From a candidate division WS6 bacterium GW2011_GWF2_39_15 (lineage in GTDB: Bacteria; Patescibacteriota; Dojkabacteria; SC72), in assembly GCA_000993565.1 (NCBI GenBank), contig LBWK01000001.1, forward strand, positions 428,208-492,207: a DNA stretch of 64,000 nt. Reading direction: 5' to 3'. The translations under genes were made by a program, and so were the position numbers. Below, piece by piece: positions 1-64,000 of this stretch. The notes under the pieces are model-generated. The model had not been told where the DNA came from and did no database searches. It worked only from the letters and a program-made list of their open reading frames with translations. Each line of letters opens with the position of its first letter. Positions within the stretch are counted from its first letter, which is position 1.

Positions 1-473
1 TTAAGACCACGTTTAGGAATCCTAAGTTTTCTGGTTAGATAGTATATCTTAAGGTTCCTGTTTAGATCACACTCCACTTCAAATACATTACTTCTACTAT
101 GAAACCCTGAGATAATAATCAATTTTTCAGGATTAATGAGTTTTTTTGCAATGGCGTGAAGAAGAAATGTATTACCAAGCGAATATCCCAGTACAGCATA
201 CTTTTTAAAGCCAAAAGAGTTAATGAAATCCGAAATAAACTCTACATACGAGCCAAAGCTTTTATCTTCGAGCTTCTGCTTGGTTTTTCCTCCCCATCCT
301 GGAAGATCCGGTCTAATGATTTTTATCGGATAGTCTTTTAAAAGTTCGACGAGACCATCGAAGGCCATATTAGAAGCTGTCCATGGTGGAATCAAAAATA
401 GTGGATACCCCTCCCCGCTCTCTTTGTAATAAACATTAATCCCCGCAATTTCTTTGTTAAAGTAATCTTTCAT
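1..473 (-). CDS. alpha/beta-hydrolase fold protein (C-terminal part off-window)
   Basis: Open frame from ATG at 473 to window edge (not in ORF track because no in-window stop); translation MKDYFNKEIAGINVYY...GYSLGN... contains GxSxG nucleophile elbow (GYSLG) typical of alpha/beta hydrolases. Confidence 0.5.
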   Translation of the reverse strand, partial: MKDYFNKEIAGINVYYKESGEGYPLFLIPPWTASNMAFDGLVELLKDYPIKIIRPDLPGWGGKTKQKLEDKSFGSYVEFISDFINSFGFKKYAVLGYSLGNTFLLHAIAKKLINPEKLIIISGFHSRSNVFEVECDLNRNLKIYYLTRKLRIPKRGL

Positions 474-518
474 TGCTCTTCAGTATACCATAAATGATGT
501 GCATACCTAGAAGCAAAT

Positions 519-528
519 TGCTATAATT
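519..528 (+). promoter_or_regulatory. extended -10 element (TGcTATAAT) upstream of ATP-grasp gene
   Basis: tgctataat 27 nt upstream of ATG at 555; divergent intergenic region shared with hydrolase gene. Confidence 0.3.
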
Positions 529-554
529 AAAAGCATAATTTAAGCCCATACGGT

Positions 555-1496
555 ATGAAATATTTAGTTCTGGATAAGAGACAGAGGATTGAGATATCTA
601 GTAAATACGGTTATGTACTAACCAGAATTGCAGAGGAACTTGAGAAAAAGAACCTCGACTATGTTATCGCCTACAATGATGAGATTACGATTGATTTTAT
701 TAACAATGCGATCACAATTACTGTTCAAGGACAGAATATAACAGACTTCACTCATATAATGTTCAGAGGAATGAGACTAGATAAGCCTTTAGAGTATGAA
801 ACCAGAAGACTGATTGTAGACTATATCGAGGAATACAATACATCAAACCCGGGAAAAAAGATTGAAATACAGAACTCTGAAGCGATCAAAGCCCTAATCT
901 TCTACGATAAGATATGGATTTCAAAAATATGTACCCAGAATAATATTCCAATGATAGATACACACTATAAGGCAAACGGCAGATACAATGTGGAACAGCT
1001 ACCTTTCGAATACCCCGCAATTATCAAACAATATGCGGGAGAAAACGATTTAAGAGTAATTGACGGTAAAGAGAAAATCAAAAAGAATGTCTATCTCTTA
1101 GAGTCTCCTAATGATTACCAACAGGAGTTTCTGAAAGACAAAAACTTGGATGAATACATAGTTCAGGAGTTCATCCCAACCGGTGAAGACTTTAGAGTCT
1201 TTGTTAAAAAAGGATCCGCTATTGCGGGATTTAGCAGAAAGTCCACAAAGACCTTCTTAACTGTGAATTCAGGTGAATATACTAAACTGGATATGAATAA
1301 AAGAAAGGATTTGAAAGAGTTCTCAGAACGGGTAGCACAGGTATTTAATGCAGACTTCATAGCTGTCGACGTAATGATGAAAAATGAAAAACCGGTACTA
1401 CAGGAAATCAGTTTTAATCCCGGATTTAAAGCATTTGAGACAAAAACCGATGGTGAGTTTATTAACCTTGCAAAAGAAATAATCGAGGCTTTTTAA
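555..1496 (+). CDS. ATP-grasp family ligase (RimK/glutathione-synthetase-like)
   Basis: 313 aa; C-terminal half shows ATP-grasp pattern: K in AIIKQYAGEN, EYIVQEFIP, DFRVFVKKG..AGFSRK, ADFIAVDVM..PVLQEISFNPG. Confidence 0.55.
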   Translation: MKYLVLDKRQRIEISSKYGYVLTRIAEELEKKNLDYVIAYNDEITIDFINNAITITVQGQNITDFTHIMFRGMRLDKPLEYETRRLIVDYIEEYNTSNPGKKIEIQNSEAIKALIFYDKIWISKICTQNNIPMIDTHYKANGRYNVEQLPFEYPAIIKQYAGENDLRVIDGKEKIKKNVYLLESPNDYQQEFLKDKNLDEYIVQEFIPTGEDFRVFVKKGSAIAGFSRKSTKTFLTVNSGEYTKLDMNKRKDLKEFSERVAQVFNADFIAVDVMMKNEKPVLQEISFNPGFKAFETKTDGEFINLAKEIIEAF

Positions 1497-2650
1497 ATAC
1501 CCAATTTCTTAAATACTCTTTCAAACTCTGCTGGATTGGGTGTGAGTTTAGGCTTTGGTATTAAACCGTCATCAACCCACTCCACCTGTTTAAGACTTAT
1601 CTTTCCGCTGTAGAGCTTCTCATACAATGAGGAGTCTTTCTCAATTGCTTTCCTTACCTTTCTATAACCTCTAAAGTACATAACATCTTTATAATATAAC
1701 CCCGGCAGAGAAGTATCGCCCAGCCCCCTTTTTACTCTATACGTAAAATCAAAGGCTAAGTTTCTTGCAAGAAAAGATGTTAAAGCATTATAAAGCTCTC
1801 TAAAACTCGTTTGTTCCGCCCAATATAACATCCATGTAAAACAAGCCTTTCTACGAAGAGCATCATATGTTAGTACATTCATATACTCCTCATTATAGGT
1901 GGCTAAACCCTCTTCGATATCCTGGGAATCTGGAAGGTTCGGCTTATACAGAACTGGAATACCCGAAACAAGACCATTGTATGATCTAAACACGTGCGTC
2001 CCTATTTCATGCACAATGGATTTTCTTAAATCCTGTGGACTGCGAGAGATGTCAGGAGCAATCAAAACCTCTTTCCTTTTAATACCAACTTTCATAGCTT
2101 CATCGGCAATTCTTCCGGATTTAGCAACCGTCCAGTCAGTAAGGCCTAGCTCTTTTAAAAATTCCTTCATTATCCTTTCTATCTCATCATATCCAAATTC
2201 CCTGGCTTCATTCTTTTTCTGTACCAGCTTGTAGCTTTTAATCAATCCTCTAAGGACTCTCGAGGAGTTTTTAAAAAGCTTTTCCGATGGCTTGCCGAAT
2301 CTCCTTCTTGATATCTCCGTAATCTTCTCATTATGTCCGACAGCATTTAACATATCATTCACTTCGGATTTTGAATCAATCAATTTGAGATAGAAATCCG
2401 ATATTCTAGGATCAACGTCCTCAACGCTAGAGACGGAGCTTAGTTCCCTGAGGATCTTATCATTTATATTCTTCACAGGGTTATATTTAAATACAGGGTT
2501 ATAGTCGTCTGAAGCGAAAAACTTCTTCTGTTCCTCTTTCAGGTTTACAGGTGTAAAAACGTATGAAGTGGGTAATCTTAGAATATCCAGCTTCTCTTCC
2601 AACTCGTCCTGCGTAATCTGTTTTTTACCTAAACGATTAAAAATAAACAA
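1493..2650 (-). CDS. DUF1704 / MATCAP-like zinc metallopeptidase (HExxxH + EEGLA motif)
   Basis: 385 aa; SIVHEIGTHVF (HExxxH) and EEGLATYNE matching the QEGLA-motif family; stop codon overlaps stop of convergent ATP-grasp gene (ttaa at 1493-1496). Confidence 0.6.
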   Translation of the reverse strand: MFIFNRLGKKQITQDELEEKLDILRLPTSYVFTPVNLKEEQKKFFASDDYNPVFKYNPVKNINDKILRELSSVSSVEDVDPRISDFYLKLIDSKSEVNDMLNAVGHNEKITEISRRRFGKPSEKLFKNSSRVLRGLIKSYKLVQKKNEAREFGYDEIERIMKEFLKELGLTDWTVAKSGRIADEAMKVGIKRKEVLIAPDISRSPQDLRKSIVHEIGTHVFRSYNGLVSGIPVLYKPNLPDSQDIEEGLATYNEEYMNVLTYDALRRKACFTWMLYWAEQTSFRELYNALTSFLARNLAFDFTYRVKRGLGDTSLPGLYYKDVMYFRGYRKVRKAIEKDSSLYEKLYSGKISLKQVEWVDDGLIPKPKLTPNPAEFERVFKKLGI

Positions 2651-2741
2651 GGAGAGAATATAAGAAGTTAACTTTATATTTTATCACAAATCTCTTTTAA
2701 CCCGAAATCACCTCAGGCAAGCCCTATATCGACACCCTATA

Positions 2742-3755
2742 TTAACTTGATATCTCTTTGGTAAATACACGCTCACCGCTGGCGATTAGTTCAAGTGCCA
2801 TACCCGTTCCTTTTGCAACACAAAACATTGGCTCATCTGCCACATGAGCGGGTACTCCTGTTGCTCTAGAAAACAGCTTGTCCAGGTTTCTCAAAAGTGA
2901 TGTTCCGCCACTCATTACCATCCCTCTATCAATGATATCTGCAGCAAGTTCGGGAGGAGTTTTTTCAAGCACCTCTTTTATTGCACCGATAATCTTGGAT
3001 AGAGGAAGTTTCAGGGCTTCAGCAACTTCATTCGAATCTATTTTTATGGATTTAGGCATACCCCCTGCCACATCCCGACCTTTTATCTCCATCTCCTTAG
3101 GGTTCTCAAGTTTAATAGCGGACCCGATCTTCATTTTAATCTGCTCCGCACTCTGCTCTCCAATTAAAATCCCCCTCTTCCTTCTCATATATGCAATTAT
3201 AGACTCATTAAGGGCATCCCCGGCCACTCTCAAAGAGTTAAACTCTACAATCCCATCCAACGATATCACTGCAATTTCAGCCGTTCCGCCCCCGAGATTT
3301 ACAATCATGTTTCCGGAGGATGTTTCAATAGGCAATCCAGCACCAAGTGCAGCAAGAAGCGGTTCAGGAAGAAGGTTTATTTTCCTTGCCCCTGCTTCTG
3401 TAGCCGCTTTAAGCACAGCCCTTTCCTCTACCGATGTTATTCCTGCAGGAACACTTATCATAACTTCAGGCTTAAAGAGTTTGGAATATCCTAATGCCTT
3501 ATTCAGAAAGTATCTCAATAATGCTTCCGTGACTCTTGAATCAGCTATTACACCGCTTCGAAGAGGTCTTTTAGCAACAATATTATCTGGAGTCTTACCA
3601 ATCATCTCCTTTGCCTGCTGACCGACTGCAATAACTGTGAACTTGTTTACATCAATTGCTACAACGGTTGGTTCCATGAGGACGATACCTTCTCCCTCAA
3701 CAAAAACTATTGAGTTAGCGGTACCCAGATCAATTCCAACTTTCTTTCCAAACAT
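2742..3755 (-). CDS. mreB: rod shape-determining protein MreB (actin-like ATPase)
   Basis: 337 aa; GIDLGTANS N-terminus, MSGGTSLLRNLDKL, typical MreB length and motifs. Confidence 0.9.
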   Translation of the reverse strand: MFGKKVGIDLGTANSIVFVEGEGIVLMEPTVVAIDVNKFTVIAVGQQAKEMIGKTPDNIVAKRPLRSGVIADSRVTEALLRYFLNKALGYSKLFKPEVMISVPAGITSVEERAVLKAATEAGARKINLLPEPLLAALGAGLPIETSSGNMIVNLGGGTAEIAVISLDGIVEFNSLRVAGDALNESIIAYMRRKRGILIGEQSAEQIKMKIGSAIKLENPKEMEIKGRDVAGGMPKSIKIDSNEVAEALKLPLSKIIGAIKEVLEKTPPELAADIIDRGMVMSGGTSLLRNLDKLFSRATGVPAHVADEPMFCVAKGTGMALELIASGERVFTKEISS

Positions 3756-3853
3756 AGTTGATTATATGATATTAAACAGAAACTACCAATACACTCTATT
3801 TACAGTAAAAATAGAGCGATGTATAATAGCCTTATAGTATTAAATATGTAAAT

Positions 3854-4345
3854 ATGCCAAACCTAGAGAGAGAAAAATGTAAAGAAAAAGGGGTTTCAGA
3901 TCTTGCTTTTCAATTTGTTTGGGTTATAAAAACTGCTGCTACAGAAGAACTCGCTCTGCAGATTTGGGCAGAGGTTCCTGGGTTTAAGGGAGTAAACACA
4001 TATTTTGAAATGGGTTTTAACAGCTTCGGTTCTATAAGTCTGAGACAGGAGAATCATCGTTCACAGACATCAGATTGGGAAAAAAACCTAAAGGATAGAC
4101 CCTTGAATATAGGCAGAAGAGGAGATTACCTCTTAGAGTATGGACACGACACCCCATGTTCAGATGACAAGGAAGGACTAGCAGTTCTTAGGCAGGCATA
4201 TGAGCTCGTCAAAGACAATGCCGATATTGAAAGCCTCAATGAACTGGAAAGAAACCATATTAAAAGACTTCTTACAAGAATAGATGAGACATTGCAGGAA
4301 TATGAACACCCACACCCTGTTAGTAAAGTTAAGATTCCTACTTAG
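3854..4345 (+). CDS. hypothetical protein
   Basis: 163-aa ORF, only plus-strand gene in a minus-strand block; no recognisable motif. Confidence 0.35.
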   Translation: MPNLEREKCKEKGVSDLAFQFVWVIKTAATEELALQIWAEVPGFKGVNTYFEMGFNSFGSISLRQENHRSQTSDWEKNLKDRPLNIGRRGDYLLEYGHDTPCSDDKEGLAVLRQAYELVKDNADIESLNELERNHIKRLLTRIDETLQEYEHPHPVSKVKIPT

Positions 4346-4356
4346 AGCTTGAATAA

Positions 4357-5139
4357 CTATTTATACGACATAATTGCCAGCTCTTTTTGGTTATCCATGA
4401 CTTTCTGCTCAATATCAGCAAACAATGGAACAAGACACGCTACCCCCGCTACATCATCAGCTATTGACCTTTTGACCATGATCTTCGAATGAACATAATC
4501 AGCGGCAATAGACTCCATTAAATACTTCCGGGCATAATCAGATGTACGATAATACTTTCCTCGGTTCTCATCTTCCCCATTTTTCTCGAATTGCTTGTTA
4601 ACGGCATGCTCAAACATCTGGTTTGTAATTCCCACATAACTTCTCTCATTATTTCTTACCATACTTATAATTGTATTGTAATCGCTAGCTCTTTGAGGAT
4701 TCCCAAAATATTCCAACGAGCTGACTACATTCCCTCGAAAGTTATTATTTAAAGCCATTTGAAAAATATACTCACCAATATTATGAGAAAACTCTGAAAT
4801 ATCTACACTGCTGTCTCCTGGAAGAGTGAGCAACTCATGATCCATTATTGGTGCCACGACTTCAATCGGTACCCCTATCTGTCCTAAAGCCTTGGCTATA
4901 GCAAATTCCTCTTCTAACTCAAAGAGAAATTTCCCCGCTTTTTTAACAACGCTGCCACCGTTTAGATTTCTATAATGAAAATCTTTTAAATCAGCTATTA
5001 TTCTTCTCTCACCTGTAGAATCATAATAATGTCTTAAACAGATAGGGATATATATCCTTACGGGTTTATCAGTTAAAAGTGAATGATAAATATAAGACTC
5101 AAATAAAGCCTTTTTGGAAGGAGTGAACTCCATATTCAA
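4357..5139 (-). CDS. hypothetical protein (possibly C-terminal part of a split gene)
   Basis: 260-aa ORF; 73-nt gap and frame change separate it from upstream ORF 5213..5698. Confidence 0.4.
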   Translation of the reverse strand: MNMEFTPSKKALFESYIYHSLLTDKPVRIYIPICLRHYYDSTGERRIIADLKDFHYRNLNGGSVVKKAGKFLFELEEEFAIAKALGQIGVPIEVVAPIMDHELLTLPGDSSVDISEFSHNIGEYIFQMALNNNFRGNVVSSLEYFGNPQRASDYNTIISMVRNNERSYVGITNQMFEHAVNKQFEKNGEDENRGKYYRTSDYARKYLMESIAADYVHSKIMVKRSIADDVAGVACLVPLFADIEQKVMDNQKELAIMSYK

Positions 5140-5212
5140 GTGACAGAAGAGAACAGCCGTTGTATATATCTCAACCTTTTTAGGTTCTCCCGGGAAATAA
5201 TTGTAAGCAAGC

Positions 5213-5698
5213 TCAACAACCTTGCCAAAGATAGGAATAATAATCTCCGGAAACCTTTCCCACGAGAGAGTTGTATAGAAATTCCCTCATCTCCTCCGAT
5301 GATATATTATTCCTCATCCTTTCATTCAAAAGCGAGGACGCTCTTGCAAAAATATTCATTGAATCTGATGAAGCTGATAGGCCTTTAAAATCATCATACT
5401 TAACATCTTTTAAAATACCTATTTCGGGACTGATCCCAGAGCTAACTACCCGATTGTAAAAACACTCAGGATCTCCCCTCTTAGCCCTCAAAAAACTACT
5501 TGTAAAATATCCCGCATTAGCCGGATCCGCCAAGACCCTTGCATACTTGCCCTGAGGATCATCAATTCTCCTTGATACGTCCTGGGCGGCAAGTTCATCA
5601 AACTGCTCGGCGATCGAGACAGGAACAAAAGGCAGTTTAGAACTTAGAATACTTTCTTTGATCTGACTTATTTCTTGTTTTTGCATTGCTTCATACAT
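5213..5698 (-). CDS. hypothetical protein (possibly N-terminal part of a split gene)
   Basis: 161-aa ORF directly upstream of 4357..5139 on same strand. Confidence 0.4.
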   Translation of the reverse strand: MYEAMQKQEISQIKESILSSKLPFVPVSIAEQFDELAAQDVSRRIDDPQGKYARVLADPANAGYFTSSFLRAKRGDPECFYNRVVSSGISPEIGILKDVKYDDFKGLSASSDSMNIFARASSLLNERMRNNISSEEMREFLYNSLVGKVSGDYYSYLWQGC

Positions 5699-5724
5699 AA
5701 TAATTTATTTAAAAAGTAAAATAA

Positions 5725-5801
5725 TGGTAGGCCGAACGGGAATCGAACCCGTAACTGGAGTTTTGGAGACCCCTGTTTTAACCAATTCAAACTACCGACC
5801 C
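5725..5801 (-). tRNA. tRNA-Trp (anticodon CCA), CCA-3' encoded
   Basis: Cloverleaf read by hand: acceptor GGGTCGG/TCGGCCT (3 GU wobbles), D GTTT/AAAC, anticodon stem GGGGT/ACTCC loop CTCCAAA, T-loop TTCGATT; lies just downstream of trpS. Confidence 0.75.
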
Positions 5802-5831
5802 AAAAGGTGTATAAATGTGAAATTTCGGAAA

Positions 5832-5858
5832 ATACTCCCTCTAAATTGTTAGAGGAGT
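5832..5858 (-). terminator. hairpin between trpS and tRNA-Trp (possible terminator)
   Basis: Inverted repeat actccctctaa/ttagaggagt followed on minus strand by AUUUUCC. Confidence 0.3.
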
Positions 5859-5892
5859 CGCCAGAAAAGTGTGTATGTTATTACCTGTCTCA

Positions 5893-7407
5893 TTATTCTT
5901 TCTCAATCAGCTTATTTATCCCTACCATGCTCTGAAGCTTCTCAAGAGTTTGTACAACAACCTTTCTCGCCTTTTCTGTCCCTGAAATAAGTATATCCTT
6001 CGCTTCATCCGGTCTTTCTTCATAGTATTTTCTCTTCTCTCGTATAGGCTCAAGGAAGGTGTTAAGGGCAGCAAAAAGCTTCTCTTTGACTTCTATATCC
6101 CCTACTTTCCCTTGTGTGTATCTTTCTTTAAGATCGTTAATCTCGTCCTTATTTGTATTAAACGCATCATGATATATAAAGACGGGATTTCCTTCTACAG
6201 TGCCTTTATCACTGGCCTTAATCCTATTAGGATCGGTATACATAGACATCACTTTCTTCTTTAAAGTTTCTTCATCATCAGAGAGAAGTATGGCATTATG
6301 ACCGCTCTTACTCATTTTCTCTTTACCATCCGTACCAACCAGCCTCGCAACCCTTCCAACTCGACCCTCTGGCATTACAAACAGATTTCCATATGCCTTA
6401 TTAAAGTCTTTTGCTATCTCCCTTGCCTGCTCAATCACAGGAAGCTGGTCTTCTCCAACCGGCACTAAACTGGCGTTAAACTGGAGAATATCTGCAGCCT
6501 GTAGAATCGGGTAACTTATAAAGCCTAAACTCGGGTCTAACTTTTTATACCTCACCTCATCCTTTACAGATGGATTTCTCAACGCTCTTGAGTGCTTTAC
6601 CATATTAAGGAAGAAACTATACAAAACATGCGTTTCTGGGATACCTGATTCAAGGTAAATTGTAGACTTGTTAGGATCTATTCCTACAGCCAGATTATCA
6701 AGGAAGACATCATATACATTCTGGTTTATCAACTCTGATTTATCAAAGTAGTTGGCATATGCGTGATTATTTGCCAAAAGAATATATGTTTCGTATTCAT
6801 CCTGCAATTTAACCCTGTTCTCCAATGTTCCAACGTAATGTCCTATATGCAGTTTCCCGCTAGGAGTATCACCTGTGAGAATTCTTTTTTTACTTACAAC
6901 CCCGGCCTGTCTCTTGAGGTTAGGCTCTGTAATTTCAGCCACTTTATACTTACCAAGCACTTTAAGCAGGTCCTCAACTTTGATTTTAAGGCCGTAACCC
7001 TCCCTGCCAATTCCACATATAACCTTCTCGTTATCCATAACCATACTATCAATATAGATCTTTACCGGAAACTTTTCCTGAAGCTCTCCGAGTAGTGCTG
7101 GTGAGACTAAACCTGTTTCAAATCCTAATTTTTCTAAGTCATTTTCCTCTGCAAAGTTAAGACTCCTGCTCCCGCTTAATTTCTTCACCTCCTGAGTTCT
7201 TACATTCCGATCGTCCCTTCTAAGAATAACAATGTACTCATCCCTCTCGTTCTTAAAGAAAAGTGTTGACATACCATCTCCGTACGTCATAACTGTAACC
7301 CTCACGAGTTCATCAACCGACCTGTTTTTTGCGGCTGTCTGATCTACCTCCTCATACTTTATTCCAGTACTATTCAGTTTTTCTACTATTCTTTTATATG
7401 TATCCAT
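5893..7407 (-). CDS. trpS: tryptophanyl-tRNA synthetase with ~170-aa N-terminal extension
   Basis: Class I motifs PSGKLHIGHYVG (HIGH) and KMSKS; core ~335 aa typical of TrpRS; cognate tRNA-Trp adjacent; T-box leader upstream. N-terminal domain of unknown type (possibly editing/YbaK-like, unverified). Confidence 0.8.
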   Translation of the reverse strand: MDTYKRIVEKLNSTGIKYEEVDQTAAKNRSVDELVRVTVMTYGDGMSTLFFKNERDEYIVILRRDDRNVRTQEVKKLSGSRSLNFAEENDLEKLGFETGLVSPALLGELQEKFPVKIYIDSMVMDNEKVICGIGREGYGLKIKVEDLLKVLGKYKVAEITEPNLKRQAGVVSKKRILTGDTPSGKLHIGHYVGTLENRVKLQDEYETYILLANNHAYANYFDKSELINQNVYDVFLDNLAVGIDPNKSTIYLESGIPETHVLYSFFLNMVKHSRALRNPSVKDEVRYKKLDPSLGFISYPILQAADILQFNASLVPVGEDQLPVIEQAREIAKDFNKAYGNLFVMPEGRVGRVARLVGTDGKEKMSKSGHNAILLSDDEETLKKKVMSMYTDPNRIKASDKGTVEGNPVFIYHDAFNTNKDEINDLKERYTQGKVGDIEVKEKLFAALNTFLEPIREKRKYYEERPDEAKDILISGTEKARKVVVQTLEKLQSMVGINKLIEKE

Positions 7408-7419
7408 CACTTATGGTAT

Positions 7420-7700
7420 ATAAAATAAAAATCCCCATATAGATAGACTAACATATTTTCAAAGTTAATCTAACTACATGGGGACGACATATACATCGTG
7501 GTACCACCCCACTTCATCCCGCTAACCCATAAAAAGAGAATCTCTATAAGTTGGCGGACCTTATCGACTTTATCCAAACATCGATTTGAACTTTCACGCT
7601 GTTCCTACGGCTCTCATACTACTCTACTAACTACAAGCTAGCAGGGTTTCTGTTCGCTGCTCCCGGACCCATTCTCCCGATCAATGCATTTAAATATTCA
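7420..7700 (-). promoter_or_regulatory. T-box riboswitch leader of trpS
   Basis: Minus strand: TGGTATAAT extended -10 (rc of 7711-7719); T-box sequence AAGUGGGGUGGUACCACG (rc of 7497-7514; 15/18 to consensus AAUUAGGGUGGNACCGCG); antiterminator GGGG/CCCC with 7-nt bulge UGGUACC and A2 helix ACGAU/GUCGU; overlapping terminator UCCCCAUGUAG...CUAUAUGGGGA + UUUUUAUUUU (7420-7485); UGG-A in candidate specifier loop. Confidence 0.6.
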
Positions 7701-7734
7701 GTTGTAATTAATTATACCATATCTATATTTCTTC

Positions 7735-9306
7735 ATGATATACTTTTCTGTTATGCGAAAGAAACTCGCTTCCGTACTAAAAGCAATTGCACAGATAATT
7801 ACAGCCCTTCTGGCTGCCGGATTCATTATTGTTGGGACTATATTGGTTTATATGTATGCCAGAGGATACCGGTTGGATTTCGACGGCAAAGATATAAGGG
7901 AGACAGGCGTTGTCAACCTGGAAAGCAAACCCACAAGGGCAGAAATAACCATAAACGGGGAAAAGAACGGCAAAACCCCAAAGACAGTAGCATCAATTGA
8001 TGAAGGATATGCACAGGTAAAACTCAAAAAAGAAAAGTATTACGATTGGATAAAAAATGTCCCAGTGATAAGAGAGAAATCTACTCCCGTTACAGCCAAT
8101 ATGTTCCTCAAAGAGCCCGCAACAGAAGTTTTGGTAGAAATACCCAAGGAATACACTTTCGTAAAAGGCCAGGTATCTGAAAACCGCCAGCATATACTTT
8201 ATATTACTAAAGATAAGAAGAATATTTACACAATCTGGAGGTACGATCTAAATAAAAGTTTCTGGAATCTTAGTAATAACCCTCATATAATAACAACAAT
8301 CGAAGATCCAGCCGTTCAAAACCTCACTATGATTCCATCGCCAGGAGCAAGTAATCTACTTCTCCACTACTCTTTCACACAATCTGATATAACAAAAACA
8401 AAGGTTCTTCTTTTTAATACAGAGCAGGTTGATACAGATGGCCAACTTTTGAACCTAGAAAAGTTTTTAGGAACCTATTCCATTACATGGGCAAAATCAG
8501 GTTCATATATAATACTCGAATCAGTAAATGATGTTCTCTCATACAACATAGAAAGCACGGCAAAGTCCCTCCTATATAAGAAGGCAGAGACAGAAAACCT
8601 TGTATGGACAACAGATACATCCCTTAACTTCTACTACCTACAGAAACTTAGTGATAACACGGGCAACTACTTCACCCTTGAACAACTAAACCTAGACGGT
8701 ACGAACGCGAAAACGTTGATTCCAAGAATATACTATCAAACAGATAAAGCATATATCGAGAACATAAGGAAAACGGAGTTTACTTTTATACCGTTTAGCA
8801 ATACCCCTCAGAACACCAGATTCATTGGAGAGATATCAGCCATATCAATAGATCAGACAACAAAAGGTATATATATTTCTACTGAATATGCAGCATACTG
8901 GTATGGGACAGAAGAGGATAAGTACATTATGATAAATCCATATCCATCACAGCTTATATCAATATCCGATAATAAACGAATGGCTCTTTTCAAAGATCTG
9001 ACGAATGGATACTATGGAATATTCACCTTTGATAAAACACAAAGCGATCCGGTGACCCTGCTTGGAACCAAAATAGTTATAAAAGATGAAAAAGAGGTAA
9101 CAAATGTAAACTGGGTGAACTCTGCAAATCTTTCGTATCAATCAGAAGGATCCGTCTATATTATGGATAAGGACGGAGACAATAAAGTCATGATGAAAAC
9201 ACTCACAAGCCCAATATACTTCTCTCTCTCAACCTCAGGAAAATATATCCATACATTAGAGTCCATTACGAATCAGACAAAGGTTGTGAAATACACAATA
9301 CAGTAG
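7735..9306 (+). CDS. membrane-anchored PEGA-domain protein
   Basis: 523 aa; N-terminal TM helix then PEGA-like segment (AEITINGEKNGKTPKTV...GYAQVKL), large C-terminal region. Confidence 0.45.
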   Translation: MIYFSVMRKKLASVLKAIAQIITALLAAGFIIVGTILVYMYARGYRLDFDGKDIRETGVVNLESKPTRAEITINGEKNGKTPKTVASIDEGYAQVKLKKEKYYDWIKNVPVIREKSTPVTANMFLKEPATEVLVEIPKEYTFVKGQVSENRQHILYITKDKKNIYTIWRYDLNKSFWNLSNNPHIITTIEDPAVQNLTMIPSPGASNLLLHYSFTQSDITKTKVLLFNTEQVDTDGQLLNLEKFLGTYSITWAKSGSYIILESVNDVLSYNIESTAKSLLYKKAETENLVWTTDTSLNFYYLQKLSDNTGNYFTLEQLNLDGTNAKTLIPRIYYQTDKAYIENIRKTEFTFIPFSNTPQNTRFIGEISAISIDQTTKGIYISTEYAAYWYGTEEDKYIMINPYPSQLISISDNKRMALFKDLTNGYYGIFTFDKTQSDPVTLLGTKIVIKDEKEVTNVNWVNSANLSYQSEGSVYIMDKDGDNKVMMKTLTSPIYFSLSTSGKYIHTLESITNQTKVVKYTIQ

Positions 9307-9311
9307 GAATA

Positions 9312-9384
9312 CGCACCCGGCCGGAATCGAACCGACAACCTACACGTTAGGAGTGTGTTGCTCTTCCAATTGAGCTACAGGTGC
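9312..9384 (-). tRNA. tRNA-Arg (anticodon CCT)
   Basis: Acceptor GCACCTG/CGGGTGC, anticodon loop CTCCTAA, T-arm GTCGG-TTCGATT-CCGGC; one A-C mismatch at 31:39. Confidence 0.6.
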
Positions 9385-9459
9385 ATCAACAACGCATTTT
9401 ACCAAACTTTCCCCATTATATACAGAACACTTGAGCTCTCCATGATATAATTAAAGATC

Positions 9460-12318
9460 ATGCAGGAATATATAGAAATCAAAAATGCAAAGGTTCACAA
9501 CCTTAAGAATGTTTCCCTCAAGATACCTAAAAATAAAATGGTTGTTATAACAGGAGTATCCGGAAGCGGTAAATCATCCCTTGCTTTCGATACTCTCTAT
9601 GCTGAAGGCCAGAGAAGGTATGTAGAATCCCTTTCCTCATATGCAAGACAGTTCCTCGGGTTGATGGAGAAACCTGATGTAGAATCGATCACAGGGCTCT
9701 CACCGGCTATATCCATTGATCAGAAAACATCAGGTTCAAACCCCAGATCAACAGTGGGAACCGTTACCGAGATATATGATTACATGAGATTGCTTTACGG
9801 ACATATAGGGATACCACACTGTCCGAACTGCGGATCAGAGATTAAAGCGCAAAGCATCCAGGAAATAGTTGAAAATATTAATGAAACGGTTAAATCAAAT
9901 GACAAATTAATAATTGTCTCTCCTATCATCCAGTCCCAGAAAGGCACTTTCAAAGAACTACTTGATTCCCTTCTCTCAAAAGGATTCTTAAGGGTAGTTA
10001 TTGATGGCAAAAACTATAACCTCGATGAAGTCTCCGATCTTAAACTGGATAAAAACAAAAAGCATAATATAGATCTAATCATTGACCGATTTGTGATTAA
10101 AGACACTAACGATACTGACTATATCAGAAGATTAACAGATGCAGTTGAGCTAGGGAGTAATATGAGCAACGGCGAGATCAAAGCCTCCATTAATGAAAAT
10201 CACTTCCTATACTCGGAAAATAATACCTGCAGAGTATGTAAAATCTCTTTCCCTGTTATCAAACCGGCGACATTTTCATTCAACTCCCCACATGGAGCAT
10301 GTATAAAATGCTCCGGACTGGGGATGCTGAAAGAGATTGATATAACCAAGATATATAATCCCAGACTTTCAATAAAAGAAGGCGGGATATTCCCATGGTC
10401 CAATATGACAACAACAGACTCCTGGACACTCAAGGTACTCGAGGCTGTAGCACAGGAGCATAGTTTTGATCTTAAAGCTCCAATAAGTACATACTCACCT
10501 GAGATATTCAATCTCATTTTCTACGGTAAAGGAGCAAAACAGAAATATACTCTTTCATATGTAAATAGGAATGGTTACAGGAGAATCTATGATTCAAAAT
10601 ATGAGGGAGTTGTATCACAGCTTGAACGAAGATATTTTGAAACAGATTCTGAGTATATTAGAGACGAAATTAGCAAATATATGGTTGAAAAAGAGTGTTC
10701 CGAATGTAACGGCAGAAGGCTTCAGCCCTATGCTTTAGCAGTTACAATTGGTGCTAAAAACATTCATGACCTCACTTCAAAACAGATTTCAGACCTCATT
10801 TCTTTCTTCAAAGAATTGAAACTTTCCGGCAATGCTAAAGAAATTGCACAACCGATTGTAAAAGAGATATTAGTTCGCTTAACGTTTCTTTTTGACGTAG
10901 GTTTAAGCTACCTTACATTATCACGTAAAGCAAATACTCTTTCGGGAGGAGAATCTCAAAGAATCAGGCTCGCATCGCAAATTGGCACTGGCTTAACAGG
11001 AGTGCTATATGTGCTTGATGAGCCCTCTATCGGACTACATTCTCGGGATGTTGATAAGTTGATCAGATCACTTGAAAGGCTAAGAGATCTGGGTAATAGT
11101 GTGGTCGTTGTAGAACATGATTACGACACAATTTCACGAGCAGACTGGTTGGTAGACGTAGGTCCGGAAGCCGGTAATAACGGTGGCTATATAGTCGCAG
11201 AGGGAACGATAAACGATATTAGGCAGACCGACACATTGACTGCCAGGTACCTCAACCAATCCCTTGTAGTAGGGCAATCCCTTAATACACAGGCGGGCTT
11301 AATAGAAACTAACTCCCTTATCAAAGTCTCTGGGGTCAGGACCCATAATCTTAAAGACGTCTCAGTAGAAATTCCTCTCGGAAAGTTTGTAACTATCACT
11401 GGAGTATCAGGTAGCGGGAAATCTTCCTTAGTAAATGATACTCTCGTACCAATTCTTTTGAAATACGTTGGACAGGAGGCATCAACAGAGGGTATGTATG
11501 ATTCAGTAGAAGGACTTGAAAAGGTTGATAAAGTAATAGAAATCGACCAATCCCCTATCGGCAGGACTCCACGGTCTAATACAGCAACATATACCGGAGT
11601 ATTTAACTACATTAGAGATCTGTTTGCACAAACCCCCGAAGCAAGATCACGCGGCTATACATCATCAAGGTTCAGTTTTAATGTAAAAGGCGGAAGGTGC
11701 GAAACCTGCAGGGGGGACGGGCAGATAAAAATAGAGATGCAATTTTTACCTGATATGTATATAACCTGCGAAACATGTAATGGAAGCAGATATAATAGAG
11801 AGGCTCTTCAAATTGATTACAAAGGTAAGACTATCGCCGATGTTTTAAATATGACGGTAGAAGAATCTCTGGAGTTTTTCCAGAACTACACTCCTATCAA
11901 ACGCAAACTCGAAGTGCTGGCAGAGGTGGGACTAGGTTATATCCGACTTGGACAGCCCGCTACTACCCTTTCAGGAGGTGAATCACAGAGAATTAAGCTC
12001 TCCAAGGAACTCTCTAAGGCAACAAGAGGGCATACTATCTACGTTCTTGACGAACCCACTACTGGACTGCATTTTCATGATGTTGATAAGCTTTTGATCT
12101 TACTTAAGAAGCTTGTTGAGAAAGGAAATTCTGTCTTAGTGATTGAGCATAACCTTGATATAATAAGGTATTCCGACTGGATCATTGACCTCGGGCCTGA
12201 AGGAGGAGATAAAGGAGGAGAAATAGTAGGAGTCGGGACAGTTGAGGACATCACTAGTAATCAGAAAAGTTACACGGGACAGTATCTCAAGAAATACCTT
12301 TCGGACAAGAAGGAGTAA
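9460..12318 (+). CDS. uvrA: excinuclease ABC subunit A
   Basis: 952 aa; two ABC modules (GVSGSGKSSLAFDT, LSGGESQRIRLA, GVSGSGKSSLVNDT, LSGGESQRIKLS) and zinc-finger cysteines. Confidence 0.95.
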   Translation: MQEYIEIKNAKVHNLKNVSLKIPKNKMVVITGVSGSGKSSLAFDTLYAEGQRRYVESLSSYARQFLGLMEKPDVESITGLSPAISIDQKTSGSNPRSTVGTVTEIYDYMRLLYGHIGIPHCPNCGSEIKAQSIQEIVENINETVKSNDKLIIVSPIIQSQKGTFKELLDSLLSKGFLRVVIDGKNYNLDEVSDLKLDKNKKHNIDLIIDRFVIKDTNDTDYIRRLTDAVELGSNMSNGEIKASINENHFLYSENNTCRVCKISFPVIKPATFSFNSPHGACIKCSGLGMLKEIDITKIYNPRLSIKEGGIFPWSNMTTTDSWTLKVLEAVAQEHSFDLKAPISTYSPEIFNLIFYGKGAKQKYTLSYVNRNGYRRIYDSKYEGVVSQLERRYFETDSEYIRDEISKYMVEKECSECNGRRLQPYALAVTIGAKNIHDLTSKQISDLISFFKELKLSGNAKEIAQPIVKEILVRLTFLFDVGLSYLTLSRKANTLSGGESQRIRLASQIGTGLTGVLYVLDEPSIGLHSRDVDKLIRSLERLRDLGNSVVVVEHDYDTISRADWLVDVGPEAGNNGGYIVAEGTINDIRQTDTLTARYLNQSLVVGQSLNTQAGLIETNSLIKVSGVRTHNLKDVSVEIPLGKFVTITGVSGSGKSSLVNDTLVPILLKYVGQEASTEGMYDSVEGLEKVDKVIEIDQSPIGRTPRSNTATYTGVFNYIRDLFAQTPEARSRGYTSSRFSFNVKGGRCETCRGDGQIKIEMQFLPDMYITCETCNGSRYNREALQIDYKGKTIADVLNMTVEESLEFFQNYTPIKRKLEVLAEVGLGYIRLGQPATTLSGGESQRIKLSKELSKATRGHTIYVLDEPTTGLHFHDVDKLLILLKKLVEKGNSVLVIEHNLDIIRYSDWIIDLGPEGGDKGGEIVGVGTVEDITSNQKSYTGQYLKKYLSDKKE

Positions 12319-12367
12319 CTGGAGCCCGAAATACTCCCTAGATTTCAGAGTATATGTTCCACCGATA

Positions 12368-14083
12368 TTACGATATCTTTGCGAGCTCTGTTTTTAGATC
12401 TGCCTTAGAAACAATCTTAGACTCTTTGCTGTTTCTGAGCTTAAACTCGTAGCCCCCATTCTGTAGACTTCTATCACTTATAACCAACCTTACTGGTATA
12501 CCAATTAAATCAGCATCAGAGAACTTTTCACCTGCGGATACATCAGTTCTATCATCCCAAAGGACCTCTATCCCCCCGTCCATCAATTCGTTGTAAAGGG
12601 TTTCAGCCTCCTTAACACCTTCTGAACCCAGTGACACAATATGGACATTATAAGGGGCAATGTTAGCTGGCCACAGTATACCCTTATCGTCATAGAATTT
12701 TTCCGCGATAACACCCATCAATCTACTTGTACCTATTCCATAGCTACCCATATATATTTCTTTCTGCGAGCCGTCAGCATCAGTAAAGTAATAACCGACT
12801 GCCTTAGTAAACTTTGTATTCAATGGGAAAATGTTCCCAACTTCTGAAGCTTTAAAGACATCGTACTCCTCTTTTGTCTCAGGATATAGGTCTCCCAATT
12901 TAGCCACTTTTATATCATAAAACATATTCGGTTTCTCGAGATCCCTCCCCCAGTTTACATTTGCTAGATGATAGTGAGTTTTGTTTCCCCCGGTTTCAAA
13001 ATTCACTAATGGTTCAACTGATTCATCAATATAAACCATAACATCCTTAGGTAGATTTACTATACCTGCATATCCGATTTCAGCTCCTGTAACTTTTTTA
13101 ACTGTTTCTTCTGTTGCAAGTTGTAACTGTTTAACACCTGCAACCTTCATGAGTTTAAGTTCGTTAACATCGTAATCACCTCTTACCGAGGCAACAAGAA
13201 CACCCTTCTCAGACTCAAAAATAAGAGTTTTTGTCGTTTGGTAAGGTTTAATACCCATAAACTGACAAAGATCCTCAACTCCTATAATCCCTTCACCAAA
13301 AACATCCTTAAACTCTTTCATCTCTTTGTCTTGCTCGTAAGCTTTTGATAATGAAGGGGCAATCTCCTTGTTAAAACACAAACCATTACTTTTAACCCTA
13401 AATACTACATCCTCACCTGTTTCAAGCTTTGTCTGAAACTCATGTGAAAAATCTTCCGTAAAATCTCCTCCGGATGCGGCTGTATAGTAAGTATCATCAC
13501 CTATGCCGAGTCTTTTATATACTTTCATGTAAGCCTCCCTGGCAACCTCATAAAATCTCTTAAGGTCTTCAACGTCCTTATGGAAGGAATAAAGATCTTT
13601 CATCCTAAACTCTCTGGTTCTCAATAACCCTGTTTTAGGACGTACCTCATTTCTGAACTTAGATTGGATCTGATACACTGCAAAAGGTAGATCTTTATAG
13701 CTTAAGTTGAATTTTTTAGCAGTCGGAGCGATTATATCTTCATGAGTAGGATTAAGCACATATTCAGCACTATTTCTCTCAAGTGAAATCTTATTAGCCC
13801 CAACCACCTTAAAAAGAACATCAATAGTGTCAAATCTACCAGTCTGTTTCCAATACTCTGTTGGAACAATTGCAGGCATTAACAATTCTACCCCTATTTT
13901 ATCCATTTCTTCTCTTACAATCTGCTCTATTTTTTGAAGTACCCTCAATCCAAGTGGTAAAAAGGTATATCCACCTGCCATCACTTGATCTATAAAAGCA
14001 CCTCTAAACAAATACTCTACGCTTTTAGATTCATATACTTTTCCTGCTTTACTAGTCTTTCCAAATAACTTTGTATATTTCAT
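12368..14083 (-). CDS. proS: prolyl-tRNA synthetase (bacterial type with insertion domain)
   Basis: 571 aa; class II motifs, N-terminus resembles ProRS (FRGAFIDQVMAGGYTFLPLGLRVLQKIEQIVREEM). Confidence 0.85.
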   Translation of the reverse strand: MKYTKLFGKTSKAGKVYESKSVEYLFRGAFIDQVMAGGYTFLPLGLRVLQKIEQIVREEMDKIGVELLMPAIVPTEYWKQTGRFDTIDVLFKVVGANKISLERNSAEYVLNPTHEDIIAPTAKKFNLSYKDLPFAVYQIQSKFRNEVRPKTGLLRTREFRMKDLYSFHKDVEDLKRFYEVAREAYMKVYKRLGIGDDTYYTAASGGDFTEDFSHEFQTKLETGEDVVFRVKSNGLCFNKEIAPSLSKAYEQDKEMKEFKDVFGEGIIGVEDLCQFMGIKPYQTTKTLIFESEKGVLVASVRGDYDVNELKLMKVAGVKQLQLATEETVKKVTGAEIGYAGIVNLPKDVMVYIDESVEPLVNFETGGNKTHYHLANVNWGRDLEKPNMFYDIKVAKLGDLYPETKEEYDVFKASEVGNIFPLNTKFTKAVGYYFTDADGSQKEIYMGSYGIGTSRLMGVIAEKFYDDKGILWPANIAPYNVHIVSLGSEGVKEAETLYNELMDGGIEVLWDDRTDVSAGEKFSDADLIGIPVRLVISDRSLQNGGYEFKLRNSKESKIVSKADLKTELAKIS

Positions 14084-14104
14084 TCCTATATATTATCTAT
14101 TAAG

Positions 14105-14392
14105 TTATATAAAAGCAAAACGCCCTTACAAAAGAATAGTTAAATACACACTATCCTTTTGCAAAGGCGTAAGTAAACGCTGTACCACTTTGCTTTTTCT
14201 AGTTATGTCACCATAACTATATTATTTACTGACTAATATCAGTATATCTGTATATTGCACTCTACAGACCTAGAGAGAGGTTATGAGCAATGAGTCTTTC
14301 CCTCTTCACTCCCCATTGGGATGGATCATAGTGATTGGTTGATTATAACTAGAATAGAGAGATGTGGCAAGCAAAATCTCCCTCTAATTATA
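14105..14392 (-). promoter_or_regulatory. T-box riboswitch leader of proS
   Basis: Minus strand: TATAAT (rc 14386-14391); antiterminator helix A1 GCAAAG/CUUUGC enclosing 7-nt bulge UGGUACA and A2 helix GCGU-UUACUU-ACGC (motif GUGGUACAGCG, 10/11 to T-box core); alternative terminator ACGCCUUUGCAAAAGG...CUUUUGUAAGGGCGU followed by UUUUGCUUUU (14111-14170); UGGU fits discriminator A of tRNA-Pro. Confidence 0.55.
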
Positions 14393-14466
14393 GGATAAAC
14401 AACAAGGTTGTTCATTTCAATATAAATTAGTTGTATTATAAGCCATTCATTTAAAAACGAATCATT

Positions 14467-14745
14467 ATGAATTTTTTTAAAATATTTAGCGGCACCCAAG
14501 AGAAACCTACACGGGAATTCTATCCTGAAGAACTCATTGGTGAGTATATTAACCCTCAAGGAGTAAAAATGAGCGTCGGATGCAGTGTTAATTTCCAGGA
14601 TAATGAAGGAAGGAGCCGTACAGGTATAATTAAAGCTTTTGTAATAGAGAAAAACCTCAAAATACCGTTTTTCCGTACTACAGATAGACCTGAAGAAATC
14701 GAATGGTTTTCTTCAGATTCTGTGTTCTTCAACAACTCGTACTAA
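14467..14745 (+). CDS. small hypothetical protein (92 aa)
   Basis: ORF only; plus-strand between proS leader and PAP2 gene. Confidence 0.25.
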   Translation: MNFFKIFSGTQEKPTREFYPEELIGEYINPQGVKMSVGCSVNFQDNEGRSRTGIIKAFVIEKNLKIPFFRTTDRPEEIEWFSSDSVFFNNSY

Positions 14746-15365
14746 TAATTCTTTTTGAAAGGAAGAATTCTCAACCAATATCCTATAAAGCCGACGGTAA
14801 TTAATGCCCCATAGACATCTATAAGGTAGTGGGATCTTCCAACCATAATAAGAACAATCACCACAAACGAAAGAAGAAAGGCAATTCTCCCTACCCTCTT
14901 ATCCATATCATATATAAACAATGAAAGCATTGTTACAAATGCCGTGTGTCCTGAAAAGAAAAACCCGTTGTTATCCAGTATTAAAGCATTAACTACATTC
15001 GGTATACGATTTTCATAGATGCTCCATGAGTGACCGACCGGATTCATCATTATAGTAAGGGCTCTTAAGAAGTAGACTATTGCTAACATAAGGAAATACT
15101 TATCAAACTTCTTAAACTTATTTTTATATCCCAAATATAGAAAGGCACCAATGAAAACTAGCTGTAGCAGATCATTAATTAAATGAGTCTGGTTCCAATA
15201 TGGCAGTATCTCAAAACTTATATCAGGAATAACAACACGGTCTGGAAAAAGCATGGGGAGCAACACATTACCAAAGTAGACATTAAGAGTTGCCGCAAGA
15301 ATATAGAGAAGAAGTGCTCCTGTTAAAGAATGCCTCCGAAGGAGTAAATAAAGTCTCTTTCTCAT
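14742..15365 (-). CDS. PAP2-superfamily membrane phosphatase (possible undecaprenyl-diphosphatase/BcrC-like)
   Basis: 207 aa, multiple TM segments; FFFSGHTAF (PSGH) and GRSHYLIDV (H..D) acid-phosphatase motifs. Confidence 0.5.
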   Translation of the reverse strand: MRKRLYLLLRRHSLTGALLLYILAATLNVYFGNVLLPMLFPDRVVIPDISFEILPYWNQTHLINDLLQLVFIGAFLYLGYKNKFKKFDKYFLMLAIVYFLRALTIMMNPVGHSWSIYENRIPNVVNALILDNNGFFFSGHTAFVTMLSLFIYDMDKRVGRIAFLLSFVVIVLIMVGRSHYLIDVYGALITVGFIGYWLRILPFKKNY

Positions 15366-15419
15366 TTAGAACAAATAATAACAAAATCCCAACCCTAAAT
15401 TATATATTGAATATACACA

Positions 15420-16178
15420 TCATACAAAAACGAAATCCTTCGTTGGGTCTTCAGGGTAAACTCTTTTAGAAACAGTCTCTACTATTTGACGGTATCCCTC
15501 AACACCAAGTTTTATATCTTTGAGTTCTATTTCAGGAAGAAGTTTCGGTATTGCACAAAACTTTGCTCTGTAGGCATTTAAAAACGGCATACATGTTGTA
15601 GAGTAAGGATAAGGCTGTCCCTCATAATCAATTTGACCACAAGTAATGATCATACCAATTTCGTTTTTTGAGAACATTAGAGAAGTTAAGTCCTCATAGG
15701 TAGGGACTCGATTATTTTTAATTAGTAGTCTCTTTAATATCCCTTCTAGTTCTTTCTGCCCTGAATAACAGAAGAGCAAGTTCAAAATCTTTTTATTTCC
15801 TCGTCTACAGGAAGTTTCCGAAAGGACTTCTCTATAATCGTTTCGATAATTGAATAAATTTTCATGCTGACCAAAAACATTAATTGTAACTTCCGATTTC
15901 TCCAAATCTCTATCTTTTGCAAAATTCGGTAAACCTAAAACCCCGGCATCAAAAAAATCGTCAATTGCAAGCCTCTTAGTTGTACCTGCAAAGTTATAGT
16001 AATAAAGAGCGGCAACAGAAACTTCCTGAATATTTAAATCTAAAAGTAAGTATTTTGAGAACTCTAATATTTTGCTGAAATATATATCGTACGACTCTCT
16101 ATAAGATATTTTATTCTTTATTGCATATCTTCTATTTCCATCGGGTAATAGAAGAACATGTTTTAAATCAATAATCAT
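15420..16178 (-). CDS. cis-prenyltransferase (UppS-like), divergent
   Basis: 252 aa; HVLLLPDGNRRYA resembles UPP synthase DGNRRWA motif. Confidence 0.45.
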   Translation of the reverse strand: MIIDLKHVLLLPDGNRRYAIKNKISYRESYDIYFSKILEFSKYLLLDLNIQEVSVAALYYYNFAGTTKRLAIDDFFDAGVLGLPNFAKDRDLEKSEVTINVFGQHENLFNYRNDYREVLSETSCRRGNKKILNLLFCYSGQKELEGILKRLLIKNNRVPTYEDLTSLMFSKNEIGMIITCGQIDYEGQPYPYSTTCMPFLNAYRAKFCAIPKLLPEIELKDIKLGVEGYRQIVETVSKRVYPEDPTKDFVFV

Positions 16179-16250
16179 AATCGGTAGGTTCTATCGTAGC
16201 ATCAAGTTTTGTATTCTTACAGAAAGACTTATAAATGTAAAGAGGGAATA

Positions 16251-16324
16251 TCGGGGTGACTCGACTCGAACGAGCGACCTCTACGTCCCGAACGTAGCGT
16301 TCTAGCCATCTGAACTACACCCCG
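16251..16324 (-). tRNA. tRNA-Pro (anticodon CGG)
   Basis: Acceptor CGGGGTG/CACCCCG, anticodon stem CTACG/CGTAG loop TTCGGGA, T-loop TTCGAGT, discriminator A. Confidence 0.8.
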
Positions 16325-16381
16325 ACTGGATAATTATACTCTATAATTAAGGAGTATATAATAATTGAATACGTTCTAATG

Positions 16382-18970
16382 CTACATCTTGTCTATACTT
16401 TCTATTCCCAGCAGGTTCAATCCGCTCTTGAGTACAGTTGTAACAGCTTCCACAAGAACCAATCTTGCCTCTTTTTCCTCTGCTCTATCAGCATTTAATA
16501 CCTGATATTTTGAATAAAAGTTATTAAAGAGATTTGCGAGCTCAAAAACATACGTACATATTAAATGCGAAGCAAAATTTGTCTGAGCACTAAGTACAAC
16601 CTTCGGAAACTCTATAAGCTTTTTAATTATAGCCTGCTCTTCAGGACTTTCTAATACACTCCCTTTTAATTCCTTCGAGTATTCCCCTGCCTTCTTTAAA
16701 ATAGAATTGGCTCTTGCGTATGTATAAAGGATATATGGACCGGAATACCCACTCATATTAAGAAAGGTGTCTGGATTATAGTTAACATCCTTATGGAACT
16801 CATGAGACAGTATGCCGAATTTCAAAGCTGCAATAGCAACTTTTTTAGCTATAGAATTGGTATCCTCCTCGCTAAATTCCTCCTTATCTTTAATCCTCTC
16901 TTTGGATACAGCTATCAGCTCGTTAAGCATATCTTCGTAAGAAAAGCTCTTTCCCATTCTGGCAGAGGTCTTCTTCCCCTCGAATAACAGCCAGCCGAAA
17001 CCGATATGCGTATACCTGCCTTTGAACTTTGGATCGATAAGTTCCAAGGCTTTGATCATATTCTTAAAATAATCAACCTGCTCTACTGAAGTAGTAATGA
17101 TAGAAAGGTACAGATCCGGGTACTCTTCAAACTTTTTAAAAGCCAGTCCAAGATCTTTTGCACCATATGTAGGAGCCCCGTCAGAAGTGATAAAGGCAAA
17201 CTTCTTTAATCCGTATTCTTCAGCATCGAATATTACAGCCCCTTTATCCTCTTTAAACACTTTTCCAATGTTTTCTTTCACTAGTTTAATCCCTTTCTCC
17301 ATATTTTCGCTTTCCGGATATTGCCTGTCATATACCACACCAAGCTCTGCAAATACATGATCCTGATACTGGATACTCAAGTCTCTGGTATATTGATAAA
17401 GCTCATTAATCCGGTCATTTTCCTTGCTGTACAAAAGCTTATTGATTTTTCTAACCTCTTCCTCCACTTCTTTATCCTTATCCATACTTAGATTTCCGAA
17501 GACATAACAATCGCTGAAGAACTTCGCAACCTTCTTTATCCCTTCTTTTTCCTTAATTTCATCTAAATAATCCTTTACCATCTCCATATCTTTATCACCA
17601 AGCTCAAAGATCTTGCTCTCTGGACTTACCTTCATAATTACACCCCATAATGCTTTGGCGATCATTAACCCTACATCACCAAAGTAGTTGGCCTTAATTA
17701 CTTCATAGCCTGAATATTCAAAAAGCCTTGTAAGCGAGAGACCTGTAATACCACTTTTGATATGCCCCATTGTAAGCTCCTTATGTGTATTTGGCTGTCC
17801 GAACTCAATCATCACTTTCTTACCGTCCCCAGTTTGATTCTTTCCCCAACTCTCATCCACACTTAGTAACTGACCCTTAATTGAATTCTTATTTACATAC
17901 ATATTAACAAACCCCGGCATAACAGATTCAGCCTTAACTACAATCCCTCCAAGCTTCCCAGCAATCCCTTTTGCTACCTCAATAGGAGATTTTCCTAATT
18001 TTCCTGCTACCCGCATTGCTACAGTACTTGTATAATCTCCATACTTCTTATCTTTAACCGGTGAGACATCAATTAAGTGCGCCTCAAGAGATTTATTAAG
18101 AGAGATATAAAGCTGATTTTGAATCTCACTTTCTATACAATCTGCTTCGTATATAAATTGTTTATCCTTTTTTCCCTCATTACTCTTTGATGATTTCTCC
18201 TTGGAACTATTGCCAACCTTAGGTCTCACGACCCCTTCTATATCTCTAGTCTTATAGTCTACTTCTACAAACTCATGCTCTTTATCCAGAACGATAACTT
18301 CTCCTTCTCCGCCGAAATGTGATGTGATGAAAGCAACAAACTCATTAGCCGCTTTGATAATATTCTTTTCATTGATCCCTTTAAACCCGTCCATTATAAA
18401 ATAGCCATCTTGGGAATCCTCTGTAAGCTTAGTCCTTTCACATTGTCTCCAGTTAAGAGAAAGTGTTGATACATCATAATCATCTTCCCAGATTAGATCT
18501 CCTTGTTTTGGTGATTTTCCCTTCTCTTCCCCAATTCCTAGCCAATGTTCATCTCCTTTAGCCAATTTCAAAACAAAATCCCCGTACACAGTACTTAGAT
18601 CCTCTCCTCCGAAAGGAGTTATGTAGTTAATGCTAAATGAGTTATATAGATCAACAATCGGGTTGATTCTTGGGAGATTACCTCCTTCTATTACTCTAGA
18701 TGCTAATGCGAAGTGGGTAGGTTTAACCTTTTTAGGATTTGCACCAAATTTTCTAAATGCTTCAAAATATACTTTTATATACTCGTTATTTTCAATATCC
18801 TCTTTGCTCTTGAATCTTTCCAAGAAGTCTTTTTGGGAGGCCTCTTTAAACATTGAGACCAATTTTTCATTCTCACTGTTCCAATGATTACTGAAATCCC
18901 TAATTACAGGAATAGCGATGAAAATATTAGGGAATTTTTCAAAAACCTCTCTCTCTATCTTAAACTTCAT
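16382..18970 (-). CDS. argS: arginyl-tRNA synthetase fused to N-terminal B3/4 (PheT-like) domain
   Basis: 862 aa; residues ~80-130 (LPRINPIVDLYNSFSINYITPFGGEDL) resemble B3/4 tRNA-binding/editing domain; ArgRS N-domain (YGDYTSTVAMRVAGKLGKSPIEVAK), HIGH-like QPNTHKELTMGH, DALR-type C-terminus. Confidence 0.75.
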   Translation of the reverse strand: MKFKIEREVFEKFPNIFIAIPVIRDFSNHWNSENEKLVSMFKEASQKDFLERFKSKEDIENNEYIKVYFEAFRKFGANPKKVKPTHFALASRVIEGGNLPRINPIVDLYNSFSINYITPFGGEDLSTVYGDFVLKLAKGDEHWLGIGEEKGKSPKQGDLIWEDDYDVSTLSLNWRQCERTKLTEDSQDGYFIMDGFKGINEKNIIKAANEFVAFITSHFGGEGEVIVLDKEHEFVEVDYKTRDIEGVVRPKVGNSSKEKSSKSNEGKKDKQFIYEADCIESEIQNQLYISLNKSLEAHLIDVSPVKDKKYGDYTSTVAMRVAGKLGKSPIEVAKGIAGKLGGIVVKAESVMPGFVNMYVNKNSIKGQLLSVDESWGKNQTGDGKKVMIEFGQPNTHKELTMGHIKSGITGLSLTRLFEYSGYEVIKANYFGDVGLMIAKALWGVIMKVSPESKIFELGDKDMEMVKDYLDEIKEKEGIKKVAKFFSDCYVFGNLSMDKDKEVEEEVRKINKLLYSKENDRINELYQYTRDLSIQYQDHVFAELGVVYDRQYPESENMEKGIKLVKENIGKVFKEDKGAVIFDAEEYGLKKFAFITSDGAPTYGAKDLGLAFKKFEEYPDLYLSIITTSVEQVDYFKNMIKALELIDPKFKGRYTHIGFGWLLFEGKKTSARMGKSFSYEDMLNELIAVSKERIKDKEEFSEEDTNSIAKKVAIAALKFGILSHEFHKDVNYNPDTFLNMSGYSGPYILYTYARANSILKKAGEYSKELKGSVLESPEEQAIIKKLIEFPKVVLSAQTNFASHLICTYVFELANLFNNFYSKYQVLNADRAEEKEARLVLVEAVTTVLKSGLNLLGIESIDKM

Positions 18971-18993
18971 TGTTATACCTGTTTAATTAGATG

Positions 18994-19067
18994 CGCGCCC
19001 GGAAGGAGTCGAACCCACAACCCCTAGTTCCGAAGACTAGTGCTCTATCCAGTTGAGCTACGGGCGC
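18994..19067 (-). tRNA. tRNA-Arg (anticodon TCG)
   Basis: Acceptor GCGCCCG/CGGGCGC, anticodon stem CTAGT/ACTAG loop CTTCGGA; T-stem has one T-T mismatch. Confidence 0.7.
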
Positions 19068-19085
19068 ATCCCGCTACTTGTAGTT

Positions 19086-19162
19086 TGGCGTACCTGAACG
19101 GAATCGAACCGTTAACCTTTGGTTCCGCAAACCAATGCTCTATCCAATTGAGCTACAGGTAC
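19086..19162 (-). tRNA. tRNA-Arg (anticodon GCG), CCA encoded
   Basis: Acceptor GTACCTG/CAGGTAC, anticodon stem TTGGT/ACCAA loop TTGCGGA, T-arm AACGG-TTCGATT-CCGTT. Confidence 0.7.
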
Positions 19163-19225
19163 ATAATAGAGAAGAATGGGATATTTGTTAAATTGCACTG
19201 CCGCCTGCTATATGACAAAGCTAGA

Positions 19226-19301
19226 TGGCGTGCCCGGCCGGAGTCGAACCGACAACCTACTACTTAGAAGGCAGTTGCTCTTCCAGTTGAGCTACGGGCA
19301 C
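19226..19301 (-). tRNA. tRNA-Arg (anticodon TCT), CCA encoded
   Basis: Acceptor GTGCCCG/CGGGCAC, anticodon loop CTTCTAA, T-arm GTCGG-TTCGACT-CCGGC. Confidence 0.75.
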
Positions 19302-19319
19302 ACGACCCACGTATTATAT

Positions 19320-19616
19320 AACAAAAAACCCCATCCTTAAACCACATATACCTGTGATCTAGGGACGGGGTTACCGTGGTGCCACCCTGGTTCACTAACT
19401 ATATAATGAGATAGTTAGCCTTAATAGATTACCCTACTTTACTCGCCATCCATAATCTTATTATAGATTAGCGGTATTTCTTCGGATATATGATAGAAGC
19501 TCTATTCCAATACTTAAGATGCCGGTCTTCCACTATCACCTGCTCGCTAGTACCATAACAAAGTATTGTACTTTTCTTCCTGAGAGAATTATAGCTAAAA
19601 GTAACAAAGTTTACAA
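19320..19616 (-). promoter_or_regulatory. T-box riboswitch leader (Arg) preceding tRNA-Arg x3 + argS
   Basis: Minus strand: promoter TTGTAA-17-TATAAT (rc 19588-19616); T-box sequence AGGGUGGCACCACGG (rc 19374-19388), bulge UGGC matches discriminator G of the Arg tRNAs; A2 helix ACGG-UAAC-CCGU; terminator AACCCCGUCC...GGAUGGGGUU + UUUUUU (19320-19371); AGA flanked by A's in candidate specifier loop (CCGAAGAAAUACC). Confidence 0.5.
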
Positions 19617-19818
19617 TAAACTTTAAGATCCCTTTACCCAGACCTCCCCCATAAAGACCTCCTGCCGGTGAAACACCCCTTTATTTTAACAACCTTGAAC
19701 CATCTTAAAGCAATAAACGGAGAGCTATAGAGCTTAAATAAGAGTGGTGCAGGGCTAGATCCCGCGGTTTACAATGACTGAACGGATTTTCAAAGGTGCG
19801 TGAAACAACAGCCCAAGG

Positions 19819-20904
19819 CTAAACACTCTTCATTACACTCAAAATAGACTTTGCTATTTCCAATGCACCCTCTTTTGTGATTCCTTTACCTGTCGGTAGG
19901 TTAATTACATGCCTTGAAGAATCTTCCGCAACTGGGCACTCTCCCCACCTATACCCCATCGATTCAATATTAGTAGAGGCAGGATATATTAAAGGGTGAT
20001 ACCAATCGCCTATATATATATCCTTATGATACAGAGCTTTTTTCACTCTATCTAGCACTTGCATATCCTTAATTATAAGCGGGAAACGTACGGCTGATAC
20101 ACTCTTAAACTGTGGAACATTTAAAGCACTTGAATATATGTCTGAAATTTCTCTTCTATGATTAAGGTTTTCTGAAATCCCTTCAAGCTGATCATTAACT
20201 ACCCTGCTTAAAGCATCTGGAAGCCTCCTCGCATACTGTCTGGGTTTCAAACCTTTTGTTTCAGACCTGTAAAATCCCATATTAAGAACACCTATTTTAT
20301 TCAAAAGCAGTGCCAACGGTGTTTGGAGCAACCCGAGTTTCCTCAAAGCTCTCCATAAGATCGGGTTCAAGAGCCATAGAAACACTTCTATAAAAGGCAT
20401 TTGTCGTATCCCAGAGTATTCTTTATCAAGATTAGAAATAAGCTTTTCGTTATTGACTAGCAAAGCCCCACCCACCCTGGTCGATAAGATTTTTTCAATT
20501 CCAAAGCTTACAATAGCAGCATCTCCACTGACCCCTAGCTCCTTATTCCCAAGACTGTGAGCACAATCTTCTAGTACTAAAAGATCCTTTTCCTTAGCCA
20601 GTGATGCTAAATCATCAGTCTGAGCCTCTTTGCCGAAAGTATGCTGTATTATTAAGACCTTCGCATCTTCCCCCATTCTATTTCTCAAAGACTCCGGATC
20701 CATATTAAAGGTATCTGATTTAATATCAATATATACCGGAGTATGTTTCAACCAAAGTATTGGGTTAATAACAGCATTGCATGTAAAGGCTTGAACTAAA
20801 ACTTCCGAGTTTAGAGGAAGATTTAAGGATTTAAGGAATACATACTCTGCACTCCTAGCGTTGGAGAATAGATACACCTTTTTACAATGATATTTCTCCA
20901 TCAA
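19819..20904 (-). CDS. DegT/DnrJ/EryC1/StrS-family PLP-dependent sugar aminotransferase
   Basis: 361 aa; FTCNAVINPI, LVLEDCAHSLG, VSFGIEKILS (PLP lysine), VINLP. Confidence 0.55.
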   Translation of the reverse strand: MMEKYHCKKVYLFSNARSAEYVFLKSLNLPLNSEVLVQAFTCNAVINPILWLKHTPVYIDIKSDTFNMDPESLRNRMGEDAKVLIIQHTFGKEAQTDDLASLAKEKDLLVLEDCAHSLGNKELGVSGDAAIVSFGIEKILSTRVGGALLVNNEKLISNLDKEYSGIRQMPFIEVFLWLLNPILWRALRKLGLLQTPLALLLNKIGVLNMGFYRSETKGLKPRQYARRLPDALSRVVNDQLEGISENLNHRREISDIYSSALNVPQFKSVSAVRFPLIIKDMQVLDRVKKALYHKDIYIGDWYHPLIYPASTNIESMGYRWGECPVAEDSSRHVINLPTGKGITKEGALEIAKSILSVMKSV

Positions 20905-21030
20905 AGTATCTACCAGGCGACTCGCTTCATCTCCTTTATAATACTTAGTAAAGCCAAAAACTACTTTTAAATACTCACTATTTGTTATCAGAACATATAA
21001 CTCACTTTAATCTCTATATTATACATTCCT

Positions 21031-21876
21031 TTAATTCAAATTGATAATAATATCTCCTTCTTTTACCGTATCTAAGTGTTTTACATTAAAAGAATTAAAC
21101 CTTCTCAGAGTTTCACTACCGGGATGGCCATATACATTATCTTTTCCATAACTGCATATAATCAGGTCCGGCGAAACTGCTTTTAGAAAGATCTCGGAAG
21201 TGGAACTGTTTGAACAGTGATGACCCGCTTTTAATATATTTACTCCATTTCCTAAAGAATACCTATTTATAAACTTCACCTCTCTTTCCTTCTCAACATC
21301 CCCCATAAAAAGGAATTCTTTCTCCCTATATTCAATTTCAACTATCACGGAGGAGTTATTAACATCCTTCTGTGTAGAAAAGCACTTGGAAATACCGGTA
21401 TCTCCATACTTAATCTCAAATTTGTTACCACCATCAGCTTTAATCGAGAAATAATCAGTATACACAGTCCTTGCTGCCCGACTTGTCCTTAATAGCTCCT
21501 TATATATTTCCGAATTAACACAGGAAGTCGGTAGAACTAAGGTGAAACCGCTATATCTACGAAGTATCTCTATCAAGCCCAAAATATGGTCCTCATGAGG
21601 ATGCGTAAGCACAACATAATCTATTTTCTCATCAATTTTGATCCTTTTCTGCAGCTTGTGAACGAAGTCCGTTAAGGGACCTCCATCGATAAGAACCGTA
21701 ATATCGCTATTTAACACAATTAAATTTGCATCACCTTGCCCTACATCGAAATACACTACTTTATCCTGATAATTAAGGCCTAGTAAATATCTATATTGAA
21801 AGATAAAGAACATAAGCAAATACAAGGCCAATCTGCCAGTTGTCTCCGATATTCCGTTCACAGCAGAGTCTCCCAT
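21031..21876 (-). CDS. comEC: ComEC C-terminal metallo-beta-lactamase domain (separate ORF)
   Basis: 281 aa; VYFDVGQGDANLIV, HPHEDHILG (HxHxDH) MBL motif. Confidence 0.6.
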   Translation of the reverse strand: MGDSAVNGISETTGRLALYLLMFFIFQYRYLLGLNYQDKVVYFDVGQGDANLIVLNSDITVLIDGGPLTDFVHKLQKRIKIDEKIDYVVLTHPHEDHILGLIEILRRYSGFTLVLPTSCVNSEIYKELLRTSRAARTVYTDYFSIKADGGNKFEIKYGDTGISKCFSTQKDVNNSSVIVEIEYREKEFLFMGDVEKEREVKFINRYSLGNGVNILKAGHHCSNSSTSEIFLKAVSPDLIICSYGKDNVYGHPGSETLRRFNSFNVKHLDTVKEGDIIINLN

Positions 21877-23348
21877 TTGCCAGCACGGATTATTGATATC
21901 AACGTCATCGAAATAATTAATACCACTATAACAGAGAGAAGATATGGAATAGGCACTAGACTAAATCTAAATCTACTCAGGTACTCTGTGATAGAGACAA
22001 AAACAAACAACTGGCTCTCTATTAAAATAACTATCGCACTTTGTAGGAAGTCGCTAAGGAATAATGATAATCCTAGAACTACGCCAAGGGGCATAATATA
22101 TTCAAGACTGCCGACAACCATAGCATTGCTCAAGACTGAAATAACCGAGACTTCATCAAAATACTTAGATATAATAGGCATAACCATTATGGAACACATC
22201 GCGGGTAATACAATAGCCTCTGAGAGATTATAAGCTTTGGAAAAAACTGGTAAACCGTAAATAATACCCAGGGTAGCAGCGATTGACAACAGAAATCCTA
22301 TATCAAAGACATACAAAGGGTTAATCAGCAAGAGAATCCCGGTTGTCACAATAATATTAAGCATACCTGGCAAAGGATGCCCACATCTGTCAAAGCACGT
22401 GTATAAAGCTGTAGATACAAAGGCTCTTAAGACCGACGCTGTATTGCCGGCGATAAAACAGTATAGAAAGACAATAGGAAGAGTAATTATCCATCTATAC
22501 TTGATATTAATAAAGCTAACTAACCAACTAATTGAGTTTTGAACAAACAAAATGTTATACCCGGACGCTGCGACAATATGGGATAGGCCTGTCGCCTTAA
22601 TAGACTGCTGGAAGGCTTCTGTATAAACTCTGTCGTCTCCGAACATTATCCCTATGAGAAGAGAAGCATACGGCTCATTAACAGCTCTTTCAACTCTAAT
22701 AATGAACTCTTCTTTAAGACCATACAGTCCATAGAAGACGCTAAAACCATCTCTACGCCTTAAACATTCGTCTAAAACGCCTTTACCACTCAAATACGTC
22801 TGATTATGTATAAGATATAAACCAAAATCATTGTTTTTATCTACAGCTTCCAACTTCCCTTTGAAAACACAATTACGACCTCTCGCCAACGAAGGGTACC
22901 TTGGAATTGTAAGATATACATTCACATGGTCATCAATCCTCCCCCACACGACCTGTTTATCAGACTTCTGCTTCACCCTCGTTCCTATCGCAATATTATA
23001 GGATCGGAGATTCTCCTTTAAATACAGGCCTGAATCCTTTTTCTGATCATTTACCTGAATTATCATGATACCTAGTGCCAGAAATGATATGAAAACAGAT
23101 GAGAGAAAGTATTTAAGCAATAACCTTCCCTCTTTATACTTTAAGAAAATATAGATGATAAAGAAAACAAATCCTAAGCAAAAGGAGTTTAACTTGTTAT
23201 CAAGAAGGTAAACAAAGAAAACAATAGTGCTGACAATTAATAAAGGTATCGTGACAAGAGGATTTCTGAAGAATCTGGAGAAGTACCAGTCTGTATAATC
23301 ATTTAGAGTATCCTTAAACTTCCTATATTCTCGCTTAATTATAAACAT
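21858..23348 (-). CDS. comEC: ComEC N-terminal membrane/competence domain (separate ORF)
   Basis: 496 aa polytopic membrane protein; LSHIVAASGYNI competence-domain motif; 19-nt out-of-frame overlap with MBL ORF. Confidence 0.6.
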   Translation of the reverse strand: MFIIKREYRKFKDTLNDYTDWYFSRFFRNPLVTIPLLIVSTIVFFVYLLDNKLNSFCLGFVFFIIYIFLKYKEGRLLLKYFLSSVFISFLALGIMIIQVNDQKKDSGLYLKENLRSYNIAIGTRVKQKSDKQVVWGRIDDHVNVYLTIPRYPSLARGRNCVFKGKLEAVDKNNDFGLYLIHNQTYLSGKGVLDECLRRRDGFSVFYGLYGLKEEFIIRVERAVNEPYASLLIGIMFGDDRVYTEAFQQSIKATGLSHIVAASGYNILFVQNSISWLVSFINIKYRWIITLPIVFLYCFIAGNTASVLRAFVSTALYTCFDRCGHPLPGMLNIIVTTGILLLINPLYVFDIGFLLSIAATLGIIYGLPVFSKAYNLSEAIVLPAMCSIMVMPIISKYFDEVSVISVLSNAMVVGSLEYIMPLGVVLGLSLFLSDFLQSAIVILIESQLFVFVSITEYLSRFRFSLVPIPYLLSVIVVLIISMTLISIIRAGKWETLL

Positions 23349-23998
23349 AGTTGAGATTTAATCTGTTCAAAAAGTTTTTCAGTAATTCCAGCTTTTTCTA
23401 CAAGCTGTTCAAGGCTTCCATACGGACGAACAGAAACTATTTTCCTAGCCGTAACCTCACCTATTCCGGACAACCCCTCCAATTCGTCCATTGAAGCATC
23501 ATTAATACTTATACATTCGTTGTTATTCTCGATTGCAGTGTCCAAACTAGTATCCGGTATGAATTTGATCTGCTCGCATTTCAAGTCATCTTCAAATGGA
23601 ATGTAGACTTTCTGGTTCGGGGAGAGCTTTTCTGCCATGTTTATCCTCTGTGATACATACCTTTTTGCTGCCAATCGATTTAGACCTCCAGCTTCTTCAA
23701 TTGCCTTATTAACAATGCTTCCTTCTGTGAAACAGAAAACTCCAGGTGTGTTTATCGCACCCGCAACCTCAACTTGCAAGTCACAATTTTTCAAAACCTC
23801 AGTTTCTGTTGTTTTTGAGGTTTCTTTATCGGCTATCTGTCCGAAATCTAAAATCTTCTCCCCGGATTTGGTATTTACAATCTTTTCTATACTGAAGTAG
23901 TTCCCAGCTATATAGCCAATTAACAAGCCAGTTATGAAGACTAGACTATAGTTAAGTACATTTTGGAATTTAGCTGGCATATCTAAATGATACGCCAT
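23339..23998 (-). CDS. comEA: competence protein ComEA (SLBB + helix-hairpin-helix)
   Basis: 219 aa; N-terminal TM, VAGAINTPGVF (SLBB), C-terminal HhH LEGLSGIGEVTARKIV. Confidence 0.7.
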   Translation of the reverse strand: MAYHLDMPAKFQNVLNYSLVFITGLLIGYIAGNYFSIEKIVNTKSGEKILDFGQIADKETSKTTETEVLKNCDLQVEVAGAINTPGVFCFTEGSIVNKAIEEAGGLNRLAAKRYVSQRINMAEKLSPNQKVYIPFEDDLKCEQIKFIPDTSLDTAIENNNECISINDASMDELEGLSGIGEVTARKIVSVRPYGSLEQLVEKAGITEKLFEQIKSQLCL

Positions 23999-24020
23999 TA
24001 AAATGAAATCTAGATGATCT

Positions 24021-24863
24021 CTATTTTTCGACTATCTTTATCTCTTTAATCTTGATTGTAGCTGTAGGTTTGCCGCTTGAGTTTACATTTACAGCTTCTA
24101 TCTTATCTACGGTATTAAAGCCCGATGTAACTCTCCCAAAAACAGTATGCTTACCGTTCAGGTAGTCACCGGTAAAGCCCCGGGTAGTAATAAAGAATTG
24201 AGAACCGTTTGTTGCCGGACCGGAGTTTGCCATTGCCAATACATACGGTGCAAACTTAGTCGTCCCTTTCCCGTTTGTATATTTGTATCCAAGCTTTTCG
24301 TAGAAATCTTTGACACTGAGATTGCTATTGGCATTAATCTGCGAACTGCTGTAGAAAGAGCGAAGATACGTCGCCTCGCTAACCTTAAGGTCTCCAAGCC
24401 CTAAGGCATCTGCATCTATTTCGTCCTCAAAGCTATAACCCGGATTACCCTCTCCTGTGCCTTTAGGATCACCGCCCTGTATCACGAAGTCTTTAATAAC
24501 CCTGTGGAAGGTCAGTCCGTCATAAAAACCTTCTCCTACCAGAAAAGCAAAGTTATTAACAGTTATTGGAGTATCCTTCTCAAATAAGTCTATATCTATC
24601 TGCCCATAGTCTGTATACATCACTGCCGTATAATCTTTGGAAGTATCAATCTGCATCGCTGGTAGTGAACTATATGTTTTACCATTACCTCCGTTATTAA
24701 CAAGGTCATCCACTCCTCCGCCGGTTAAGTCATTACTCAGCGTGAAGAGATTCGAACCGCTGGATAGTACTACACCAAGTATTAAGACCAGGGCGACTAT
24801 TCCCAAAGTCCCTAGTATTATCTTTTTATGCTCTTTGAATATATCTCCTAAGTTTACTCCCAT
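24021..24863 (-). CDS. cyclophilin-type peptidyl-prolyl cis-trans isomerase, membrane anchored
   Basis: 280 aa; FHRVIKDFVIQGGDP, GSQFFITT, HTVFGRV cyclophilin signatures; N-terminal TM. Confidence 0.8.
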   Translation of the reverse strand: MGVNLGDIFKEHKKIILGTLGIVALVLILGVVLSSGSNLFTLSNDLTGGGVDDLVNNGGNGKTYSSLPAMQIDTSKDYTAVMYTDYGQIDIDLFEKDTPITVNNFAFLVGEGFYDGLTFHRVIKDFVIQGGDPKGTGEGNPGYSFEDEIDADALGLGDLKVSEATYLRSFYSSSQINANSNLSVKDFYEKLGYKYTNGKGTTKFAPYVLAMANSGPATNGSQFFITTRGFTGDYLNGKHTVFGRVTSGFNTVDKIEAVNVNSSGKPTATIKIKEIKIVEK

Positions 24864-24903
24864 ATATTTTATTCTTACATTTTATTAAGTGAACGGTGAA
24901 ACC

Positions 24904-27900
24904 TTATCTTTCGATTGTCAGTTTCACATATATAGCCTGTCCAGTTTTATTATACACCTGGATCGAATTATTATCATAATACTCGTAGTAATACTCGCTT
25001 CCTAGTCCTTTAGAAGTAAAGCCGTAACCTTGTATATTATCCGACTTGATTATACTGATCTGCGAAGGGGTTGCATTGAAATTATGTGACACTTTTATAC
25101 TGTCATTAGGATTTATTTTTGTCCACTCTCCTCTGTATGTACCCTTTCCGCCGATCTGACCGGAAGGATTTACGCTGAAGAGAGTCTCACCTTTAGCATT
25201 CTTTATAACAAATAAGTCATTTTCACCATCTCCAATTTCAAGAACGATGCTTCCATTGTTAGACTTCAACCGACCATTAAGTGTCAAGTCACCGGCAACC
25301 CCAAGATTCCCTCCTGAATCTGCAGTCACAGATCCGTCACCAATATTCAAAAGGCCAGTATTTAAGATATTAAAGTCTCCTTTCGTTCCGGTAATACTTG
25401 CGACATTAACCTCTCGGCTTGTCGATATGCCGTTTTCCTCAATCTTCCATCCTCCTCCGCTTCCACCAAATGCCCCTGCGTTGTAATCACCAACCATCTT
25501 GGCAATATCATCACTAATCCACTGAGGCTGATACCATACAACATCAACAAAGGCCATTATTTTTCCGATATAAATACTATCTGAAGATGTTAAATTATAT
25601 TGTGCAAACAAAGATTCTCTGACACTCTTATCAAATGAATCAACCGGTACTACAAAACATGGCTTAAGTTCATTCTTTCCATTATCCTTGGGCCACTTTA
25701 TATCCTCAATGCCGCTTACAGACTGGCAGACACTATCAGCCCAATCCAAGGTATCTTCCAAAGCCTTTGCAACGACCATTCCTGGGTCTTTTCGCACAGC
25801 CCCTATTCCTGGAAGTACAGAAGCAGTGATTACATCTCCCTTGGCTACACTTCTACCGGTAGTCATAACCTTCATAGGAAGACGCCCAATAAGACCTACA
25901 GGTCTAGCATTATCGCTTCTTTCATCATTCATAAGAAGGCCTGGTGCCGTAGATACTACCCCCATAAGGTTGGAAATATTATCAAGGTCGGATTTTTGAA
26001 CTTCCCCTACAGTATTTGGATCCAAACTTACAAGATCGCCTGGTTCAATTGTAAGATCGCTTACCTTATACATTTCAGCAAGGTCAGCACTTTGTACACT
26101 TGTATTATTGGCATAGATAGTACCGGCTGTTGCCCCCGCACAGTCATCAGCATTGGATTTAACACACAGTGCTCCTACAACCTTTAATTCAACGTCAGGC
26201 GTACTATCACCTATTCCTACTTTCCCGGTAGCCCTATATATGTTAGCGCCAACTGTAGCCCAATCAGAATCCCCACCGCTTGAACCCCCTGCTCCGGTAA
26301 CACTTAATCTAAGTTCCTGAGATTCCCCTGAGTAGTTATAAATACGTGCTGTGTTCGCATCGGTCATTTCTACCTTATATCCATTACTCCATGATAGCTT
26401 CACATTATATAGGGTTGGCTTATATCCTACCTCAGAGGTACTAAATATGATTCTATACTGCATGTAATCACTTGCTGTGGAAGTAACAGTTGATCCGCCT
26501 TCACTCCTCATATACCTGCCTCCTACCATATTATCTATATAAAAAATATTGGAAGAGGAAGTCAGATTAGTTATCCGAAGCTTAGTGATAGCATTTCTTT
26601 GATACGAAGGGACATCTGATATATCCCAATATACTTTCTGCCATGTATCAACCGTATCCATTCCAACCGTCATCTCATTTTCCGTAGAAGTACTTTCACC
26701 AAAACCTAATTTGATGGTACCCCCTGTTTGAGATGCTCTGACCCAAATACTAATGTAATCAAAATCGGCAAGGCTTAAACTCGAAATAGTAGCTTCTGAG
26801 TACCCACCGTTAGTTGATGAGACCATCTTTGTTATATCTGCAACAGTTGTCTCATCTTCGTCTTCGTAGTAATCGACGTTCCTAGTCACATCGCCTTCCG
26901 ACACGGTTACATTAGTACCGCTCCAGTTTGTGTGGGTGTCTGCAGTCTCAATAGACTTTTCATTAGTATCTACAACCACAGGCTTCCACCCTTCCCAGGT
27001 ACCATCTGTAGAGTTATTTGAGGCTCCGCTTCGTGTTTGAATCTCTATTAGTCCATACTTATTTAAATCACTGTGCCATCTAATCTGCCCAAAGCCTGAA
27101 GCTTTTGGTGTATTAATTTCATCCGAAATATAAACTCCGTAAGTATTAGACGGCTGAGAAGCAACCTCTGCTCCAGGTGTGACACCGGAACCGGAATATG
27201 AGTTCAGGTAGAAGACCGCTATTCTACCATCCCCACCGGCACCACCATTATACGAGTCATTTGTTGCTCCGGAGTTATACCCAATTCCTCTGATTCCTCC
27301 TGTTGCACTGGTCTTACTTGCACCAAGATTTGCAGTATTACTGACTATCTTGATTGATCCACCCGCACCACCACCACCTCCTCCTCCATAAAGGCTTGCA
27401 CCATTAACCCCATTACCACCATTTTCACCATTAACCTGAAGATTTCCTGAAACAGTAACGCTATTTGCAGCAATTGATACTATTCCACCCCCGTCCCCAC
27501 CTTTTCCAGGGAAGTGATCAGAAGCATTATGCGTGTATTCTCCACCTTCGCCTCCGGCGGATCCAAAGAACATCTTACTTAAATCGGCAGTCCCGTAGCT
27601 TCCACCACCTCCTCCTCCACCTATTCCCGCACCTCCATACCCACCGTTACCTGAAGTATTGATTCCACCATCTACACCTCTTTGTGTACTTGTAAGGGAA
27701 TAACTTCCCGCGATACCGTAACCTCCATAACCACCACCACCACCACCGCCATCATAACCTGACCCACCACCTCCAGCACCACCTGAAGAGGAAGAACCTA
27801 CTCCCCCGCTAACTGAATTAGTAGATCCACCACCTCCACCGCAATATCCATTTCCACCCTGATAAAGGGTTGTATTATAGTACCCTGCACCACCACCGGC

Positions 27901-28251
27901 TGCACCGTTACTACCGTAAGCAATACTACCCGCAGCAATATATCCCCCGGCTCCACCAACTCCACAAAGACTTTCTCCTCCGTTACCTCCTGCTGCGCTC
28001 CCGTTCGTATCATATCCAGCGTCGTTATCATAGAATCCTATATATCCTTTAGCATTTGCATGGATTGTTCCATTAATAGAAACTGATCCAGTTGCTCGGA
28101 AGAAGATAACCCCTCCTTCTCCCTTACCATTGTTAATAGTACCATCCGGTTGGATCCAGTCATCTGGATACCAGTTGATACTTGAATTCACTGTTACATC
28201 TGTATAGTTAGGGACTCGCTGCAGCATCAAGTCCAATATTCGTATCGTCAC
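24904..28251 (-). CDS. giant glycine-rich repeat surface protein, C-terminal ORF (fragment 3 of 3)
   Basis: 1115 aa; GGxGG-rich tracts, repeated module shared with 28208..30712; starts inside conserved module (MLQRVPNYTDVTVNSSINWYPDDW). Confidence 0.6.
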   Translation of the reverse strand: MTIRILDLMLQRVPNYTDVTVNSSINWYPDDWIQPDGTINNGKGEGGVIFFRATGSVSINGTIHANAKGYIGFYDNDAGYDTNGSAAGGNGGESLCGVGGAGGYIAAGSIAYGSNGAAGGGAGYYNTTLYQGGNGYCGGGGGSTNSVSGGVGSSSSGGAGGGGSGYDGGGGGGGYGGYGIAGSYSLTSTQRGVDGGINTSGNGGYGGAGIGGGGGGGSYGTADLSKMFFGSAGGEGGEYTHNASDHFPGKGGDGGGIVSIAANSVTVSGNLQVNGENGGNGVNGASLYGGGGGGGAGGSIKIVSNTANLGASKTSATGGIRGIGYNSGATNDSYNGGAGGDGRIAVFYLNSYSGSGVTPGAEVASQPSNTYGVYISDEINTPKASGFGQIRWHSDLNKYGLIEIQTRSGASNNSTDGTWEGWKPVVVDTNEKSIETADTHTNWSGTNVTVSEGDVTRNVDYYEDEDETTVADITKMVSSTNGGYSEATISSLSLADFDYISIWVRASQTGGTIKLGFGESTSTENEMTVGMDTVDTWQKVYWDISDVPSYQRNAITKLRITNLTSSSNIFYIDNMVGGRYMRSEGGSTVTSTASDYMQYRIIFSTSEVGYKPTLYNVKLSWSNGYKVEMTDANTARIYNYSGESQELRLSVTGAGGSSGGDSDWATVGANIYRATGKVGIGDSTPDVELKVVGALCVKSNADDCAGATAGTIYANNTSVQSADLAEMYKVSDLTIEPGDLVSLDPNTVGEVQKSDLDNISNLMGVVSTAPGLLMNDERSDNARPVGLIGRLPMKVMTTGRSVAKGDVITASVLPGIGAVRKDPGMVVAKALEDTLDWADSVCQSVSGIEDIKWPKDNGKNELKPCFVVPVDSFDKSVRESLFAQYNLTSSDSIYIGKIMAFVDVVWYQPQWISDDIAKMVGDYNAGAFGGSGGGWKIEENGISTSREVNVASITGTKGDFNILNTGLLNIGDGSVTADSGGNLGVAGDLTLNGRLKSNNGSIVLEIGDGENDLFVIKNAKGETLFSVNPSGQIGGKGTYRGEWTKINPNDSIKVSHNFNATPSQISIIKSDNIQGYGFTSKGLGSEYYYEYYDNNSIQVYNKTGQAIYVKLTIER

Positions 28252-30790
28252 TCAGTCCGTCTCCATAGTACTTTGTTTTGGATGTTGTAAATGTAATTGT
28301 CTGCCCTACGCTGGATATTCTTAACGTTTCGTAGTTACCTACATTTCCAAAAGCTGTGTTAGTCCCACGAAGATTTATCAACAATACCTCATCACCCACC
28401 GCCAGACAACCTGTCGAAGGCGATGATTCCAGTGTTACATTATAGTTAACAGCATCTCCACCATCACCACACGAACGTCCAGTAATTATGTTCGATACAT
28501 TAATACTCCCATCTGATGTTACTGTAATACTCCCATCATTACCTGTTCCTAAATCTACAGAAGAATTAAGAGTTACACTATTATCCGAAGAACTTACGTG
28601 GACTCTCCTATCAGAATCCAGGTTCTTCTCAACTACGGTTAATCTGGATACCGATGGGTAGTCCTCACTATTAATTTCTCTTATTCTGTCAGCATCTACT
28701 GTGTAAGTACCTGATAGATTGGTAAGATTGATCCGAACAGCGGATAGCGTTGGGGTTGAAGCTGTATCTGTAGTGGAAAGGATAAACCGGTACTGCATAT
28801 ACTCATCTGCTGTTGAAGATATCGTTGAACCAGCAGCATTACTCAAGTAGTTTTCACCTTTGATATTGTCTATGTAAACAACTGCACTATTAGGAACAGA
28901 TGTCACCCGTAGCTTTGTAATTGCATCACGTGCTGTCGAAGAGATTGCTGAGATATCCCAATAGACTTTTTGCCACGTATTTACCCCGTCAATATAGACA
29001 GTAATTTCGTTCTCAGTGGCTGCAGCCTCGCCTATTCCTAACTTTACTGACCCGCTAGTAGATGACGACCTTATCCATGCAGTCAAGTATTGATATGTTG
29101 AGATGTCCGATGCAGAAATGGTCGCTTCCGCGTAACCGTTAGAGGCCGTAGCAGTTAACTTAGTAAGATTCCCGACAGTGCTCTCATCCTCATCTTCATA
29201 ATAGTCAATGTTTCGAATAATATCTCCCTCAGCTACTGTCATGTTGCTTCCAGTCCAGTTAGTATGCGTATCTGCTGTTTCCAATACTTTATAGTTAGTT
29301 GTTAACGTGGCCGGTTTCCAGGCTTCCCATGTGCCATCAGTAGAGTCCGGTGTTGAACCGCTTCTCGTTTGAACTTGTATCTCTGTATTGGTAGGGAGGT
29401 TTTCTGTCCAGGAAATGTTATTTAGTGCTGTTGAACTTGGAGTGTGAATCTCGTCACTTACGTAAGCGGCATATGTGTTATAGGATAGGCTATATGATAC
29501 AGCCTCAGCCGGAGATCCTACTAATGACGTACCGTAAAATGCTGCAATTCTACCATTACCTGCTGTTCCTCCTGCTGCTGCTGCATAAGGGGTTGTAGAA
29601 GCCGCATATCCGTTACCGCCAGTTCCTCCCGTTACAGTGGTCTTTGTAGTACCCAAATTCAAACTGTCTCCTGCTACCCTGATTGACCCACCCGCACCAC
29701 CTCCACCGCCAGCATCAACGTATGCTGCCCCAGCACCTCCATTACCGCCATTTTCACCATTAACCTGAAGATTTCCTAAAACAGTAACGCTATTTGCAAC
29801 GATTGATACTATTCCTCCACCATCTCCGCCTTTACCTGAAATTGAAGATGTATACGATACAGTATTAGTATATTCTCCCCCTTCACCTCCGGCGGATCCA
29901 AAGAACATCTTACTTAAATCGGCAGTCCCGTAGCTACCACCACCTCCTCCTCCTGCATATGAGCTGTTTACACCATTATATCCACCGTTACCAGAAGTAT
30001 TTGTTCCTCCATTAATTCCACTATATGGCAAACCACCAGTGGGGCTTCCTCCAATACCGTAAATTCCATACCCACCACCACCTCCTCCTCCATAGTGGTT
30101 CGCACCACCACCACCAGCTCCACCAGATGTCGTGGAACCCACTCCGCCCGATGTATTCAAAGATGTTCCACCACCTCCACCACAATATCCATTACCGCCT
30201 AAATAGCTGGTTGTTGTATTCTGACCAGAACCACCACCAGCTGCTCCGTTAGCTCCTGCAGCAATATATCCTCCTGCTCCACCAATACCACAAAGACTTT
30301 CTCCTCCGTTACCTCCTGCTGAATAGTTACCTGACCCATAGTTAGGGTCGTCATCCTGAAATCCTATGTATCCTTTAGCATTTGCATGGATTGTTCCATT
30401 AATAGAAACTGATCCAGTTGCTCGGAAGAAGATAACCCCTCCTTCTCCCTTACCGTTGTTAATAGTACCATCCGGTTGGATCCAGTCATCTGGATACCAG
30501 TTGATACTTGAATTCACTGTTACATCTGTATAGTTAGGGACTCGCTGCAGCATCTCGTCACTCAGTCCGTCTCCATAGTACCTTGATTTAGCAGAAGTGA
30601 AGGTAACCGTTTGGGAGGTAACATTCGAGACCCTCATGGTCTCGTAATTACCTACATTTCCAAAAGCTGTGTTAGTCCCACGAAGATTTATCAACAATAC
30701 CTCATCACCCACCGCCAGACAACCTGTCGAAGGCGATGATTCCAGTACGTTACATTATAGTTAACAGCATCTCCACCATCTATACATGAA
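27420..30790. repeat. tandem ~2.3-kb direct repeat inside the giant gene
   Basis: Near-identical blocks, e.g. 28044-28228 = 30371-30555, 28321-28470 ~ 30651-30790, 27465-27640 ~ 29770-29950. Confidence 0.7.
28208..30712 (-). CDS. giant glycine-rich repeat surface protein, middle ORF (fragment 2 of 3)
   Basis: 834 aa; begins and ends with the same GDEVLLINLRGTNTAFGNVGNYET module; Gly-rich core. Confidence 0.6.
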   Translation of the reverse strand: MGDEVLLINLRGTNTAFGNVGNYETMRVSNVTSQTVTFTSAKSRYYGDGLSDEMLQRVPNYTDVTVNSSINWYPDDWIQPDGTINNGKGEGGVIFFRATGSVSINGTIHANAKGYIGFQDDDPNYGSGNYSAGGNGGESLCGIGGAGGYIAAGANGAAGGGSGQNTTTSYLGGNGYCGGGGGTSLNTSGGVGSTTSGGAGGGGANHYGGGGGGGYGIYGIGGSPTGGLPYSGINGGTNTSGNGGYNGVNSSYAGGGGGGSYGTADLSKMFFGSAGGEGGEYTNTVSYTSSISGKGGDGGGIVSIVANSVTVLGNLQVNGENGGNGGAGAAYVDAGGGGGAGGSIRVAGDSLNLGTTKTTVTGGTGGNGYAASTTPYAAAAGGTAGNGRIAAFYGTSLVGSPAEAVSYSLSYNTYAAYVSDEIHTPSSTALNNISWTENLPTNTEIQVQTRSGSTPDSTDGTWEAWKPATLTTNYKVLETADTHTNWTGSNMTVAEGDIIRNIDYYEDEDESTVGNLTKLTATASNGYAEATISASDISTYQYLTAWIRSSSTSGSVKLGIGEAAATENEITVYIDGVNTWQKVYWDISAISSTARDAITKLRVTSVPNSAVVYIDNIKGENYLSNAAGSTISSTADEYMQYRFILSTTDTASTPTLSAVRINLTNLSGTYTVDADRIREINSEDYPSVSRLTVVEKNLDSDRRVHVSSSDNSVTLNSSVDLGTGNDGSITVTSDGSINVSNIITGRSCGDGGDAVNYNVTLESSPSTGCLAVGDEVLLINLRGTNTAFGNVGNYETLRISSVGQTITFTTSKTKYYGDGLSDDTNIGLDAAASP

Positions 30791-33357
30791 CGTCCCGCAA
30801 TTATACTTGTTGTATTAATACTACTATTCGCAGAAACGGTAACTGCTCCATCTGCTCCATTACCCAAATCGTTCTGTCCAAGACCCAATTTAGCACTTTG
30901 AGCCTTCCGTTTTGATGCAAATGAGGTATCAAACTGATTTCCGAGGTTATGAGTAATATCATTCCATATATCGGTAGCCTGTTTCCACTGACTTCCAACT
31001 TTAACCCATGCAGTTGATATCAAGTCAAAGGAATTCTCGTTATGTACAAGTTCAAGATATGAACCGTTGGGAACAACACCTGTAGTAGAATGCAGCTGAC
31101 TTGTAGACAAGGCTTTCCACTCAGAGCCATCATATACAAAAAGACTCCCAAGAGTCGTGTCATAAACCAACGACCCGCTTCCTACCCCAGTAGGTTTGGA
31201 TGAATAATTTCCAACCTGTAGTTGTCCAGTGACGGCTAAATTAGTCCCGTCATTTGTCAGTACACTACTCGCTTCCCAATCAGTACCATTATGTCTTAAA
31301 GTTTGTCCTGAGGTACCTGCATAGATATTACCAAGCTCTTTCCACTGAGTCTCGTCGTAATAATAAATACTTTTTGAAGCAGAATTGTATACTAATGACC
31401 CACCTCCCAAAGCCGTTGGATTTGATCCATAGCTTGCCAACTGGAGCTGTCCACCGTTTAACACTACATCACCTGAGAAAGTTCCATCTACAACATTGGT
31501 AATACTATCCCCTGCAAAAGATATATTGCCTGAGGCAGAATCAAAAGTTATATCACCCGAGGTATTAGATATTATTGACGATCCGCCTGCAATATCTAAC
31601 TTTCCTCCCGGAGTACTTGTTCCGATGCCCACATTTCCGTCTGCGTCAATGACAAACGGGGTTGTATCTCCCGCTTCATCATTTACCCGAAAACTAAGAC
31701 CCAGAGTGCTATTAGTTAGAGTTAATAGTTCATTACCCTCATCAAAAAAGAGAGGAGCACTTGAATCCATACCACCCAAGGCAAAATCATCCACAAGAGA
31801 AGTCAAATATGTAACATCACCGCCATCAGTGAATAGACTGCCTCCCGTACCGCTTCCCACTAAAAGATCAACAGAGCTTGATCCATCAAAAAAGTAAAGA
31901 TTTGTACCGTTCCACCATAAATCCCCGGAATTAGGTGTAGCAGGATTAATACCAGCAGAAGTCACAAAGTTGATCTGAGCAGAAGAGGTTGTTGCAGCTT
32001 TTATTCCAAGAAAGGCTGCAGGTGAAGCAGCCCCAATTCCAACACGTCCGGTACTGAAGTCAGTAACCTGATTATCCCAATCAAAAGACATAAACGTATA
32101 CGTATTAGTCCCGTTATACCCTGATACAGTCATATCTTTATTGTTTGAGACATGCGTGAAAGCCCATTGAATATGGGTAGAATCAATAACTCCCTTTCTC
32201 ATATTGATAGAGGTATTTCCGTTACTCACCCCGGTTTGGGTAAGGTTCCCCGTATCTGAAAGGGAAAAGCGGACTACACCCGAATTATTTACAAAATTCA
32301 ACGATGGAGAAGCAGATGCTGTAATGCCTAGCCAATATCTACCTGTAGCATCAGATCTGCCAATACCAAGGGTTTGAGCATCAGCAAGTGACTCGAGAAC
32401 AGTTCTCCCTCCCTTTACCTCCAACTTTGCCCCGGGAGCGTCTGTTCCGATACCTACATTGCCATCTGCATCTATAGCAAACGGAGTCGTATCGCCTGCT
32501 TCATCATTTACCCTGAAGCTTAAACCTGCCGTTGTATTACTAAGTGTTAACAATTGGCCGCTGACATCATAAAAAAACGGAGATGAAGAGTCCGAACCTC
32601 CAAAAGCAACATCTAAACCTGTATAGCTATATATAATATCCGGATCAGTTGCCTCATTAAGAAGCCAGTATGATGGCAGATTACCAATCGCCGCTTGAAC
32701 TGCCAGCCAGTTCGTACCATCATAGACTCTTAATACATTATCATTACCATCATAAAAGACCTGGCCGGCGGCAATATCAGAGTATCCTGTAGCATCATTA
32801 GCTGAATCGAATTGAAACTGCTTACTCGCACCCTGAGCACTTATAGCAAATGCCGTTCCACGCACGGCCATCCTCTTACTATTAGCATCAAGAAATGTCT
32901 CTGTGTAAGTACTTCCGTCAGGAGCAAAGTCAACCTCAACATATACCGAAGGATTATTCAAAAAGATGTTTCTAAAAGATGTTTCACTACCACCAGTGAA
33001 GGTTCCCGTACCTAATGCAAGGTTGAATATACCGTTGTATTCACCAATCTCTATATTACTAAAAACCTCCGTAGCCAAAACGGTACCCAAAGTATCAACG
33101 CTGTAGTACTTAACTCTGAAATCACAAGTATCATTGCTCGCACCAAGAAATACACAGGCCGGTGACCCTGCACTCACATTTAGTCCTTCATTCCCACTAT
33201 CATTCCTTACAATTTTTCCCTGAAAATTGATCGTTTCAGAAGTGGCAAACACTGGAGACGAAAAATACACCGCCAAAGCGATTCCGACTAGAGGCAAGAA
33301 AAGAAGTAGTAGAGGGATTTTATTAAGTTTTAGGCAGTAATCGGCAGTGCTTCTCAT
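30691..33357 (-). CDS. giant repeat surface protein, N-terminal ORF with signal peptide (fragment 1 of 3)
   Basis: 888 aa; N-terminal signal/TM MRSTADYCLKLNKIPLLLLFLPLVGIALAVYF; duplicated GLSFRVNDEAGDTTPF[AV]IDADGNVGIGT fibre-like repeats; xYxYDGxxW repeats. Confidence 0.6.
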   Translation of the reverse strand: MRSTADYCLKLNKIPLLLLFLPLVGIALAVYFSSPVFATSETINFQGKIVRNDSGNEGLNVSAGSPACVFLGASNDTCDFRVKYYSVDTLGTVLATEVFSNIEIGEYNGIFNLALGTGTFTGGSETSFRNIFLNNPSVYVEVDFAPDGSTYTETFLDANSKRMAVRGTAFAISAQGASKQFQFDSANDATGYSDIAAGQVFYDGNDNVLRVYDGTNWLAVQAAIGNLPSYWLLNEATDPDIIYSYTGLDVAFGGSDSSSPFFYDVSGQLLTLSNTTAGLSFRVNDEAGDTTPFAIDADGNVGIGTDAPGAKLEVKGGRTVLESLADAQTLGIGRSDATGRYWLGITASASPSLNFVNNSGVVRFSLSDTGNLTQTGVSNGNTSINMRKGVIDSTHIQWAFTHVSNNKDMTVSGYNGTNTYTFMSFDWDNQVTDFSTGRVGIGAASPAAFLGIKAATTSSAQINFVTSAGINPATPNSGDLWWNGTNLYFFDGSSSVDLLVGSGTGGSLFTDGGDVTYLTSLVDDFALGGMDSSAPLFFDEGNELLTLTNSTLGLSFRVNDEAGDTTPFVIDADGNVGIGTSTPGGKLDIAGGSSIISNTSGDITFDSASGNISFAGDSITNVVDGTFSGDVVLNGGQLQLASYGSNPTALGGGSLVYNSASKSIYYYDETQWKELGNIYAGTSGQTLRHNGTDWEASSVLTNDGTNLAVTGQLQVGNYSSKPTGVGSGSLVYDTTLGSLFVYDGSEWKALSTSQLHSTTGVVPNGSYLELVHNENSFDLISTAWVKVGSQWKQATDIWNDITHNLGNQFDTSFASKRKAQSAKLGLGQNDLGNGADGAVTVSANSSINTTSIIAGRSCIDGGDAVNYNVTYWNHRLRQVVWRWVMRYC

Positions 33358-33414
33358 TTAGACAGTTTTAAACCCATACACAGAATTTGTTCAAAAAACA
33401 CACTCTGTCCTTTT

Positions 33415-33443
33415 ATAGTAAAGGAAAAATGGAGTTCTGTCAA
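33415..33443 (-). promoter_or_regulatory. sigma70-like promoter TTGACA-N17-TACTAT upstream of giant gene
   Basis: rc of 33438-33443 = TTGACA, 17-nt spacer, rc of 33415-33420 = TACTAT; ~60 nt upstream of start at 33357. Confidence 0.4.
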
Positions 33444-33463
33444 AAGTTACTCACTTTCGATTT

Positions 33464-35911
33464 TTAAACTATAATGTTAGCTATCTTTCCTTTTATATAG
33501 ATGATTTTTCGGATTTGTTCACTCTCCAACAGCTTACCCAAATTCTCATCCTTCAATATAACCTCTTTAATCTGACCCTCATCGGCATCTACAACCACTG
33601 TAATTTTCCCTTTCAGTCGCCCATTTATTTGCACAGGAATCTCTACAACTGAGGAGACTAGGTACTGCTCATTGTATTCTGGCCAAGCTTCAAGATGCAC
33701 GGTTTTCTCATACCCTATAATACTCCATAACTCTTCAGCAAGGTACGGCATGATCGGAGCGATAAGCTTTATAAAGATCTCATAGCTTTCTTTTGATATA
33801 TTTTTTGGATCTGTTTTTTCAAAAAAGTTAAGCAGTTCCATATATTTGGCTACAATAGTATTGTACTGAAACTGTTCAAAGCCTTCAGTAACATACTTAG
33901 TTGTTCGATGAAGGATTTCATTTACTTCTTGGGAAGACTTGTTGCCGGCGGTTGCAGTGTTTTCGGCAAAGAACTTATACAGTCTCTCTGTAAATCTTTT
34001 TACTCCCATAAGTGCATTATCGTTCCAGGCCATAGTGCCTTCAAAAGGACCAATAAACATCAGATACGCCCTAATGGCATCCACCCCTACCTTATCAGCT
34101 ACTTCATCCGGAGTAATAACATTTCCTTTGCTTTTGCTCATCCTTTGATTATTCGAGCCAAGTATAACTCCATGGGATATACGCTGGTAATAAGGTTCTG
34201 GCGTAGGAACTTCACCAAGATCATAAAGGAATTGGTATATAAATCGGGAATACAGAAGATGTAATGTATTATGCTCATCCCCTCCTATATAAATATCAAC
34301 TGGAAGCCAGTACTTCATCTTGTCCATATCAGCGATTGCCTTATCGTTTTTGTTATCCAGATATCGGACATAATACCAATCACTTCCTGCCCAATTAGGC
34401 ATTGTATCAGTCTCTCTCTTCGCATCTCCTCCACAATTCGGACATTTTGTATTAACCCATTCTTCGATTTTCGCAAGTGGACTTTCTCCGGTGTCAGTGG
34501 GTTCGTAATGCTCAACTTCAGGAAGGACAATTGGCAATTGATCCTCAGGAACAGGAATCCACCCGCATTTCTCACAGTGAACCATCGGAATTGGTTCTCC
34601 CCAATAGTGCTGTCTGCTGAAAATCCAATCACGCAGATGGTATCTCACCGTTTTCTTTCCCCAGCCCTTCTCTTCCATGTAATCCATTATTCTCTTGGTT
34701 GCAGAACGGATATCCATTCCATCCAAAAATCCTGAATTAATCATAGTTCCTTCATCCTCCTGAACCTGTTCTTTCTTAGTAATCTCACCTGTATCCCCAT
34801 CTTTACCTACCACAACCCTTATTATTGGTATTTTAAACTGCTGAGCAAATTCAAAATCTCTTATATCGTGTCCTGGAACTCCAACCACAGCCCCTGTTCC
34901 AACCGTTCCAAGTACAAAGTCGGTTATCCATATAGGCATTTTCATATCGGTTAAATGATTCACGGCATAAAGCCCAGTGAAAACTCCTGTCTTATCCCGA
35001 CCAGTTACTTCCTTCTGCCTTTCAAGTTCAGACTTATTTTTAGCCTTAACGACATACTCCTTTATAGGCTTTATATCCTGGCTTGTGTTTATTTTACCTG
35101 TGATGAGCTTTTCTACAAGTTCATGTTCCGGTGCAAGGACTATAAATGTAGCCCCATAATTCGTATCCGGACGCGTCGTTGCGATAGTAACGGTTTCTTT
35201 TACACCATCTATAGGATAGGTTATATCAATCCACTCCTTTCTATCAATCCAGTTAATCTGGGCTGCTTTAACTTTATCTATAAATGCCGTCTCTTTTAAT
35301 CCCTCTATTAATCTATCTGCATATGCAGTGATTTTTACAATCCATTGGCTTATATTACGTCTTTGAGTCTGCGTGCCGCACCTCTCGCACTTACCATCAA
35401 TAACTTCTTCGTTTGCAAGACCTATCTTACATGACGGACACCAGTTTATTGGCCACTCCTCTTTATACGCTAATCCTTTCTCAAAAAGCTTTATAAAAAT
35501 CCACTGTGTCCATTTATAGTAACCGGGATCAGTTGTATTAACTTCTCTATTCCAGTCAAATGAGAATCCTAATTTCTGCATTTGATCCTTAAACATTGCC
35601 GTGTTTTCTTTAGTTACTTCTTGAGGCTTACGCTTTACCTTGATTGCATAGTTTTCTGTTGGTAGGCCAAACGCATCGTATCCCATCGGAAAGAGTACGT
35701 TATATCCTCTCATTCTTTGATAACGGGCGTATACGTCACCACCTGTAAAAGAAAATGCATGTCCTACGTGCAGACCACTACCGCTTGGATACGGAAATTC
35801 CACTAAAACGTACTTTTTCTTTCTTTTATCAAAATCCTTAGCAGAATAGATATCGGAGGAAAACCACTTCTCTCTCCACTTATTCTCTATTTCTTTAAAG
35901 TTGTAACTCAT
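33464..35911 (-). CDS. leuS: leucyl-tRNA synthetase
   Basis: 815 aa; PYPSGSGLHVGHAFSFTGGDVYARYQRMRGYNVLFPMGYDAFGLP, KMSKSKGN. Confidence 0.9.
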   Translation of the reverse strand: MSYNFKEIENKWREKWFSSDIYSAKDFDKRKKKYVLVEFPYPSGSGLHVGHAFSFTGGDVYARYQRMRGYNVLFPMGYDAFGLPTENYAIKVKRKPQEVTKENTAMFKDQMQKLGFSFDWNREVNTTDPGYYKWTQWIFIKLFEKGLAYKEEWPINWCPSCKIGLANEEVIDGKCERCGTQTQRRNISQWIVKITAYADRLIEGLKETAFIDKVKAAQINWIDRKEWIDITYPIDGVKETVTIATTRPDTNYGATFIVLAPEHELVEKLITGKINTSQDIKPIKEYVVKAKNKSELERQKEVTGRDKTGVFTGLYAVNHLTDMKMPIWITDFVLGTVGTGAVVGVPGHDIRDFEFAQQFKIPIIRVVVGKDGDTGEITKKEQVQEDEGTMINSGFLDGMDIRSATKRIMDYMEEKGWGKKTVRYHLRDWIFSRQHYWGEPIPMVHCEKCGWIPVPEDQLPIVLPEVEHYEPTDTGESPLAKIEEWVNTKCPNCGGDAKRETDTMPNWAGSDWYYVRYLDNKNDKAIADMDKMKYWLPVDIYIGGDEHNTLHLLYSRFIYQFLYDLGEVPTPEPYYQRISHGVILGSNNQRMSKSKGNVITPDEVADKVGVDAIRAYLMFIGPFEGTMAWNDNALMGVKRFTERLYKFFAENTATAGNKSSQEVNEILHRTTKYVTEGFEQFQYNTIVAKYMELLNFFEKTDPKNISKESYEIFIKLIAPIMPYLAEELWSIIGYEKTVHLEAWPEYNEQYLVSSVVEIPVQINGRLKGKITVVVDADEGQIKEVILKDENLGKLLESEQIRKIIYIKGKIANIIV

Positions 35912-36225
35912 ATGTGTGAAAAAATATTAATTTAAGGTATTAGTCAGTTTTAGGAAAAAATATACTCCCCTAAGGGAGGAGATTAAGAAGAGTATTTACT
36001 TGTATAACCTTAAATCTATACATAGTGAGTATTATATAGAGAATGTAGGGAAAAGAAAATGCCTGGAGGAATCATAGTCCCGGGAAGCGTCTTAGCATAC
36101 ATAGCTCCAGCCCGCTAATCCCCATTTTTTATTCGTTTACACTATACGTATTTCAAGAGTCAATCTCTCAGCTATCGGCTGATCCGATTCTTTGGGTTTA
36201 CAACCTTGGAGTAGAAGTATGATTG

Positions 36226-36300
36226 TGGACCTGATGGGACTTGAACCCATGACCCCTTCTATGCCATAGAAGTGCTCTAGCCAAACTGAGCTACAGGCCC
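36226..36300 (-). tRNA. tRNA-Ala (anticodon GGC)
   Basis: Acceptor GGGCCTG with G3:U70 wobble (Ala identity), anticodon loop ATGGCAT, T-loop TTCAAGT. Confidence 0.7.
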
Positions 36301-36337
36301 GTAATTACCTCCGTTAAGTATAAGTTAGCGGGATAAA

Positions 36338-36410
36338 TGGACTCAGCCGGAGTCGAACCGGCGATCTTCGCAATGCGAATGCGACGTTCTACCAGCTGAA
36401 CTATGAGCCC
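36338..36410 (-). tRNA. tRNA-Ala (anticodon CGC)
   Basis: Acceptor GGGCTCA with G3:U70, anticodon stem TCGCA/TGCGA loop TTCGCAT. Confidence 0.7.
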
Positions 36411-36454
36411 AATACTTGTGATTATACTATATCTTTGAGAAATATAGAAAAGAT

Positions 36455-37846
36455 TTAATACCCACAAAGGTGAGTCTTAAAATATGGGGCTGGATTAAGT
36501 GAACTCCACCCGCCATTACTCCTTATCACCATGAAATGAACATGAACTCCGTACGCTGTACCTGTCTGCCCCATCTGGCCAAGAGCTTGTCCTGCACCTA
36601 TATACTGACCGTTTCTCACATATATTGAATGCATATGCCCGTAAACAGTAGAAAGCCCGTTACCGTGGTCAATGATAACCGTCCACGCCAAACCATAACC
36701 GCCAATAAGGGAACCAAGTCTTGGACACGAACCGGACTGACACCCCGCAAACGTTACCCTACCCGGAGCTGCTGCTACAAGATTTGGATACGACCTGTCC
36801 GCGATATCAATACCGTTATGCCATCTGCTATAACACTGAGAGACCTGTCCGCCGCGTGATACAGGCCAATTCAAGAACCTCCCCACCCCTGGAACGATAG
36901 GACTTGAATATATTGGTGTATACGGACGGGTAACTATTGTTCCGGAGTATACAGGAGTTGTAGGCCTTACAGGTGCAGGCGGTCTGCCATCCGGAATGAA
37001 AAGACTGCTGCCTGCTCTGATGAGGTAATCCGGTGGAAGAAGCTGCTCTATATTAGCTTCAAGAATCAGCTGAGGACTAGAGTTATATGTTTTAGCAAGC
37101 TTCTCTACGGTATCACCCTTCTTTGTTTCAACGAGTACACCATCACCAGGGGGAATTGTAAGTTTGTCACCAGGCCTTATGAAACTAGCTGCCGTTAAAT
37201 CATTCGCCCACATAATAGTCTCAACACCTATTTGATTTATCTCGGCAATTCTACTTAGAGTGTCCCCAGTCTTTACTACATAGGTAGTTGAATCATAACT
37301 CTTTCTGTCTTCAGGAATGGGAGTTGCAACAGAACGACCCTGCGTCAAAAGATCCTGCTGGGCAAGCACTACTGCATCACTTCCAGAAAGGATATTGGAG
37401 GTTATAGGGTTAAGCCTATACGGGTAGGAAACAACGATAATAACAGTGACAACTGCGGCAACAAATTGTATTGAGAAACGAAAAATACTTCCTCTTCCCC
37501 AGAAAAGGTTCTTAACAAAAATATTCTTAACGGACTCAAAATACGCTCCTAATACCTCAAAAAAAACCGCAATTAAAACGGTCATAACCCTTAACCTTAG
37601 AGATAGGTAGAAAATGAAGTCATAAAGAAAGGCCATGGGATTTACATGCCCCCTGAACCTCTGTTCAAAACTCTCCATCCACTTCTTTACTTTACTCCCA
37701 AACTTGCTGAAAACAGACCTGTCATCATCAGTGAAAACATCGGTATCCTGATAGAGATTAGACCCCTCAACTTCCAATGTATGGGCTAAGTTTCGAAAGC
37801 TAATACTCGTGATACTTTTTAACGATTCGTCATCGTTTCTTTTCAT
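36455..37846 (-). CDS. LysM-domain M23 family metallopeptidase (cell-wall hydrolase)
   Basis: 463 aa; N-terminal TM, two LysM repeats (YVVKTGDTLSRIA; KKGDTVEKLAK), C-terminal M23 motifs HNGIDIA...GHMHS...VHVHF. Confidence 0.75.
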   Translation of the reverse strand: MKRNDDESLKSITSISFRNLAHTLEVEGSNLYQDTDVFTDDDRSVFSKFGSKVKKWMESFEQRFRGHVNPMAFLYDFIFYLSLRLRVMTVLIAVFFEVLGAYFESVKNIFVKNLFWGRGSIFRFSIQFVAAVVTVIIVVSYPYRLNPITSNILSGSDAVVLAQQDLLTQGRSVATPIPEDRKSYDSTTYVVKTGDTLSRIAEINQIGVETIMWANDLTAASFIRPGDKLTIPPGDGVLVETKKGDTVEKLAKTYNSSPQLILEANIEQLLPPDYLIRAGSSLFIPDGRPPAPVRPTTPVYSGTIVTRPYTPIYSSPIVPGVGRFLNWPVSRGGQVSQCYSRWHNGIDIADRSYPNLVAAAPGRVTFAGCQSGSCPRLGSLIGGYGLAWTVIIDHGNGLSTVYGHMHSIYVRNGQYIGAGQALGQMGQTGTAYGVHVHFMVIRSNGGWSSLNPAPYFKTHLCGY

Positions 37847-37866
37847 AGTCTCTTATTATATCAGAT

Positions 37867-39123
37867 TTAGGCCTCGTGCAATTTCGCTAAAAATTCTGCG
37901 TTATCTTTGGCCTTTTTCATCTGACTTATAAGAACCTCGGTTGGATTCTCATTGCTATCAAGAACCTCAAGCATTCTTCTAATTCTCCAAGATTGATTAA
38001 GAACCTCTTTGCTTAGAAGGTTTTCTTCATTTCTTGTCCCTGAACTTACAACATCAATTGCAGGATAGATCCTCCTGTTTGCAAGATTTCTGTCTAAATG
38101 AAGTTCCATATTACCGGTTCCTTTGAACTCCTCATAAACAAGGTCGTCCATTCTACTTCCGGTCTCAACAAGGGCTGTTGCAATAATAGTCAAACTCCCA
38201 CCCTCTTCAAAGTTTCTAGCAGCTCCAAAGAACCTTTTTGGAGGATACAAAGCAACGGGATCAAAGCCTCCTGAGAGGGTTTTTCCCGATGTTGGCATGG
38301 TAATGTTATATGCACGGGCAAGACGAGTAATACTATCCATTAGGATTACCACATCCTCACCCCATTCCACCATTCTCTTTGCTTTTTCAAGTGCCATCTC
38401 TGCAACTCTGCAGTTATGCTCTGGAAGCTCATCAAAGTTTGAAGCATATACTTCACCTTTAACACTTCTCTGCATATCCGTAACCTCTTCAGGTCTCTCG
38501 CCGACAAGCACAACCATAAGTTTAGCTTTAGGATGATTTTGAGCAATGCCTTCGGCAATATCTTTCAAAAGCCATGTTTTTCCAGCCTTAGGAGGAGAAA
38601 CCACCATTGATCGCTGCCCAAAACCGATGGGAGCAAGGAGATCAATAACTCTTGTAGACACCTTACTCGTTTCTGTCTCGAGTTTAATCTGCTTCATTGG
38701 GAAGATTGCTGTCAGCCTGTGAAAGAAAGGCCTGGCCGCTGCTTCAGCAGCAGGTTTTCCATATACAGTATCAACTCTTAATAAGCTCAAATACTTCTCC
38801 TTATCCTTAGGAAGCCTAGCAGGTCCTGTAACAACATCGCCCGGTCTTAAACTGAACTTCTTAATTTGCGAACCGGAAACATAAACATCATTCTCACCCG
38901 GAAGCATTCCATCAGTTCTAAGCACTCCGTGTGATCCGTCATTCATAACTTCAAGGATTCCTTCTATAAAAATAAAGCCTTCCTTTTGAGAGGAAGCCTT
39001 AAGAATCTCTATTATAAGTTCTCTTTTGGGAAGTTCCATGAACTCCTTCATTCCGAGATCTTTAGCCCGAATACGAAGGTCAGCAATCGTTTTGCTTTCT
39101 AAATCTTTTATCGTTAATTCCAT
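37867..39123 (-). CDS. rho: transcription termination factor Rho
   Basis: 418 aa; N-terminal domain, RNA-binding CSD-like region, Walker A GKT and Rho-specific motifs. Confidence 0.9.
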
Positions 39124-39680
39124 AAGATATATAGGGGAAAAATTAAAGCCAATTAATGAAATACATAAATGTTATTTAAGTATAAGCAGAGTAATAAAAA
39201 ATGTCAAATTGAGAAAAGGGTTGGGATCGGTACTGCCCCGACCGACCCCGATTTCTTGATACAGAATATAAAAAAATCGAAGTGCAAATTAATGCATCCA
39301 ATCCCCTTTTCCGAGGGCCCAGTAAATGGGGAAACCACAACCAAACCCTGGGAAAAAAGGATTGACGTATCAAAGAGTTTTCCTTTTGCCCAGCGATGTT
39401 TACCATACCAGACAAAGGGAAAAATCTTCGATATCCACACTTCTTTTTAAACAACGATTAATTATAACCCACTCATGTATAGAAGTCAACCTATAATACT
39501 TGTACACATATCCAAACCCTTATCATTATTATAATACATTGATCGGCAATACGATGTCAACAAGTTTATATATCTGCGATTGCAAATACTTTTCGACGAG
39601 ATCTAAGGGTGAATGTTACGGAATGGTTTTATGTAAAACCGTGTTACGTATTTTATGGATAAGGTTTGATAAAAAAATAT

Positions 39681-41018
39681 TTACAGGGAAGATATATCAC
39701 GCAAAACCCTTATATTAGAGGCTGTTTTCACCTTTGCTGATTTTGGCATTACAATCTGCGAATATCCTAGTCTTTTAGCTTCTTTTAATACCATTTCAGA
39801 GGCAAATCCTCCTCTAACTTCGCCCGTAAGCCCAACCTCTCCCCAATACACAACCTCATTACTCAGTACTTTTTCCTCAACCGCTGATTTGATAGCTGCG
39901 CATATTGCAAGATCTATTGTAGGATTATCAATACTTATACCTCCAACAACATTTACAAACACATCCTTATCGCCTAAAAACACCCTTCCTCTTTTTGAGA
40001 GCACCGCACATAGCATATCCAAACGCGGTTTCTTAATGCCGTTCGCAACTCTTCTTAATGGTCCGGACTCCATACCTCTTTCACTCACAAGGGCTTGCAC
40101 CTCTACAAATACAATTCTTGACCCTTGCATAACAGCACCTATGGCACTGCCCGACATATTCCCCTCACCCTCAAGAAAAAGCTTGGACGGATTTTCTATC
40201 TCGCTTAGTCCGGATTCGACCATCTCAAAAACCCCAATCTCATTGGTTGACCCAAACCTATTCTTCGCCGACCGCAAAACTCTGAAGGTATTAAACTCCC
40301 CTCCTTCAAAATTAAGCACCGTATCAACAACATGTTCAAGGACTTTAGGGCCTGCAATACTCCCTTCTTTTGTAATTTGACCAACGAGAATAACCGGAAT
40401 TTCCAGAGACTTTGCCGCCCTGGTTAAAACCGAGCCACATACCCTTACCTGACCTATGCTCCCTGCCGAGCTCCTTACCTTTTCCGACTCAAGAGACTGA
40501 ATAGAGTCAACAATCGCAAGCATAGGTTTCTCAGCGTCTAAAAGATCAGCTATGCTTTCTGCATTTGTTTCATCAGAGAGAATTAGGCTATATTTACTAT
40601 AGGAAGGTTTATTATCTATACGTAATACCCTAGAGTGTATCTGAGCAATTGATTCCTCTCCTGATACATACAAAACCTTACCAATAAGGGATAATTTCAA
40701 AGCAATTTGAAGAAGAATCGTTGACTTACCTATTCCAGGCTCTCCGGCTACCAGAGTAATACTTCCCGGAACAATTCCTCCTCCCATTACCCTATCAAAC
40801 TCATTAAAGCCCGAACTAAGCCTCTCAAGCTTCATTGTTTTCTGCGTTGAAAGTTCCTTTAAGCTTACCTTACTTGCTACTCTTGCAACCCTATCAGATT
40901 TATTACCCTTACCCTTTACCGCATCTGGAGCTTCTGCAATGGTATCCCATTGGTTACAAACCGGGCATTTGCCGGACCACTTAGGGAACTCACTTCCACA
41001 GTTTGTACAGTAGTACAT
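39681..41018 (-). CDS. radA: DNA repair protein RadA/Sms
   Basis: 445 aa; N-terminal C4 zinc finger CTNCGSEFPKWSGKCPVCNQW, Walker A GEPGIGKST, KNRFG motif, Lon-like C-terminus. Confidence 0.9.
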   Translation of the reverse strand: MYYCTNCGSEFPKWSGKCPVCNQWDTIAEAPDAVKGKGNKSDRVARVASKVSLKELSTQKTMKLERLSSGFNEFDRVMGGGIVPGSITLVAGEPGIGKSTILLQIALKLSLIGKVLYVSGEESIAQIHSRVLRIDNKPSYSKYSLILSDETNAESIADLLDAEKPMLAIVDSIQSLESEKVRSSAGSIGQVRVCGSVLTRAAKSLEIPVILVGQITKEGSIAGPKVLEHVVDTVLNFEGGEFNTFRVLRSAKNRFGSTNEIGVFEMVESGLSEIENPSKLFLEGEGNMSGSAIGAVMQGSRIVFVEVQALVSERGMESGPLRRVANGIKKPRLDMLCAVLSKRGRVFLGDKDVFVNVVGGISIDNPTIDLAICAAIKSAVEEKVLSNEVVYWGEVGLTGEVRGGFASEMVLKEAKRLGYSQIVMPKSAKVKTASNIRVLRDISSL

Positions 41019-41020
41019 AT

Positions 41021-43504
41021 TTAGGAGACTATTATTTCTTTATCCTTTATATTAATTTTCAGAGTTTTTATAATGCCTTTCTCCTCCTCACCATGAATTA
41101 GAAGGTAGTTGGCTATAGCGTTTTCAACAGAATCCTGAAGCATTCTTCGTAATGGCCTTGCCCCGTACTCATCACTAAATCCTTCATTTGCAATATATTC
41201 TTTAACCTTTTTATCTATAGTAACCTTGATACCCTGATCTTTCAACCTAATATTTAGCTCTGTAATGAGAAGTTCAACAATCTTCTGAGCGTCTTCCTTA
41301 GTTAGGGATCTGAAAATGACAATATCATCCAGCCTGTTAAGAAGTTCGGGTCTTAGACTCTCCCGAAGTTCCTTTGTTAAAGCCTGTTTCATTGACTGAT
41401 ATGCATTCTCGACATCTTCTTCATCTTTTTCTTCAGTCTCATTTATGAACCCAAGTACTTTATCCTTTCTAATTTCTTCCGCACCAATATTAGAGGTGAG
41501 GACTATTACTGTGTTCTTGAAATTAACCCTCCGGCCTTTTCCATCAGTTAGATGTCCATATTCAAGGATCTGAAGCAGGATATTAAGAACATCAGGATGG
41601 GCTTTTTCAATTTCATCAAAAAGAATAACGGAATGGGGCTGCTGGCGGATTTTCTCCGTTAGTTGACCTCCCTCCCTATATCCTACATATCCTGGAGGAG
41701 ACCCGATGAGCTTGGAAACACTGTGCATCTCCATCATTTCACTCATATCAATTTGAATCAGTCTGTCTTCATCACCAAAGAGAATCTTTGTGAGAACTTT
41801 AGCCAATTCGGTTTTGCCTACTCCGGTTGGGCCAAGAAAAAGAAACGAGGCCCACGGCCTATTTTCGTCCGATATCCCTGTTCTTGCACGCTTTATGGCA
41901 GAGGCAACTGACTGCACGGCTTCTTCCTGACCCACCACCTTTCTGCCAAGTGTTGATTCCAGGTTTATAAGGGACGATCTCTCATCGCTGCCAAGCGTAG
42001 CAACAGGAATACCTGTCCATTTAGAAACAACGTTTCTAATCGTGGTTATATCAACTTCATACTCCCTGCTCTTCTGACTGATACTTCTCTCTTTTTCAAG
42101 CTGTTTAATCTTCTTTTTCAGTGTACCTTCCTGCTCTTTCTGTTCTAAAGCTTCTGCCATTCTCCCTTTTTTGATATCTGTTTCCTTCTCAAGCTGAGTC
42201 GTTCTCAACTCATTCATAAGATCAGAGATCTGCGAATACTCTTTTTCGACCGCCAGCTTCCTTGTTGCGGCAGCCTCATCCAAAAGATCAATTGCTTTAT
42301 CAGGTAGATATCTGTCACTTACATATCTATCAGACAGCTTAACGGCCGTTTCAAGAGCTTCTTTTCCGATTCTTACATTATGATGCGCTTCCAGTATAGG
42401 CTTAATCCTTCTCAGGATCTTGATGGTATCGGCAATAGAGGTTTCCTCCACAAGTACTGCCTGGAATCTTCTGACTAAAGCATTATCCTCTTCCATGTAC
42501 TTTGTATATTCAGACATGGTTGTAGCCCCAATGCACCTGAAGTCTCCTCTTGTCAGAGCAGGTTTTAGTATCCCGGACATATCTGAAGGGACTCCGGGAA
42601 TGCCAGAACTTAACACATTATGAATTTCATCAATAAAAAGGATCGTATTAGGAGAAGATGTGACTTCTTTGATAATAGCAATCATTTTTTCTTCCACATC
42701 CCCTCTCATCTTACTCCCCGCCATTATACTGGAGATATCTAAAGCTACAATTTTCGCGTCTTTAAGGGCTTGGGGTACATTTCCATCTGCAATCCTCTGA
42801 GCGAGAGCTTCTACTAAGGCGGTTTTACCTACCCCTGCCTCACCGACAATTAGAGGATTATTCTTCTTTCTACGCGAGATAATGTTAACCATTTTCTCAA
42901 TTTCCTCTTCCCTCCCAACTATCGGATCAAGCTTACCCTCCCTGGACTCTTTAACCAGATCCCTCCCGAAAGCGGCAAGAGCAGACTGTTCCATAATCAT
43001 TGAAGGACCATTTTCAGGCTTTGAGAGTATACCTGCCGGGTATGTGGCAAAGTTAAAAAGGGCTTCCTCTACTGATTTATAGTCTAAACCCTGGGTATAC
43101 AACTTCCTACCAAGTTCCGTCTTATCAGCTTTAAGCAAAGCAAGCAGTATATGCTCAGTTCCGACATATACATGTGATAATTTGTGAGCTATAGCATATG
43201 CCTCCCTTAATACCTCCTGAGATTCAGAGGAGAGACGAATATCAGTTTCTTTAGTCTTCTCAATGGTAATAAAGTCGGTCCCTGTCACTCCCATAATCTC
43301 CTTTGTTATCTTTTCAATATCAAATCCCATCGTTAGAATCGTCCTGGAAGCAAGTGATTTGCTGTTAAGCACAATACCAACAAAAAGATGGTGAGGTGCA
43401 ACCTCATTGGCAGACAGAAGTTTGGAAGCCTCTGACGCTATTTTCAACGAGGCTTTTGCATTATCGCTAAGTTTTGATAGTACAGAAACATCCTTACTCC
43501 GCAT
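41021..43504 (-). CDS. clpC: Clp/Hsp100 ATPase, ClpC-like (Clp_N + two AAA+ modules + short M-domain)
   Basis: 827 aa; two Walker A (GEAGVGKT, GPTGVGKT), short coiled-coil middle domain. Confidence 0.85.
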   Translation of the reverse strand: MRSKDVSVLSKLSDNAKASLKIASEASKLLSANEVAPHHLFVGIVLNSKSLASRTILTMGFDIEKITKEIMGVTGTDFITIEKTKETDIRLSSESQEVLREAYAIAHKLSHVYVGTEHILLALLKADKTELGRKLYTQGLDYKSVEEALFNFATYPAGILSKPENGPSMIMEQSALAAFGRDLVKESREGKLDPIVGREEEIEKMVNIISRRKKNNPLIVGEAGVGKTALVEALAQRIADGNVPQALKDAKIVALDISSIMAGSKMRGDVEEKMIAIIKEVTSSPNTILFIDEIHNVLSSGIPGVPSDMSGILKPALTRGDFRCIGATTMSEYTKYMEEDNALVRRFQAVLVEETSIADTIKILRRIKPILEAHHNVRIGKEALETAVKLSDRYVSDRYLPDKAIDLLDEAAATRKLAVEKEYSQISDLMNELRTTQLEKETDIKKGRMAEALEQKEQEGTLKKKIKQLEKERSISQKSREYEVDITTIRNVVSKWTGIPVATLGSDERSSLINLESTLGRKVVGQEEAVQSVASAIKRARTGISDENRPWASFLFLGPTGVGKTELAKVLTKILFGDEDRLIQIDMSEMMEMHSVSKLIGSPPGYVGYREGGQLTEKIRQQPHSVILFDEIEKAHPDVLNILLQILEYGHLTDGKGRRVNFKNTVIVLTSNIGAEEIRKDKVLGFINETEEKDEEDVENAYQSMKQALTKELRESLRPELLNRLDDIVIFRSLTKEDAQKIVELLITELNIRLKDQGIKVTIDKKVKEYIANEGFSDEYGARPLRRMLQDSVENAIANYLLIHGEEEKGIIKTLKINIKDKEIIVS

Positions 43505-43548
43505 ATGGATATGCTTTATATTATTAGAAAATTATACCACAGGCCCCT

Positions 43549-44907
43549 TTACTCCTGAGGAACTTCCTGTGCTATTGCTTCGTCTACAGCCTTTTCTAAT
43601 TCTTTCTTAGAAAGTTTCTTTGCCTTCTTAGTTGTTTCTTTCTCACCGACAGCCTTAAGACTGAGTCCGAGATGTCTTTCTGTTGAAGATATTGAAAGGA
43701 TCTTTACCTTTACATTGTCTCCCTGCTTTACAATATCCGCAGGATCTTTAACAAGCTTATCTGACATTTCAGAAATGTGTACAAGACCGTTAAGCCCATT
43801 TCCAACTCTAACAAAAGCTCCATAAGGAACAACTCTTTGAACTTCTCCTTCAACAACATCACCAATCTGATATTTGGCAATTGCTTCTGACCATGGGTCT
43901 TTCTGAAGTCTTTTAACAGAGTATGCAACTCTTTTTCCTCCATCAAGAATACCAATAACCATAACATCAACTGTTGAACCCGGTTGGTACAATGCACCAA
44001 CATCCTCAACTTTATCCCATGATAATTCTGACAGGTGAACAAGACCCTCAAGTCCTGCTGCATTAACAAAGATTCCGAATGGTGCAATACCGCTGACAGT
44101 ACCATGTAGTACATCACCCTCTTTAACCTTCTTCAAAGTCTCATCTCTCTGTTCAATATCACGAGCTTTTTCAGAGAGGATAACCCTGTTCTTCTCTCTA
44201 TCAAGTTCAATAATTTTAGCCTTAATTGTCTGGCCGATTAATGATGTAAGTCTCTTCTGAACTCTGGCTGAAATATCTTTTCCGACAGTCCTGACTCCAT
44301 TTGCATACACTCTTGAAGCATCAAGCTGGGAGGTTGGGATAAACCCGCGGACATCCTTTCCAAGTTCTACAATTAACCCACCGTTATTTGATTCTACGAC
44401 AGTAGCTTCAACAACCTCATTCTTATTCTTAGCTTCTTCAAGCTTCAGCCATAATCCTGCCTGCTTGGTTCTTCGGACTGAGAGAACCAATTGTCCCTCA
44501 TCATCTTCAGGTTTAACAACGTATACAAGCATGCTGTCTCCAACATTTACCGTAGATGGATCAAATCCTTCTGTTTTCAACTCTCTTCCTGCCACAATAC
44601 CTTCAGATTTATATCCGACATCAATTACAAGCATTCCCGGTCTTACATCCATTACTTTTCCTTCAACAATATCTCCTCTTGATAGCTGTTTTAATTGATG
44701 AGCTGTATCAGAGATATATGAGTCAAGTCTTGAATATAGATCTTCAGGATTAGTTGAAAGAGGAACTACAACCTTTGGTGTTACAACTTTTTTGGTAACT
44801 TTTGCTTTAGGTGCAGCCACTTTCTTAGTAGTAGTCTTGGTAACCTTCTTAGTTACTTTTGACTTTGTTTTAGAGGTTTTTTCCATAATTTTAGTTAATA
44901 TATACAC
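43549..44907 (-). CDS. rpsA: 30S ribosomal protein S1 (four S1 domains) with Lys-rich N-terminal extension
   Basis: 452 aa; repeated S1 motifs (GxV..I...G.FV.L..G..GL.H.SE). Confidence 0.8.
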   Translation of the reverse strand: MYILTKIMEKTSKTKSKVTKKVTKTTTKKVAAPKAKVTKKVVTPKVVVPLSTNPEDLYSRLDSYISDTAHQLKQLSRGDIVEGKVMDVRPGMLVIDVGYKSEGIVAGRELKTEGFDPSTVNVGDSMLVYVVKPEDDEGQLVLSVRRTKQAGLWLKLEEAKNKNEVVEATVVESNNGGLIVELGKDVRGFIPTSQLDASRVYANGVRTVGKDISARVQKRLTSLIGQTIKAKIIELDREKNRVILSEKARDIEQRDETLKKVKEGDVLHGTVSGIAPFGIFVNAAGLEGLVHLSELSWDKVEDVGALYQPGSTVDVMVIGILDGGKRVAYSVKRLQKDPWSEAIAKYQIGDVVEGEVQRVVPYGAFVRVGNGLNGLVHISEMSDKLVKDPADIVKQGDNVKVKILSISSTERHLGLSLKAVGEKETTKKAKKLSKKELEKAVDEAIAQEVPQE

Positions 44908-44997
44908 TCCACGGAAAGAGTTTAAATATACTTAAATATTAATATTATTTATCCGTGCAAAGGGGATTATATCAGAAAAAAGCTTTACTGCCAAAAC

Positions 44998-45594
44998 TTA
45001 ATCTTTATAATCCTCCTCAAAGAAATCTAGATACTCCTGAGGAGTAAACAGGGTTCCGTAATCGTTTACCCAGCATACTAAGTGACCTCTTGCATTCTCT
45101 ACGATATACCTATCGGGATAATGTGAGTCTCTAAGACCATTGGCGACAGAGTTAGAATCAAACTTATTACCCTTTCTAAAGAATAAAATTCCTTTACCAT
45201 CTAAATAGCATGCGAACAAATCCACATTAGGATTATCTATAACGACAGCATTACAACCTGTTGGAGAGTTTTCTAGAAGAGTCATAGTCGTAAACTTCGT
45301 CTCTACTGACATAAGGGCTGTTATAGCTGAAAAGCTAAGATTCCGAAGATCTCCATATAAAGCCGACATATCATCCTCAATTGCATAACTGTCCCCTCCT
45401 AGAGTCATCTTTTCATGTAAAGAGTTAAGTGCTGCTGGTAAATTCCTAACTTGATTTACAAGTCCCTCCTCTAGCTTACTTAGGTCACGCCCAATTATTA
45501 TCGGATCAAACTTACCCTCGTTCCGAGTCATTGCCTCCATTCCAAAAAGGAAACAACCGCTCCCTTCTTTTTGCGTTAAACTCCTGATTGCCAT
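44998..45594 (-). CDS. hypothetical protein
   Basis: 198-aa ORF; no recognisable motif. Confidence 0.4.
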   Translation of the reverse strand: MAIRSLTQKEGSGCFLFGMEAMTRNEGKFDPIIIGRDLSKLEEGLVNQVRNLPAALNSLHEKMTLGGDSYAIEDDMSALYGDLRNLSFSAITALMSVETKFTTMTLLENSPTGCNAVVIDNPNVDLFACYLDGKGILFFRKGNKFDSNSVANGLRDSHYPDRYIVENARGHLVCWVNDYGTLFTPQEYLDFFEEDYKD

Positions 45595-45747
45595 AGCAAA
45601 CCCGAATTAGTATTATAGGCTAATTATATCTCTCCCCTAGGCTGATTACAAATAGATAAGCCTACATGACAGTCATTCAAGAGATTCGCTTAACGATACA
45701 GTCCCTCGTATCAGTGCATTCTCAGTATATACCCTGCGGGGTATATA

Positions 45748-46380
45748 CTACTCAATAGGCAGGCCTTTACAGTATGAACATATATCTCTAAATACACATC
45801 TTGTTTTCTTCATCTTCGCTCTGCATATATACCTTCCGTAAAGTACAAAGTATCTATTTATCTTCCACCAGTCTTTTTGGGGATACAATTTCTCTAAATC
45901 TCTGGCTATCTTATCCGGGTTTGTTTCTTTCGTTAATCCTAGACGCTGTGAGACCCTCATTACATGAGTGTCGACTGCTACACCCTCATTAGACTTATAC
46001 AGATCGTTTAGGAATACATTGGCGGTCTTCCTTCCCACACCTTTTAAGGTTATAAGGTTGTTCACATCTTTAGGAACTTCCGAGTTAAAATCTTGAACAA
46101 GTTTTCTAGATAGTTCAATTAAATATCTCGATTTTGAATTAGAATAATTTACAGTCTGAATTATACTGTACACATCTTGTTCCCTAGCCTTTGACATAGA
46201 TAAAGGATCGGGATACTCTTCAAACAGCATAGTCGTCACCTTATTCACTCCTTTATCTGTAGTTTGGGCTGATAATACTATACAAACAAGGAATTGAAAC
46301 GGTGTTTTCCAGTTTGCAAGCTCTGTAGCTGCGTTAGGAAAAAGTTCTTCCATTTTGGAAAGTATCTGCTTAGGTGACAC
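45748..46380 (-). CDS. nth: endonuclease III (HhH-GPD DNA glycosylase with 4Fe-4S cluster)
   Basis: 210 aa; LKGVGRKTANVFL HhH-GPD motif, C-terminal CxxxxxxCxxCxxxxxC cysteines. Confidence 0.8.
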   Translation of the reverse strand: MSPKQILSKMEELFPNAATELANWKTPFQFLVCIVLSAQTTDKGVNKVTTMLFEEYPDPLSMSKAREQDVYSIIQTVNYSNSKSRYLIELSRKLVQDFNSEVPKDVNNLITLKGVGRKTANVFLNDLYKSNEGVAVDTHVMRVSQRLGLTKETNPDKIARDLEKLYPQKDWWKINRYFVLYGRYICRAKMKKTRCVFRDICSYCKGLPIE

Positions 46381-46394
46381 AAAAAATTATACCA

Positions 46395-47099
46395 TTAAAA
46401 TCGTCGCTCTAATTTTGACGACATATCTCTGGCTTTTACTAGTTCAGAATGGATAAAAAGAAAAGCTTCATTCTGAATCTGATGAGCTCTAAAGCCATGT
46501 CTCAGATCACGATAATTATCAACATACCAGTCATACTCCAAGTCAAAAACGGCATCATCTGAAGGATTTGCAATTGAATGATCATAACTATCGGAAAGGA
46601 CTAAGACATTACCGCCTTGAAGACCACCCGTAAAGCCCGCCATCTTTTTTTCATACCCCCAAAAACCATTAATAAACCAGGGCTCACGTGCATCCACAAA
46701 AACTACTGCCGGGTCAGGAGTTTCGTTTATCATTCGTAGAATCCACAAGTATAAGAAATCACTGTCCCGCTCCACTATCTTATGCTTTAATTCAGACATT
46801 GCCCATCTCCAAAAATTATCTTTTGTCTCTCCGTCCCAATCCCTACCAACCAGATCAGGAATTGAATCCTTAATAGATCGGAGCCAAGGATATACGCTAT
46901 CAGGTAGAAGCACTCTATCATGCTTCTCTTCCGAAAGCAGAGTTTGTTTAATTGGAGTTATTGATGATAAATGCCTAAAGTTAATACTATATACGCCTAA
47001 TTCTCTCTTAACTGCAATTCCGAAAGTATCTTTCCCTGCTCGTGGCTTACCATTTACTAAAAAAACTTTTTTATTACTGAAATCACCATTTTGACCCAT
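46395..47099 (-). CDS. P-loop protein resembling phage-type deoxynucleoside monophosphate kinase
   Basis: 234 aa; N-terminal Walker A VNGKPRAGKDTFG resembling dNMP kinase GVKRSGKDT; rest unassigned. Confidence 0.3.
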   Translation of the reverse strand: MGQNGDFSNKKVFLVNGKPRAGKDTFGIAVKRELGVYSINFRHLSSITPIKQTLLSEEKHDRVLLPDSVYPWLRSIKDSIPDLVGRDWDGETKDNFWRWAMSELKHKIVERDSDFLYLWILRMINETPDPAVVFVDAREPWFINGFWGYEKKMAGFTGGLQGGNVLVLSDSYDHSIANPSDDAVFDLEYDWYVDNYRDLRHGFRAHQIQNEAFLFIHSELVKARDMSSKLERRF

Positions 47100-47184
47100 A
47101 TACCAAAGACCTATGATAATAAAATACCCCTTAACGGGGCTTAAAAAAGTATACTACAAGTCTTAGTTTTCTCCAACAAAATAA

Positions 47185-47616
47185 CTAGCTTCTTAATCTA
47201 TTAAGAGCCTTAAGATATTCAGGTTCAGAAAGAAATTCATTTAAAGCACTCTCACGTTCTTCATCATCATTAATAAGCAATACTTCTAATGATTTCTCAA
47301 TGACTTTTGTGAGATACGAGGGAGAAAACATCAATGGGAAAGGAGATTGTACAAACGGTCTCGAAGGCGTTGCATAATAAATTACATGACTAGTATCTCC
47401 GCTTAACCACTGTATAACAAGAGGAGTTTTCTCTTGCTGTGCAATAGTTATAACTCTGGAATCTTGACGCTCTCTTCCACGGTCAATCTTAAGAGTTCCC
47501 TTCTCAGTTTGAATTATAGAATTCGTAGGACCACCATTGCCTCCTACCAATTCATCAGCCTGTTCATTTATCATAGCAAAGAACTCCTCGGCAATTATTT
47601 TCTCTTTTTTAGCCAT
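47185..47616 (-). CDS. hypothetical protein
   Basis: 143-aa ORF. Confidence 0.4.
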   Translation of the reverse strand: MAKKEKIIAEEFFAMINEQADELVGGNGGPTNSIIQTEKGTLKIDRGRERQDSRVITIAQQEKTPLVIQWLSGDTSHVIYYATPSRPFVQSPFPLMFSPSYLTKVIEKSLEVLLINDDEERESALNEFLSEPEYLKALNRLRS

Positions 47617-47685
47617 CCATTTACAAAAATAATTAATCTTTATTAATTATAATCTAACGCAGAAATATATTCTATAAGGCTGATA

Positions 47686-47722
47686 TGAACAATAAAAAAC
47701 CCACTATTTCTAGTGGGTTTCC
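47686..47722 (-). terminator. rho-independent terminator downstream of 5S rRNA
   Basis: Minus strand AACCCACUAGAAAUAGUGGGUU hairpin followed by UUUUUU. Confidence 0.55.
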
Positions 47723-47730
47723 AATTTCTA

Positions 47731-47849
47731 AAGTCCTGGCAATGACCTATCTTCCCAATTCCTTTCGAAATAAGTATTTTAGGCGCTGGAGCATTTTACT
47801 TCTGAGTTCGGGATGGGATCAGGTAGTTCCACTCCGCTACAATTGCCAG
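47731..47849 (-). rRNA. rrf: 5S rRNA
   Basis: rc reads TGCCTGGCAATTGTAGCGGAGTGGAACTACCTGATCCCATCCCGAACTCAGAAGT...; helix I ends pair. Confidence 0.8.
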
Positions 47850-48359
47850 GCATAAGCAATCAGATTCTCTAATTACTCATGCCTGACAACCTCTATTACT
47901 AGAGATATCAGGACTTTAAATTCATAAAGAGCTATTAAGAGTGTTTACACACTCAAAACTGAATAGAAATTTGAAGCATTTCAAAAAGTTTTTTGATCTA
48001 TTAGTACACCTTGGCTCAATACATTGCTGTACTTACACCTAGTGCCTATCAACGTAGTAGTCTACTACGGATCTTCCGTTGCGCGAACGCAACAAGCAAA
48101 TCTAATCTTGGGACAGGCTTCGCACTTATATGCTTTCAGTGCTTATCCCTAAATAACATAGCTACCCAGCAATGCTCTTGGTAGAACAGCTGGTACACCA
48201 GAGGTTTACCTCGCCCCGATCCTTTCGTACTAGGGGCCACTTCCCTCAAATTTGCTGCGCCCATACCGGATAGAGACCGACCTGGCTCACGACGGTCTGA
48301 ACCCAGCTCACGTGCCACTTTAATGGACGAACAGTCCAACCCTTGGGAGCTTATCCACT

Positions 48360-48395
<36 letters not shown>

Positions 48396-48803
48396 GGTGC
48401 CGTCAATATGAACTATCGGGCACCACCAGCCTGTTATCCCCGGGGTAACTTATATCCGTTAAACAATGGCGATTCCACATTCTGCCAAAGGGTCACTTAA
48501 ACCTGCTTTCGCAACTGCTCGGGATGTCTCCCTCACAGTAAAGCCACCTTATGCTTATGTACTCTTCATCCGATTTCCATCCGGATTGAGGTGACCTTTG
48601 TACGCTTGCGTTACTCTTTTGCAAGCAACCGCCCCAGTCAAACTGCCCGCCGTGCACTGTTTCCTTGCCGGGTAACGGCAAAGGTGAGAAATTAAACGCC
48701 AATAGGGTGGTATTACACTGGTGACTCCCCAAATCCTGACGAATCTGGTTCAAAGTCTCCCACCTATGCTCTACAACTAGAGCCTAATTTCAATGCAAAG
48801 CTG

Positions 48804-48834
<31 letters not shown>

Positions 48835-48960
48835 GTACGGGTAGGCCGCATCTTCACAGCCATTTCAATTTCGCCGAGCACGCTGTCGAGACAGTGAGAG
48901 AGTCGTTACGCCTTTCATGCAAGCCACTAATTAAGTGGCGAGGTATTACGCTACCTTAGG

Positions 48961-49745
48961 CATTCCTGTTACTTAGATCTAAGTATCTATTTACTTAGAT
49001 GACCTAATTTCTTAGGCGGATATACTTTTGTATATCTCTCTACATTACTGTAGAGGTCGGACTATATCTTCTTCCACATATTTTTGTAAATGGAAGTCTA
49101 ACGTTTAGCCTCTGAGGATTCTTGCAACTAATTCTTTCTTTTCCCACTTTTTACCTTTTCCCATCTGATTCATCTCATATGAATAATCTAACAACTTCAG
49201 CATTCCTTTCGGACTAAGATGTTGCTTATTCTTCATCATCACTATTGCATCTCTAAAAATAGAGAATGCTTTTAGTTTTGTTTTCAACGGATATGTTTCG
49301 AAGAATGGGATAACTCTTTCATAACACGGATTAATTCCGGATATTTGGTATGTATAAACACTATATGGGGAAGTTTTTCGATGTATACTTCCGCAACCAA
49401 ATACTTTCATAATCTCTTCTAGAAACCATTTATTCTTTTCATGTTGATAAACATAAAAAGCTGGTTCTATTCTAAAACCGTATTTAACATTAATACGATT
49501 TTTAATATTAAGACAGAAACTCCCTTCTCCATCTACAAATCCTGAGATAAACCATTTAGAACTTTCGGTATTAGGGATATTAGTTACAAATCTTTCCTGC
49601 TGATTGTCCAAAAACATGAAGTTTTTACTTAATAAATTAAGTATCCATGCCGTTTAGGATGTCCCAGCATACAGTTAGATTTTACAACGGCCCGATATCT
49701 GGTAGCAAAACCAAGTAATAATTATCATTACTACTTAGTAGATAT
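48961..49745 (-). mobile_element. group I intron in 23S rRNA (domain IV, helix 69 3' side)
   Basis: Exon junction reconstructed by alignment to E. coli: ...ACTATAACGGT | intron | CCTAAGGTAGCG...; upstream exon ends in U, intron ends in G (plus c48961); AT-rich insert containing HE ORF. Confidence 0.6.
49105..49617 (-). CDS. LAGLIDADG homing endonuclease (single-motif, intron-encoded)
   Basis: 170 aa; ISGFVDGEGSF LAGLIDADG motif; lies entirely within 23S intron. Confidence 0.8.
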   Translation of the reverse strand: MFLDNQQERFVTNIPNTESSKWFISGFVDGEGSFCLNIKNRINVKYGFRIEPAFYVYQHEKNKWFLEEIMKVFGCGSIHRKTSPYSVYTYQISGINPCYERVIPFFETYPLKTKLKAFSIFRDAIVMMKNKQHLSPKGMLKLLDYSYEMNQMGKGKKWEKKELVARILRG

Positions 49746-51115
49746 TTATCTACCACCGTTATAGTTACAGCCGCCATTGACCAGGGCTTCAGTCATCCGC
49801 TTTTCAACAATTGACACACCGAAGTGTGGCAAGAGTCGATGACAAACTTCCTTAACCTTCTGGCATTGGGCAGGCGTCAGCACTTATACATCTTCTTACG
49901 AATTTGCAAGCGCCTGTAGTTTTGGTAACTAGTCGCTCTCTCCTATTCTGTGCCACTGTAATCACTGCCTGAAAAAATCTGACAGTGTACAGTCCCCCTT
50001 CTCGCTAACTTACGGGGTGAATTTGCCGAATTCCTTAACAACGCATCACTCGTACGTCTTAGTGCATTTACACCAATCTACCGGTGTCGGTTTGCGGTAC
50101 GATTACCATAAATATTGCTCAAGACCGAAGTCTTAAGCGCTAGAAGCTTTTCCTGGAAGATTAATCTGACAGATCGGATTCCTTGCGGTCACCTTTCCAT
50201 AACAGTTCGTGTTCATCCCGCAAGCGGGAAACGTTTTCGTGGATTTACCTGCGAAAACTAACTTGCTGTTTAGACCCCAATCCTTAAGGGGCCTGCCTTT
50301 TCAATCCTCTCACTCCATTGCTAAATATAGTAGTACAGGAATATTAACCTGTTGTCCGTCACCTACGCCTTTCGGCCTCGGCTTAGGATCGACTTACCCA
50401 TGGGCGACTGACGTAGCCATGGAAACCTTAGATATTCGACGAGCAGGGTTTTCACCTGCTTTGCGCTACTCATCCATGCATTCTCACTTCCATACGCTCC
50501 AGCAACTCCTTACGGGCTGCCTTCACTGCTTTTTTTAGCCTGCTAAGGCCAACATGTATGGAACGCTCCTCTACCAAATGTATTAACCGAAGTTAATACA
50601 CATTCGCAGCTTCGGAATTTACCTTTAGCCCCGTTATATCTTAAGCGCAGAATCTCTAGACTAGTAAGCTTTTACGCACTTTTTAAAGGATGGCTGCCTC
50701 TGAGCCAACCTCCTAGCTGTCTGAGAAACTCCACTTCCTTTGCCACTGAGGTAAATTTAGGGTCCTTATCTGACGATCTGGGCTGTTGCCCTTTCGAACG
50801 TATTAGCTTAGCCCAATAGTTCTAACTGCCACAATGTACATTCCGGTATTCGGAGTTTTACAGAACATGGTACTCTTTCGAGCCCAAGATTCTATAAGTG
50901 CTCTACCCCCAGAATTTAAATTGCAACGCTAGCCCAAAAGCTATTTCGAGGAGAACCAGCTATTACCAGGTTCGTTTGGCATATTACCGCTAACCACGTG
51001 TCATCACATAATTTTGTAACATTAAAGTGTTCGAGCCTCCATCCCACTTTCGTGGGACTTCACTCTGCACGAGGTTAGATCACCTGGATTCGGGTCCAGT
51101 GCATACGACTGAATT

Positions 51116-51146
<31 letters not shown>

Positions 51147-51264
51147 CCACCGTTTCCGGTTTAACCTTGCCGTACACAACTGACTCGCATGGTCATTCTT
51201 CAATAGGCACGCCATTATCCTAGCAAGCTAGGACTCTGACTGTTTGTAAGCATATGGTTTCAGT

Positions 51265-51308
<44 letters not shown>

Positions 51309-51991
51309 TCGGAACTTGTTCACTATCGGTCGCAAAAAAGTATTTAGTCTTACCAAGTGGTTTTGGCAGATTCCCACAGATTTTCACTTATTCCGTGGTA
51401 CTTAAGAATACTAAAAGAAAGACACATACCTTTAATGTACACAGCTTTCATGTTCTATGGCCGACCTTTCCAGATCTATTCCATTAGATATGTATTTTGT
51501 AACTTTCCGACCAAATTGCTGTTTGATCTATTAGTATCTTACAACTCCAATATTGCACGAACAGCAACCTACGAGTTTGTCTTTCCAATCGTCGCAACGC
51601 GACTCATGAATTAACGCCCTCTTACACAATATTGGTTTAGACTCTTCCCGTTTCGCTCGCCACTACTAAGGGAATAAACTTATGTTCTTTTTTCCTGTTG
51701 GTACTGAGAGGTTTCACTTCCCAACGTTCTCTCCTCTACAGATATGTATTCTCTGTAGGGTAACTGGGTATGACCCCAGCTGGATTACTCCATTCGGAAA
51801 TCTCCGGGTTATAACGATTGTTTGACATCTCCCCGAAGCATATCGCAGTCTACTACGTCCTTCATCGACTTTTTGCGCCAAGGCATCCACCATATGCCCG
51901 TAGCTTTACTTTTTGAAATGGTTCATTTCTATTCAGTTTTTAAAGTGCAAACACTATATTTTCGTAATCTATTTCTAGACTACATATCTTG

Positions 51992-52065
51992 TGGAGCTGG
52001 GTGGACTCGAACCACCTACCTCTTCATTGCAAATGAAGTGTTCTAGCCTGCTGAACTACAGCCCC
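51992..52065 (-). tRNA. tRNA-Ala (anticodon TGC) in 16S-23S spacer
   Basis: Acceptor GGGGCTG with G3:U70, anticodon loop TTTGCAA, T-arm GGTGG-TTCGAGT-CCACC. Confidence 0.8.
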
Positions 52066-52092
52066 TAAACAGCCTCATAACAGATATATTCA

Positions 52093-52169
52093 TGGTGGGC
52101 GTACCAAGAATCGAACTTGGGACCTCAGTCTTATCAGGACTGCGCTCTAACCGACTGAGCTATACGCCC
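52093..52169 (-). tRNA. tRNA-Ile (anticodon GAT) in 16S-23S spacer, CCA encoded
   Basis: Acceptor GGGCGTA/TACGCCC, anticodon stem CAGTC/GACTG loop CTGATAA. Confidence 0.85.
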
Positions 52170-52280
52170 GAAACATTGGGCGCATCAAACTCGGCTTAGC
52201 CCAAGTTCTATCAAAAATTGTAAAGAACTAGCTCTCATATTGAAAACTAAAAAGTGGCAGGAAAGTTTGGGTTCTCCTTG

Positions 52281-53822
<1,542 letters not shown>

Positions 53823-54147
53823 GAAAAATTGCTTACAAATGACATTTGCATGCCATTTGACTATCGTCGCAAATTGATAGATTTATGAATTGTTGGACTA
53901 TTGCACTTTGCAAAAAAATTGCACTCAACAAGAAGTCCAAGATATTTATTACTTGACTTCCTGCCACTCTTCAATTTTCAACGAGCAAAATACATCGCTG
54001 TTATACCACTCGTTAATCATCATGTCAAAATCTTTTTTTAGGAATTCGTTAGAGTATATTTTCTAAGAGGAATCCTGCTCCCACAGCTTCCCGAACTTGT
54101 GTGAAAGGATTATATCAGAGCCATATAGGATATGCAAGAGAATTTCT

Positions 54148-54816
54148 TTAATTACTCGTGTATCTCTCGACTAAATCAAATAGCCGGTCAGAGACCACAG
54201 ATCTATTACCATGAAGCAGGGTAGCAAGTTTGACATTTCCATAGTAACCTATCCCAATTCTTCGCTCAATATCACTCATCTTTTTACTCTTATTTACATC
54301 GGCAAGATCATCAAGAAGAAGTAGATTATCGTAATAACCATCCGGGACTATGACAATAATGTCGTGGCCATTATCTTTAAGGATAATAATGTTTCCATCA
54401 TCTAAGTTCTCAAAAACCAGAGCATCAACCGCAGGAGCATTCGTCTCTTTACTTGAACTAAAGGCTGTAACTTTCACTCGTGAATTAATCCCCTCAGGCA
54501 CTTCGTCGTCTGCATGCATTTTTACGAATGTCGAAACATCCTCGTAAAAGCCAAATAGAAATCCTGCTTCAACATCGGTAAGAGCTCCTTTTTCAGCCTC
54601 ATATCCCATATCTAAAAGGAGGTCATTCCCTAATATCTTAATAGTCATAGCTGCTACTCGGCAAAAAGGTTTTAAAGCCTCCATTGTCTCACTTGCATCA
54701 GATGCCACCATATCCTGTCCGAAGATTTCAGAACCAAAAGCCATTACCGGTGGTATTGGAGTACCATATTTCTGAACTGTATACATGATGTAATAATATG
54801 AAATTACGTGCCACAA
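54148..54816 (-). CDS. hypothetical protein
   Basis: 222-aa ORF upstream of rRNA operon; acidic, no motif recognised. Confidence 0.4.
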   Translation of the reverse strand: MWHVISYYYIMYTVQKYGTPIPPVMAFGSEIFGQDMVASDASETMEALKPFCRVAAMTIKILGNDLLLDMGYEAEKGALTDVEAGFLFGFYEDVSTFVKMHADDEVPEGINSRVKVTAFSSSKETNAPAVDALVFENLDDGNIIILKDNGHDIIVIVPDGYYDNLLLLDDLADVNKSKKMSDIERRIGIGYYGNVKLATLLHGNRSVVSDRLFDLVERYTSN

Positions 54817-54852
54817 TTATACTACAGGCTCAATAAGAAGGGAATATGACCC

Positions 54853-56637
54853 TTACTTTTTCATGAGAAGAAGCTCATCGATTGTAGTAGCATCTTCCGG
54901 ATTCTTATCTCTATCAAATTCAATTAGCCGCGGAAACCTTAAAGATAAGCCTCTTGCTACACTCTCAGACTTTCTATTTACACTCACTTCGTCGGCATCC
55001 ACCGTAATAACCACTTCCGGGCTGACAAAAACATCTGGTTTCATAATACCTTCTATAGCAACATTCTTAGGTTTCTCTTTAACAACAATGGTATCCAGCC
55101 TGCCTTTAATGGTCCCCCACTGCTCGTCCGTAATACCCGTTCCAATCTTTGTAACAGACTCATAAGTTTCGCTATCAGGGTTATATACCCCGCCAAGTAT
55201 AGCTCCTATTCCAAACTTTGACCTTTTTCCTGAACCTAAGTAATATCCCAGTACAACAAGATCCACCGTATCAACAAGATTATTATCGATAGATTTTTTG
55301 ATCTTTATCCATTCAAAATCCCTGGCACCAGGTGAGTATCCTCCGTCAACATCTTTAACTATTACTCCTTCCAGTCCCATACCAATATATTCTTTAAAAA
55401 GTTCCCTTAACTCCTCGACCTCATTGGTAATGTATACGGGTGACAGCTGGATACTTGATTCTCCCTTTTCAAAAAGCTTTTCAAGATTTTCGAATCTCTC
55501 ACCTGTCTTTCGATTAAGAATCTCTTTTCCGTCCAAATACATAACATCAAAGGCAAAAGCATTAACCGGTATATTCTGCTGCCTTTCCTCTATTCCATAC
55601 TTTCTCCTTCTTGTCATCGTATCCTGGTAGGAGAGAAATTTCTTTTCTTTAGCATTCCAGCCGACAACTTCGGAGTCTAAGATAAAGGAGTCCCCTCCCA
55701 TATTTATTGCAGATTCAACAACCTCAGGAAACATATCGGTGATATCCTCTAGATTCCTGGTGAATAGCTTAACCTTTGGAACCTGCACACCGCCGAACAT
55801 ATCTATATGCGAAGGAGCCGTCTGCCTTCCAAACCAAATTCTTTCACTTAAACTCTTTTGACTATCCCCTATCTTATGAATTTGACATCGCAATCCATCA
55901 TACTTGGGCTGAACCATGAAGGTAGAGGGGAACCGGTCTTTGACCTCATCAAAACTCTTAACCCTTTCTACCAGCCTTGAGAGGATTGGAATACCAGGTA
56001 TCGGGACAACCTCTTCTAAATGCTTCAGCGGGTTATCTTCCTTGACCAGTGATGCTATATAGCCTATATCAGCACATGATCCGTAGGCTTTATCCATAAC
56101 ATCCCTCTTACTCTTATCTCCAACCAAAAACATTGAAAAAGCATCAAGAAGTGTCCTCGTACTACACCCAAGCCTCAGACTCCCTACAATTATGCGCGTA
56201 AAGTACCTGGCCTCTAACGGCGACATCTGCTTTACAGTATTAAGAAATATCTGAGCTTTGATATCTACAGATCCCGATCCCTGCGAGTTAACAACCGTCC
56301 AAAGTGCTTCATAGACTCCAATTAAACTTAACCCTTTCGTCTTATGATCCACTAGTTTCTCCACGGCACTTCCAAGATCTCCTTCTTTTTTTCTTAAAAC
56401 AGAGACCTCGTTGCCGTAAACATTGGAAAGTGCGTTTATCAGTCCCTTCTCTGAGAGATTGTACTCCGCAGGGATAAACATGGGAGCGACTCTGCCCTGT
56501 ACAAGATATGAGAACACTTGGATATCCTTTTCATCCAAAACCCTTACAGCTTCAGCCAAAATAACAGTCATCTCATTACGAGATGAAATACTCTCAATAC
56601 TTTGGAATATTTCAGATGCCTTTAAAAAGCTTATCAT
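54853..56637 (-). CDS. ATP-dependent DNA ligase
   Basis: 594 aa; motif I KYDGLRCQIH (KxDG adenylation lysine), EGVIVK motif, OB-fold C-terminus. Confidence 0.75.
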   Translation of the reverse strand: MISFLKASEIFQSIESISSRNEMTVILAEAVRVLDEKDIQVFSYLVQGRVAPMFIPAEYNLSEKGLINALSNVYGNEVSVLRKKEGDLGSAVEKLVDHKTKGLSLIGVYEALWTVVNSQGSGSVDIKAQIFLNTVKQMSPLEARYFTRIIVGSLRLGCSTRTLLDAFSMFLVGDKSKRDVMDKAYGSCADIGYIASLVKEDNPLKHLEEVVPIPGIPILSRLVERVKSFDEVKDRFPSTFMVQPKYDGLRCQIHKIGDSQKSLSERIWFGRQTAPSHIDMFGGVQVPKVKLFTRNLEDITDMFPEVVESAINMGGDSFILDSEVVGWNAKEKKFLSYQDTMTRRRKYGIEERQQNIPVNAFAFDVMYLDGKEILNRKTGERFENLEKLFEKGESSIQLSPVYITNEVEELRELFKEYIGMGLEGVIVKDVDGGYSPGARDFEWIKIKKSIDNNLVDTVDLVVLGYYLGSGKRSKFGIGAILGGVYNPDSETYESVTKIGTGITDEQWGTIKGRLDTIVVKEKPKNVAIEGIMKPDVFVSPEVVITVDADEVSVNRKSESVARGLSLRFPRLIEFDRDKNPEDATTIDELLLMKK

Positions 56638-56999
56638 TTTGCAAAATACTTTGATGACTTAGTACTCCCCTGTTTATATACTAACCCCATTTCCATCATT
56701 CTATTTAGATCCCTTCTTAGTGTTCTGTCTGTAGTATTTCTAACAACTTTAAGCATAGACATAGTATTCAAACCGTTAGAACCTGATATGGCGTCAAGAA
56801 GCTTCTTCTGCCTGGAATTTAAACCTGCATCTGCACCTTTTTTAACAATTCTAATATTTCTTCTGGGTAAAGCCTCTTCTTCATGAATTGAGGGCCTATC
56901 TTCTATGCTTCTCTTTTTCTTTAGTAGAAGGTATGCAACTGCCCCAACCCCTATAATACCTAAAATAATGCCCAGACCCTTTGATTTTCTTTCACTCAT
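56634..56999 (-). CDS. small membrane-anchored protein with DeoR-like winged-HTH C-terminus
   Basis: 121 aa; TM helix GLGIILGIIGVGAVAYLLL; C-terminus TLRRDLNRMMEMGLVYKQG resembles DeoR HTH; 4-nt overlap with ligase start. Confidence 0.3.
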   Translation of the reverse strand: MSERKSKGLGIILGIIGVGAVAYLLLKKKRSIEDRPSIHEEEALPRRNIRIVKKGADAGLNSRQKKLLDAISGSNGLNTMSMLKVVRNTTDRTLRRDLNRMMEMGLVYKQGSTKSSKYFAK

Positions 57000-59687
57000 C
57001 TACTTCAATTCACTCATATTATTTCCCGTAGAGATATGAACATCTAAAGGAACAGATAATTTTACAGCATTTACCATAATTTCTTTAACCTCTTTTGAAA
57101 AGCTCTCTTCATATCCCTTCAGAACTTCAAATATGAACTCGTCATGAACCTGAAGCAGAATATATGCTTTATCTTTGTACTTCCCCTCAATCAATCTGTC
57201 TATCTTGATCATGGCAATCTTCATAATATCGGCTTCTCCCCCTTGTATAGGCATATTCACAGCCTCTCTCACAGCCGCATTGCGTACATTGAAGTTTCTA
57301 GATGTTAAACCTGCTATATACCTTGTCCGGCCTAACATGCTCTGTACATATCCCGTCTTCAAAGCGTTTTTTGAGGCTTCGTCAATATACCTTTTAACCC
57401 CCTTATATATTCCAAAATATTCTTCAATATATTTCTGTGCCGTCTCCCTGTCTACTCCTAACATGCTTGCAAGTCCATACTGAGTCTGCCCGAAAAGAAT
57501 TCCAAAGTTTATTGTTTTTCCAAGACTCCTCTCCTCTTTAGTGACATCCTTTTCATCTTTCTTAAATATTCTTGAAGCTGTAGCCCTATGAATATCCCCG
57601 TCTGTAGCAAAATCATGCAAGAGTGCTTCATCCATTGAGATATCCGCCATAACGCGAAACTCAATTTGAGAATAGTCGGCGCCTATAAATACATATCCGG
57701 AACGCGGAATAAAGATCTTCCTAATCTCATCCCCCCATTCTCCCCGAACGGGAATATTCTGCATATTAGGGTTAACGGAGCTAAATCTTCCCGAAGAAGC
57801 CCCCATCTGTTTAAAATCAGTATGAATCTCAGCAACCCGGCTTTTTTCAACGACTTCTCTATAAGGGATAACGTAAGTATTCTGTACCTTGGAAAGCTCC
57901 CTGTATTTAAGGATTTTCGATATTGCAGGATGAATATTTTGGATTTCAATAAGGACTTCTTCCCTTGTTGATCTTCCCCTTTTGCTTCCTAATACATCGG
58001 GCACTGAAAGTTCATTATATATAACATCGGAAAGTTGCTTAGGAGAGTTTAGATTAACTTCATGACCTATGTCCTCATATATACTCTTCCTTATCTTCTC
58101 TATTTCCGTGTTAAGCCTTTCTTCCAACCCCTTTAACACCTCTACATCTACTGCAATTCCTCTTTTCTCCATTTTTTGAAGTATTGCAGAGACAGGCATT
58201 TCAATACACCTAACCATATCTTCTATAGAAGCAATCTCCTCCTTCAAAGACTCACCCGCATTTTTCCACCCTTCAACTACATACTCGGACATCTCCAACC
58301 CTTCCACCTTATCTTCGATCACCTTAATTACATCTACAAGTGCCTTACCGATTCTCATATAGTCCTCCGAATCAGACTTAAAAGATAAGGAATCAAACAG
58401 CACCGTTTCCAGAGAAAAGTCCTTCTTGCCAGAGGAGATGGAGAAAACAAGCAATTGAAGATCCACCGATTTTGCTTTCATAAAGGCATTTACAGTTCCC
58501 ACCTTAATCTGTGAAACCAATTCTTCCCAGTCCCAGATATAGGTTTCACAATCTATCGAAATCGTGGAACATAGTATATCCAGGGTTGAGGGGGTTGTTA
58601 ACGAGACGCTTACTTGTCCCAAGTTATCCACAGTGCTACACAAAAGCTTATCCTTAGTGCCTATATAAGCAATAATGAACCTCTTGGCCTGCGTTACAGA
58701 CGGTACGAGATCGCTAATCTCCTCCACTCCGTCCATCTGTTCACCCGGCTCACTAAACATATCGAATTGAGGTTTTGACTTTTTTGCACCATTAATCGAT
58801 TTAGGTATCTTATTTACCAGAGTTCTAAACTCAAACTTGGCAAAGACATCTAAAAGCTTCTGCTCGTCAAAATCCAGGACCACACAATCCTCCAACTGCA
58901 GACTAATATCTACATCACGTTTAATTGTAGCCAGATCCTTGCTGAAATAAGCCTGCTCTGTACCCTCAGCTAGTTTCGTACGGTATCTCTGATCGACTTC
59001 ATTCATGTTCTTATACAAATTATCCAGAGTTTGATATTTATACAGAAGCCCTAAAGCCGTTTTCTCCCCTATTCCCTTAACACCGGGGATATTATCCGAG
59101 GCATCGCCCACCAATGCTTTATAGTCTGTAACCTGCTCAGGAGAGTATCCGTATTTCTCTATGACTTTCTCTTTATCGTAAGTAATAATATTGCTGAATG
59201 ATCCACTGGGTAGACATGCTGATACATTTTTATCTACCAATTGTAGAAGGTCACGGTCTCCGGTAACCAAAAGCATGGATAGGTTATATGAAGCCCATTT
59301 ACCATCACTAACCCACTTAGAAACCGTTCCGAGAATATCATCGGCCTCAAATCCTTCCTTTTCTATAATCGGTATGTTAAAAGCCCTTAAAACCTCCTGT
59401 ACAAGGGGAAACTGGGCTGTCAGAGAGGCATCCACCGGCTTTCTATGACCTTTATAATCGGTAAACTGCACATGCCTGAATGTAGGCTTGCCGGTATCAA
59501 AGGCACAGAAGATATATTTGGGGTCAAACTGTTTAAGAATCTGCAAAAGCATCACGGTAAAGCCGTATACTGCATTATCCTGTAATCCTGTGGATGTTGC
59601 CAAAGTCGGAGGATACGCATGAAATGCACGGTGCACTATAGCATTTGCATCAATAGCAATAAAAAGGTCTTTACCGTTATAAGTCAT
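57000..59687 (-). CDS. polA: DNA polymerase I
   Basis: 895 aa; N-terminal 5'-3' exonuclease, C-terminal pol motifs RSLGKTINFGILFG and QVHDEFIFEV. Confidence 0.9.
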   Translation of the reverse strand: MTYNGKDLFIAIDANAIVHRAFHAYPPTLATSTGLQDNAVYGFTVMLLQILKQFDPKYIFCAFDTGKPTFRHVQFTDYKGHRKPVDASLTAQFPLVQEVLRAFNIPIIEKEGFEADDILGTVSKWVSDGKWASYNLSMLLVTGDRDLLQLVDKNVSACLPSGSFSNIITYDKEKVIEKYGYSPEQVTDYKALVGDASDNIPGVKGIGEKTALGLLYKYQTLDNLYKNMNEVDQRYRTKLAEGTEQAYFSKDLATIKRDVDISLQLEDCVVLDFDEQKLLDVFAKFEFRTLVNKIPKSINGAKKSKPQFDMFSEPGEQMDGVEEISDLVPSVTQAKRFIIAYIGTKDKLLCSTVDNLGQVSVSLTTPSTLDILCSTISIDCETYIWDWEELVSQIKVGTVNAFMKAKSVDLQLLVFSISSGKKDFSLETVLFDSLSFKSDSEDYMRIGKALVDVIKVIEDKVEGLEMSEYVVEGWKNAGESLKEEIASIEDMVRCIEMPVSAILQKMEKRGIAVDVEVLKGLEERLNTEIEKIRKSIYEDIGHEVNLNSPKQLSDVIYNELSVPDVLGSKRGRSTREEVLIEIQNIHPAISKILKYRELSKVQNTYVIPYREVVEKSRVAEIHTDFKQMGASSGRFSSVNPNMQNIPVRGEWGDEIRKIFIPRSGYVFIGADYSQIEFRVMADISMDEALLHDFATDGDIHRATASRIFKKDEKDVTKEERSLGKTINFGILFGQTQYGLASMLGVDRETAQKYIEEYFGIYKGVKRYIDEASKNALKTGYVQSMLGRTRYIAGLTSRNFNVRNAAVREAVNMPIQGGEADIMKIAMIKIDRLIEGKYKDKAYILLQVHDEFIFEVLKGYEESFSKEVKEIMVNAVKLSVPLDVHISTGNNMSELK

Positions 59688-59712
59688 GGTAGATTATAAC
59701 GCATCCGAAGAG

Positions 59713-61605
59713 TTACTCAAACAAAGCGTTAAATTCTTCCTTCCCAACCTCTTCCTGCTTAAGAAGCAGCTCTACAAGTTTCTCTACCACAGCCTTGTTT
59801 TCTCTAAGTATCTTTCTTGCATTCTCGATAGCCTTTTGAATAATACCCTTTACCTCGCTGTCTACAACCTCAGCAGTCTTCTCGCTGTAGTCTCTGCCGC
59901 CGCCATAGGTATAACCAAGGTGCTTTGTCTCTTCTGCGTCTCCGTACTGAACAAAACCAAGTTTATCACTCATCCCCCACTGCCTTACCATCATCTTAGC
60001 AACCTCTGTAGCGTGTCTAATGTCTCCTGATGCACCAGATGATATATCACCAAGAAATATCTCCTCAGCAACTCTTCCGCCTACTGAGTTCTGAATAGCC
60101 GCAAGAAGCTGCTTTTTGGTCTCCATACTTCTATCATCCTCAGGAACATAAACTGTTACACCACCTGTACCTCCCCGTGAAATCATCGATACCAGTTCCA
60201 CTGGAGAAGAGCTCTGTGTAAACTTAGCAACGACAGCATGACCGGCTTCATGGTATGCGACTCTCTTAAGATCATCTTCTACCCTTTTATTCTTCTTCTG
60301 TCTCCCCAACTTAACTTTTAAGTATGATTCCATTAAGTCTTTCTGCATAATCTCTTTCCTACCATCGATAACTGCCATGATAGCAGCCTCGTTTAAGAGG
60401 TTTTCCAAGTCGGCACCTGAATATCCAATTGTCTTTCGGGCTACAATATCAAGATTGGCTTCCTTATCAAACTTCTTATTCTTAGCATGCACATTCAATA
60501 TTGCTAATCTCTCGTGATAATCAGGAAGATAAAGGGTAACCATACGGTCAAACCTTCCCGGTCTCAAAATTGCAGGATCAAGCACATCAGGTCGGTTGGT
60601 AGCGGCAACAACAATAACGTTTTCACGACCCTCCAAGCCATCCATTTCCACTAATATCTGATTAAGAGTCTGCTCACCCGCCCCTGAATGCAATACCGTA
60701 CCTCTCTTTTTAGCGACTGCATCAATTTCATCAATAAAGATAATAGATGGGGAAGACCTCTTCGCCTTAAGGAAAAGATCCCTAACTCTCGAAGCTCCAG
60801 CTCCTACAAGCATCTCCTCAAACTCCGAGCCTGAAGTATGGAAAAAGGGAACACCCGCTTCACCCGCTACGGCTTTTGCAAGAAGAGTCTTTCCCGTTCC
60901 CGGTGGCCCGGAAAGAAGAACTCCCTTAGGAATTCTCGCACCAATATCCCCATATTTCTTTGGACTCTTGAGAAAATCAACTATCTCAACCAACTCATCT
61001 TTAACTTCTTCAATTCCCGCAACGCTGTCAAATGTAATACCGGTCTTCTTTCCAAAAAGCATCCTAGCTTTGCTCTGTCCAAAATCCATCAGTCTTCCTC
61101 CCTGAGAGTTCATTCCTTTGATCAGGTTGTACATCAATACTAAACCGAGAGCCAAAAGGATGAGCCAAATGATGTCAGTAATTGATACATTTACCGCAGG
61201 TTGATAAAAATCATTACTCAGAGTTTTGATGTCTACATCAGCATCCGATAGAGTTGAGTAAAAATCTGTACCGGGGGGGATAAGCGCAAACTTTCGAGTA
61301 AGATATTTCGTTTCTTTTCCGTCTGTTTTTTCAGTTTTTTGCTGTTCAAGAATTACAATATTATCCTTAAGAATAATTTTTTTATAATCCTTTTTAGCAA
61401 TACTATTAACAACATTACTCAAAGAGACTTCCCTTCCCTTTGTCTGAGTATTCACTACTATGCTCCATGCTGAAAATATAGCAATTGAAAGAATTATACT
61501 TGCAACAATTCCCCACATATTAACTCTAACTACGTTCTTAGGAAGTTTTCTTATATCTGCCTTTTTACTATTTGGATTCTCCATTTTATCTACTATTAAC
61601 ACCAT
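59713..61605 (-). CDS. ftsH: ATP-dependent zinc metalloprotease FtsH
   Basis: 630 aa; TM anchor, AAA module GPPGTGKTLLAKAVAGEAGVPFF, HEAGHAVV zinc motif. Confidence 0.9.
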   Translation of the reverse strand: MVLIVDKMENPNSKKADIRKLPKNVVRVNMWGIVASIILSIAIFSAWSIVVNTQTKGREVSLSNVVNSIAKKDYKKIILKDNIVILEQQKTEKTDGKETKYLTRKFALIPPGTDFYSTLSDADVDIKTLSNDFYQPAVNVSITDIIWLILLALGLVLMYNLIKGMNSQGGRLMDFGQSKARMLFGKKTGITFDSVAGIEEVKDELVEIVDFLKSPKKYGDIGARIPKGVLLSGPPGTGKTLLAKAVAGEAGVPFFHTSGSEFEEMLVGAGASRVRDLFLKAKRSSPSIIFIDEIDAVAKKRGTVLHSGAGEQTLNQILVEMDGLEGRENVIVVAATNRPDVLDPAILRPGRFDRMVTLYLPDYHERLAILNVHAKNKKFDKEANLDIVARKTIGYSGADLENLLNEAAIMAVIDGRKEIMQKDLMESYLKVKLGRQKKNKRVEDDLKRVAYHEAGHAVVAKFTQSSSPVELVSMISRGGTGGVTVYVPEDDRSMETKKQLLAAIQNSVGGRVAEEIFLGDISSGASGDIRHATEVAKMMVRQWGMSDKLGFVQYGDAEETKHLGYTYGGGRDYSEKTAEVVDSEVKGIIQKAIENARKILRENKAVVEKLVELLLKQEEVGKEEFNALFE

Positions 61606-61918
61606 TTATTATATTAAATATTTTACTACTATTAAGCTTCAATGCGTCTGCTAAGAATAATACAACAGAATCATCCACCCTATCTTCCAAAGAACGACTG
61701 CAAAAGACCTGCCAATCATCGATATTCCGTACCCACAAAACCCCAATTTCCAAACCTATTGGATCATTTACATTCTTAATGTTAATCTGGGAAAGATCTC
61801 CGGAGTTAGTTACTCCATAACACCACCCCCTTGTCTGAGACTCCGTAACAAAGGAGTCCACTCTACCTTCAAGCTCTTCTAAACTAAGACTCTCTGAAAA
61901 ACCTCCTAATTTTGCCAT
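61586..61918 (-). CDS. hypothetical protein (start trimmed to internal Met to avoid tRNA overlap)
   Basis: ORF-track start at 61990 overlaps tRNA 61943-62016; in-frame Met (MAKLGGF) at 61918. Confidence 0.3.
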   Translation of the reverse strand: MAKLGGFSESLSLEELEGRVDSFVTESQTRGWCYGVTNSGDLSQINIKNVNDPIGLEIGVLWVRNIDDWQVFCSRSLEDRVDDSVVLFLADALKLNSSKIFNIINGVNSR

Positions 61919-61942
61919 AAAGCGATTATAAATATTTAAATC

Positions 61943-62016
61943 TGGTGACGACTGGAATCGAACCAGTGACCTTGGGTTTATGAATCCCATGCTCTAACCG
62001 ACTGAGCTACGTCACC
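61943..62016 (-). tRNA. tRNA-Met (anticodon CAT; elongator or Ile2/lysidine type)
   Basis: Acceptor GGTGACG/CGTCACC with 1:72 paired, anticodon loop TTCATAA, T-arm ACTGG-TTCGATT-CCAGT. Confidence 0.65.
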
Positions 62017-62060
62017 ACGCTAGAATTATATCATTATAGAGCTTATATTTGAAAACTTTT

Positions 62061-62624
62061 CTAGTTACTTACTCTGCCGGTATACTCTCCAGTATCGGTA
62101 TTAACAGTGATAACATCACCTTCCTTAACAAACATCGGCACATTAACTTTGTACCCTGTTTCCAATGCAACCTCTTTTAAAGCGTTATTTGCCGTATTTC
62201 CTTTGACTGCATCTGTAGCCTGTACAACGGTAAGCTCAACAGAGGCCTTTCTTCTGATATCAATAATAACTCCGTCAACTAGAAGTACTAATGTTCTCTC
62301 TCCCTCTTTAAGGAAATATTTGTAATCACCTATCATCTTCATCGAAACAGTCACGGTCTCAAAAGTGGTCGTGTCCATAAAGTATGCCGCTGATTCATCA
62401 CTATAAAGGTATTGAACCTCCTTGGTCTCAGTCTCAACCTCTTCCACCTTGGAACCAGATTTAATTGTTACCTCAGAGTTATTGCCAGTATCAAGGCTTT
62501 TAAGCTTAAGTATTATCAATCCACCCTGTCTACCCTGAGTCTTCAAAAGACGATCATTAACATAGAAGATCTTCCCGTCAATTCGAAGGTACGTATTTTT
62601 TCTTGGTTGGACTGTAAAAGCCAT
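62061..62624 (-). CDS. efp: elongation factor P
   Basis: 187 aa; three-domain EF-P pattern, N-terminal KOW-like region with loop LKTQGRQGG. Confidence 0.8.
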   Translation of the reverse strand: MAFTVQPRKNTYLRIDGKIFYVNDRLLKTQGRQGGLIILKLKSLDTGNNSEVTIKSGSKVEEVETETKEVQYLYSDESAAYFMDTTTFETVTVSMKMIGDYKYFLKEGERTLVLLVDGVIIDIRRKASVELTVVQATDAVKGNTANNALKEVALETGYKVNVPMFVKEGDVITVNTDTGEYTGRVSN

Positions 62625-62682
62625 AACTTAAAAGCGTAAAAACTAAATGGATTTCCTGCAAACTATAAGTTAGCCGGATAAA

Positions 62683-62754
62683 TTGCGGGGGTTGGACTCG
62701 AACCAACGACCTTCAGGTTATGAGCCTGACGAGCTGCCTCTGCTCTACCCCGCG
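62683..62754 (-). tRNA. initiator tRNA-fMet (anticodon CAT)
   Basis: C1-A72 mismatch at acceptor end, A11:U24 in D stem, anticodon loop CTCATAA. Confidence 0.7.
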
Positions 62755-62808
62755 TCAAACGAGCAGAGGAATTATAGCCAAATACCGCTTTAAAAGCAAT
62801 CCTTAATT

Positions 62809-63702
62809 CTATTTTGCAACTCTATCGTTAGTGCTAAAACTTCTGAACGAGAAGTTTATAACAGCATTCTCAGAAGCACTAAAGGTCCCCTCTTTTGTGA
62901 ATGCGACGATTGCATCAGTACACTTCATTAAGGTCTTAAGAGGGTTTTCAGAGGCGGTGATGCTCACTTTCTCTGGCTTGCTTTTAGATACAACAACTGC
63001 AGGAGTTACATCATAACAGCTTGATGATTTAAAGCCTGTTACTTTATATGACCATGTACCATTTCCATTGTATTTATACTCTAATGTACTTCCATTGCTT
63101 GTTAATACATTCTCCTTTGTTCCCTGATACTTGGCACATACAATTTTACATGCAGCAGTATCTGTTACAGGTGTAGTTACCGTAGTTGATGTACAGGTTT
63201 GCCCTTTACTATCTTTGTAAGAGCTTTCATTGATTAGTTTCTGTAAATGAGTCAATGAGGCGGAGAGTGCTGTTTTCAAAGCGTTTTCCGACTTTGTAAG
63301 CTTGACCTTTTTACTGTAATTAACCTTTATAAATGAAGCTATTGTATCTCTAAGGGATGTAAGCTTGGAGACTTCAGGATTTTTAGTAGGGCTATATACA
63401 CACTTCTTCGAGACTGCAACATCGGTTGTCTTTACACATACGTCAGCATTAGCACTTACTACTGTAAACTTTCCGCTGATATTACACGAACATTTTACAG
63501 GTCTGCAAAATGGCTGCATTCCAGTGCCACAACTTAATTTCCCATTATTACTGCATACACTCGGAAGAAAAGCGGCGCTGCTATCTGAAGAACTCAGATA
63601 TGAGCTGCTATTAATGTAATACCAGCCTGCTGCTAATAAACCAACTAAAACAAAAGCCCCTATGAATAGGAGCTTAACTTTATCTCCTCGGACAGTTCTC
63701 AT
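62809..63702 (-). CDS. Cys-rich secreted/membrane-anchored hypothetical protein
   Basis: 297 aa; N-terminal TM LLFIGAFVLVGLLAAGWYY, Ser/Thr/Cys-rich mature part. Confidence 0.4.
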   Translation of the reverse strand: MRTVRGDKVKLLFIGAFVLVGLLAAGWYYINSSSYLSSSDSSAAFLPSVCSNNGKLSCGTGMQPFCRPVKCSCNISGKFTVVSANADVCVKTTDVAVSKKCVYSPTKNPEVSKLTSLRDTIASFIKVNYSKKVKLTKSENALKTALSASLTHLQKLINESSYKDSKGQTCTSTTVTTPVTDTAACKIVCAKYQGTKENVLTSNGSTLEYKYNGNGTWSYKVTGFKSSSCYDVTPAVVVSKSKPEKVSITASENPLKTLMKCTDAIVAFTKEGTFSASENAVINFSFRSFSTNDRVAK

Positions 63703-63773
63703 TATAAAAAGAAAAATAACAAGTTATCTATCTAAGATAGCATTAGCGACAATCTGTTTGCAATAGGGGGTTT

Positions 63774-64000
63774 TCAGTTGGTAACCCGAACTAAATCCAC
63801 ATTAAACAGAAGCTTGCTCCATTGCTGAATAGGTGGCTGCTCCACGGATTCTTTTTCCGGATTTAGTATCTCCTCTACCCTCTCTTTCCCCACTTCCAAA
63901 AACTCATCAGGAATAACAAAGACAAGTTCACTCTTCTTAGCCAGGTTTAACCTGTTTCTCGCCTGTGTTTCTATATAATCATCCGTCTCCACTTCCTCTC
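63774..64000 (-). CDS. septum-formation-initiator (FtsB/DivIC)-like protein, N-terminus off-window
   Basis: C-terminal IETQARNRLNLAKKSELVFVIPDE resembles DivIC/FtsB C-terminal motif; ORF reaches window edge. Confidence 0.3.
   Translation of the reverse strand, partial: EEVETDDYIETQARNRLNLAKKSELVFVIPDEFLEVGKERVEEILNPEKESVEQPPIQQWSKLLFNVDLVRVTN

Follow-up and report, generated by a model that had tools for sequence, protein, structure and literature searches.

In the RloABC system of Pseudomonas aeruginosa, a retropepsin opposes the products of a ligase and a 7TM protein: RloA cleaves Glu-rich sequences, deletions of rloB or rloC suppress the rloA phenotype, and the system is tied to cell-shape and envelope phenotypes (PMC12239564). 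In Pseudomonas the RloC/7TM products matter for cell shape, for tolerance of osmotic stress and for resistance to antibiotics. RimK-RimB sets a RimK-fold ATP-grasp against a peptidase that undoes its additions, the one poly-glutamylating ribosomal protein S6 and the other reversing this (PMC11957791, PMC4741518). In the tubulin cycle of eukaryotes, TTL/TTLL ligases are set against MATCAP/TMCP1-2. MATCAP-family enzymes are carboxypeptidases of protein tails; the TMCPs are deglutamylases, the Tetrahymena homologue included, and the metal site of TMCP1/2 consists of an atypical HExxxH zinc motif with a third ligand, the Glu of an EEG motif (PMC10499314).

We found no characterised prokaryotic member of the MATCAP/TMCP family in the literature searched. 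The family itself was recognised as comprising tubulin detyrosinases and deglutamylases only in 2022-2023. Here we compare these systems with a locus at the left end of the window, a stretch of 64,000 nucleotides from the candidate division WS6 bacterium GW2011_GWF2_39_15, a member of Candidatus Dojkabacteria.

Results

The window opens with an ATP-grasp gene and a peptidase gene that converge tail to tail (Table 1). Given their long reading frames, strong profile matches and roughly 100-550 close homologues each, the ORFs are not chance. Both genes had been called correctly in the original prediction, as a RimK-like ATP-grasp enzyme and a DUF1704 protein. So had the overlap of their stop codons: the TTTAA at 1492-1496 yields a plus-strand TAA at 1494-1496 and a minus-strand TAA at 1493-1495, and of the Dojkabacteria loci retrieved (L001-L072), 21 show the identical -4 overlap. 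Directly upstream of the peptidase gene, on the same strand, lies mreB.

Table 1. Features at the left end of the window, with motifs of the two enzymes
Feature	Positions	Strand	Length	Basis or remark
Alpha/beta hydrolase, N-terminal 157 aa	1..473	-	274 aa (whole protein)	Clipped by window edge
Divergent spacer, hydrolase/ligase genes	474..554		81 bp
Extended -10-like TGcTATAAT	519-527	+		27 nt upstream of ATG at 555; read by eye
ATP-grasp amidoligase, RimK/LysX/ArgX fold	555..1496	+	313 aa	Pfam PF08443, AlphaFold2/Foldseek
Ligase F-L-T-V (RimK F-R-S-N)	1254-1280	+		Residues 234-242
Ligase E-I-S (RimK E-x-N)	1401-1424	+		Residues 283-290
Overlap of both stop codons, tail to tail	1493..1496		4 nt
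DUF1704/MATCAP-family zinc carboxypeptidase (predicted)	1493..2650	-	385 aa	PF08014; TTG start
Peptidase K321-D322	1685-1690	-
Peptidase KRGLGDTS	1709-1732	-		Residues 307-314
Peptidase EEGLA	1901-1915	-		Residues 246-250
Peptidase HEIGTH	1994-2011	-		Residues 214-219
mreB-to-DUF1704 spacer	2651..2741	-	91 bp
Extended -10-like TGaTAAAAT	2678-2686	-
mreB	2742..3755	-	337 aa	PF06723, E=1e-131

PF08014, a profile now named MATCAP, matches residues 43-371 of the peptidase at E=8e-33 (114.3 bits against a gathering score of 27). The two predicted motifs, an atypical HExxxH and an EEGLA, are in place, and together H214-E-I-G-T-H219 and E246-E247-G248 reproduce the TMCP1/2-type metal site. H214, E215, H219, E247, G248, K307, G309, K321, Y325 and G328 are invariant across 55 diverse homologues, and the K-R-G..D-T-S..K-D..Y block is shared with MATCAP. 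A profile search against human MATCAP (7z5g) gave E=2e-22. The AlphaFold2 model (pLDDT 92.2) folds like the MATCAP catalytic domain of known structure: its best Foldseek match in the PDB is to the 7z5g chains (E=4e-11; TM 0.61 on the query, 0.69 on the target), followed merely by weak M32 carboxypeptidases. We conclude from profile, motifs and model that the peptidase is a true MATCAP homologue whose active site is predicted to be intact. It differs from MATCAP in the absence of the microtubule-binding extensions, and identity is just ~18-20%. Proteobacterial proteins of TIGR02421, the 'flavohemoglobin expression-modulating QEGLA motif protein', share its Pfam family and motifs; against that profile the window peptidase scores 131.5 bits, below the cut-off of 338.65, with EEGLA rather than QEGLA, and it lacks their N-terminal extension of ~270-300 aa. 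The peptidase is soluble and basic (net charge +11), with no transmembrane segment found, and all Dojkabacteria peptidases are basic (+9 to +24).

The 313-aa ligase is matched by the PF08443 RimK profile (E=1.2e-11; 45 bits, gathering score 21) and stays below narrower cut-offs: 51.4 bits against 143.4 for the RimK family TIGR00768, 15.6 against 331 for the S6-Glu ligase equivalog, and 45 against 275 for NCBIfam LysX. The Pfam profile search found no match to the TTL family (PF03133) at E<=0.01, and the ligase is not a TTL. Its AlphaFold2 model (pLDDT 92.5) is closest in Foldseek to ArgX, RimK and LysX (E ~1e-17, TM 0.7-0.78). These three enzymes ligate amino acids onto C-terminal carboxylates of proteins or peptides. 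The ATP-site residues K119, K158, Q204-E-F, D212/R214, D272 and E284 are retained. Alignment to RimK structures identified the positions of the Mg-binding E-x-N and of the F-R-S-N..R-G-G acceptor/phosphate loop, which hold Q-E-I-S-F-N and F-L-T-V-N-S-G-E-Y instead, and these substitutions are conserved in 33 orthologues. Since the Mg-binding Asn is replaced by Ser and the R-x-N acceptor motif is lost, the ligase may be inactive or may perform a different chemistry.

The tight pair of the original prediction does not stand alone but is the right-hand end of a larger module, the remainder of which lies past the left end of the window and is seen on scaffold L006 from the same organism. A five-gene operon there converges on mreB and the MATCAP-like gene, in the order 7TM_transglut protein, RloC-like ATP-grasp fused to a retropepsin-like domain, 324-aa ATP-grasp, 557-aa ATP-grasp and 313-aa ligase, which brings the module to four ligases, two peptidases and one membrane protein. 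The RloC-like gene (L006, 17129-18616) reaches 293 bits on TIGR02291, whose cut-off is 314.2, and matches PF14397 at E=1e-66; its C-terminal retropepsin-like region matches RloA3 at E=4e-9, contains D-T-G and reaches 24.7 bits on PF05618, under the 27-bit gathering score. No signal peptide was found on this fusion. The 218-aa 7TM protein is the 7TM half alone (PF14402, 54 bits), and scores 43.9 against 900 on NF052267, aligned only to profile positions 313-508. The 324-aa and 557-aa ligases match the G-domain region of CphA1 at E ~1e-64, which suggests primer-dependent peptide elongation. E-x-N is retained in the other three ligases. None of the four proteins compared with PADLOC-DB 2.0 (MATCAP-like peptidase, 313-aa ligase, RloC-like protein, 7TM protein) matched a defence-system model.

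As judged from gene order, the module appears nearly universal in Candidatus Dojkabacteria. All five operon genes are present in 32 of the 37 loci with sufficient flank, and a convergent ATP-grasp adjoins the peptidase gene in 56 of 58 species loci. The RimK-like gene is the convergent partner in 55 of these 58; a different ATP-grasp occupies the position in L065, and L061 and L063 keep mreB and the MATCAP-like gene but have no ATP-grasp closer than 10 kb. The distance from mreB to the peptidase gene downstream of it is no more than 200 bp in 44 of 52 loci. The gap is merely 0-35 bp in most relatives, compared with 91 bp in the window, which implies co-transcription; mreB is a conserved neighbour, any functional link to the peptidase being putative. 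The two window genes, being convergent, are not co-transcribed with each other. Adjacency inside the phylum is weak evidence alone, since the entire UvrA-PEGA-mreB-MATCAP-ligase block is syntenic across Dojkabacteria. Where the flanks have been rearranged and mreB lost (L090, L091, L068), however, the MATCAP-like gene, all the ligases and the 7TM gene are still together.

Ligases and peptidases of these types are also linked outside the phylum. Other Patescibacteria encode ATPgrasp_ST-MATCAP fusion proteins of 778-814 aa that retain the peptidase motifs. In L087 the fusion is directly followed by a canonical RimK with the E-x-N and F-R-S-N motifs, and in L088 it is preceded by a PKD-7TM_transglut protein; the fused ligase belongs to the ATPgrasp_ST/RloC type rather than being the 313-aa RimK-like protein. 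In Photobacterium and Aminobacter, the gene for a TIGR02421 QEGLA protein (459.9 bits in Photobacterium) overlaps or abuts that of a GshB-type ATP-grasp; the partner ligase there is of a different type, and the FGase neighbour of such loci is missing here. Conservation, fusions and the proteobacterial pairing together support the view that DUF1704 peptidases and ATP-grasp amidoligases are functionally linked. No ATP-grasp is among the neighbours of the 14 archaeal homologues, which are the closest relatives beyond Dojkabacteria, and it follows that the peptidase can function without a linked ligase.

Discussion

We suggest, with a probability of about 0.5, that the module works in the manner of the Rlo and Rim systems, building and trimming back an acidic peptide or tag. 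The cytoplasmic ATP-grasp ligases would add amino acids stepwise, driven by ATP, to a carboxylate, and their product would be a short acidic (Glu/Asp-rich) peptide or a poly-amino-acid chain on a primer, with the 313-aa ligase acting last or on a separate acceptor. The retropepsin domain would make internal cuts in the chain, the basic MATCAP-like enzyme would remove single residues from its C-terminus, setting its length or recycling it, and the 7TM protein would couple the process to the membrane. A MATCAP-type exopeptidase would then supplement the retropepsin in Dojkabacteria and replace it in other Patescibacteria. The order of action and the antagonism between ligases and peptidases are what we infer here, as is the acidity of the substrate; this last is a guess by analogy, drawn from the 'alpha-L-glutamate ligase-like' families of the partner ligases and from the parallels of RloA, the TMCPs and the basic peptidase.

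The RloABC system is a close parallel: putative counterparts of its RloC-type ATP-grasp, 7TM_transglut partner and retropepsin-type peptidase are all in the Dojkabacteria module. In contrast to the secreted, stand-alone RloA, the retropepsin here is fused to a cytoplasmic ligase, and unlike RloB the 7TM protein is without the inactive-transglutaminase domain; the module also carries three more ATP-grasps and a carboxypeptidase of MATCAP type. A patescibacterial version would lie beyond the described range of the system, RloB being 96% proteobacterial (PMC12239564). The logic of RimK-RimB is similar, but the 313-aa ligase falls below the RimK cut-off and is without the two RimK motifs, the peptidase is a predicted zinc exopeptidase of another fold, and no link to S6 was seen. 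Cyanophycin synthetase, N-acetylglutaminylglutamine synthetase and GshAB share the likeness of their ATP-grasp domains to the 324-aa and 557-aa ligases, which differ from cyanophycin synthetase in the absence of the Mur-ligase-like M domain and in score (220 against 850-877 bits). The tubulin cycle shares the homology, active site and fold of the peptidase and, putatively, the opposition of an ATP-grasp ligase to a C-terminal carboxypeptidase, but in Dojkabacteria there is no tubulin substrate and the ligases are outside the TTL family.

The original prediction had favoured a C-terminal tagging or de-tagging system. Taken strictly, one or more ligases would put Glu, Tyr or some other residue on the C-terminus of a particular protein and the MATCAP-like enzyme would take it off again, as happens in the tubulin and S6 cycles. 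This is one possibility among others, and we regard it as unlikely. RimK, LysX and ArgX, which the 313-aa ligase most resembles in structure, do act on protein C-termini, as do the MATCAP-family enzymes. The conserved mreB-MATCAP operon, retained even in L061 and L063, would make MreB the obvious target, and Rlo mutants of P. aeruginosa show cell-shape defects (PMC12239564). However, one ligase suffices in known tagging systems, and here there are four in a row, two of them resembling the cyanophycin, NAGGN and glutathione synthetases that make free peptides; we therefore prefer stepwise peptide assembly. The C-termini of MreB in these genomes are short and unconserved (EISS, FNRDFRR, FNKSIT, KGLN) and share no aromatic or acidic terminus, and the module survives the loss of mreB in L090 and L091. 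The 313-aa ligase itself is without the RimK acceptor-binding motif and any match to the TTL family, and rpsF is absent from the window.

It is also conceivable, though decidedly improbable, that the genes are not functionally coupled at all, the tail-to-tail arrangement being inherited synteny in a compact genome, the peptidase a general or mreB-linked cytoplasmic carboxypeptidase, as in archaea, and the ligases unrelated to it. The convergence of the window genes would agree with this, as would the conservation in the same block of UvrA, PEGA and TrpRS, for which no functional link is plausible, the archaeal DUF1704 genes that sit among housekeeping genes, and the two loci with no ligases nearby. 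Yet the cluster stays together after rearrangement, the convergent slot of L065 has been taken by another ATP-grasp, other Patescibacteria have ATPgrasp_ST-MATCAP fusions, in places beside a RimK or a 7TM protein, and a QEGLA protein is paired with a GshB-like ligase in Proteobacteria. Three independent ligase-peptidase associations make chance unlikely.

A narrower alternative concerns the 313-aa protein, which could be a non-catalytic paralogue, serving as a substrate-binding or regulatory subunit while the other three ATP-grasps catalyse and the peptidase opposes those. Its E-I-S with a nearly invariant S286, the family-wide F-(M/L)-T-V..K-G-E-Y, its low TIGR00768 score and the intact E-x-N of the other three ligases are what such a paralogue would show. 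Against this, no variation is seen in the ATP-binding lysines, in the hinge Q-E-F or at D272 and E284, the family is strongly conserved (mean column identity 60%), and the deep-branching L090 orthologue retains E-V-N, which makes the substitution a recent and perhaps tolerated one; we consider a non-catalytic role very doubtful. An amino-group-carrier pathway, with the ligase loading the C-terminal Glu of a carrier and the metallopeptidase freeing the product as LysK does, would accord with ArgX and LysX being among the best structural matches, but it is extremely improbable given the low LysX score and the absence of a LysW-like carrier and of LysZ/Y/J-type enzymes from all ~70 loci.

If the ligases build an acidic peptide that the MATCAP-like enzyme trims from its C-terminus, as we prefer, the module may point to a near-universal peptide product in Dojkabacteria, whose metabolism is very reduced. 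The locus, the fusions and the proteobacterial pairings tie MATCAP homologues of prokaryotes again and again to ATP-grasp peptide ligases, an RloC-like/7TM pair among them, which suggests prokaryotic roots for the opposition of ligase and carboxypeptidase on tubulin tails. We note a bolder version, to which we give very little credence: that the tubulin-tail code of eukaryotes has a prokaryotic precursor in this module, which would write and erase C-terminal residues on a cytoskeletal protein. MreB would be the best candidate, given the co-transcription of its gene with the peptidase gene that the short gaps imply for most of the phylum. Cell shape in an ultra-small bacterium of the CPR would then be under the control of the module, and the ligase-versus-MATCAP cycle would have begun in prokaryotes and been acquired later by eukaryotes, in keeping with the patchy occurrence of TMCPs among the latter (PMC10499314). 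The compact, soluble bacterial protein also offers a handle for mechanistic work on the MATCAP fold.

The alpha/beta hydrolase is indeed divergent from the ligase gene, as the original prediction had it, but we place it outside the system. The fragment in the window has a GYSLG nucleophile elbow in its translation and matches Pfam Abhydrolase_1/6 slightly under the gathering score; the complete protein is found on L006. Together with a GT4 gene it separates the 313-aa ligase gene, ancestrally the last of the five-gene operon, from the rest of that operon in the window's lineage. The pair is present only in L001, L002 and L006-L009 and missing from ~55 other Dojkabacteria loci, a distribution that marks it as a lineage-specific insertion, and the shared promoter region is a by-product of that insertion. 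A strict promoter-consensus scan of the divergent spacer gave no match, but the TGcTATAAT there could be a promoter of the ligase gene, needed once it had been severed from its ancestral operon.

A MATCAP-family carboxypeptidase opposite an ATP-grasp gene

The elements of the original prediction, an ATP-grasp gene and a DUF1704 gene meeting tail to tail beside an alpha/beta hydrolase, were all confirmed by ORF calling, Pfam and NCBIfam searches, the stop overlap, the peptidase motifs and the hydrolase elbow (see table). Profile search upholds the DUF1704 assignment, since PF08014 (formerly DUF1704, renamed MATCAP) scores 114 bits against the 385-aa protein, with a gathering score of 27. NCBIfam concurs on both families, at scores far under the equivalog cut-offs (rimK_fam, 51 vs 143 bits; QEGLA, 131 vs 339 bits), and the peptidase, judged by sequence, belongs to the MATCAP Pfam family and not to the QEGLA equivalog.

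A profile of 40 peptidase orthologues recovers human MATCAP (KIAA0895L, 7z5g) at E=2e-22, and the motifs HE(I/V)GTH, EEGLA, (R/K)RG..DTS.PG and KD..Y align between the two proteins; in the window, the first two read HEIGTH (residues 214-219) and EEGLA (residues 246-250). The AlphaFold2 model of the peptidase is confident (pLDDT 92.2, pTM 0.90), and its best PDB matches are MATCAP chains (E=4e-11, TM 0.61/0.69), with M32 carboxypeptidases as distant runners-up. Residues H214, E215, H219, E247, G248, K307, G309, K321, Y325 and G328 are invariant across 55 homologues with identity down to 23%. The metal site of the eukaryotic MATCAP-family enzymes TMCP1/2 consists of HExxxH plus EEG (PMC10499314), and the invariant H214/E215/H219/E247/G248 set matches a site of this type. 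The peptidase contains no hydrophobic segment and carries a net charge of +11 (+9 to +24 in Dojkabacteria orthologues). We conclude that it is a MATCAP-family zinc carboxypeptidase, predicted to be active and cytoplasmic. Its named homologues belong to Candidatus Dojkabacteria (WS6, Patescibacteria/CPR). The sole QEGLA-motif member among its nearest representatives (P0263) lies on a contig of 1.5 kb, which gives no gene context.

Features of the locus and of the window, in window orientation; genes left of the window are taken from the 405-kb scaffold of the same organism
Feature	Location	Strand	Length	Remarks
7TM_transglut protein	gene 1 left of window		218 aa	
ATPgrasp_ST protein	gene 2 left of window		495 aa	TIGR02291 'alpha-L-glutamate ligase-like', 293 bits
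ATP-grasp	gene 3 left of window		324 aa	cyanophycin-synthetase G-domain region, E ~1e-64
ATP-grasp	gene 4 left of window		557 aa	cyanophycin-synthetase G-domain region, E ~1e-64
GT4 glycosyltransferase + alpha/beta hydrolase	between 557-aa ATP-grasp and 313-aa ligase	opposite		
Alpha/beta-fold hydrolase fragment	frame from 473	-	157 aa	GYSLG elbow; Pfam matches slightly below gathering score
ATP-grasp ligase	555-1496	+	313 aa	Pfam RimK PF08443, E=1.2e-11
TTTAA	1492-1496			holds both stop codons, overlapping
MATCAP-family peptidase	1493-2650	-	385 aa	TTG start; PF08014, E=8e-33
ORF	3854-4345	+	163 aa	no Pfam/NCBIfam match
ORF	4357-5139	-	260 aa	no Pfam/NCBIfam match
ORF	5213-5698	-	161 aa	no Pfam/NCBIfam match
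TrpRS	5893-7410	-		PF04073, residues 43-150
5S rRNA	47734-47850			
23S rRNA match	47980-51915	-	3936 nt	Rfam model 2925 nt
ORF inside 23S	49105-49617	-	170 aa	
ORF inside 23S	50209-50538	+		
16S rRNA	52281-53825			

The ligase operon and its conservation

The peptidase has an exact match on L006, a 405-kb scaffold from the same organism that extends beyond the left edge of the window. The 313-aa ligase is 100% identical to UT34_C0001G0436, a protein of candidate division WS6 bacterium GW2011_GWF2_39_15. The C-terminus of the 495-aa ATPgrasp_ST protein encoded there is retropepsin-like, with a match to RloA3 (E=4e-9), a D-T-G motif and a PF05618 score of 24.7 bits, under the gathering score.

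When one genome for each GTDB species was scanned with a 12-sequence alignment of the peptidase family, 334 loci with relatives emerged, of which the best 80 were examined (66 from Dojkabacteria and 14 from archaea). For Dojkabacteria, ORF calling and phmmer with the proteins of the scaffold yield a nearly constant map: <UvrA <PEGA (>TrpRS) >MreB >MATCAP <RimK-like <CphA-like-557 <CphA-like-324 <ATPgrasp_ST+retropepsin <7TM. The predicted pairing is conserved, the RimK-like gene converging on the peptidase gene in 55 of the 58 Dojkabacteria loci with sufficient flank among these 80 of 334; one further locus (L065) has a different ATP-grasp in that position, and only two (L061, L063) have none. 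All five operon genes are present in 32 of 37 loci, and within the ligase operon neighbouring genes are typically 1-4 bp apart. Of the Dojkabacteria loci retrieved (L001-L072), 21 share the -4 stop overlap.

The alpha/beta hydrolase, originally described as divergent from a shared promoter region, was rejected as a third component: it and the GT4 gene are both restricted to the sub-lineage of the window (L001/L002, L006-L009), and in some 55 other loci the ligase lies 1-4 bp from the neighbouring ATP-grasp gene. Given this restriction, we regard the hydrolase as an insertion and the divergent promoter as its by-product; a TGcTATAAT sequence at 519-527 could serve the ligase gene thus orphaned. 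In the closest sister species, a relative at 72% identity, a Wzy_C (O-antigen-ligase-like) gene lies between mreB and the peptidase gene (L001/L007, locus coordinates 3743-4954), and the Wzy_C and GT4 insertions together suggest that the locus tends to gather envelope-related genes. The three ORFs at 3854-5698, between mreB and TrpRS, are confined to the window's organism and, partly, L010, most relatives having TrpRS or PEGA directly upstream of mreB.

A proposed mechanism and its alternatives

The locus brings together a MATCAP-type carboxypeptidase with intact catalytic residues, a retropepsin domain, a 7TM partner and four ATP-grasp amidoligases, which fall into three types. We propose that the ligases would build a short acidic chain, a peptide or poly-amino acid, either free or primer-bound, that the retropepsin domain would cut this chain internally, that the basic MATCAP-like enzyme would trim it from the C-terminus, and that the 7TM protein would tie the process to the membrane. 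To this mechanism as a whole we assign a probability of about 0.5. The guess of an acidic chain draws on the 'alpha-L-glutamate ligase-like' families, on the positive charge of the peptidase, on the Pseudomonas aeruginosa system in which RloA cleaves Glu-rich sequences and deletions of rloB/rloC suppress rloA phenotypes (PMC12239564), and on the TMCPs, which, the Tetrahymena homologue included, are deglutamylases (PMC10499314).

The original prediction of a tagging and de-tagging pair corresponds to a strict protein-tag cycle, possibly acting on MreB, which we consider unlikely. In 44 of 52 loci, at most 200 bp separate the peptidase gene from mreB upstream of it (the gap is usually 0-35 bp, and 91 bp in the window). 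The MreB C-termini are short and variable, and as a substrate the MreB C-terminus was rejected on a comparison of some 60 loci, which revealed no conserved terminal residue, and on the existence of the module without mreB; it survives as a low-probability reading. Two loci (L061, L063) keep mreB-MATCAP without the ligases and ligases occur elsewhere without mreB, so either link, that to mreB or that to the ligases, can be lost while the other persists. For S6 as a candidate substrate, a tblastn search with an approximate E. coli S6 sequence found no rpsF within the window.

Less probable still is an absence of any coupling between ligase and peptidase. Adjacency within the phylum proves little, since the conserved block also includes UvrA and PEGA, and the link is not universal, since the 14 archaeal homologues (mostly DPANN; HMMs from Dojkabacteria orthologues, with Pfam on the flanking ORFs) have no ATP-grasp neighbours and lie instead beside RNase HII, SMC, M48 and Dus. 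Three independent lines nevertheless argue for a real link. First, in a deep lineage whose peptidase is 33-35% identical (L090/L091, L068), the flanks differ and mreB is absent, and MATCAP, the RimK-like ligase, both other ATP-grasps, ATPgrasp_ST and the 7TM protein still cluster. Second, among 1673 family members found in a representative library of 1.84 billion proteins, several are fusions of an N-terminal ATPgrasp_ST and a C-terminal MATCAP domain (778-814 aa, peptidase motifs intact); their only cluster of named source is a Patescibacteria group bacterium, and such a fusion is followed by a canonical RimK in one locus (L087) and preceded by a PKD-7TM_transglut protein in another (L088). 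Third, in Proteobacteria, whose gene context was taken from a plasmid collection, Photobacterium has a bona fide TIGR02421 protein (460 bits) whose gene overlaps that of a GshB-type ATP-grasp; in Aminobacter, FGase is followed by QEGLA and then by a 'glutathione synthetase' ATP-grasp, an order whose first two members recur on S. meliloti pSymB.

A further, somewhat less probable alternative, that the 313-aa protein is a non-catalytic paralogue, is compatible with the acidic-chain mechanism. The nearest structures to its model (pLDDT 92.5) are ArgX, RimK and LysX (E ~1e-17, TM 0.70-0.78), followed by graspetide ligases, all of which work on peptide or protein carboxylates. Its ATP-site residues K119, K158, D212/R214, D272 and E284 are invariant in 33 orthologues. 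In alignment to RimK structures, the Mg-binding E-x-N of RimK becomes E-I-S, with S286 nearly invariant in the same 33 orthologues, and F-R-S-N..R-G-G becomes F-(M/L)-T-V..K-G-E-Y in the ligase family; both motifs are intact in a canonical RimK beside a related system, while a deep-branching orthologue keeps E-V-N and not R-x-N. With the ATP site kept and these two motifs changed, we infer that the protein is an amidoligase of RimK fold whose acceptor site has been re-modelled, or that it may be a pseudo-enzyme. The RimK-like character originally noted for it stands at the level of the fold; its score lies under the RimK family cut-off, and TTL membership is ruled out by the absence of any TTL-family (PF03133-type) profile match; on sequence grounds, it is neither a RimK orthologue nor a TTL.

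Relation to known systems

The module would work in the manner of the Rlo/Rim systems, and its likeness to the tubulin TTL(L)/MATCAP cycle lies in the logic; of the three features that define RloABC in its published description, it lacks two, the transglutaminase domain and the secreted protease. A search of the literature library to hand found no paper on prokaryotic MATCAP/DUF1704/QEGLA homologues, and related neighbourhoods may be covered by Iyer et al. 2009 (Mol Biosyst), who reportedly defined ATPgrasp_ST and 7TM_transglut and predicted ATP-grasp/peptidase peptide systems. The module is not unique to the window, and the ligase-peptidase idea in general is already established; the locus connects an enzyme family recently discovered in eukaryotes with a ligase system conserved in prokaryotes, in a form that is directly testable.

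Two proteins of the representative library (P0321, 1216 aa; P0351, 1265 aa) carry a MATCAP domain with intact HExxxH/EEGLA at the C-terminus of STAND-NTPase + TPR architectures, the former also with an N-terminal TIR domain (PADLOC TIR matches are only weak), and this NLR-like architecture suggests that a MATCAP peptidase can act as an effector. The defence-system reading prompted by such fusions was rejected, as no module component has a PADLOC match.

Further observations

The nearest relatives of the peptidase outside Dojkabacteria, among the best 80 of 334 loci in the species-level scan, are archaeal (L073-L086, 30-35% identity), from Woesearchaeota, Nanoarchaeia and 'Methanosarcinales' MAGs, several with the order Dus - M48 peptidase - DUF1704 - RNase HII - SMC. 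Proteobacterial QEGLA proteins (regions L093, 5400-9144; L094, 4059-7053; L092, 5352-8092) are 620-660 aa long and are extended at the N-terminus by ~270-300 aa without a Pfam match. In Aminobacter and Photobacterium their genes share an operon with a GshB-type ATP-grasp gene (PRK12458 'glutathione synthetase'), and in the rhizobial loci they come after an N-formylglutamate amidohydrolase gene.

Within the window, TrpRS has an N-terminal YbaK/ProX-type aminoacyl-tRNA editing domain; elsewhere in Dojkabacteria TrpRS is mostly of 325-349 aa without PF04073, with a few of 490-518 aa. The rRNA operon is complete, comprising 16S, two tRNAs, 23S and 5S, and the span of the 23S match relative to its model implies ~1 kb of insertion(s).

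Follow-up and report, generated by a model that had tools for sequence, protein, structure and literature searches.

A probable tryptophan T-box riboswitch with an ultrashort Stem I and a terminator-like hairpin upstream of trpS in a Dojkabacteria genome

RESULTS

The trpS locus and its leader

The window analyzed here, a stretch of 64,000 nucleotides, is part of the genome of candidate division WS6 (Dojkabacteria) bacterium GW2011_GWF2_39_15; the tryptophanyl-tRNA synthetase (TrpRS) that it encodes is 100% identical to this organism's "Tryptophan-tRNA ligase." The gene, trpS, occupies positions 5893 to 7407 of the minus strand, with its ATG at 7407. According to Pfam, its product joins an N-terminal YbaK-type tRNA_edit domain (PF04073) to a synthetase core of the class I Trp/Tyr type (PF00579), and such TrpRS-tRNA_edit fusions are common among Patescibacteria relatives. 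The arginyl-tRNA synthetase (ArgRS) encoded at 18970 to 16382 carries an N-terminal domain of another kind, B3/4 (PF03483). An editing domain is normally absent from both TrpRS and ArgRS, which makes these N-terminal fusions unusual.

An intergenic gap of 327 bp (7408 to 7734) separates trpS from a divergent gene for a PEGA-domain protein (7735 to 9306), and the T-box leader of trpS fills most of it, from 7719 to 7421 of the minus strand. All leader elements lie on this strand, and their coordinates are given below in the 5'-to-3' direction. A T-box leader at this place had been proposed by a reading of the letters and open reading frames of the window, made without database searches (the sequence-only reading). 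The proposal is borne out by competing antiterminator and terminator helices, by a match to the Rfam T-box family (RF00230), and by covariation among related leaders; moreover, direct reading located each of the sequence elements it had quoted on the minus strand. An SRP-like RNA, with which the region had at first been confused, found no Rfam support.

Membership in the T-box family

The leader belongs to the T-box family. RF00230 matches positions 7693 to 7477 over the full model with 42.9 bits (E = 3.4e-8 when the region alone is searched and 4e-6 when the search covers the whole window). This covariance-model search had been put forward as a check by the sequence-only reading, and its outcome is divided: the match is significant, but its score falls below the Rfam gathering score of 93. 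Hence, the match is found only with E-value thresholds, and a default Rfam scan at the gathering threshold reported no T-box in the window. At less than half of the gathering score, the leader is not a called member by the Rfam rule, which counts against our interpretation; its relatives score 32 to 63 bits against the same model. The alignment accounts for the low score, since 72 Stem I positions are deleted and 37 nt are inserted before Stem III. An ultrashort Stem I without the platform that contacts the tRNA elbow therefore keeps the leader under the threshold.

The T-box sequence itself, AAGUGGGGUGGUACCACG (7514 to 7497), agrees with the Rfam consensus AAaUaGGGUGGUACCGCG at 15 of 18 positions, the very count given by the sequence-only reading. 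The core motif GGGTGGNACCRCG is present in two copies in the window against 0.00 expected, the second copy belonging to another T-box at 19593 to 19358. Folding gave a mixed picture: the separate hairpins fold stably, whereas in the minimum free energy (MFE) fold of all 295 nt of the leader, the Stem I region is paired with that of an extra hairpin (hairpin X, described below). Because it is at odds with the covariation, this whole-leader fold was dropped for comparative analysis.

Related leaders

A genome scan based on an alignment of TrpRS relatives yielded 80 loci, cited below by our L numbers where needed. T-box cores were found upstream of trpS in L001, L002, L003, and L017, with a UGGU bulge, and in L069 and L078, with UGGC; the same leader heads the trpS operon in L022. 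Look-ups of the encoding contigs added L201, L205, L203, and L204. Metagenomes were scanned with the specifier-generic pattern TGATNNNGAGAANNNRNNNNGGAGN9GAAA, which was aimed at non-Trp members. Among the matches listed, nearly all were due to chance and only L115 (truncated), L184, L185, and L198 were real, all of them carrying UGG. A covariance model of the decoding half of the leader (R1) was run on 574 kb of Patescibacteria loci and on the window. It recovered the known leaders at 35 to 94 bits (77.8 for the window leader); new in its output were L034 and, with a weak match, L004. All leaders retrieved in this search were of the Trp type, with none in the window besides that of trpS, and a non-Trp specifier was encountered neither by R1 over the 574 kb nor among the matches listed for the metagenome scan.

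The leader precedes trpS or a trpS operon in L001, L002, L003/L205, L017/L185, L201, L022, L203, L204, and L034. The closest relative is L001, whose TrpRS is 77% identical. Genes that follow these leaders are all Trp related, namely, trpS, tRNA-Trp, and the genes for a TrpD-like Glycos_transf_3 protein and for a protein of the DIT1_PvcA family, the family of aromatic amino-acid isonitrile synthases.

Three of the settings outside trpS deserve mention on their own. The TrpD-like Glycos_transf_3 gene, encoding 444 amino acids, stands behind the same leader in L184 (6995 to 8326) and L198 (9379 to 10707). The named relatives of its product are all from Patescibacteria, and we therefore assign L184 and L198 to this group as well. 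In L029 (460 to 1560), the short-Stem-I Trp leader appears to control the gene of the DIT1_PvcA (isonitrile-synthase-like) protein. These settings hint at Trp salvage or Trp-consuming chemistry in organisms that are believed to be incapable of making Trp.

Even smaller forms, mini T-boxes of about 105 to 130 nt, precede trpS in L069 (about 1943 to 2070; Woesebacteria) and L078 (about 2377 to 2480; a metagenome-assembled genome of an unclassified "bacterium"). In them, a K-turn and an ultrashort Stem I are followed by just a short Stem III, an antiterminator, and a terminator, and the L078 element scores 32 bits with RF00230. These two sequences are without Stem II and without the Stem IIA/B pseudoknot, both of which known short-Stem-I T-boxes reportedly need.

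Nine leaders from Patescibacteria were aligned with MAFFT (alignment A2), and 33 proposed pairs were counted. In this alignment, 96.9% of the cells are paired, and 19 of the 33 pairs show changes on both sides. None of 500 shuffles reached the observed values, and sliding the partners by 1 to 3 columns left 33 to 45% of the cells paired. The comparison with trpS leaders of related genomes that the sequence-only reading had called for thus came out in its favor, the T-box, bulge, and terminator elements being kept with compensatory changes.

A short Stem I with an apical specifier

Stem I (7687 to 7659) is ultrashort, which is the unusual feature of this leader and had escaped the sequence-only reading, as had the lack of an elbow platform. 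Reading from its 5' end, a GC is followed by an AUU bulge with tandem G-A, the helix UCGG(G):(U)CCGG with the apical loop AGAAUGGG, and then GA and GC, so that a K-turn-type GA motif lies between the basal GC/GC pairing and the helix. The same 4- to 5-bp helix capped by the specifier loop is present in all relatives. In the nine leaders, pairing reaches 100% at columns 3-4/30-31 and 10-14/23-27, with three compensatory pairs, and column pair 11/26 varies between GC, CG, GU, and UA. The distal bulge and distal loop, which form the elbow-binding platform, are absent from Stem I in the RF00230 alignment and in all relatives.

The apical loop contains UGG, the Trp codon, at 7671 to 7669, followed by a purine, G7668. 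This triplet is complementary to the anticodon CCA of tRNA-Trp. The loop AGAAUGGG with its UGG is invariant in 9/9 aligned leaders, and UGG is the sole triplet common to all 17 distinct leaders found, including those with divergent apical loops (AGGGAUGGA in L029, UGGUAUGGG in L203, UGAUUGGGA in L004, AUGGUUGGG in L069, and UGGAUUGGG in L078). Two other registers within the loop were rejected, AUG being excluded by L004, L069, and L078 and GGG by L029. Since UGG is invariant and every leader precedes a Trp-related gene, we take UGG 7671 to 7669 to be the specifier, an assignment that rests on invariance and gene context rather than on codon switching. The purine after it is a G, where A is usual, which is a point against our interpretation.

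The specifier had earlier been placed elsewhere, in a leader drawn as a canonical T-box, in which UGG is followed by A in the loop UUUGGAUAAAG (7578 to 7568). The UGG assigned here lies 95 nt upstream of that one. The appeal of the earlier placement is the A itself, the purine that follows the codon in most T-boxes; the position of the loop, however, speaks against it, as UUUGGAUAAAG lies 3' of Stem II and of the IIA/B pseudoknot, where no T-box has its specifier, in a stretch that Rfam aligns as an insertion. Furthermore, the loop belongs to hairpin X, whose conservation is limited to the helix, and its UGG is missing from all relatives: L001 has UUUUUAUAAAG at this place, and L002, L017, L022, L184, and L198 have unrelated sequences. 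We give this placement of the specifier hardly any credence.

Stem II, the pseudoknot, hairpin X, and Stem III

Stem II (7657 to 7610) comprises a lower helix, an S-turn, and a 9-bp distal hairpin. In the lower helix, the pairs 33/80, 34/79, 38/75, and 39/74 covary (CG, AU, and GC). The S-turn, of the loop-E type, sets GAAA (7650 to 7647) opposite AGUA (7620 to 7617), a combination kept in 8/9 leaders, with L184 having UUAG instead of AGUA. The distal hairpin folds with -10.7 kcal/mol and is variable among the leaders. The Stem IIA/B pseudoknot follows (7609 to 7588), containing an F-box-like GCGUGA. Its IIA helix pairs CGU (7609 to 7607) with GCG (7599 to 7597), two of the three pairs being compensatory, and in its IIB helix, the loop GAAC (7604 to 7601) pairs with GUUC (7591 to 7588), with 93% of the cells paired and compensatory changes in 5/5 pairs.

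Hairpin X (7585 to 7563) lies between the pseudoknot and Stem III and has no counterpart in the RF00230 model. Its helix, AUCGAU/GUCGAU (columns 108-113/129-134), is 96% paired with three compensatory pairs and encloses a variable loop of nonconserved sequence, the one that contains UUUGGAUAAAG in the window. A role of hairpin X as a substitute elbow platform was considered and remains pure speculation, as no conserved T-loop-like motif is present in this loop.

Stem III (7557 to 7519) is flanked by AAGG (7562 to 7559) on its 5' side and by AA (7514 to 7513) on its 3' side, and it folds with -16.9 kcal/mol (z = -3.8). Its variable sequence could not be aligned by MAFFT; folding nevertheless gives a stable hairpin between AAG and AA in 9/9 leaders, the other helices being established by covariation. 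These flanks fit the RRRxG-Stem III-AA motif described for T-boxes (PMC7583486).

Antiterminator, T-box bulge, and tRNA-Trp

The antiterminator (7510 to 7480) is made of helix A1, the 7-nt T-box bulge, and helix A2, all as the sequence-only reading had described them. A1 pairs GGGG (7510 to 7507) with CCCC (7483 to 7480), A2 pairs ACGAU (7499 to 7495) with GUCGU (7488 to 7484), and the bulge UGGUACC (7506 to 7500) begins with UGGU (7506 to 7503). The structure aligns to RF00230 with high posterior probability and has a folding energy of -11.6 kcal/mol. Across the relatives, A1 and A2 are 94 to 100% paired, with GC-to-AU changes on both sides.

The predicted ligand is encoded in the window by a tRNA-Trp gene (5725 to 5801, minus strand) with the anticodon CCA, A73, and an encoded CCA end, as identified by ARAGORN and the Rfam tRNA model. 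The correspondence between the UGGU bulge and the discriminator A73 that had been pointed out for this tRNA is supported and gains strength from covariation: the last base of UGGN and the discriminator N73 of the tRNA-Trp gene at the same locus are complementary in 6/6 loci, as U:A in the window, L001, and L002 and as C:G in L203, L204, and L034. Because the bulge base tracks the discriminator, it provides independent evidence for tRNA-Trp as the ligand.

These tRNA genes have features of their own. In addition to A73, which it has in common with L001 and L002, the tRNA-Trp of the window has a G1-U72 pair; G73 is found in L203, L204, and L034. In tRNA-Trp, A73 is the archaeal and eukaryotic type, and bacteria normally have G73. 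In L203 (about 1000 to 1260), a tRNA-Trp gene seems to be interrupted within the anticodon: about 190 nt are inserted between nucleotides 34 and 35, and this insert contains a complete second tRNA-Trp gene (1101 to 1173); ARAGORN reports the inner gene only.

Putative promoter and terminator, and level of control

The extended -10 element TGGTATAAT, which had been noticed before in the gap, is present at 7719 to 7711 and probably serves as the promoter, with transcription likely starting at about 7705 to 7703. In L001, L002, L003, L017, and L201, TATG(G/A)TATAAT is followed by ACAAYU at the same distance. A simple promoter scan did not report this element because it has no -35 hexamer.

At the other end of the leader lies a predicted intrinsic terminator (7484 to 7422), composed of a 20-bp hairpin (7484 to 7432) and the U-tract UUUUUAUUUU (7431 to 7422). 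The hairpin reuses positions 7484 to 7480 from the 3' strand of the antiterminator, so that the two structures compete. Such sharing had been recognized by the sequence-only reading, which gave the terminator a length of 11 bp; the hairpin in fact comprises 11 bp plus 9 bp. With -27.9 kcal/mol (z = -7.0), it is much stronger than the antiterminator, a relation known from classic T-boxes. In the relatives, 84% of the cells are paired and 13/20 pairs are compensatory, and a U-tract stands directly 3' of the hairpin in 12/12 leaders examined. The hairpin was missed by a simple terminator scan, which allows loops of at most 8 nt; the loop here has 11 nt. We count this miss as a point against our interpretation.

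Could the 3' hairpin instead sequester the translation start, as in the translational T-boxes of actinobacterial ileS genes? All ultrashort-Stem-I T-boxes so far reported are translational (PMC7583486), and no more than 24 nt separate the hairpin from the ATG. Nevertheless, neither the hairpin nor the stretch that follows it contains a Shine-Dalgarno (SD)-like sequence, the helix includes neither the ATG nor the 24 nt preceding it, and the GGGG of the hairpin is 25 nt away from the ATG. The genome also appears to be free of SD sequences, as 0/33 long open reading frames (ORFs) in the window have GGAG, GAGG, or AGGA within 20 nt of the start, a crude survey in which the first ATG of each ORF was taken as the start. 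Therefore, SD sequestration is not an available mechanism here, and in an organism seemingly without SD-led initiation, the output of the riboswitch must be transcriptional. The relatives argue in the same direction. Besides the U-tract that follows the hairpin in every leader examined, the regulated unit of L204 and L034 starts with a tRNA-Trp gene, which is not translated and begins 3 to 4 nt after the U-tract, and in L184 and L198, an SD sequence and an ATG are found about 50 to 100 nt downstream of the hairpin. Translational control is in our view improbable. Since there is no SD sequence to sequester and a tRNA gene directly follows the leader in relatives, we favor transcriptional control.

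The 3' end of the 16S rRNA keeps CCUCC. Several starts in the window have a TATAAT-like box 6 to 12 nt upstream of the ATG, which suggests that many mRNAs are leaderless.

A second T-box and other features of the window

The second T-box of the window (19593 to 19358, minus strand) matches RF00230 with 73.8 bits and has a long Stem I, a probable AGA specifier, and a UGGC bulge. Because its Stem I is long, the short form is a property of the Trp leader class rather than the result of a genome-wide reduction of T-boxes. Directly after it come three tRNA-Arg genes on the minus strand, with the anticodons UCU (19301 to 19226), GCG (19162 to 19086), and UCG (19067 to 18993), and only then argS (18970 to 16382, minus strand). 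Given this order, the Arg T-box appears to regulate the very genes that encode its ligand; G73 of tRNA-Arg(UCU) matches the UGGC bulge. The order of T-box, tRNA, and synthetase also occurs for Trp in L034, L203, and L204. Control of tRNA genes by a T-box is, to our knowledge, undescribed, and a literature search on the subject returned nothing.

Elsewhere in the window, the 23S rRNA gene (51915 to 47980) is 3.9 kb long, with large insertions, and contains a subthreshold group I intron match at 49194 to 49038 (37.8 bits versus 50).

DISCUSSION

We propose that the leader transcribed from the extended -10 element is a Trp-specific T-box riboswitch and that trpS is regulated through it by transcription attenuation, and we put the probability of this reading at roughly 0.85. 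According to this model, the ultrashort Stem I module would offer UGG 7671 to 7669 and the purine 3' of it to tRNA-Trp for pairing with the anticodon CCA. The resulting codon-anticodon duplex would probably be clamped by the Stem II S-turn, itself positioned by the IIA/B pseudoknot, by analogy with the solved ileS T-boxes of actinobacteria, with no distal platform of Stem I to stack on the tRNA elbow. At the other end, UGGU of the bulge would pair with the free A73-C-C-A of uncharged tRNA-Trp and stabilize the weak antiterminator (-11.6 kcal/mol), allowing RNA polymerase to read through into trpS. With charged tRNA or no tRNA, the stronger terminator (-27.9 kcal/mol) and its U-tract would form, and transcription would stop 15 nt before the ATG. 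Binding of the tRNA and termination at the hairpin are the steps that we predict from the sequence.

A score under the Rfam threshold and the loss of most of Stem I might also be expected of a decayed, nonfunctional T-box remnant, or of a chance resemblance, in a reduced genome. Yet leaders from several Patescibacteria lineages have retained this shortened form, compensatory changes are seen in all of the helices, the pseudoknot among them, and the bulge base tracks the tRNA discriminator. We consider a remnant very unlikely because a decaying element would show neither such covariation nor such tracking.

The attenuation model has to be weighed against what is published on short T-boxes. A long Stem I with its elbow platform is deemed to be required by transcriptional T-boxes, which must capture the tRNA rapidly, before the polymerase reaches the terminator, and only translational switches are deemed able to afford a short Stem I (PMC7583486, section 6.2). 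Stem I's of intermediate and ultrashort length are accordingly placed with the translational T-boxes, the reason given being the cotranscriptional time limit (PMC7583486), and the same association is repeated in the TBDB paper and in a 2024 single-molecule study. This published requirement speaks against our model, in which efficient cotranscriptional sensing without an elbow platform is a prediction. A natural class joining an ultrashort Stem I to a terminator would be a direct test of the kinetic argument: if it is real, either not all transcriptional T-boxes need fast capture through an elbow platform, or novel parts make up for the time or contacts that are lacking. Hairpin X (7585 to 7563) and the unusually long, 53-nt terminator hairpin would be candidates for such parts. 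The leader could moreover serve as a compact engineering template of about 270 nt.

We found no mention of T-boxes in Patescibacteria in a literature search that also covered the names CPR, Parcubacteria, Microgenomates, and Saccharibacteria. T-boxes nonetheless exist in this group and are missed at the Rfam threshold, the members found here scoring 32 to 63 bits against the required 93.

With the canonical transcriptional T-boxes (RF00230; Bacillus subtilis tyrS and glyQS), the leader shares the 7-nt UGGN bulge, the competition of A1/A2 with a terminator followed by a U-tract, the K-turn at the base of Stem I, the Stem II S-turn, the IIA/B pseudoknot, a purine-flanked Stem III, and a specifier that matches the regulated aminoacyl-tRNA synthetase gene. 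It differs from them in its Stem I, which is shorter (about 29 nt versus about 100 nt), holds the specifier in the apical loop rather than in a side bulge, and lacks the AG bulge and distal loop that make up the interdigitated T-loop platform, implying no contact with the tRNA elbow. It also has an extra conserved, lineage-specific hairpin between the pseudoknot and Stem III. As far as is known, the tryptophan T-boxes of Firmicutes possess a Stem I of the standard long kind and would satisfy the Rfam threshold. These T-boxes, found in trpS, trp operon, and trpX leaders (for example, PMC9382623), have in common with ours the UGG specifier and Trp-related downstream genes.

The nearest architecture is that of the ultrashort-Stem-I translational T-boxes of ileS from Mycobacterium tuberculosis, M. 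smegmatis, and Nocardia farcinica, as presented, after Sherwood et al. (2015), in PMC7583486, from which we also took the definition of the class. On that description, both groups have a short Stem I, an apical-loop specifier with a 3' purine, no elbow platform, and a dependence on the Stem II S-turn and the IIA/B pseudoknot, which in our leader is predicted. Even the place of the purine is similar: nucleotide 19 in N. farcinica, as given there, and nucleotide 20 here, counted from the first paired base. Of the traits that define this class II translational type, the leader thus has the apical specifier, Stem II, and Stem IIA/B, while it is without the SD-sequestering platform. The output here is a terminator hairpin with a U-tract and theirs an SD sequestrator, the specifier reads Trp (UGG) and theirs Ile, the purine after the codon is G here, and the hosts are Patescibacteria (WS6/Dojkabacteria and other groups) rather than Actinobacteria. 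The hairpin before Stem III is likewise an addition relative to the ileS elements described there. Judged by sequence comparison, the combination of an ultrashort Stem I, an extra hairpin, and a putative intrinsic terminator, conserved across several Patescibacteria lineages, is new. At somewhat less than even odds, we tentatively suggest that the leader typifies an undescribed class of Patescibacteria Trp T-boxes, in which an ultrashort Stem I without elbow contact would be joined to a cotranscriptional terminator switch.

Follow-up and report, generated by a model that had tools for sequence, protein, structure and literature searches.

To our knowledge, every T-box Stem I has a K-turn (GA motif) at its base. 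The antiterminator of these elements is usually weak, because the fold is stabilized by tRNA, and Sherwood et al. reportedly described, in 2015, actinobacterial ileS T-boxes with a short or 'ultrashort' Stem I. Canonical T-boxes, as recognized by the Rfam model RF00230, are exemplified by those of B. subtilis tyrS and glyQS and of Firmicutes proS/proBA. A short Stem I presents the specifier, flanked 3' by a conserved purine, in its apical loop and has no interdigitated T-loops for the tRNA elbow; this form relies on the K-turn, Stem II and the Stem IIA/B pseudoknot, and belongs to the translational T-boxes of Actinobacteria (PMC7583486). Transcriptional T-boxes, on the other hand, generally need a long, elbow-binding Stem I for fast tRNA capture (PMC7583486). 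The T-boxes collected in TBDB were gathered with RF00230, and the model for class II (short-Stem-I) elements was run on Actinobacteria only (PMC7778990). A full-text search of one library returned no paper linking T-boxes to the CPR/Patescibacteria, which is not proof of novelty.

The window analysed here, a continuous stretch of 64 kb, derives from the WS6/Dojkabacteria lineage within the Patescibacteria/CPR. Its minus strand carries proS (12368-14083), encoding a bacterial-type ProRS with class II core (tRNA-synt_2b, PF00587), editing (tRNA_edit, PF04073) and anticodon-binding (HGTP_anticodon, PF03129) domains, as assigned with Pfam. The encoded protein and the ProRS of candidate division WS6 bacterium GW2011_GWF2_39_15 are 100 % identical. 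Upstream of this gene lies a leader that we are fairly confident, from comparison of sequences, is a tRNA-Pro-sensing T-box riboswitch that would control proS by transcription attenuation and would do so with a minimal decoding module. The best upstream match to a sigma-70-type promoter (14342-14370, minus strand; TTGCCA, a 17-nt spacer and TATAAT) agrees with the consensus at 11 of 12 positions. In each of the nine related leaders, too, a TATAAT-like -10 box is found 8-18 nt 5' of the K-turn, and as this box adjoins the K-turn there is no room for a long Stem I further upstream.

Related leaders were collected by way of the ProRS that they precede. Scanning GTDB genomes with ProRS yielded 16 loci, each from a Patescibacteria-like MAG, and the leader was present in three of these (L001, L002 and L007). 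Contigs of ProRS homologues carried it in seven of ten cases, two of them identical and one truncated, which provided L137 (identical to L138), L139, L140 (5' end cut), L141, L142 and L143; no leader was found in L144-L146, whose ProRS is 65-67 % identical. The resulting family comprises 8-9 sequences, representing perhaps 4-5 independent lineages, and the leader elements are kept across proS orthologues that are 56-80 % identical at the protein level. Additionally, a metagenome scan with the pattern GTGGTACMGCG-N6-10-CGCCYTTG returned 120 generic T-box loci, none of which adjoined a close ProRS.

The regulatory core of the leader is an antiterminator (14161-14193, minus strand) composed of helix A1, in which GCAAAG (14193-14188) pairs with CUUUGC (14166-14161), the 7-nt T-box bulge UGGUACA (14187-14181), and helix A2 (GCGU/ACGC with the loop UUACUU, 14180-14167). 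Each of these parts had been named in an earlier note made from the letters of the window, and RNAfold of the isolated segment reproduced exactly this A1/bulge/A2 arrangement at -9.8 kcal/mol, a stability that is near chance for the antiterminator alone (z -0.9). Overlapping it is an intrinsic terminator (14111-14170, minus strand), formed by a hairpin whose strands, ACGCCUUUGCAAAAGGAUAGU and ACUAUUCUUUUGUAAGGGCGU, make 21 bp (14170-14120) and by the U-tract UUUGCUUUU directly 3' of it. This hairpin folds at -29.9 kcal/mol (z -8.1), with none of 200 shuffles equally stable, and is longer than the ∼15 bp ascribed to it in the earlier note. The 3' strand of the antiterminator is at the same time the 5' strand of the terminator, and the two structures are mutually exclusive because both need ACGCCUUUGC. 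The earlier note had called this a mutually exclusive T-box switch, a reading to be given up if there were no model match and the two alternatives could not be folded; both folds were obtained, and both are kept in nine leaders. For the full-length leader, the MFE fold was the terminator form, as is expected for a T-box without tRNA.

Comparison of the leaders shows that both of these structures have been preserved. Across nine leaders the antiterminator was nearly invariant, with 97.8 % of cells paired, whilst the terminator was paired throughout (100 %), had 7 of its 21 pairs altered on both sides and was not equalled by any of 500 shuffles; L007 broke the alignment register and was left out of the counts for the 3' domain. 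A run of U residues follows the terminator stem on its 3' side in every related leader. In L137, a C to U change in the shared strand is matched by G to A changes in both A2 and the 3' strand of the terminator, and this three-way compensation argues for selection keeping both alternative helices. The A2 pair adjoining the bulge is G-C in all nine proS leaders, not a G.U wobble, and is A-U in the Arg and Trp leaders found elsewhere in the window; a conserved G.U wobble that closes A2 is described as the steric sensor of aminoacylation (PMC7583486). Furthermore, the terminator helix contains no Shine-Dalgarno sequence and ends more than 20 nt 5' of the AGGA/ATG of proS. As the Shine-Dalgarno sequence is thus uncovered, and as a U-tract is present in all members, the control predicted for this leader is transcriptional, not translational.

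In the 5' part of the leader, which the earlier note had referred to as the Stem I region, no long Stem I is present; instead, the specifier hairpin sits directly on the K-turn. This ultrashort Stem I (14307-14333, minus strand) consists of the K-turn and the hairpin CCAU-CCCA-AUGG, and was identified by covariation as well as by the RF00230 alignments of L002 and the Trp leader, in both of which the model aligns the K-turn and a truncated stem. Within the K-turn, a C-stem (CAC/GUG) is followed by the 3-nt bulge UAU, the tandem G.A/A.G pairs of the GA motif, and then U.G. All parts of the signature are present: the bulge of 3 nt, the tandem GA/GA, a 3b.3n pair that is not Watson-Crick, and covariation in the C-stem. 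Among the related leaders the C-stem is either CAC/GUG or CGC/GCG, with pair 2-29 changed from A-U to G-C in three of eight sequences, and the invariant GA...GA is succeeded by U.U, U.G or A.G. Above the K-turn there are just 4-5 bp and a loop of 4-8 nt. All four pairs of the specifier hairpin have been altered on both sides, with pairing at 100 %. Neither the AG bulge nor the distal-loop motifs that make up the T-loop platform for docking of the tRNA elbow were found in the proS leader.

The apical loop of this hairpin carries the candidate specifier CCC with an A as its 3' purine (14317-14320, minus strand), one of the proline codons that the earlier note had placed in the Stem I region. In all nine leaders the loop contains CCY plus a purine (CCC-A, CCU-A or CCC-G), whilst its other bases vary. 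The loop reads AU-CCC-A-AU in the window leader, CCU-A in L001 and L139, GU-CCC-A-C in L002, AA-CCU-A-A in L137, UUU-CCC-G in L141, AU-CCU-A-A in L142, CUU-CCU-A in L143 and CAU-CCU-A in L007. The specifier is accordingly CCU in six of the nine, at odds with the 'C rule' on the third base. In the clade of the window leader, the hairpin can narrow its loop to only 4 nt (CCAU-CCCA-AUGG), and this loop would need opening for a codon-anticodon pairing to form.

To align the 5' domain, loop lengths were registered by hand with N padding; plain MAFFT put the length difference inside the stem, and the N-padded version was used instead. In this alignment 96.9 % of cells were paired (77.2 % in shuffles), 10 of 16 pairs were altered on both sides, and covariation was 0.746 against 0.299 +/- 0.041 in shuffles, none of 500 reaching 0.746, although these counts lean towards the model because the structure was drawn by eye from the same sequences and the padding was set by hand. 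Slid controls gave a covariation of at most 0.35. When a covariance model of the 5' domain was applied to the window leader (14333-14274), a member of its training set, it scored 64.8 bits; the model found only its own clade, with no match among ∼75 generic T-box loci, and gave a weak partial match of 8.8 bits on the Trp leader.

Between these two parts of the leader we observed several further structures. Immediately 3' of Stem I is a Stem II-like domain (14276-14305, minus strand) with a 5-bp lower helix (AGAGG/CCUCU), an internal loop (GAAA/AUAA), a 4-bp upper helix and the loop CAUU. Its lower helix occurs as AGAGG/CCUCU, GAAGG/CCUUC, AAGGG/CCCUU, GUGGG/CUCAC and GAGAG/CUCUC, with four of five pairs altered on both sides and 100 % pairing. 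The internal loop is symmetric, GAAA/AUAA or GAUU/UUAA, and is not the canonical S-turn (GAA/AGUA). Neither the CCGUUA F-box nor the AGUA/GAA S-turn consensus is present in the leaders of the WS6 clade; L007 has CCCGUUA, which RF00230 aligned to the F-box. The adjoining segment (14247-14275, minus strand) could form an H-type pseudoknot resembling Stem IIA/B, with CUCUA/UAGAG as S1 and UCUG/CAGA as S2. In five sequences 95.7 % of its cells were paired, five pairs were altered on both sides, and covariation was 0.62 compared with 0.25 in shuffles, with none of 500 as good. These five leaders are suggestive of a pseudoknot at the canonical place of Stem IIA/B.

The MFE fold also contained two simple hairpins on the minus strand. 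An extra hairpin (14228-14243), ACUGA-UAUUAG-UCAGU, is kept in L001, L139 and L137 and is compensated in L002 (GCUAA/UUAGC). A Stem III hairpin (14201-14218), AGUUAUG-GUGA-CAUAACU, is followed by the purine run AGAAAAA; its loop is of the GNRA type in the clade of the window leader, and in L002 and L007 the equivalent hairpin was aligned to Stem III by RF00230. There was no convincing match in the window leader to the purine motif RRRxG-Stem III-AA. Some of these structures are dispensed with in part of the family. The pseudoknot is missing from L141 and L142, and Stem III is absent from L141 and L143; L142 retains a Stem III-like hairpin and L143 retains the pseudoknot, such that L141 has neither. 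Measured from K-turn to antiterminator end, the smallest member of the family is ∼100 nt long.

A search with RF00230, the check that the earlier note had suggested for the proS leader, gave no match, either at the gathering score (93 bits; whole window) or at E<=10 (13950-14600). The reason, as the related leaders show, is that Stem I is ultrashort. In L002 the model produced a local match of 35.9 bits (E 1e-6), in which it deleted 76 Stem I positions, leaving the 7-nt loop GUCCCAC, and aligned the K-turn, Stem III and the antiterminator; in L007 it produced a local match of 34.1 bits (E 4e-6) with the F-box, Stem III and the antiterminator aligned. Both scores are below threshold. The window leader has the same antiterminator and terminator as L002, and its homology to L002 places it with the T-boxes even though the Rfam model misses it. 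As such, the proS leader is by comparative analysis, and by the sub-threshold RF00230 matches in its homologues, a predicted T-box leader. It possesses a UGGN-bulge antiterminator, a terminator that shares a strand with it, a purine-flanked Pro specifier on Stem I and a K-turn; it falls short of the RF00230 gathering score, and has neither a long elbow-docking Stem I nor a G.U pair closing A2. Measured against the short-Stem-I class (Actinobacteria ileS type), it has the apical-loop specifier and no elbow platform, and differs in that it has no translational control via a sequestered Shine-Dalgarno sequence.

Set beside canonical RF00230 T-boxes, the proS leader is alike in its mutually exclusive antiterminator and terminator, in UGGN-NCCA pairing, in the K-turn at the base, and in lying upstream of an aaRS gene and carrying a specifier for the corresponding amino acid. 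It differs from them in being without the distal two-thirds of Stem I, that is, the Specifier loop with its S-turn, the AG bulge and the distal loop, and in score, relatives of the leader reaching 34-36 bits against a gathering score of 93 and the window leader giving no match. Judged by architecture, and from reviews of the actinobacterial elements, the known elements nearest to it are those actinobacterial ileS T-boxes in which the specifier is apical. The two share this specifier with its conserved purine and have no T-loop platform for the elbow; both have a basal K-turn, which is followed directly in the ileS T-boxes by Stem II and the IIA/B pseudoknot and in the proS leader by a Stem II-like hairpin and a candidate pseudoknot resembling IIA/B, and both have the discriminator core of A1, 7-nt UGGN bulge and A2. 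Whereas ileS T-boxes act on translation through a Shine-Dalgarno sequestrator, the proS leader has a 21-bp terminator and U-tract and leaves the Shine-Dalgarno sequence uninvolved; and whereas the former serve Ile and ileS in Actinobacteria, the latter serves Pro and proS, with Trp apparently served in like manner, in Patescibacteria/WS6. Unlike the ileS T-boxes, moreover, the proS leader is without the AGUA/GAA S-turn consensus and closes A2 with G-C rather than G.U, and some of its relatives do without Stem III (L141 and L143) or, in the case of L141, without the pseudoknot as well.

With regard to the ligand, UGGU complements the ACCA end of tRNA-Pro (A73). The earlier note had matched this bulge to tRNA-Pro(CGG), encoded nearby (16250-16325; discriminator A, CCA not encoded). 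The match to discriminator A stands, but it is the only one: the anticodon CGG pairs with neither CCC nor CCU, for which reason a tRNA-Pro(GGG) is expected. On this codon-anticodon reasoning the ligand is likely to be tRNA-Pro(GGG) and not the neighbouring tRNA-Pro(CGG); a gene for tRNA-Pro(GGG) was not found within the 64-kb window.

Taken as a T-box, the leader would operate as follows. Transcription would start a few bases upstream of 14333, and the first 27 nt would fold into the K-turn capped by its short hairpin. The anticodon of a tRNA-Pro, most probably tRNA-Pro(GGG), would then meet CCC and the purine in the apical loop, with no distal Stem I platform on which the tRNA elbow could dock. 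By virtue of the K-turn, the IIA/B-like pseudoknot and the Stem II-like hairpin may come to lie next to the paired codon and anticodon, as they do in actinobacterial T-boxes whose Stem I is short. If the tRNA is uncharged, its free ACCA-3' end would pair with UGGU of the bulge and stabilize the weak antiterminator, which would keep ACGCCUUUGC out of the 21-bp terminator and allow RNA polymerase to enter proS. With a charged tRNA, or with none, the terminator, by far the more stable fold, would form and transcription would be predicted to stop at the U-tract.

We considered other explanations for the same set of features. In leader-peptide (ribosome-mediated) attenuation, stalling of a ribosome at the Pro codon of a mini-ORF would choose between antiterminator and terminator. 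The window leader does contain a mini-ORF, AUG-AUC-CAU-CCC-AAU-GGG-GAG-UGA (MIHPNGE), at 14328-14305, which recurs in L001 and L139 with an in-frame CCC or CCU, and a terminator/antiterminator pair lies downstream of it. However, the CCY of the loop is in frame in just five of eight leaders, the peptides of L137 and L142 are without proline, and the stop codon is not kept, as the frames of L137, L141 and L142 continue into Stem II. The 'start codon' takes its UG from the UGA of the K-turn, and three leaders have UUG in its place; upstream there is no Shine-Dalgarno sequence, and a single Pro codon makes a weak sensor. Leader-peptide control would also leave the UGGN bulge, with its match to the tRNA discriminator, without explanation, and the helices around the mini-ORF covary, which points to selection on RNA structure, not on a peptide. 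Given the frame, the proline-free peptides and the unconserved stop, this explanation was rejected, and we attach scarcely any probability to it. The leader could otherwise be a canonical T-box whose long Stem I went unrecognized and whose specifier lies in an internal Specifier Loop, for example as the CCU of AUAACCUCU (14282-14274), which the earlier note had counted among the Pro codons of Stem I. A long Stem I is the norm among transcriptional T-boxes (PMC7583486), and CCU follows AUAA or UUAA in six of eight leaders. This CCU nevertheless belongs to the 3' strand of a helix in which four pairs are compensatory, and L142 and L143 have ACUCAC and ACUCUC, respectively, in its place, without a Pro codon in either. 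The leader has no AG bulge or distal-loop motifs, the 76 positions deleted by RF00230 in L002 belong to Stem I itself, and the -10 box adjoins the K-turn, so nothing further upstream would be transcribed. As part of a paired Stem II strand that is non-Pro in L142 and L143, the CCU was discarded as a specifier, and an overlooked long Stem I is highly improbable.

A degenerate or relic T-box, or a constitutive attenuator, in which the terminator lowers proS expression and tRNA sensing has been lost, would account for the failure of RF00230 on the window leader, for G-C in place of the G.U wobble of A2, for the non-canonical S-turn and for L141 having neither Stem III nor pseudoknot. Against this, the codon with its purine, the K-turn, UGGU, A1/A2 and the terminator have all been kept in orthologues that are only 56-80 % identical, and many of the changes are compensatory, including the three-way compensation in L137. 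Decay, and not covariation, would be expected of a relic, which makes loss of sensing very unlikely, and we retain the functional, tRNA-Pro-sensing T-box as the preferred reading.

The proS leader is thus of a known kind, the T-box, and what is new in it is that an apical specifier is combined with an intrinsic terminator, and this within the CPR and in a form that the standard model misses. Surveys based on RF00230 (Rfam, TBDB) would not see elements of this sort. We lean, without strong conviction, towards the view that Dojkabacteria (WS6) and neighbouring Patescibacteria possess a distinct minimal class of T-box, transcription-terminating and without an elbow platform, which serves at least proS and a trpS-like gene and whose smallest member (L141) has neither pseudoknot nor Stem III. 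If such elements work, the view that a long Stem I is necessary for timely co-transcriptional capture of tRNA needs revision, as does the view that Stem III is indispensable for sensing of the 3' end; it would then also seem that these bacteria, with their reduced genomes, transcribe slowly or with pauses, or employ an unknown helper. An apical-loop specifier joined to an intrinsic terminator also offers a natural test case for the kinetic argument made for long Stem I (PMC7583486). The smallest member, at ∼100 nt, could serve as a minimal scaffold in the engineering of tRNA sensors. More broadly, aaRS genes of these reduced genomes are predicted to be under tRNA-dependent feedback control.

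The earlier note had counted three aaRS T-box leaders in the 64 kb, and the other two were recovered by RF00230, both at sub-threshold scores. The Arg leader (19358-19593; 73.8 bits), upstream of three tRNA-Arg genes and argS, was aligned over a full-length Stem I, whilst the Trp leader (7477-7693; 42.9 bits) lies upstream of a class Ib synthetase and tRNA-Trp, and 72 Stem I positions were deleted in its alignment. Like the proS leader, the Trp leader places its codon in the loop of a short hairpin (CGG-GAGAAUGGGU-CCG) that sits on a K-turn. Both leaders share with that of proS the genome, the strand, the terminator-based design and a UGGN that matches the discriminator. They differ from it in having the canonical GGG/CCC A1 and a bulge ending in ACC, and the Arg leader differs further in that its long Stem I is of the canonical kind, complete with AG bulge and distal loop. 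Divergent T-boxes are thus present in this genome, and the proS leader is the most divergent of the three in the window. As an internal control, we compared the fourth base of UGGN with the discriminator of the cognate tRNA in the three leader/tRNA sets of the window, and found it to be complementary in all three: UGGU with A73 for Pro, UGGU with A73 for Trp, and UGGC with G73 for Arg.

The A2 base pair adjoining the T-box bulge is conserved as a G.U wobble in T-boxes, and steric sensing of the aminoacyl group has been ascribed to it (PMC7583486). In contrast, all nine proS leaders carry G-C at this pair (positions 14180/14167 on the minus strand of the window, and the equivalents in the related loci L001–L143), whilst the Arg and Trp leaders carry A-U. 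Within the proS family, the smallest leader was that of L141 (1032–1200 of this locus, plus strand), where only AUAAAAAAGAAAAAA separates Stem II from helix A1, and both the IIA/B pseudoknot and Stem III are absent. Stem III has been reported to be indispensable across the T-boxes studied to date, from which the L141 leader differs in lacking this element.

An ultrashort Stem I, as seen in the proS leader, was also found in the Trp T-box leader (7477–7693, minus strand), which scored only 42.9 bits with the Rfam T-box model RF00230, in an alignment that deletes 72 Stem I positions. Its K-turn reads GC-AUU-GA...GA-GC and its cap CGG-GAGAAUGGGU-CCG, with UGG-G carried in the apical loop of Stem I. 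It shares with the proS leader the coupling to a terminator, which here reads CCCCAUGUAG...CUAUAUGGGG and is followed by a U-run. The class Ib synthetase gene at 5893–7410 (minus strand) encodes TrpRS, judging by two features: its T-box carries a UGG specifier, and a tRNA-Trp gene lies immediately downstream. Additionally, a YbaK/ProX-type editing domain (PF04073) occupies residues 43–150 at the N terminus of this synthetase, which is an unusual fusion.

The Arg T-box leader (19358–19593, minus strand; RF00230, 73.8 bits) has a UGGC bulge and, probably, an AGA specifier. It is followed by three tRNA-Arg genes (UCU, GCG and UCG; 18993–19301, minus strand) and then by argS; because these tRNA genes lie downstream of the leader, the riboswitch may control the genes for its own ligand. 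Directly 3' of the terminator is a TATAAT sequence, which could represent a separate promoter for the tRNA-Arg genes. The 862 aa ArgRS (16382–18970, minus strand) bears at its N terminus a B3_4 domain (PF03483; residues 70–199, Pfam E-value 3e-21), usually found in the PheRS beta subunit; the 599 aa ArgRS of L144, a Dojkabacteria relative, does not contain this domain.

Elsewhere, an 888 aa ORF (30691–33357, minus strand), located within a run of co-directional large genes, returned no Pfam matches at E ≤ 0.001. The 23S rRNA gene (47980–51915, minus strand) spans 3936 nt, compared with 2925 nt for the model, and contains several large insertions, including one of 70 nt near model position 290; large insertions in rRNA genes are typical of CPR bacteria.

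Follow-up and report, generated by a model that had tools for sequence, protein, structure and literature searches.

An arginine T-box leader preceding three tRNA-Arg genes and argS in a Dojkabacteria-like bacterium, with a conserved candidate promoter nested in its terminator

The window, which is the whole 64-kb stretch of DNA analysed here, carries a promoter, a structured leader, three tRNA-Arg genes and an arginyl-tRNA synthetase gene (argS) on its minus strand, and the features of this locus were assigned as follows.
19616..19588, minus strand: promoter P1, -35 TTGTAA (19616..19611), 17-nt spacer, -10 TATAAT (19593..19588), from a promoter scan
19580..19495, minus strand: Stem I, lower helix GGAAG/CUUCU and upper helix CAAUACUU/AAGUAUUG, from the cmscan alignment
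19490..19431, minus strand: Stem II region with the motifs GAAGAAA ... AAGUA, from leader alignments
19420..19394, minus strand: Stem III hairpin, from folds and compensatory changes
19388..19361, minus strand: antiterminator AGGG[UGGCACC]ACGG-UAACC-CCGUCCCU, from the sequence and the cmscan alignment
19372..19323, minus strand: intrinsic terminator, 19-bp hairpin (19372..19327) and U6 (19328..19323), from folds
19341..19313, minus strand: candidate promoter P2, -35 TTTAAG (19341..19336), 17-nt spacer, -10 TATAAT (19318..19313), read from the sequence
19301..19226, minus strand: tRNA-Arg(UCU), discriminator G, CCA encoded, from ARAGORN and the Rfam tRNA model (65.6 bits)
19162..19086, minus strand: tRNA-Arg(GCG), discriminator G, CCA encoded, from ARAGORN and the Rfam tRNA model
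19067..18993, minus strand: tRNA-Arg(UCG), discriminator G, CCA not encoded, from ARAGORN and the Rfam tRNA model
18970..16382, minus strand: argS, 862 aa, B3_4 fused to ArgRS, from a Pfam scan and homologues

The order and positions of the three tRNA-Arg genes (UCU, GCG, UCG) after the U-tract, with argS directly next, are as an earlier note on this DNA had described them, and three of the four tRNA-Arg genes of the cell lie in this unit. The first tRNA is separated from the U-tract by 21 nt, followed by spacers of 63 and 18 nt and by 22 nt before the ATG of argS, whose product exhibits an N-terminal B3_4 domain and then the ArgRS N-terminal, catalytic and DALR domains (Pfam scan). No terminator-like site was detected from the U-tract to argS by a terminator scan, which also missed the T-box terminator itself, and since none is seen in between, read-through transcripts from P1 would have to span the three tRNA genes and argS. 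Promoter-like sites were also observed between the tRNAs, such as TTAACA-17-TATTAT at 19191..19163 adjoining tRNA-Arg(GCG), and were discounted as promoters of the operon, since they lack conservation across the loci and the site at 19191..19163 would start inside a tRNA.

The promoter P1 matches 10 of 12 consensus positions in its hexamers, and the comparison of the window with three related loci (L001, L002 and L019) revealed invariant TTGTA and TATAAT with variable flanks. Transcription from P1 would probably start near 19581, and the leader, counted from this start to the U-tract, is then about 255 nt long; the TTGTAA-17-TATAAT promoter reported earlier is thus present at 19616..19588, while the leader length of about 200 nt given with it is too short. 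The repeats TGTTTCAC located 5' of P1 (4 matches against 1.8 expected) are not significant.

The leader matches the T-box model RF00230 over its full length (1-219) at 19593..19358 on the minus strand, with 73.8 bits and E = 6.6e-16 in a 1-kb scan or 4.2e-14 in a scan of the whole 64-kb window, although the score lies below the Rfam gathering score of 93 bits for this model; the match surfaces only under E-value thresholds, and a scan at the gathering threshold does not report the leader. Within Stem I, the cmscan alignment places a specifier loop with AAAAGUA on its 5' side and GAAU-AGA-G on its 3' side between the GGAAG/CUUCU and CAAUACUU/AAGUAUUG helices. The specifier codon, which the earlier note had not located, is AGA at 19503..19501, followed by the purine G at 19500, and a helix search across loci showed AGA-G and the same loop in six loci, with flanking helices that differ by compensatory changes. 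The AG bulge AGCGA (19548..19544) and the distal loop (about 19540..19524) are also present, with AGCGA and GGUGAUAGUGGAAGACC aligned at high posterior probability to the consensus AGAGA and GgUUGGUGaaA at the sequence level (cmscan). On the other hand, the consensus GA motif of the K-turn is not matched at the base of Stem I, where UCUCAG and UAU stand in place of gaUGAa and gGA (cmscan); the K-turn is likewise missing from all related loci in the leader alignment, and there is no room for it because no more than 8 nt lie between the -10 of P1 and the lower helix of Stem I. The Stem II helix and the GAAGAAA ... AAGUA motifs are conserved, with GAAGAAA invariant in six leaders and an insertion of about 36 nt in this genome, and the Stem IIA/B pseudoknot and the F-box are aligned only at low posterior probability.

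The T-box sequence AGGGUGGCACCACGG is located at 19388..19374, with the 7-nt bulge UGGCACC and helix A2 ACGG/CCGU as claimed earlier. The competition of this antiterminator with a terminator and U6, another earlier claim, is borne out by folding, where the terminator reaches -33.6 kcal/mol against -7.1 kcal/mol for the antiterminator, and CCGUCCCU is common to both, so that the two folds are mutually exclusive. The pairs of the terminator covary among the loci in the RNAalifold consensus, which displays a double change at 22 of 38 pairs. The UGGC of the bulge (19384..19381) is complementary to the tRNA-Arg 3' end GCCA, and the variable position of UGGNACC is C, with discriminator G in all three downstream tRNA-Arg. 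The pairing had been proposed for an encoded GCCA in all three tRNAs, and it holds for the first two, but in the third the discriminator G is followed by CAU. The specifier AGA pairs with the anticodon UCU of the first tRNA, the gene downstream encodes ArgRS, and AGA is the main arginine codon, accounting for 47% of arginine codons in the long ORFs of the window; the predicted ligand of the T-box is tRNA-Arg(UCU). The leader is confirmed, at the level of sequence, as a genuine arginine-specific T-box of the transcription-terminating type, and it represents more than a chance resemblance because four independent assemblies show the leader in this layout again, its stems altered by compensatory changes. 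The window also holds a trpS leader with a T-box and no tRNAs downstream, and for the second T-box of the window, at 7693..7477, the Stem I alignment by cmscan is too poor for a specifier to be read.

Differential layouts were observed among the relatives, which were searched with an alignment of 12 closer sequences and which score between 30 and 80 bits against RF00230. The arrangement of T-box, three tRNAs and argS is present in five assemblies, namely the window and four Dojkabacteria-like assemblies (L001, L002, L019 and L052), among which ArgRS is about 50% identical and whose homologous leaders reach 76-80 bits. L049, a sixth locus, retains a promoter of the P2 type, the tRNAs and argS and has no T-box. 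In other loci, homologous arginine T-box leaders stand ahead of the same B3_4-ArgRS gene with no tRNAs in between, including sister lineages (L021, L022, L048 and L050) and Shapirobacteria-like loci (L007, L011, L015, L027, L034 and L036); some of these are compact, with the T-box motif 80-100 nt from the start codon, and the specifier is AGA in L021 and, judged by eye from the leader, CGC in L022. Homologous leaders ahead of argS extend to many Microgenomates loci. In a metagenome DNA scan, the conserved core GGGTGGCACCACGGTAANNCCGTCCCTA of T-box and terminator had 0 matches, and the loci from a protein-based metagenome scan were all more distantly related Microgenomates ones, in none of which tRNAs separate T-box and argS. 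The deep nodes of the ArgRS neighbour-joining tree have bootstrap values of 11-13, at which a single origin of the layout and an ancestral layout that was later lost are not distinguished.

The candidate promoter P2 overlaps the terminator, with its -35 inside the terminator 3' arm and its spacer taking in the U-tract. In the five T-box loci its -10 TTATATAATA never varies and keeps a distance of exactly 11 nt from tRNA-Arg(UCU), while the 10 nt after it differ, and counting the T-box-less L049, which reads GTTTAA-17-TATAAT-11 nt-tRNA x3-argS with no T-box match, a TATAAT of the P2 type stands 11 nt upstream in six loci. The conservation of the P2 -35 is confounded with RNA structure, as it overlaps the terminator arm. 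This geometry is typical of the window, where a TATAAT ends 7-16 nt upstream at 5 of 12 tRNAs against a background of 0.8%, all five being the first or sole gene of a cluster. Unlike the window, the tRNA-less loci (the four sister lineages and the Shapirobacteria-like loci) have no conserved TATAAT between terminator and argS; when L021, L022, L048, L050 and the trpS leader of the window were compared, none of which has tRNAs downstream, a TATAAT past the U-tract was seen only in L022, further downstream than P2. P2 accordingly looks like a working promoter for the lead tRNA, as judged from conservation and spacing. The earlier proposal that the T-box gates the tRNA/argS unit is therefore upheld in part, in that the arginine T-box is real and no terminator is seen before argS, but gating of the tRNAs is not supported in the form proposed, since a conserved candidate P2 precedes the first tRNA. 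An own promoter at each tRNA had been named as evidence against that proposal, and the sequence points to one for the first tRNA only, which says nothing against read-through from P1.

These observations are probably best accounted for by two promoters, P2 providing basal transcription and P1 a read-through gated by the T-box, which would boost expression of the unit and not be its sole gate. With tRNA-Arg(UCU) in its charged state, the 19-bp terminator would form and transcripts from P1 would stop at the U-tract (19328..19323). Uncharged tRNA-Arg(UCU) would pair with the AGA specifier through its anticodon and with the UGGC bulge through its GCCA end, and this pairing would stabilise the weak antiterminator and allow RNA polymerase to continue across all three tRNA genes and on into argS; the tRNAs would be freed from the read-through transcript by RNase P and 3' processing. 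P2, of the sigma-70 type, would start some 5 nt ahead of tRNA-Arg(UCU), giving basal expression of tRNAs and argS independent of the T-box, to which the T-box would add an inducible component. A strong P2 would leave the T-box little effect on argS, a point against the two-promoter model; the strong conservation of P1 and the T-box in five lineages suggests that P1 contributes substantially.

A single gate, in which P2 is inactive or negligible and P1 with its T-box is the sole source of transcripts for the three tRNA-Arg genes and for argS, so that uncharged tRNA-Arg(UCU) would induce its own synthesis in a positive feedback balanced by co-induced ArgRS, seems rather unlikely. The 21 nt from U-tract to tRNA with no terminator found between, the better -35 of P1 (TTGTAA, 4 of 6 matches) than of P2 (TTTAAG, a weak 3 of 6) and the conservation of P1 and T-box in the five lineages are all consistent with it, and T-box read-through is routinely the only means by which essential synthetase genes are expressed in the T-box regulons of Firmicutes. 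However, P2 has a perfect TATAAT at a fixed 11 nt, the geometry of the other tRNA promoters of this genome, L049 evidently drives its tRNAs and argS from a P2-type promoter alone, and a ligand-dependent gate placed on the only gene of its ligand would be expected to lock the off state when the tRNA pool is low. The related view, with a minor contribution from P2 and the T-box as principal gate of three of the four cellular tRNA-Arg genes, that of its own ligand included, is unlikely. A vestigial T-box is a still less probable reading, under which the tRNA cluster arrived by insertion together with a promoter of its own, transcription of the operon now depends on P2 alone and the leader regulates nothing; the presence of P2, and L049 as an example that the operon can do without a T-box, agree with this, but five lineages with about 50% identity in ArgRS have kept P1, specifier, bulge and terminator intact, the stems keep their pairing through compensatory changes, and an unselected leader would have decayed, because the loss of the T-box in L049 left no recognisable trace. 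That the leader is not a T-box but resembles one by chance, as the score of 73.8 bits below the cut-off of 93, the missing K-turn and the low posterior probability of the Stem IIA/B pseudoknot might suggest, is extremely improbable and already close to refuted in view of the whole-window E-value of 4e-14, the core motifs all in the right order, the fit of arginine specifier and discriminator to the adjacent tRNAs and argS, the homologous leaders ahead of argS in many Microgenomates loci, and the covariation that supports the stems. The two-promoter arrangement is thus the reading that we prefer.

T-box regulation reaches into the candidate phyla radiation, in Dojkabacteria-like and wider Microgenomates-type genomes, where the leaders precede argS, argH, trpS and proS and would be missed by standard annotation because all of them score below the Rfam gathering cut-off. 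The host, a candidate-phyla bacterium, lies outside the phyla listed for T-boxes by Wels 2008; tRNA genes are not mentioned as T-box targets in the TBDB paper, in Wels 2008 or in the 2020 WIREs review, and the literature searched contained no description of T-boxes in candidate phyla (Patescibacteria, Dojkabacteria) or before tRNA genes. The layout represents a testable circuit, with the gene of the ligand within the riboswitch-controlled unit and a promoter nested in terminator DNA, and the dual-promoter arrangement could serve the study of how tRNA and synthetase supply are balanced in minimal genomes. If the nested promoter has little strength, the locus would amount to a riboswitch that governs the synthesis of its own ligand, and if the T-box is indeed the main gate, it would form an autocatalytic tRNA/synthetase module under a riboswitch, conserved across Dojkabacteria-like bacteria, and the first riboswitch, within the literature searched, to control the gene encoding its RNA ligand.

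The leader is comparable to the class I transcriptional T-boxes of Firmicutes (RF00230; tyrS and glyQS of Bacillus subtilis, argS of Bacillus/Clostridium), with which it shares the S-turn specifier loop with codon and purine, the AG bulge, the distal loop, Stems II and III, the UGGNACC bulge in a weak antiterminator opposed to a strong terminator with U-tract, and the cognate aminoacyl-tRNA synthetase as regulated gene. It differs from them in its host, a Dojkabacteria-like candidate-phyla bacterium related to Microgenomates, in its score below the Rfam gathering cut-off, in the lack of a K-turn in a leader that begins right at the lower helix of Stem I, in the three tRNA genes, that of the predicted ligand included, between terminator and synthetase gene, and in the promoter nested in the DNA of terminator and U-tract. 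The gene order recalls the tufB operon of Escherichia coli (thrU-tyrU-glyT-thrT-tufB), in which tRNAs are co-transcribed ahead of a translation-factor gene. In both, a tRNA cluster lies directly 5' of a translation gene with short spacers and no terminator found between, and here too the tRNAs would be excised from a shared transcript. The tufB operon has no upstream riboswitch, nor are its tRNAs cognate to the encoded protein, whereas the tRNAs of the present locus are substrates of the encoded synthetase, one of them being the predicted ligand of the T-box ahead of them.

The arginine locus of the window lies on the minus strand, and the promoter, T-box leader, terminator, three tRNA-Arg genes and argS that an earlier note had described were all confirmed there, with the following layout:

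19616..19588 (-), promoter P1, sigma-70-like, TTGTAA-17-TATAAT (promoter scan)
3' of P1 (-), T-box leader of ~255 nt, then a long hairpin and U6 (sequence)
19301..19226 (-), tRNA-Arg(TCT) (tRNA gene prediction)
19162..19086 (-), tRNA-Arg(GCG) (tRNA gene prediction)
19067..18993 (-), tRNA-Arg(TCG) (tRNA gene prediction)
18970..16382 (-), argS, ORF of 862 aa beginning 22 nt past the third tRNA (ORF and Pfam)
16325..16250 (-), tRNA-Pro(CGG), after argS

In searches at E-value thresholds, the Rfam T-box model RF00230 matched 19593..19358 over its whole length (positions 1-219) with 73.8 bits, E = 6.6e-16 in a 1-kb scan and 4.2e-14 in a whole-window scan; the match proposed in the earlier note was thus full-length, but it did not reach the curated gathering cut-off of 93 bits. 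At gathering thresholds only rRNAs and tRNAs were reported from the whole window, so the element would be missed by standard annotation. The parts of Stem I, taken from the cmscan alignment and a helix search, include a lower helix GGAAG/CUUCU, an upper helix CAAUACUU/AAGUAUUG, a specifier loop with AAAAGUA on the 5' side and GAAU-AGA-G on the 3' side, an AG bulge AGCGA and the distal loop GGUGAUAGUGGAAGACC. The arginine specifier anticipated in Stem I was found between paired helices as AGA (19503..19501) with the usual purine after it. This codon is the complement of the UCU anticodon carried by the tRNA that comes first downstream, and among 21 long ORFs it is the main arginine codon, accounting for 47% of all Arg codons. 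Stem II carries the GAAGAAA ... AAGUA motifs with an insertion of ~36 nt in this genome and is followed by Stem III, while the Stem IIA/B pseudoknot was aligned by cmscan at low confidence only. The T-box sequence AGGGUGGCACCACGG lies at 19388..19374 within the antiterminator AGGG[UGGCACC]ACGG-UAACC-CCGUCCCU, and CCGUCCCU is common to the terminator (19372..19327, U-tract 19328..19323). These competing folds, predicted in the earlier note, gave -33.6 kcal/mol for the terminator and -7.1 kcal/mol for the antiterminator, a terminator far more stable, as is normal for T-boxes. The switch does end the leader, which is about 255 nt rather than ~200 nt long, and the bulge UGGC is complementary to the GCCA end of the first two tRNAs; all three have a discriminator G, but the third continues with CAU instead of an encoded CCA. 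No K-turn is present at the Stem I base of the window leader, because just 8 nt separate the -10 of P1 from the lower helix. By its anatomy the leader is a class I transcriptional T-box; it fits the structural definition apart from the K-turn and the Stem IIA/B pseudoknot aligned at low confidence, and its score is below the Rfam cut-off.

The argS product consists of a B3_4 N-terminal domain (PF03483, residues 1-280, PheRS-beta editing-type fold) fused to a complete ArgRS (Arg_tRNA_synt_N, tRNA-synt_1d, DALR_1; Pfam). Its closest homologues are B3_4-ArgRS fusions of Candidatus Dojkabacteria and other Microgenomates-type bacteria (Woesebacteria, Roizmanbacteria, Shapirobacteria, Amesbacteria), the best of them a JGI metagenome protein at 61% identity and a named Dojkabacteria MAG at 53%. 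The fusion occurs widely among Microgenomates-type genomes and is missing from some close relatives (proteins P0010 and P0017), and the AspRS-like proteins P0096-P0098 carry the same N-terminus. The 23S rRNA gene of the window (47980..51915, minus strand) is 3936 nt long, compared with 2925 nt for the model, and holds several large insertions, one of which (49038..49194) matched RF00028, the model for group I introns, below threshold (37.8 bits, cut-off 50); such large insertions fit a candidate-phyla host.

Altogether 52 related loci were gathered, and different layouts were observed among the twelve Dojkabacteria-like loci, the window included:

Layouts at the window and related loci
P1, T-box, tRNA-Arg TCT/GCG/TCG, argS: window, L001, L002, L019, L052 (RF00230 73.8-80.1 bits; ArgRS of L052 without B3_4)
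T-box directly before argS, without tRNAs: L021, L022, L048, L050 (39-51 bits)
tRNAs and argS, without T-box: L049 (no T-box match at E <= 0.01)
Neither T-box nor tRNAs: L051
Layout not readable, contigs ending just upstream of tRNA-Arg(TCG): L018, L020

A helix search gave AGA as the specifier of L021; for L022, inspection by eye gave CGC. Stem I helices vary among loci with pairing kept (GGAAG/CUUCU, AAAG/CUUU, GAAAG/CUUUC, UAAGG/CCUUA, GUGUCACAA/UUGUGAUGU), and double changes were observed in 22 of 38 pairs of an RNAalifold consensus of six leaders. In a neighbour-joining tree of the ArgRS core, the loci with T-box and tRNAs form two groups (bootstrap 100 each) joined through nodes of bootstrap 11-13, and the arrangement has clearly been kept while the protein diverged by about 50%. 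The spacer between tRNA-Arg(UCU) and tRNA-Arg(GCG) (window 19225..19163) is otherwise variable among the window, L001, L002 and L019 and shares a YCCCAT motif (ATATCCCATTC, TTTTCCCATG, GTTCCCATTA, CCTCCCATTC), which may be a processing signal. The sequence TGTTTCAC occurs twice (19675..19668 and 19807..19800, minus strand) in the 200 nt that separate P1 from a DegT-family aminotransferase gene, and L019, L052 and L002 have it upstream of P1 as well; its enrichment in the window is not significant (4 against 1.8 expected). A tRNA-Pro(CGG) gene stands after argS in several of these genomes. In the window a separate TATAAT precedes it by 7 nt; in L018 (2797..2872) and L052 (3819..3892) it begins 5 nt past the argS stop codon, implying probable co-transcription with argS.

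Further T-box leaders, all below the gathering score, were observed in the fetched loci. They precede argH, the argininosuccinate lyase gene, ~3 kb upstream of argS in the Microgenomates loci L010 (~1043), L013 (840-1030) and L014 (~721), where the L013 product was identified by TIGR00838 (358 bits) and the other two by visible homology to it, suggesting an arginine T-box regulon in candidate-phyla bacteria. Another precedes proS in L019 (7342-7494, 35.9 bits), and the window holds one before trpS:

7693..7477 (-), T-box leader of trpS (RF00230 42.9 bits, E 4e-6), which has a TATAAT of its own, a long terminator and the bulge UGGUACC; Stem I aligned poorly and the specifier is not readable from it
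7410..5893 (-), ORF of 505 aa, YbaK-type editing domain fused to TrpRS (TIGR00233, 267.7 bits)
5801..5725 (-), tRNA-Trp, 91 nt past the YbaK-TrpRS gene

A second candidate promoter, P2, lies between the U-tract and the first tRNA. All five loci with T-box and tRNAs share an almost invariant stretch that starts at the T-box, takes in the terminator and U-tract and ends with TTATATAATA; after it, 10 nt vary freely before the tRNA begins. The spacing between the -10 of P2, TATAAT (19318..19313), and the mature 5' end of tRNA-Arg(UCU) is exactly 11 nt, and the weak -35 of P2, TTTAAG (19341..19336), lies 17 nt upstream of the -10, within the 3' arm of the terminator. Of 12 tRNA genes in the window, 5 (Pro, Arg-TCT, Ala-CGC and both Met) have a TATAAT that ends 7-16 nt upstream, against 0.8% at random positions (TATAAT frequency 7.7e-4 per position). 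All five are first or sole in their cluster, and no cluster-internal gene has it. L049, which lacks the T-box and has unrelated sequence in place of the G-rich terminator arm, keeps GTTTAA-17-TATAAT-11 nt-tRNA-Arg(TCT), which aligns with P2 base by base. Among five tRNA-less T-box leaders (L021, L022, L048, L050 and the window trpS leader), a TATAAT follows the U-tract in L022 alone, at a position further downstream than P2. This tRNA-promoter geometry, the retention in L049 and the tracking of the tRNAs rather than the terminator argue that the TATAAT is more than an AT-rich accident; P2 very probably works as the promoter of the tRNA cluster, and it probably drives argS too, because the last tRNA and the ATG are separated by only 22 nt with no visible terminator. 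A double constraint, of RNA hairpin and promoter DNA in the same bases, would explain the near-invariant terminator region.

The earlier note had described the T-box as apparently gating the tRNAs and argS, a reading that is partly supported. A real T-box does stand ahead of the unit, but P2 precedes the first tRNA. The T-box as a single gate is judged unlikely; its logical weakness is that the making of tRNA-Arg(UCU) would need tRNA-Arg(UCU) itself, an absorbing off state. Most likely two promoters act, in a mechanism whose steps are all inferred from sequence: the T-box decision would be made on P1 transcripts, where charged tRNA-Arg(UCU) would lead to termination at 19328..19323 and uncharged tRNA-Arg(UCU) would stabilise the antiterminator, with read-through of the three tRNAs into argS, while P2 would provide basal, T-box-independent expression of tRNAs and argS, on top of which the T-box would contribute an inducible component. 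From the conservation it would follow that the T-box is still in use, because five diverged lineages have P1, specifier, bulge and terminator all intact, and because L049, alone in having lost the leader, has nothing left of it.

Wels 2008 lists T-boxes for no groups beyond Firmicutes, Actinobacteria, Chloroflexi, Deinococcus-Thermus and a few Proteobacteria. A literature search of partial coverage found no paper linking them to candidate phyla and no description of a T-box before tRNA genes. In the tufB operon of E. coli, tRNAs are co-transcribed ahead of a translation gene, which the predicted co-transcription here resembles. The mechanism is a known one, and the phylum-level host and the conserved operon architecture are judged new, the latter in that the ligand tRNA genes would themselves be part of the controlled unit, with a putative promoter nested in the terminator.
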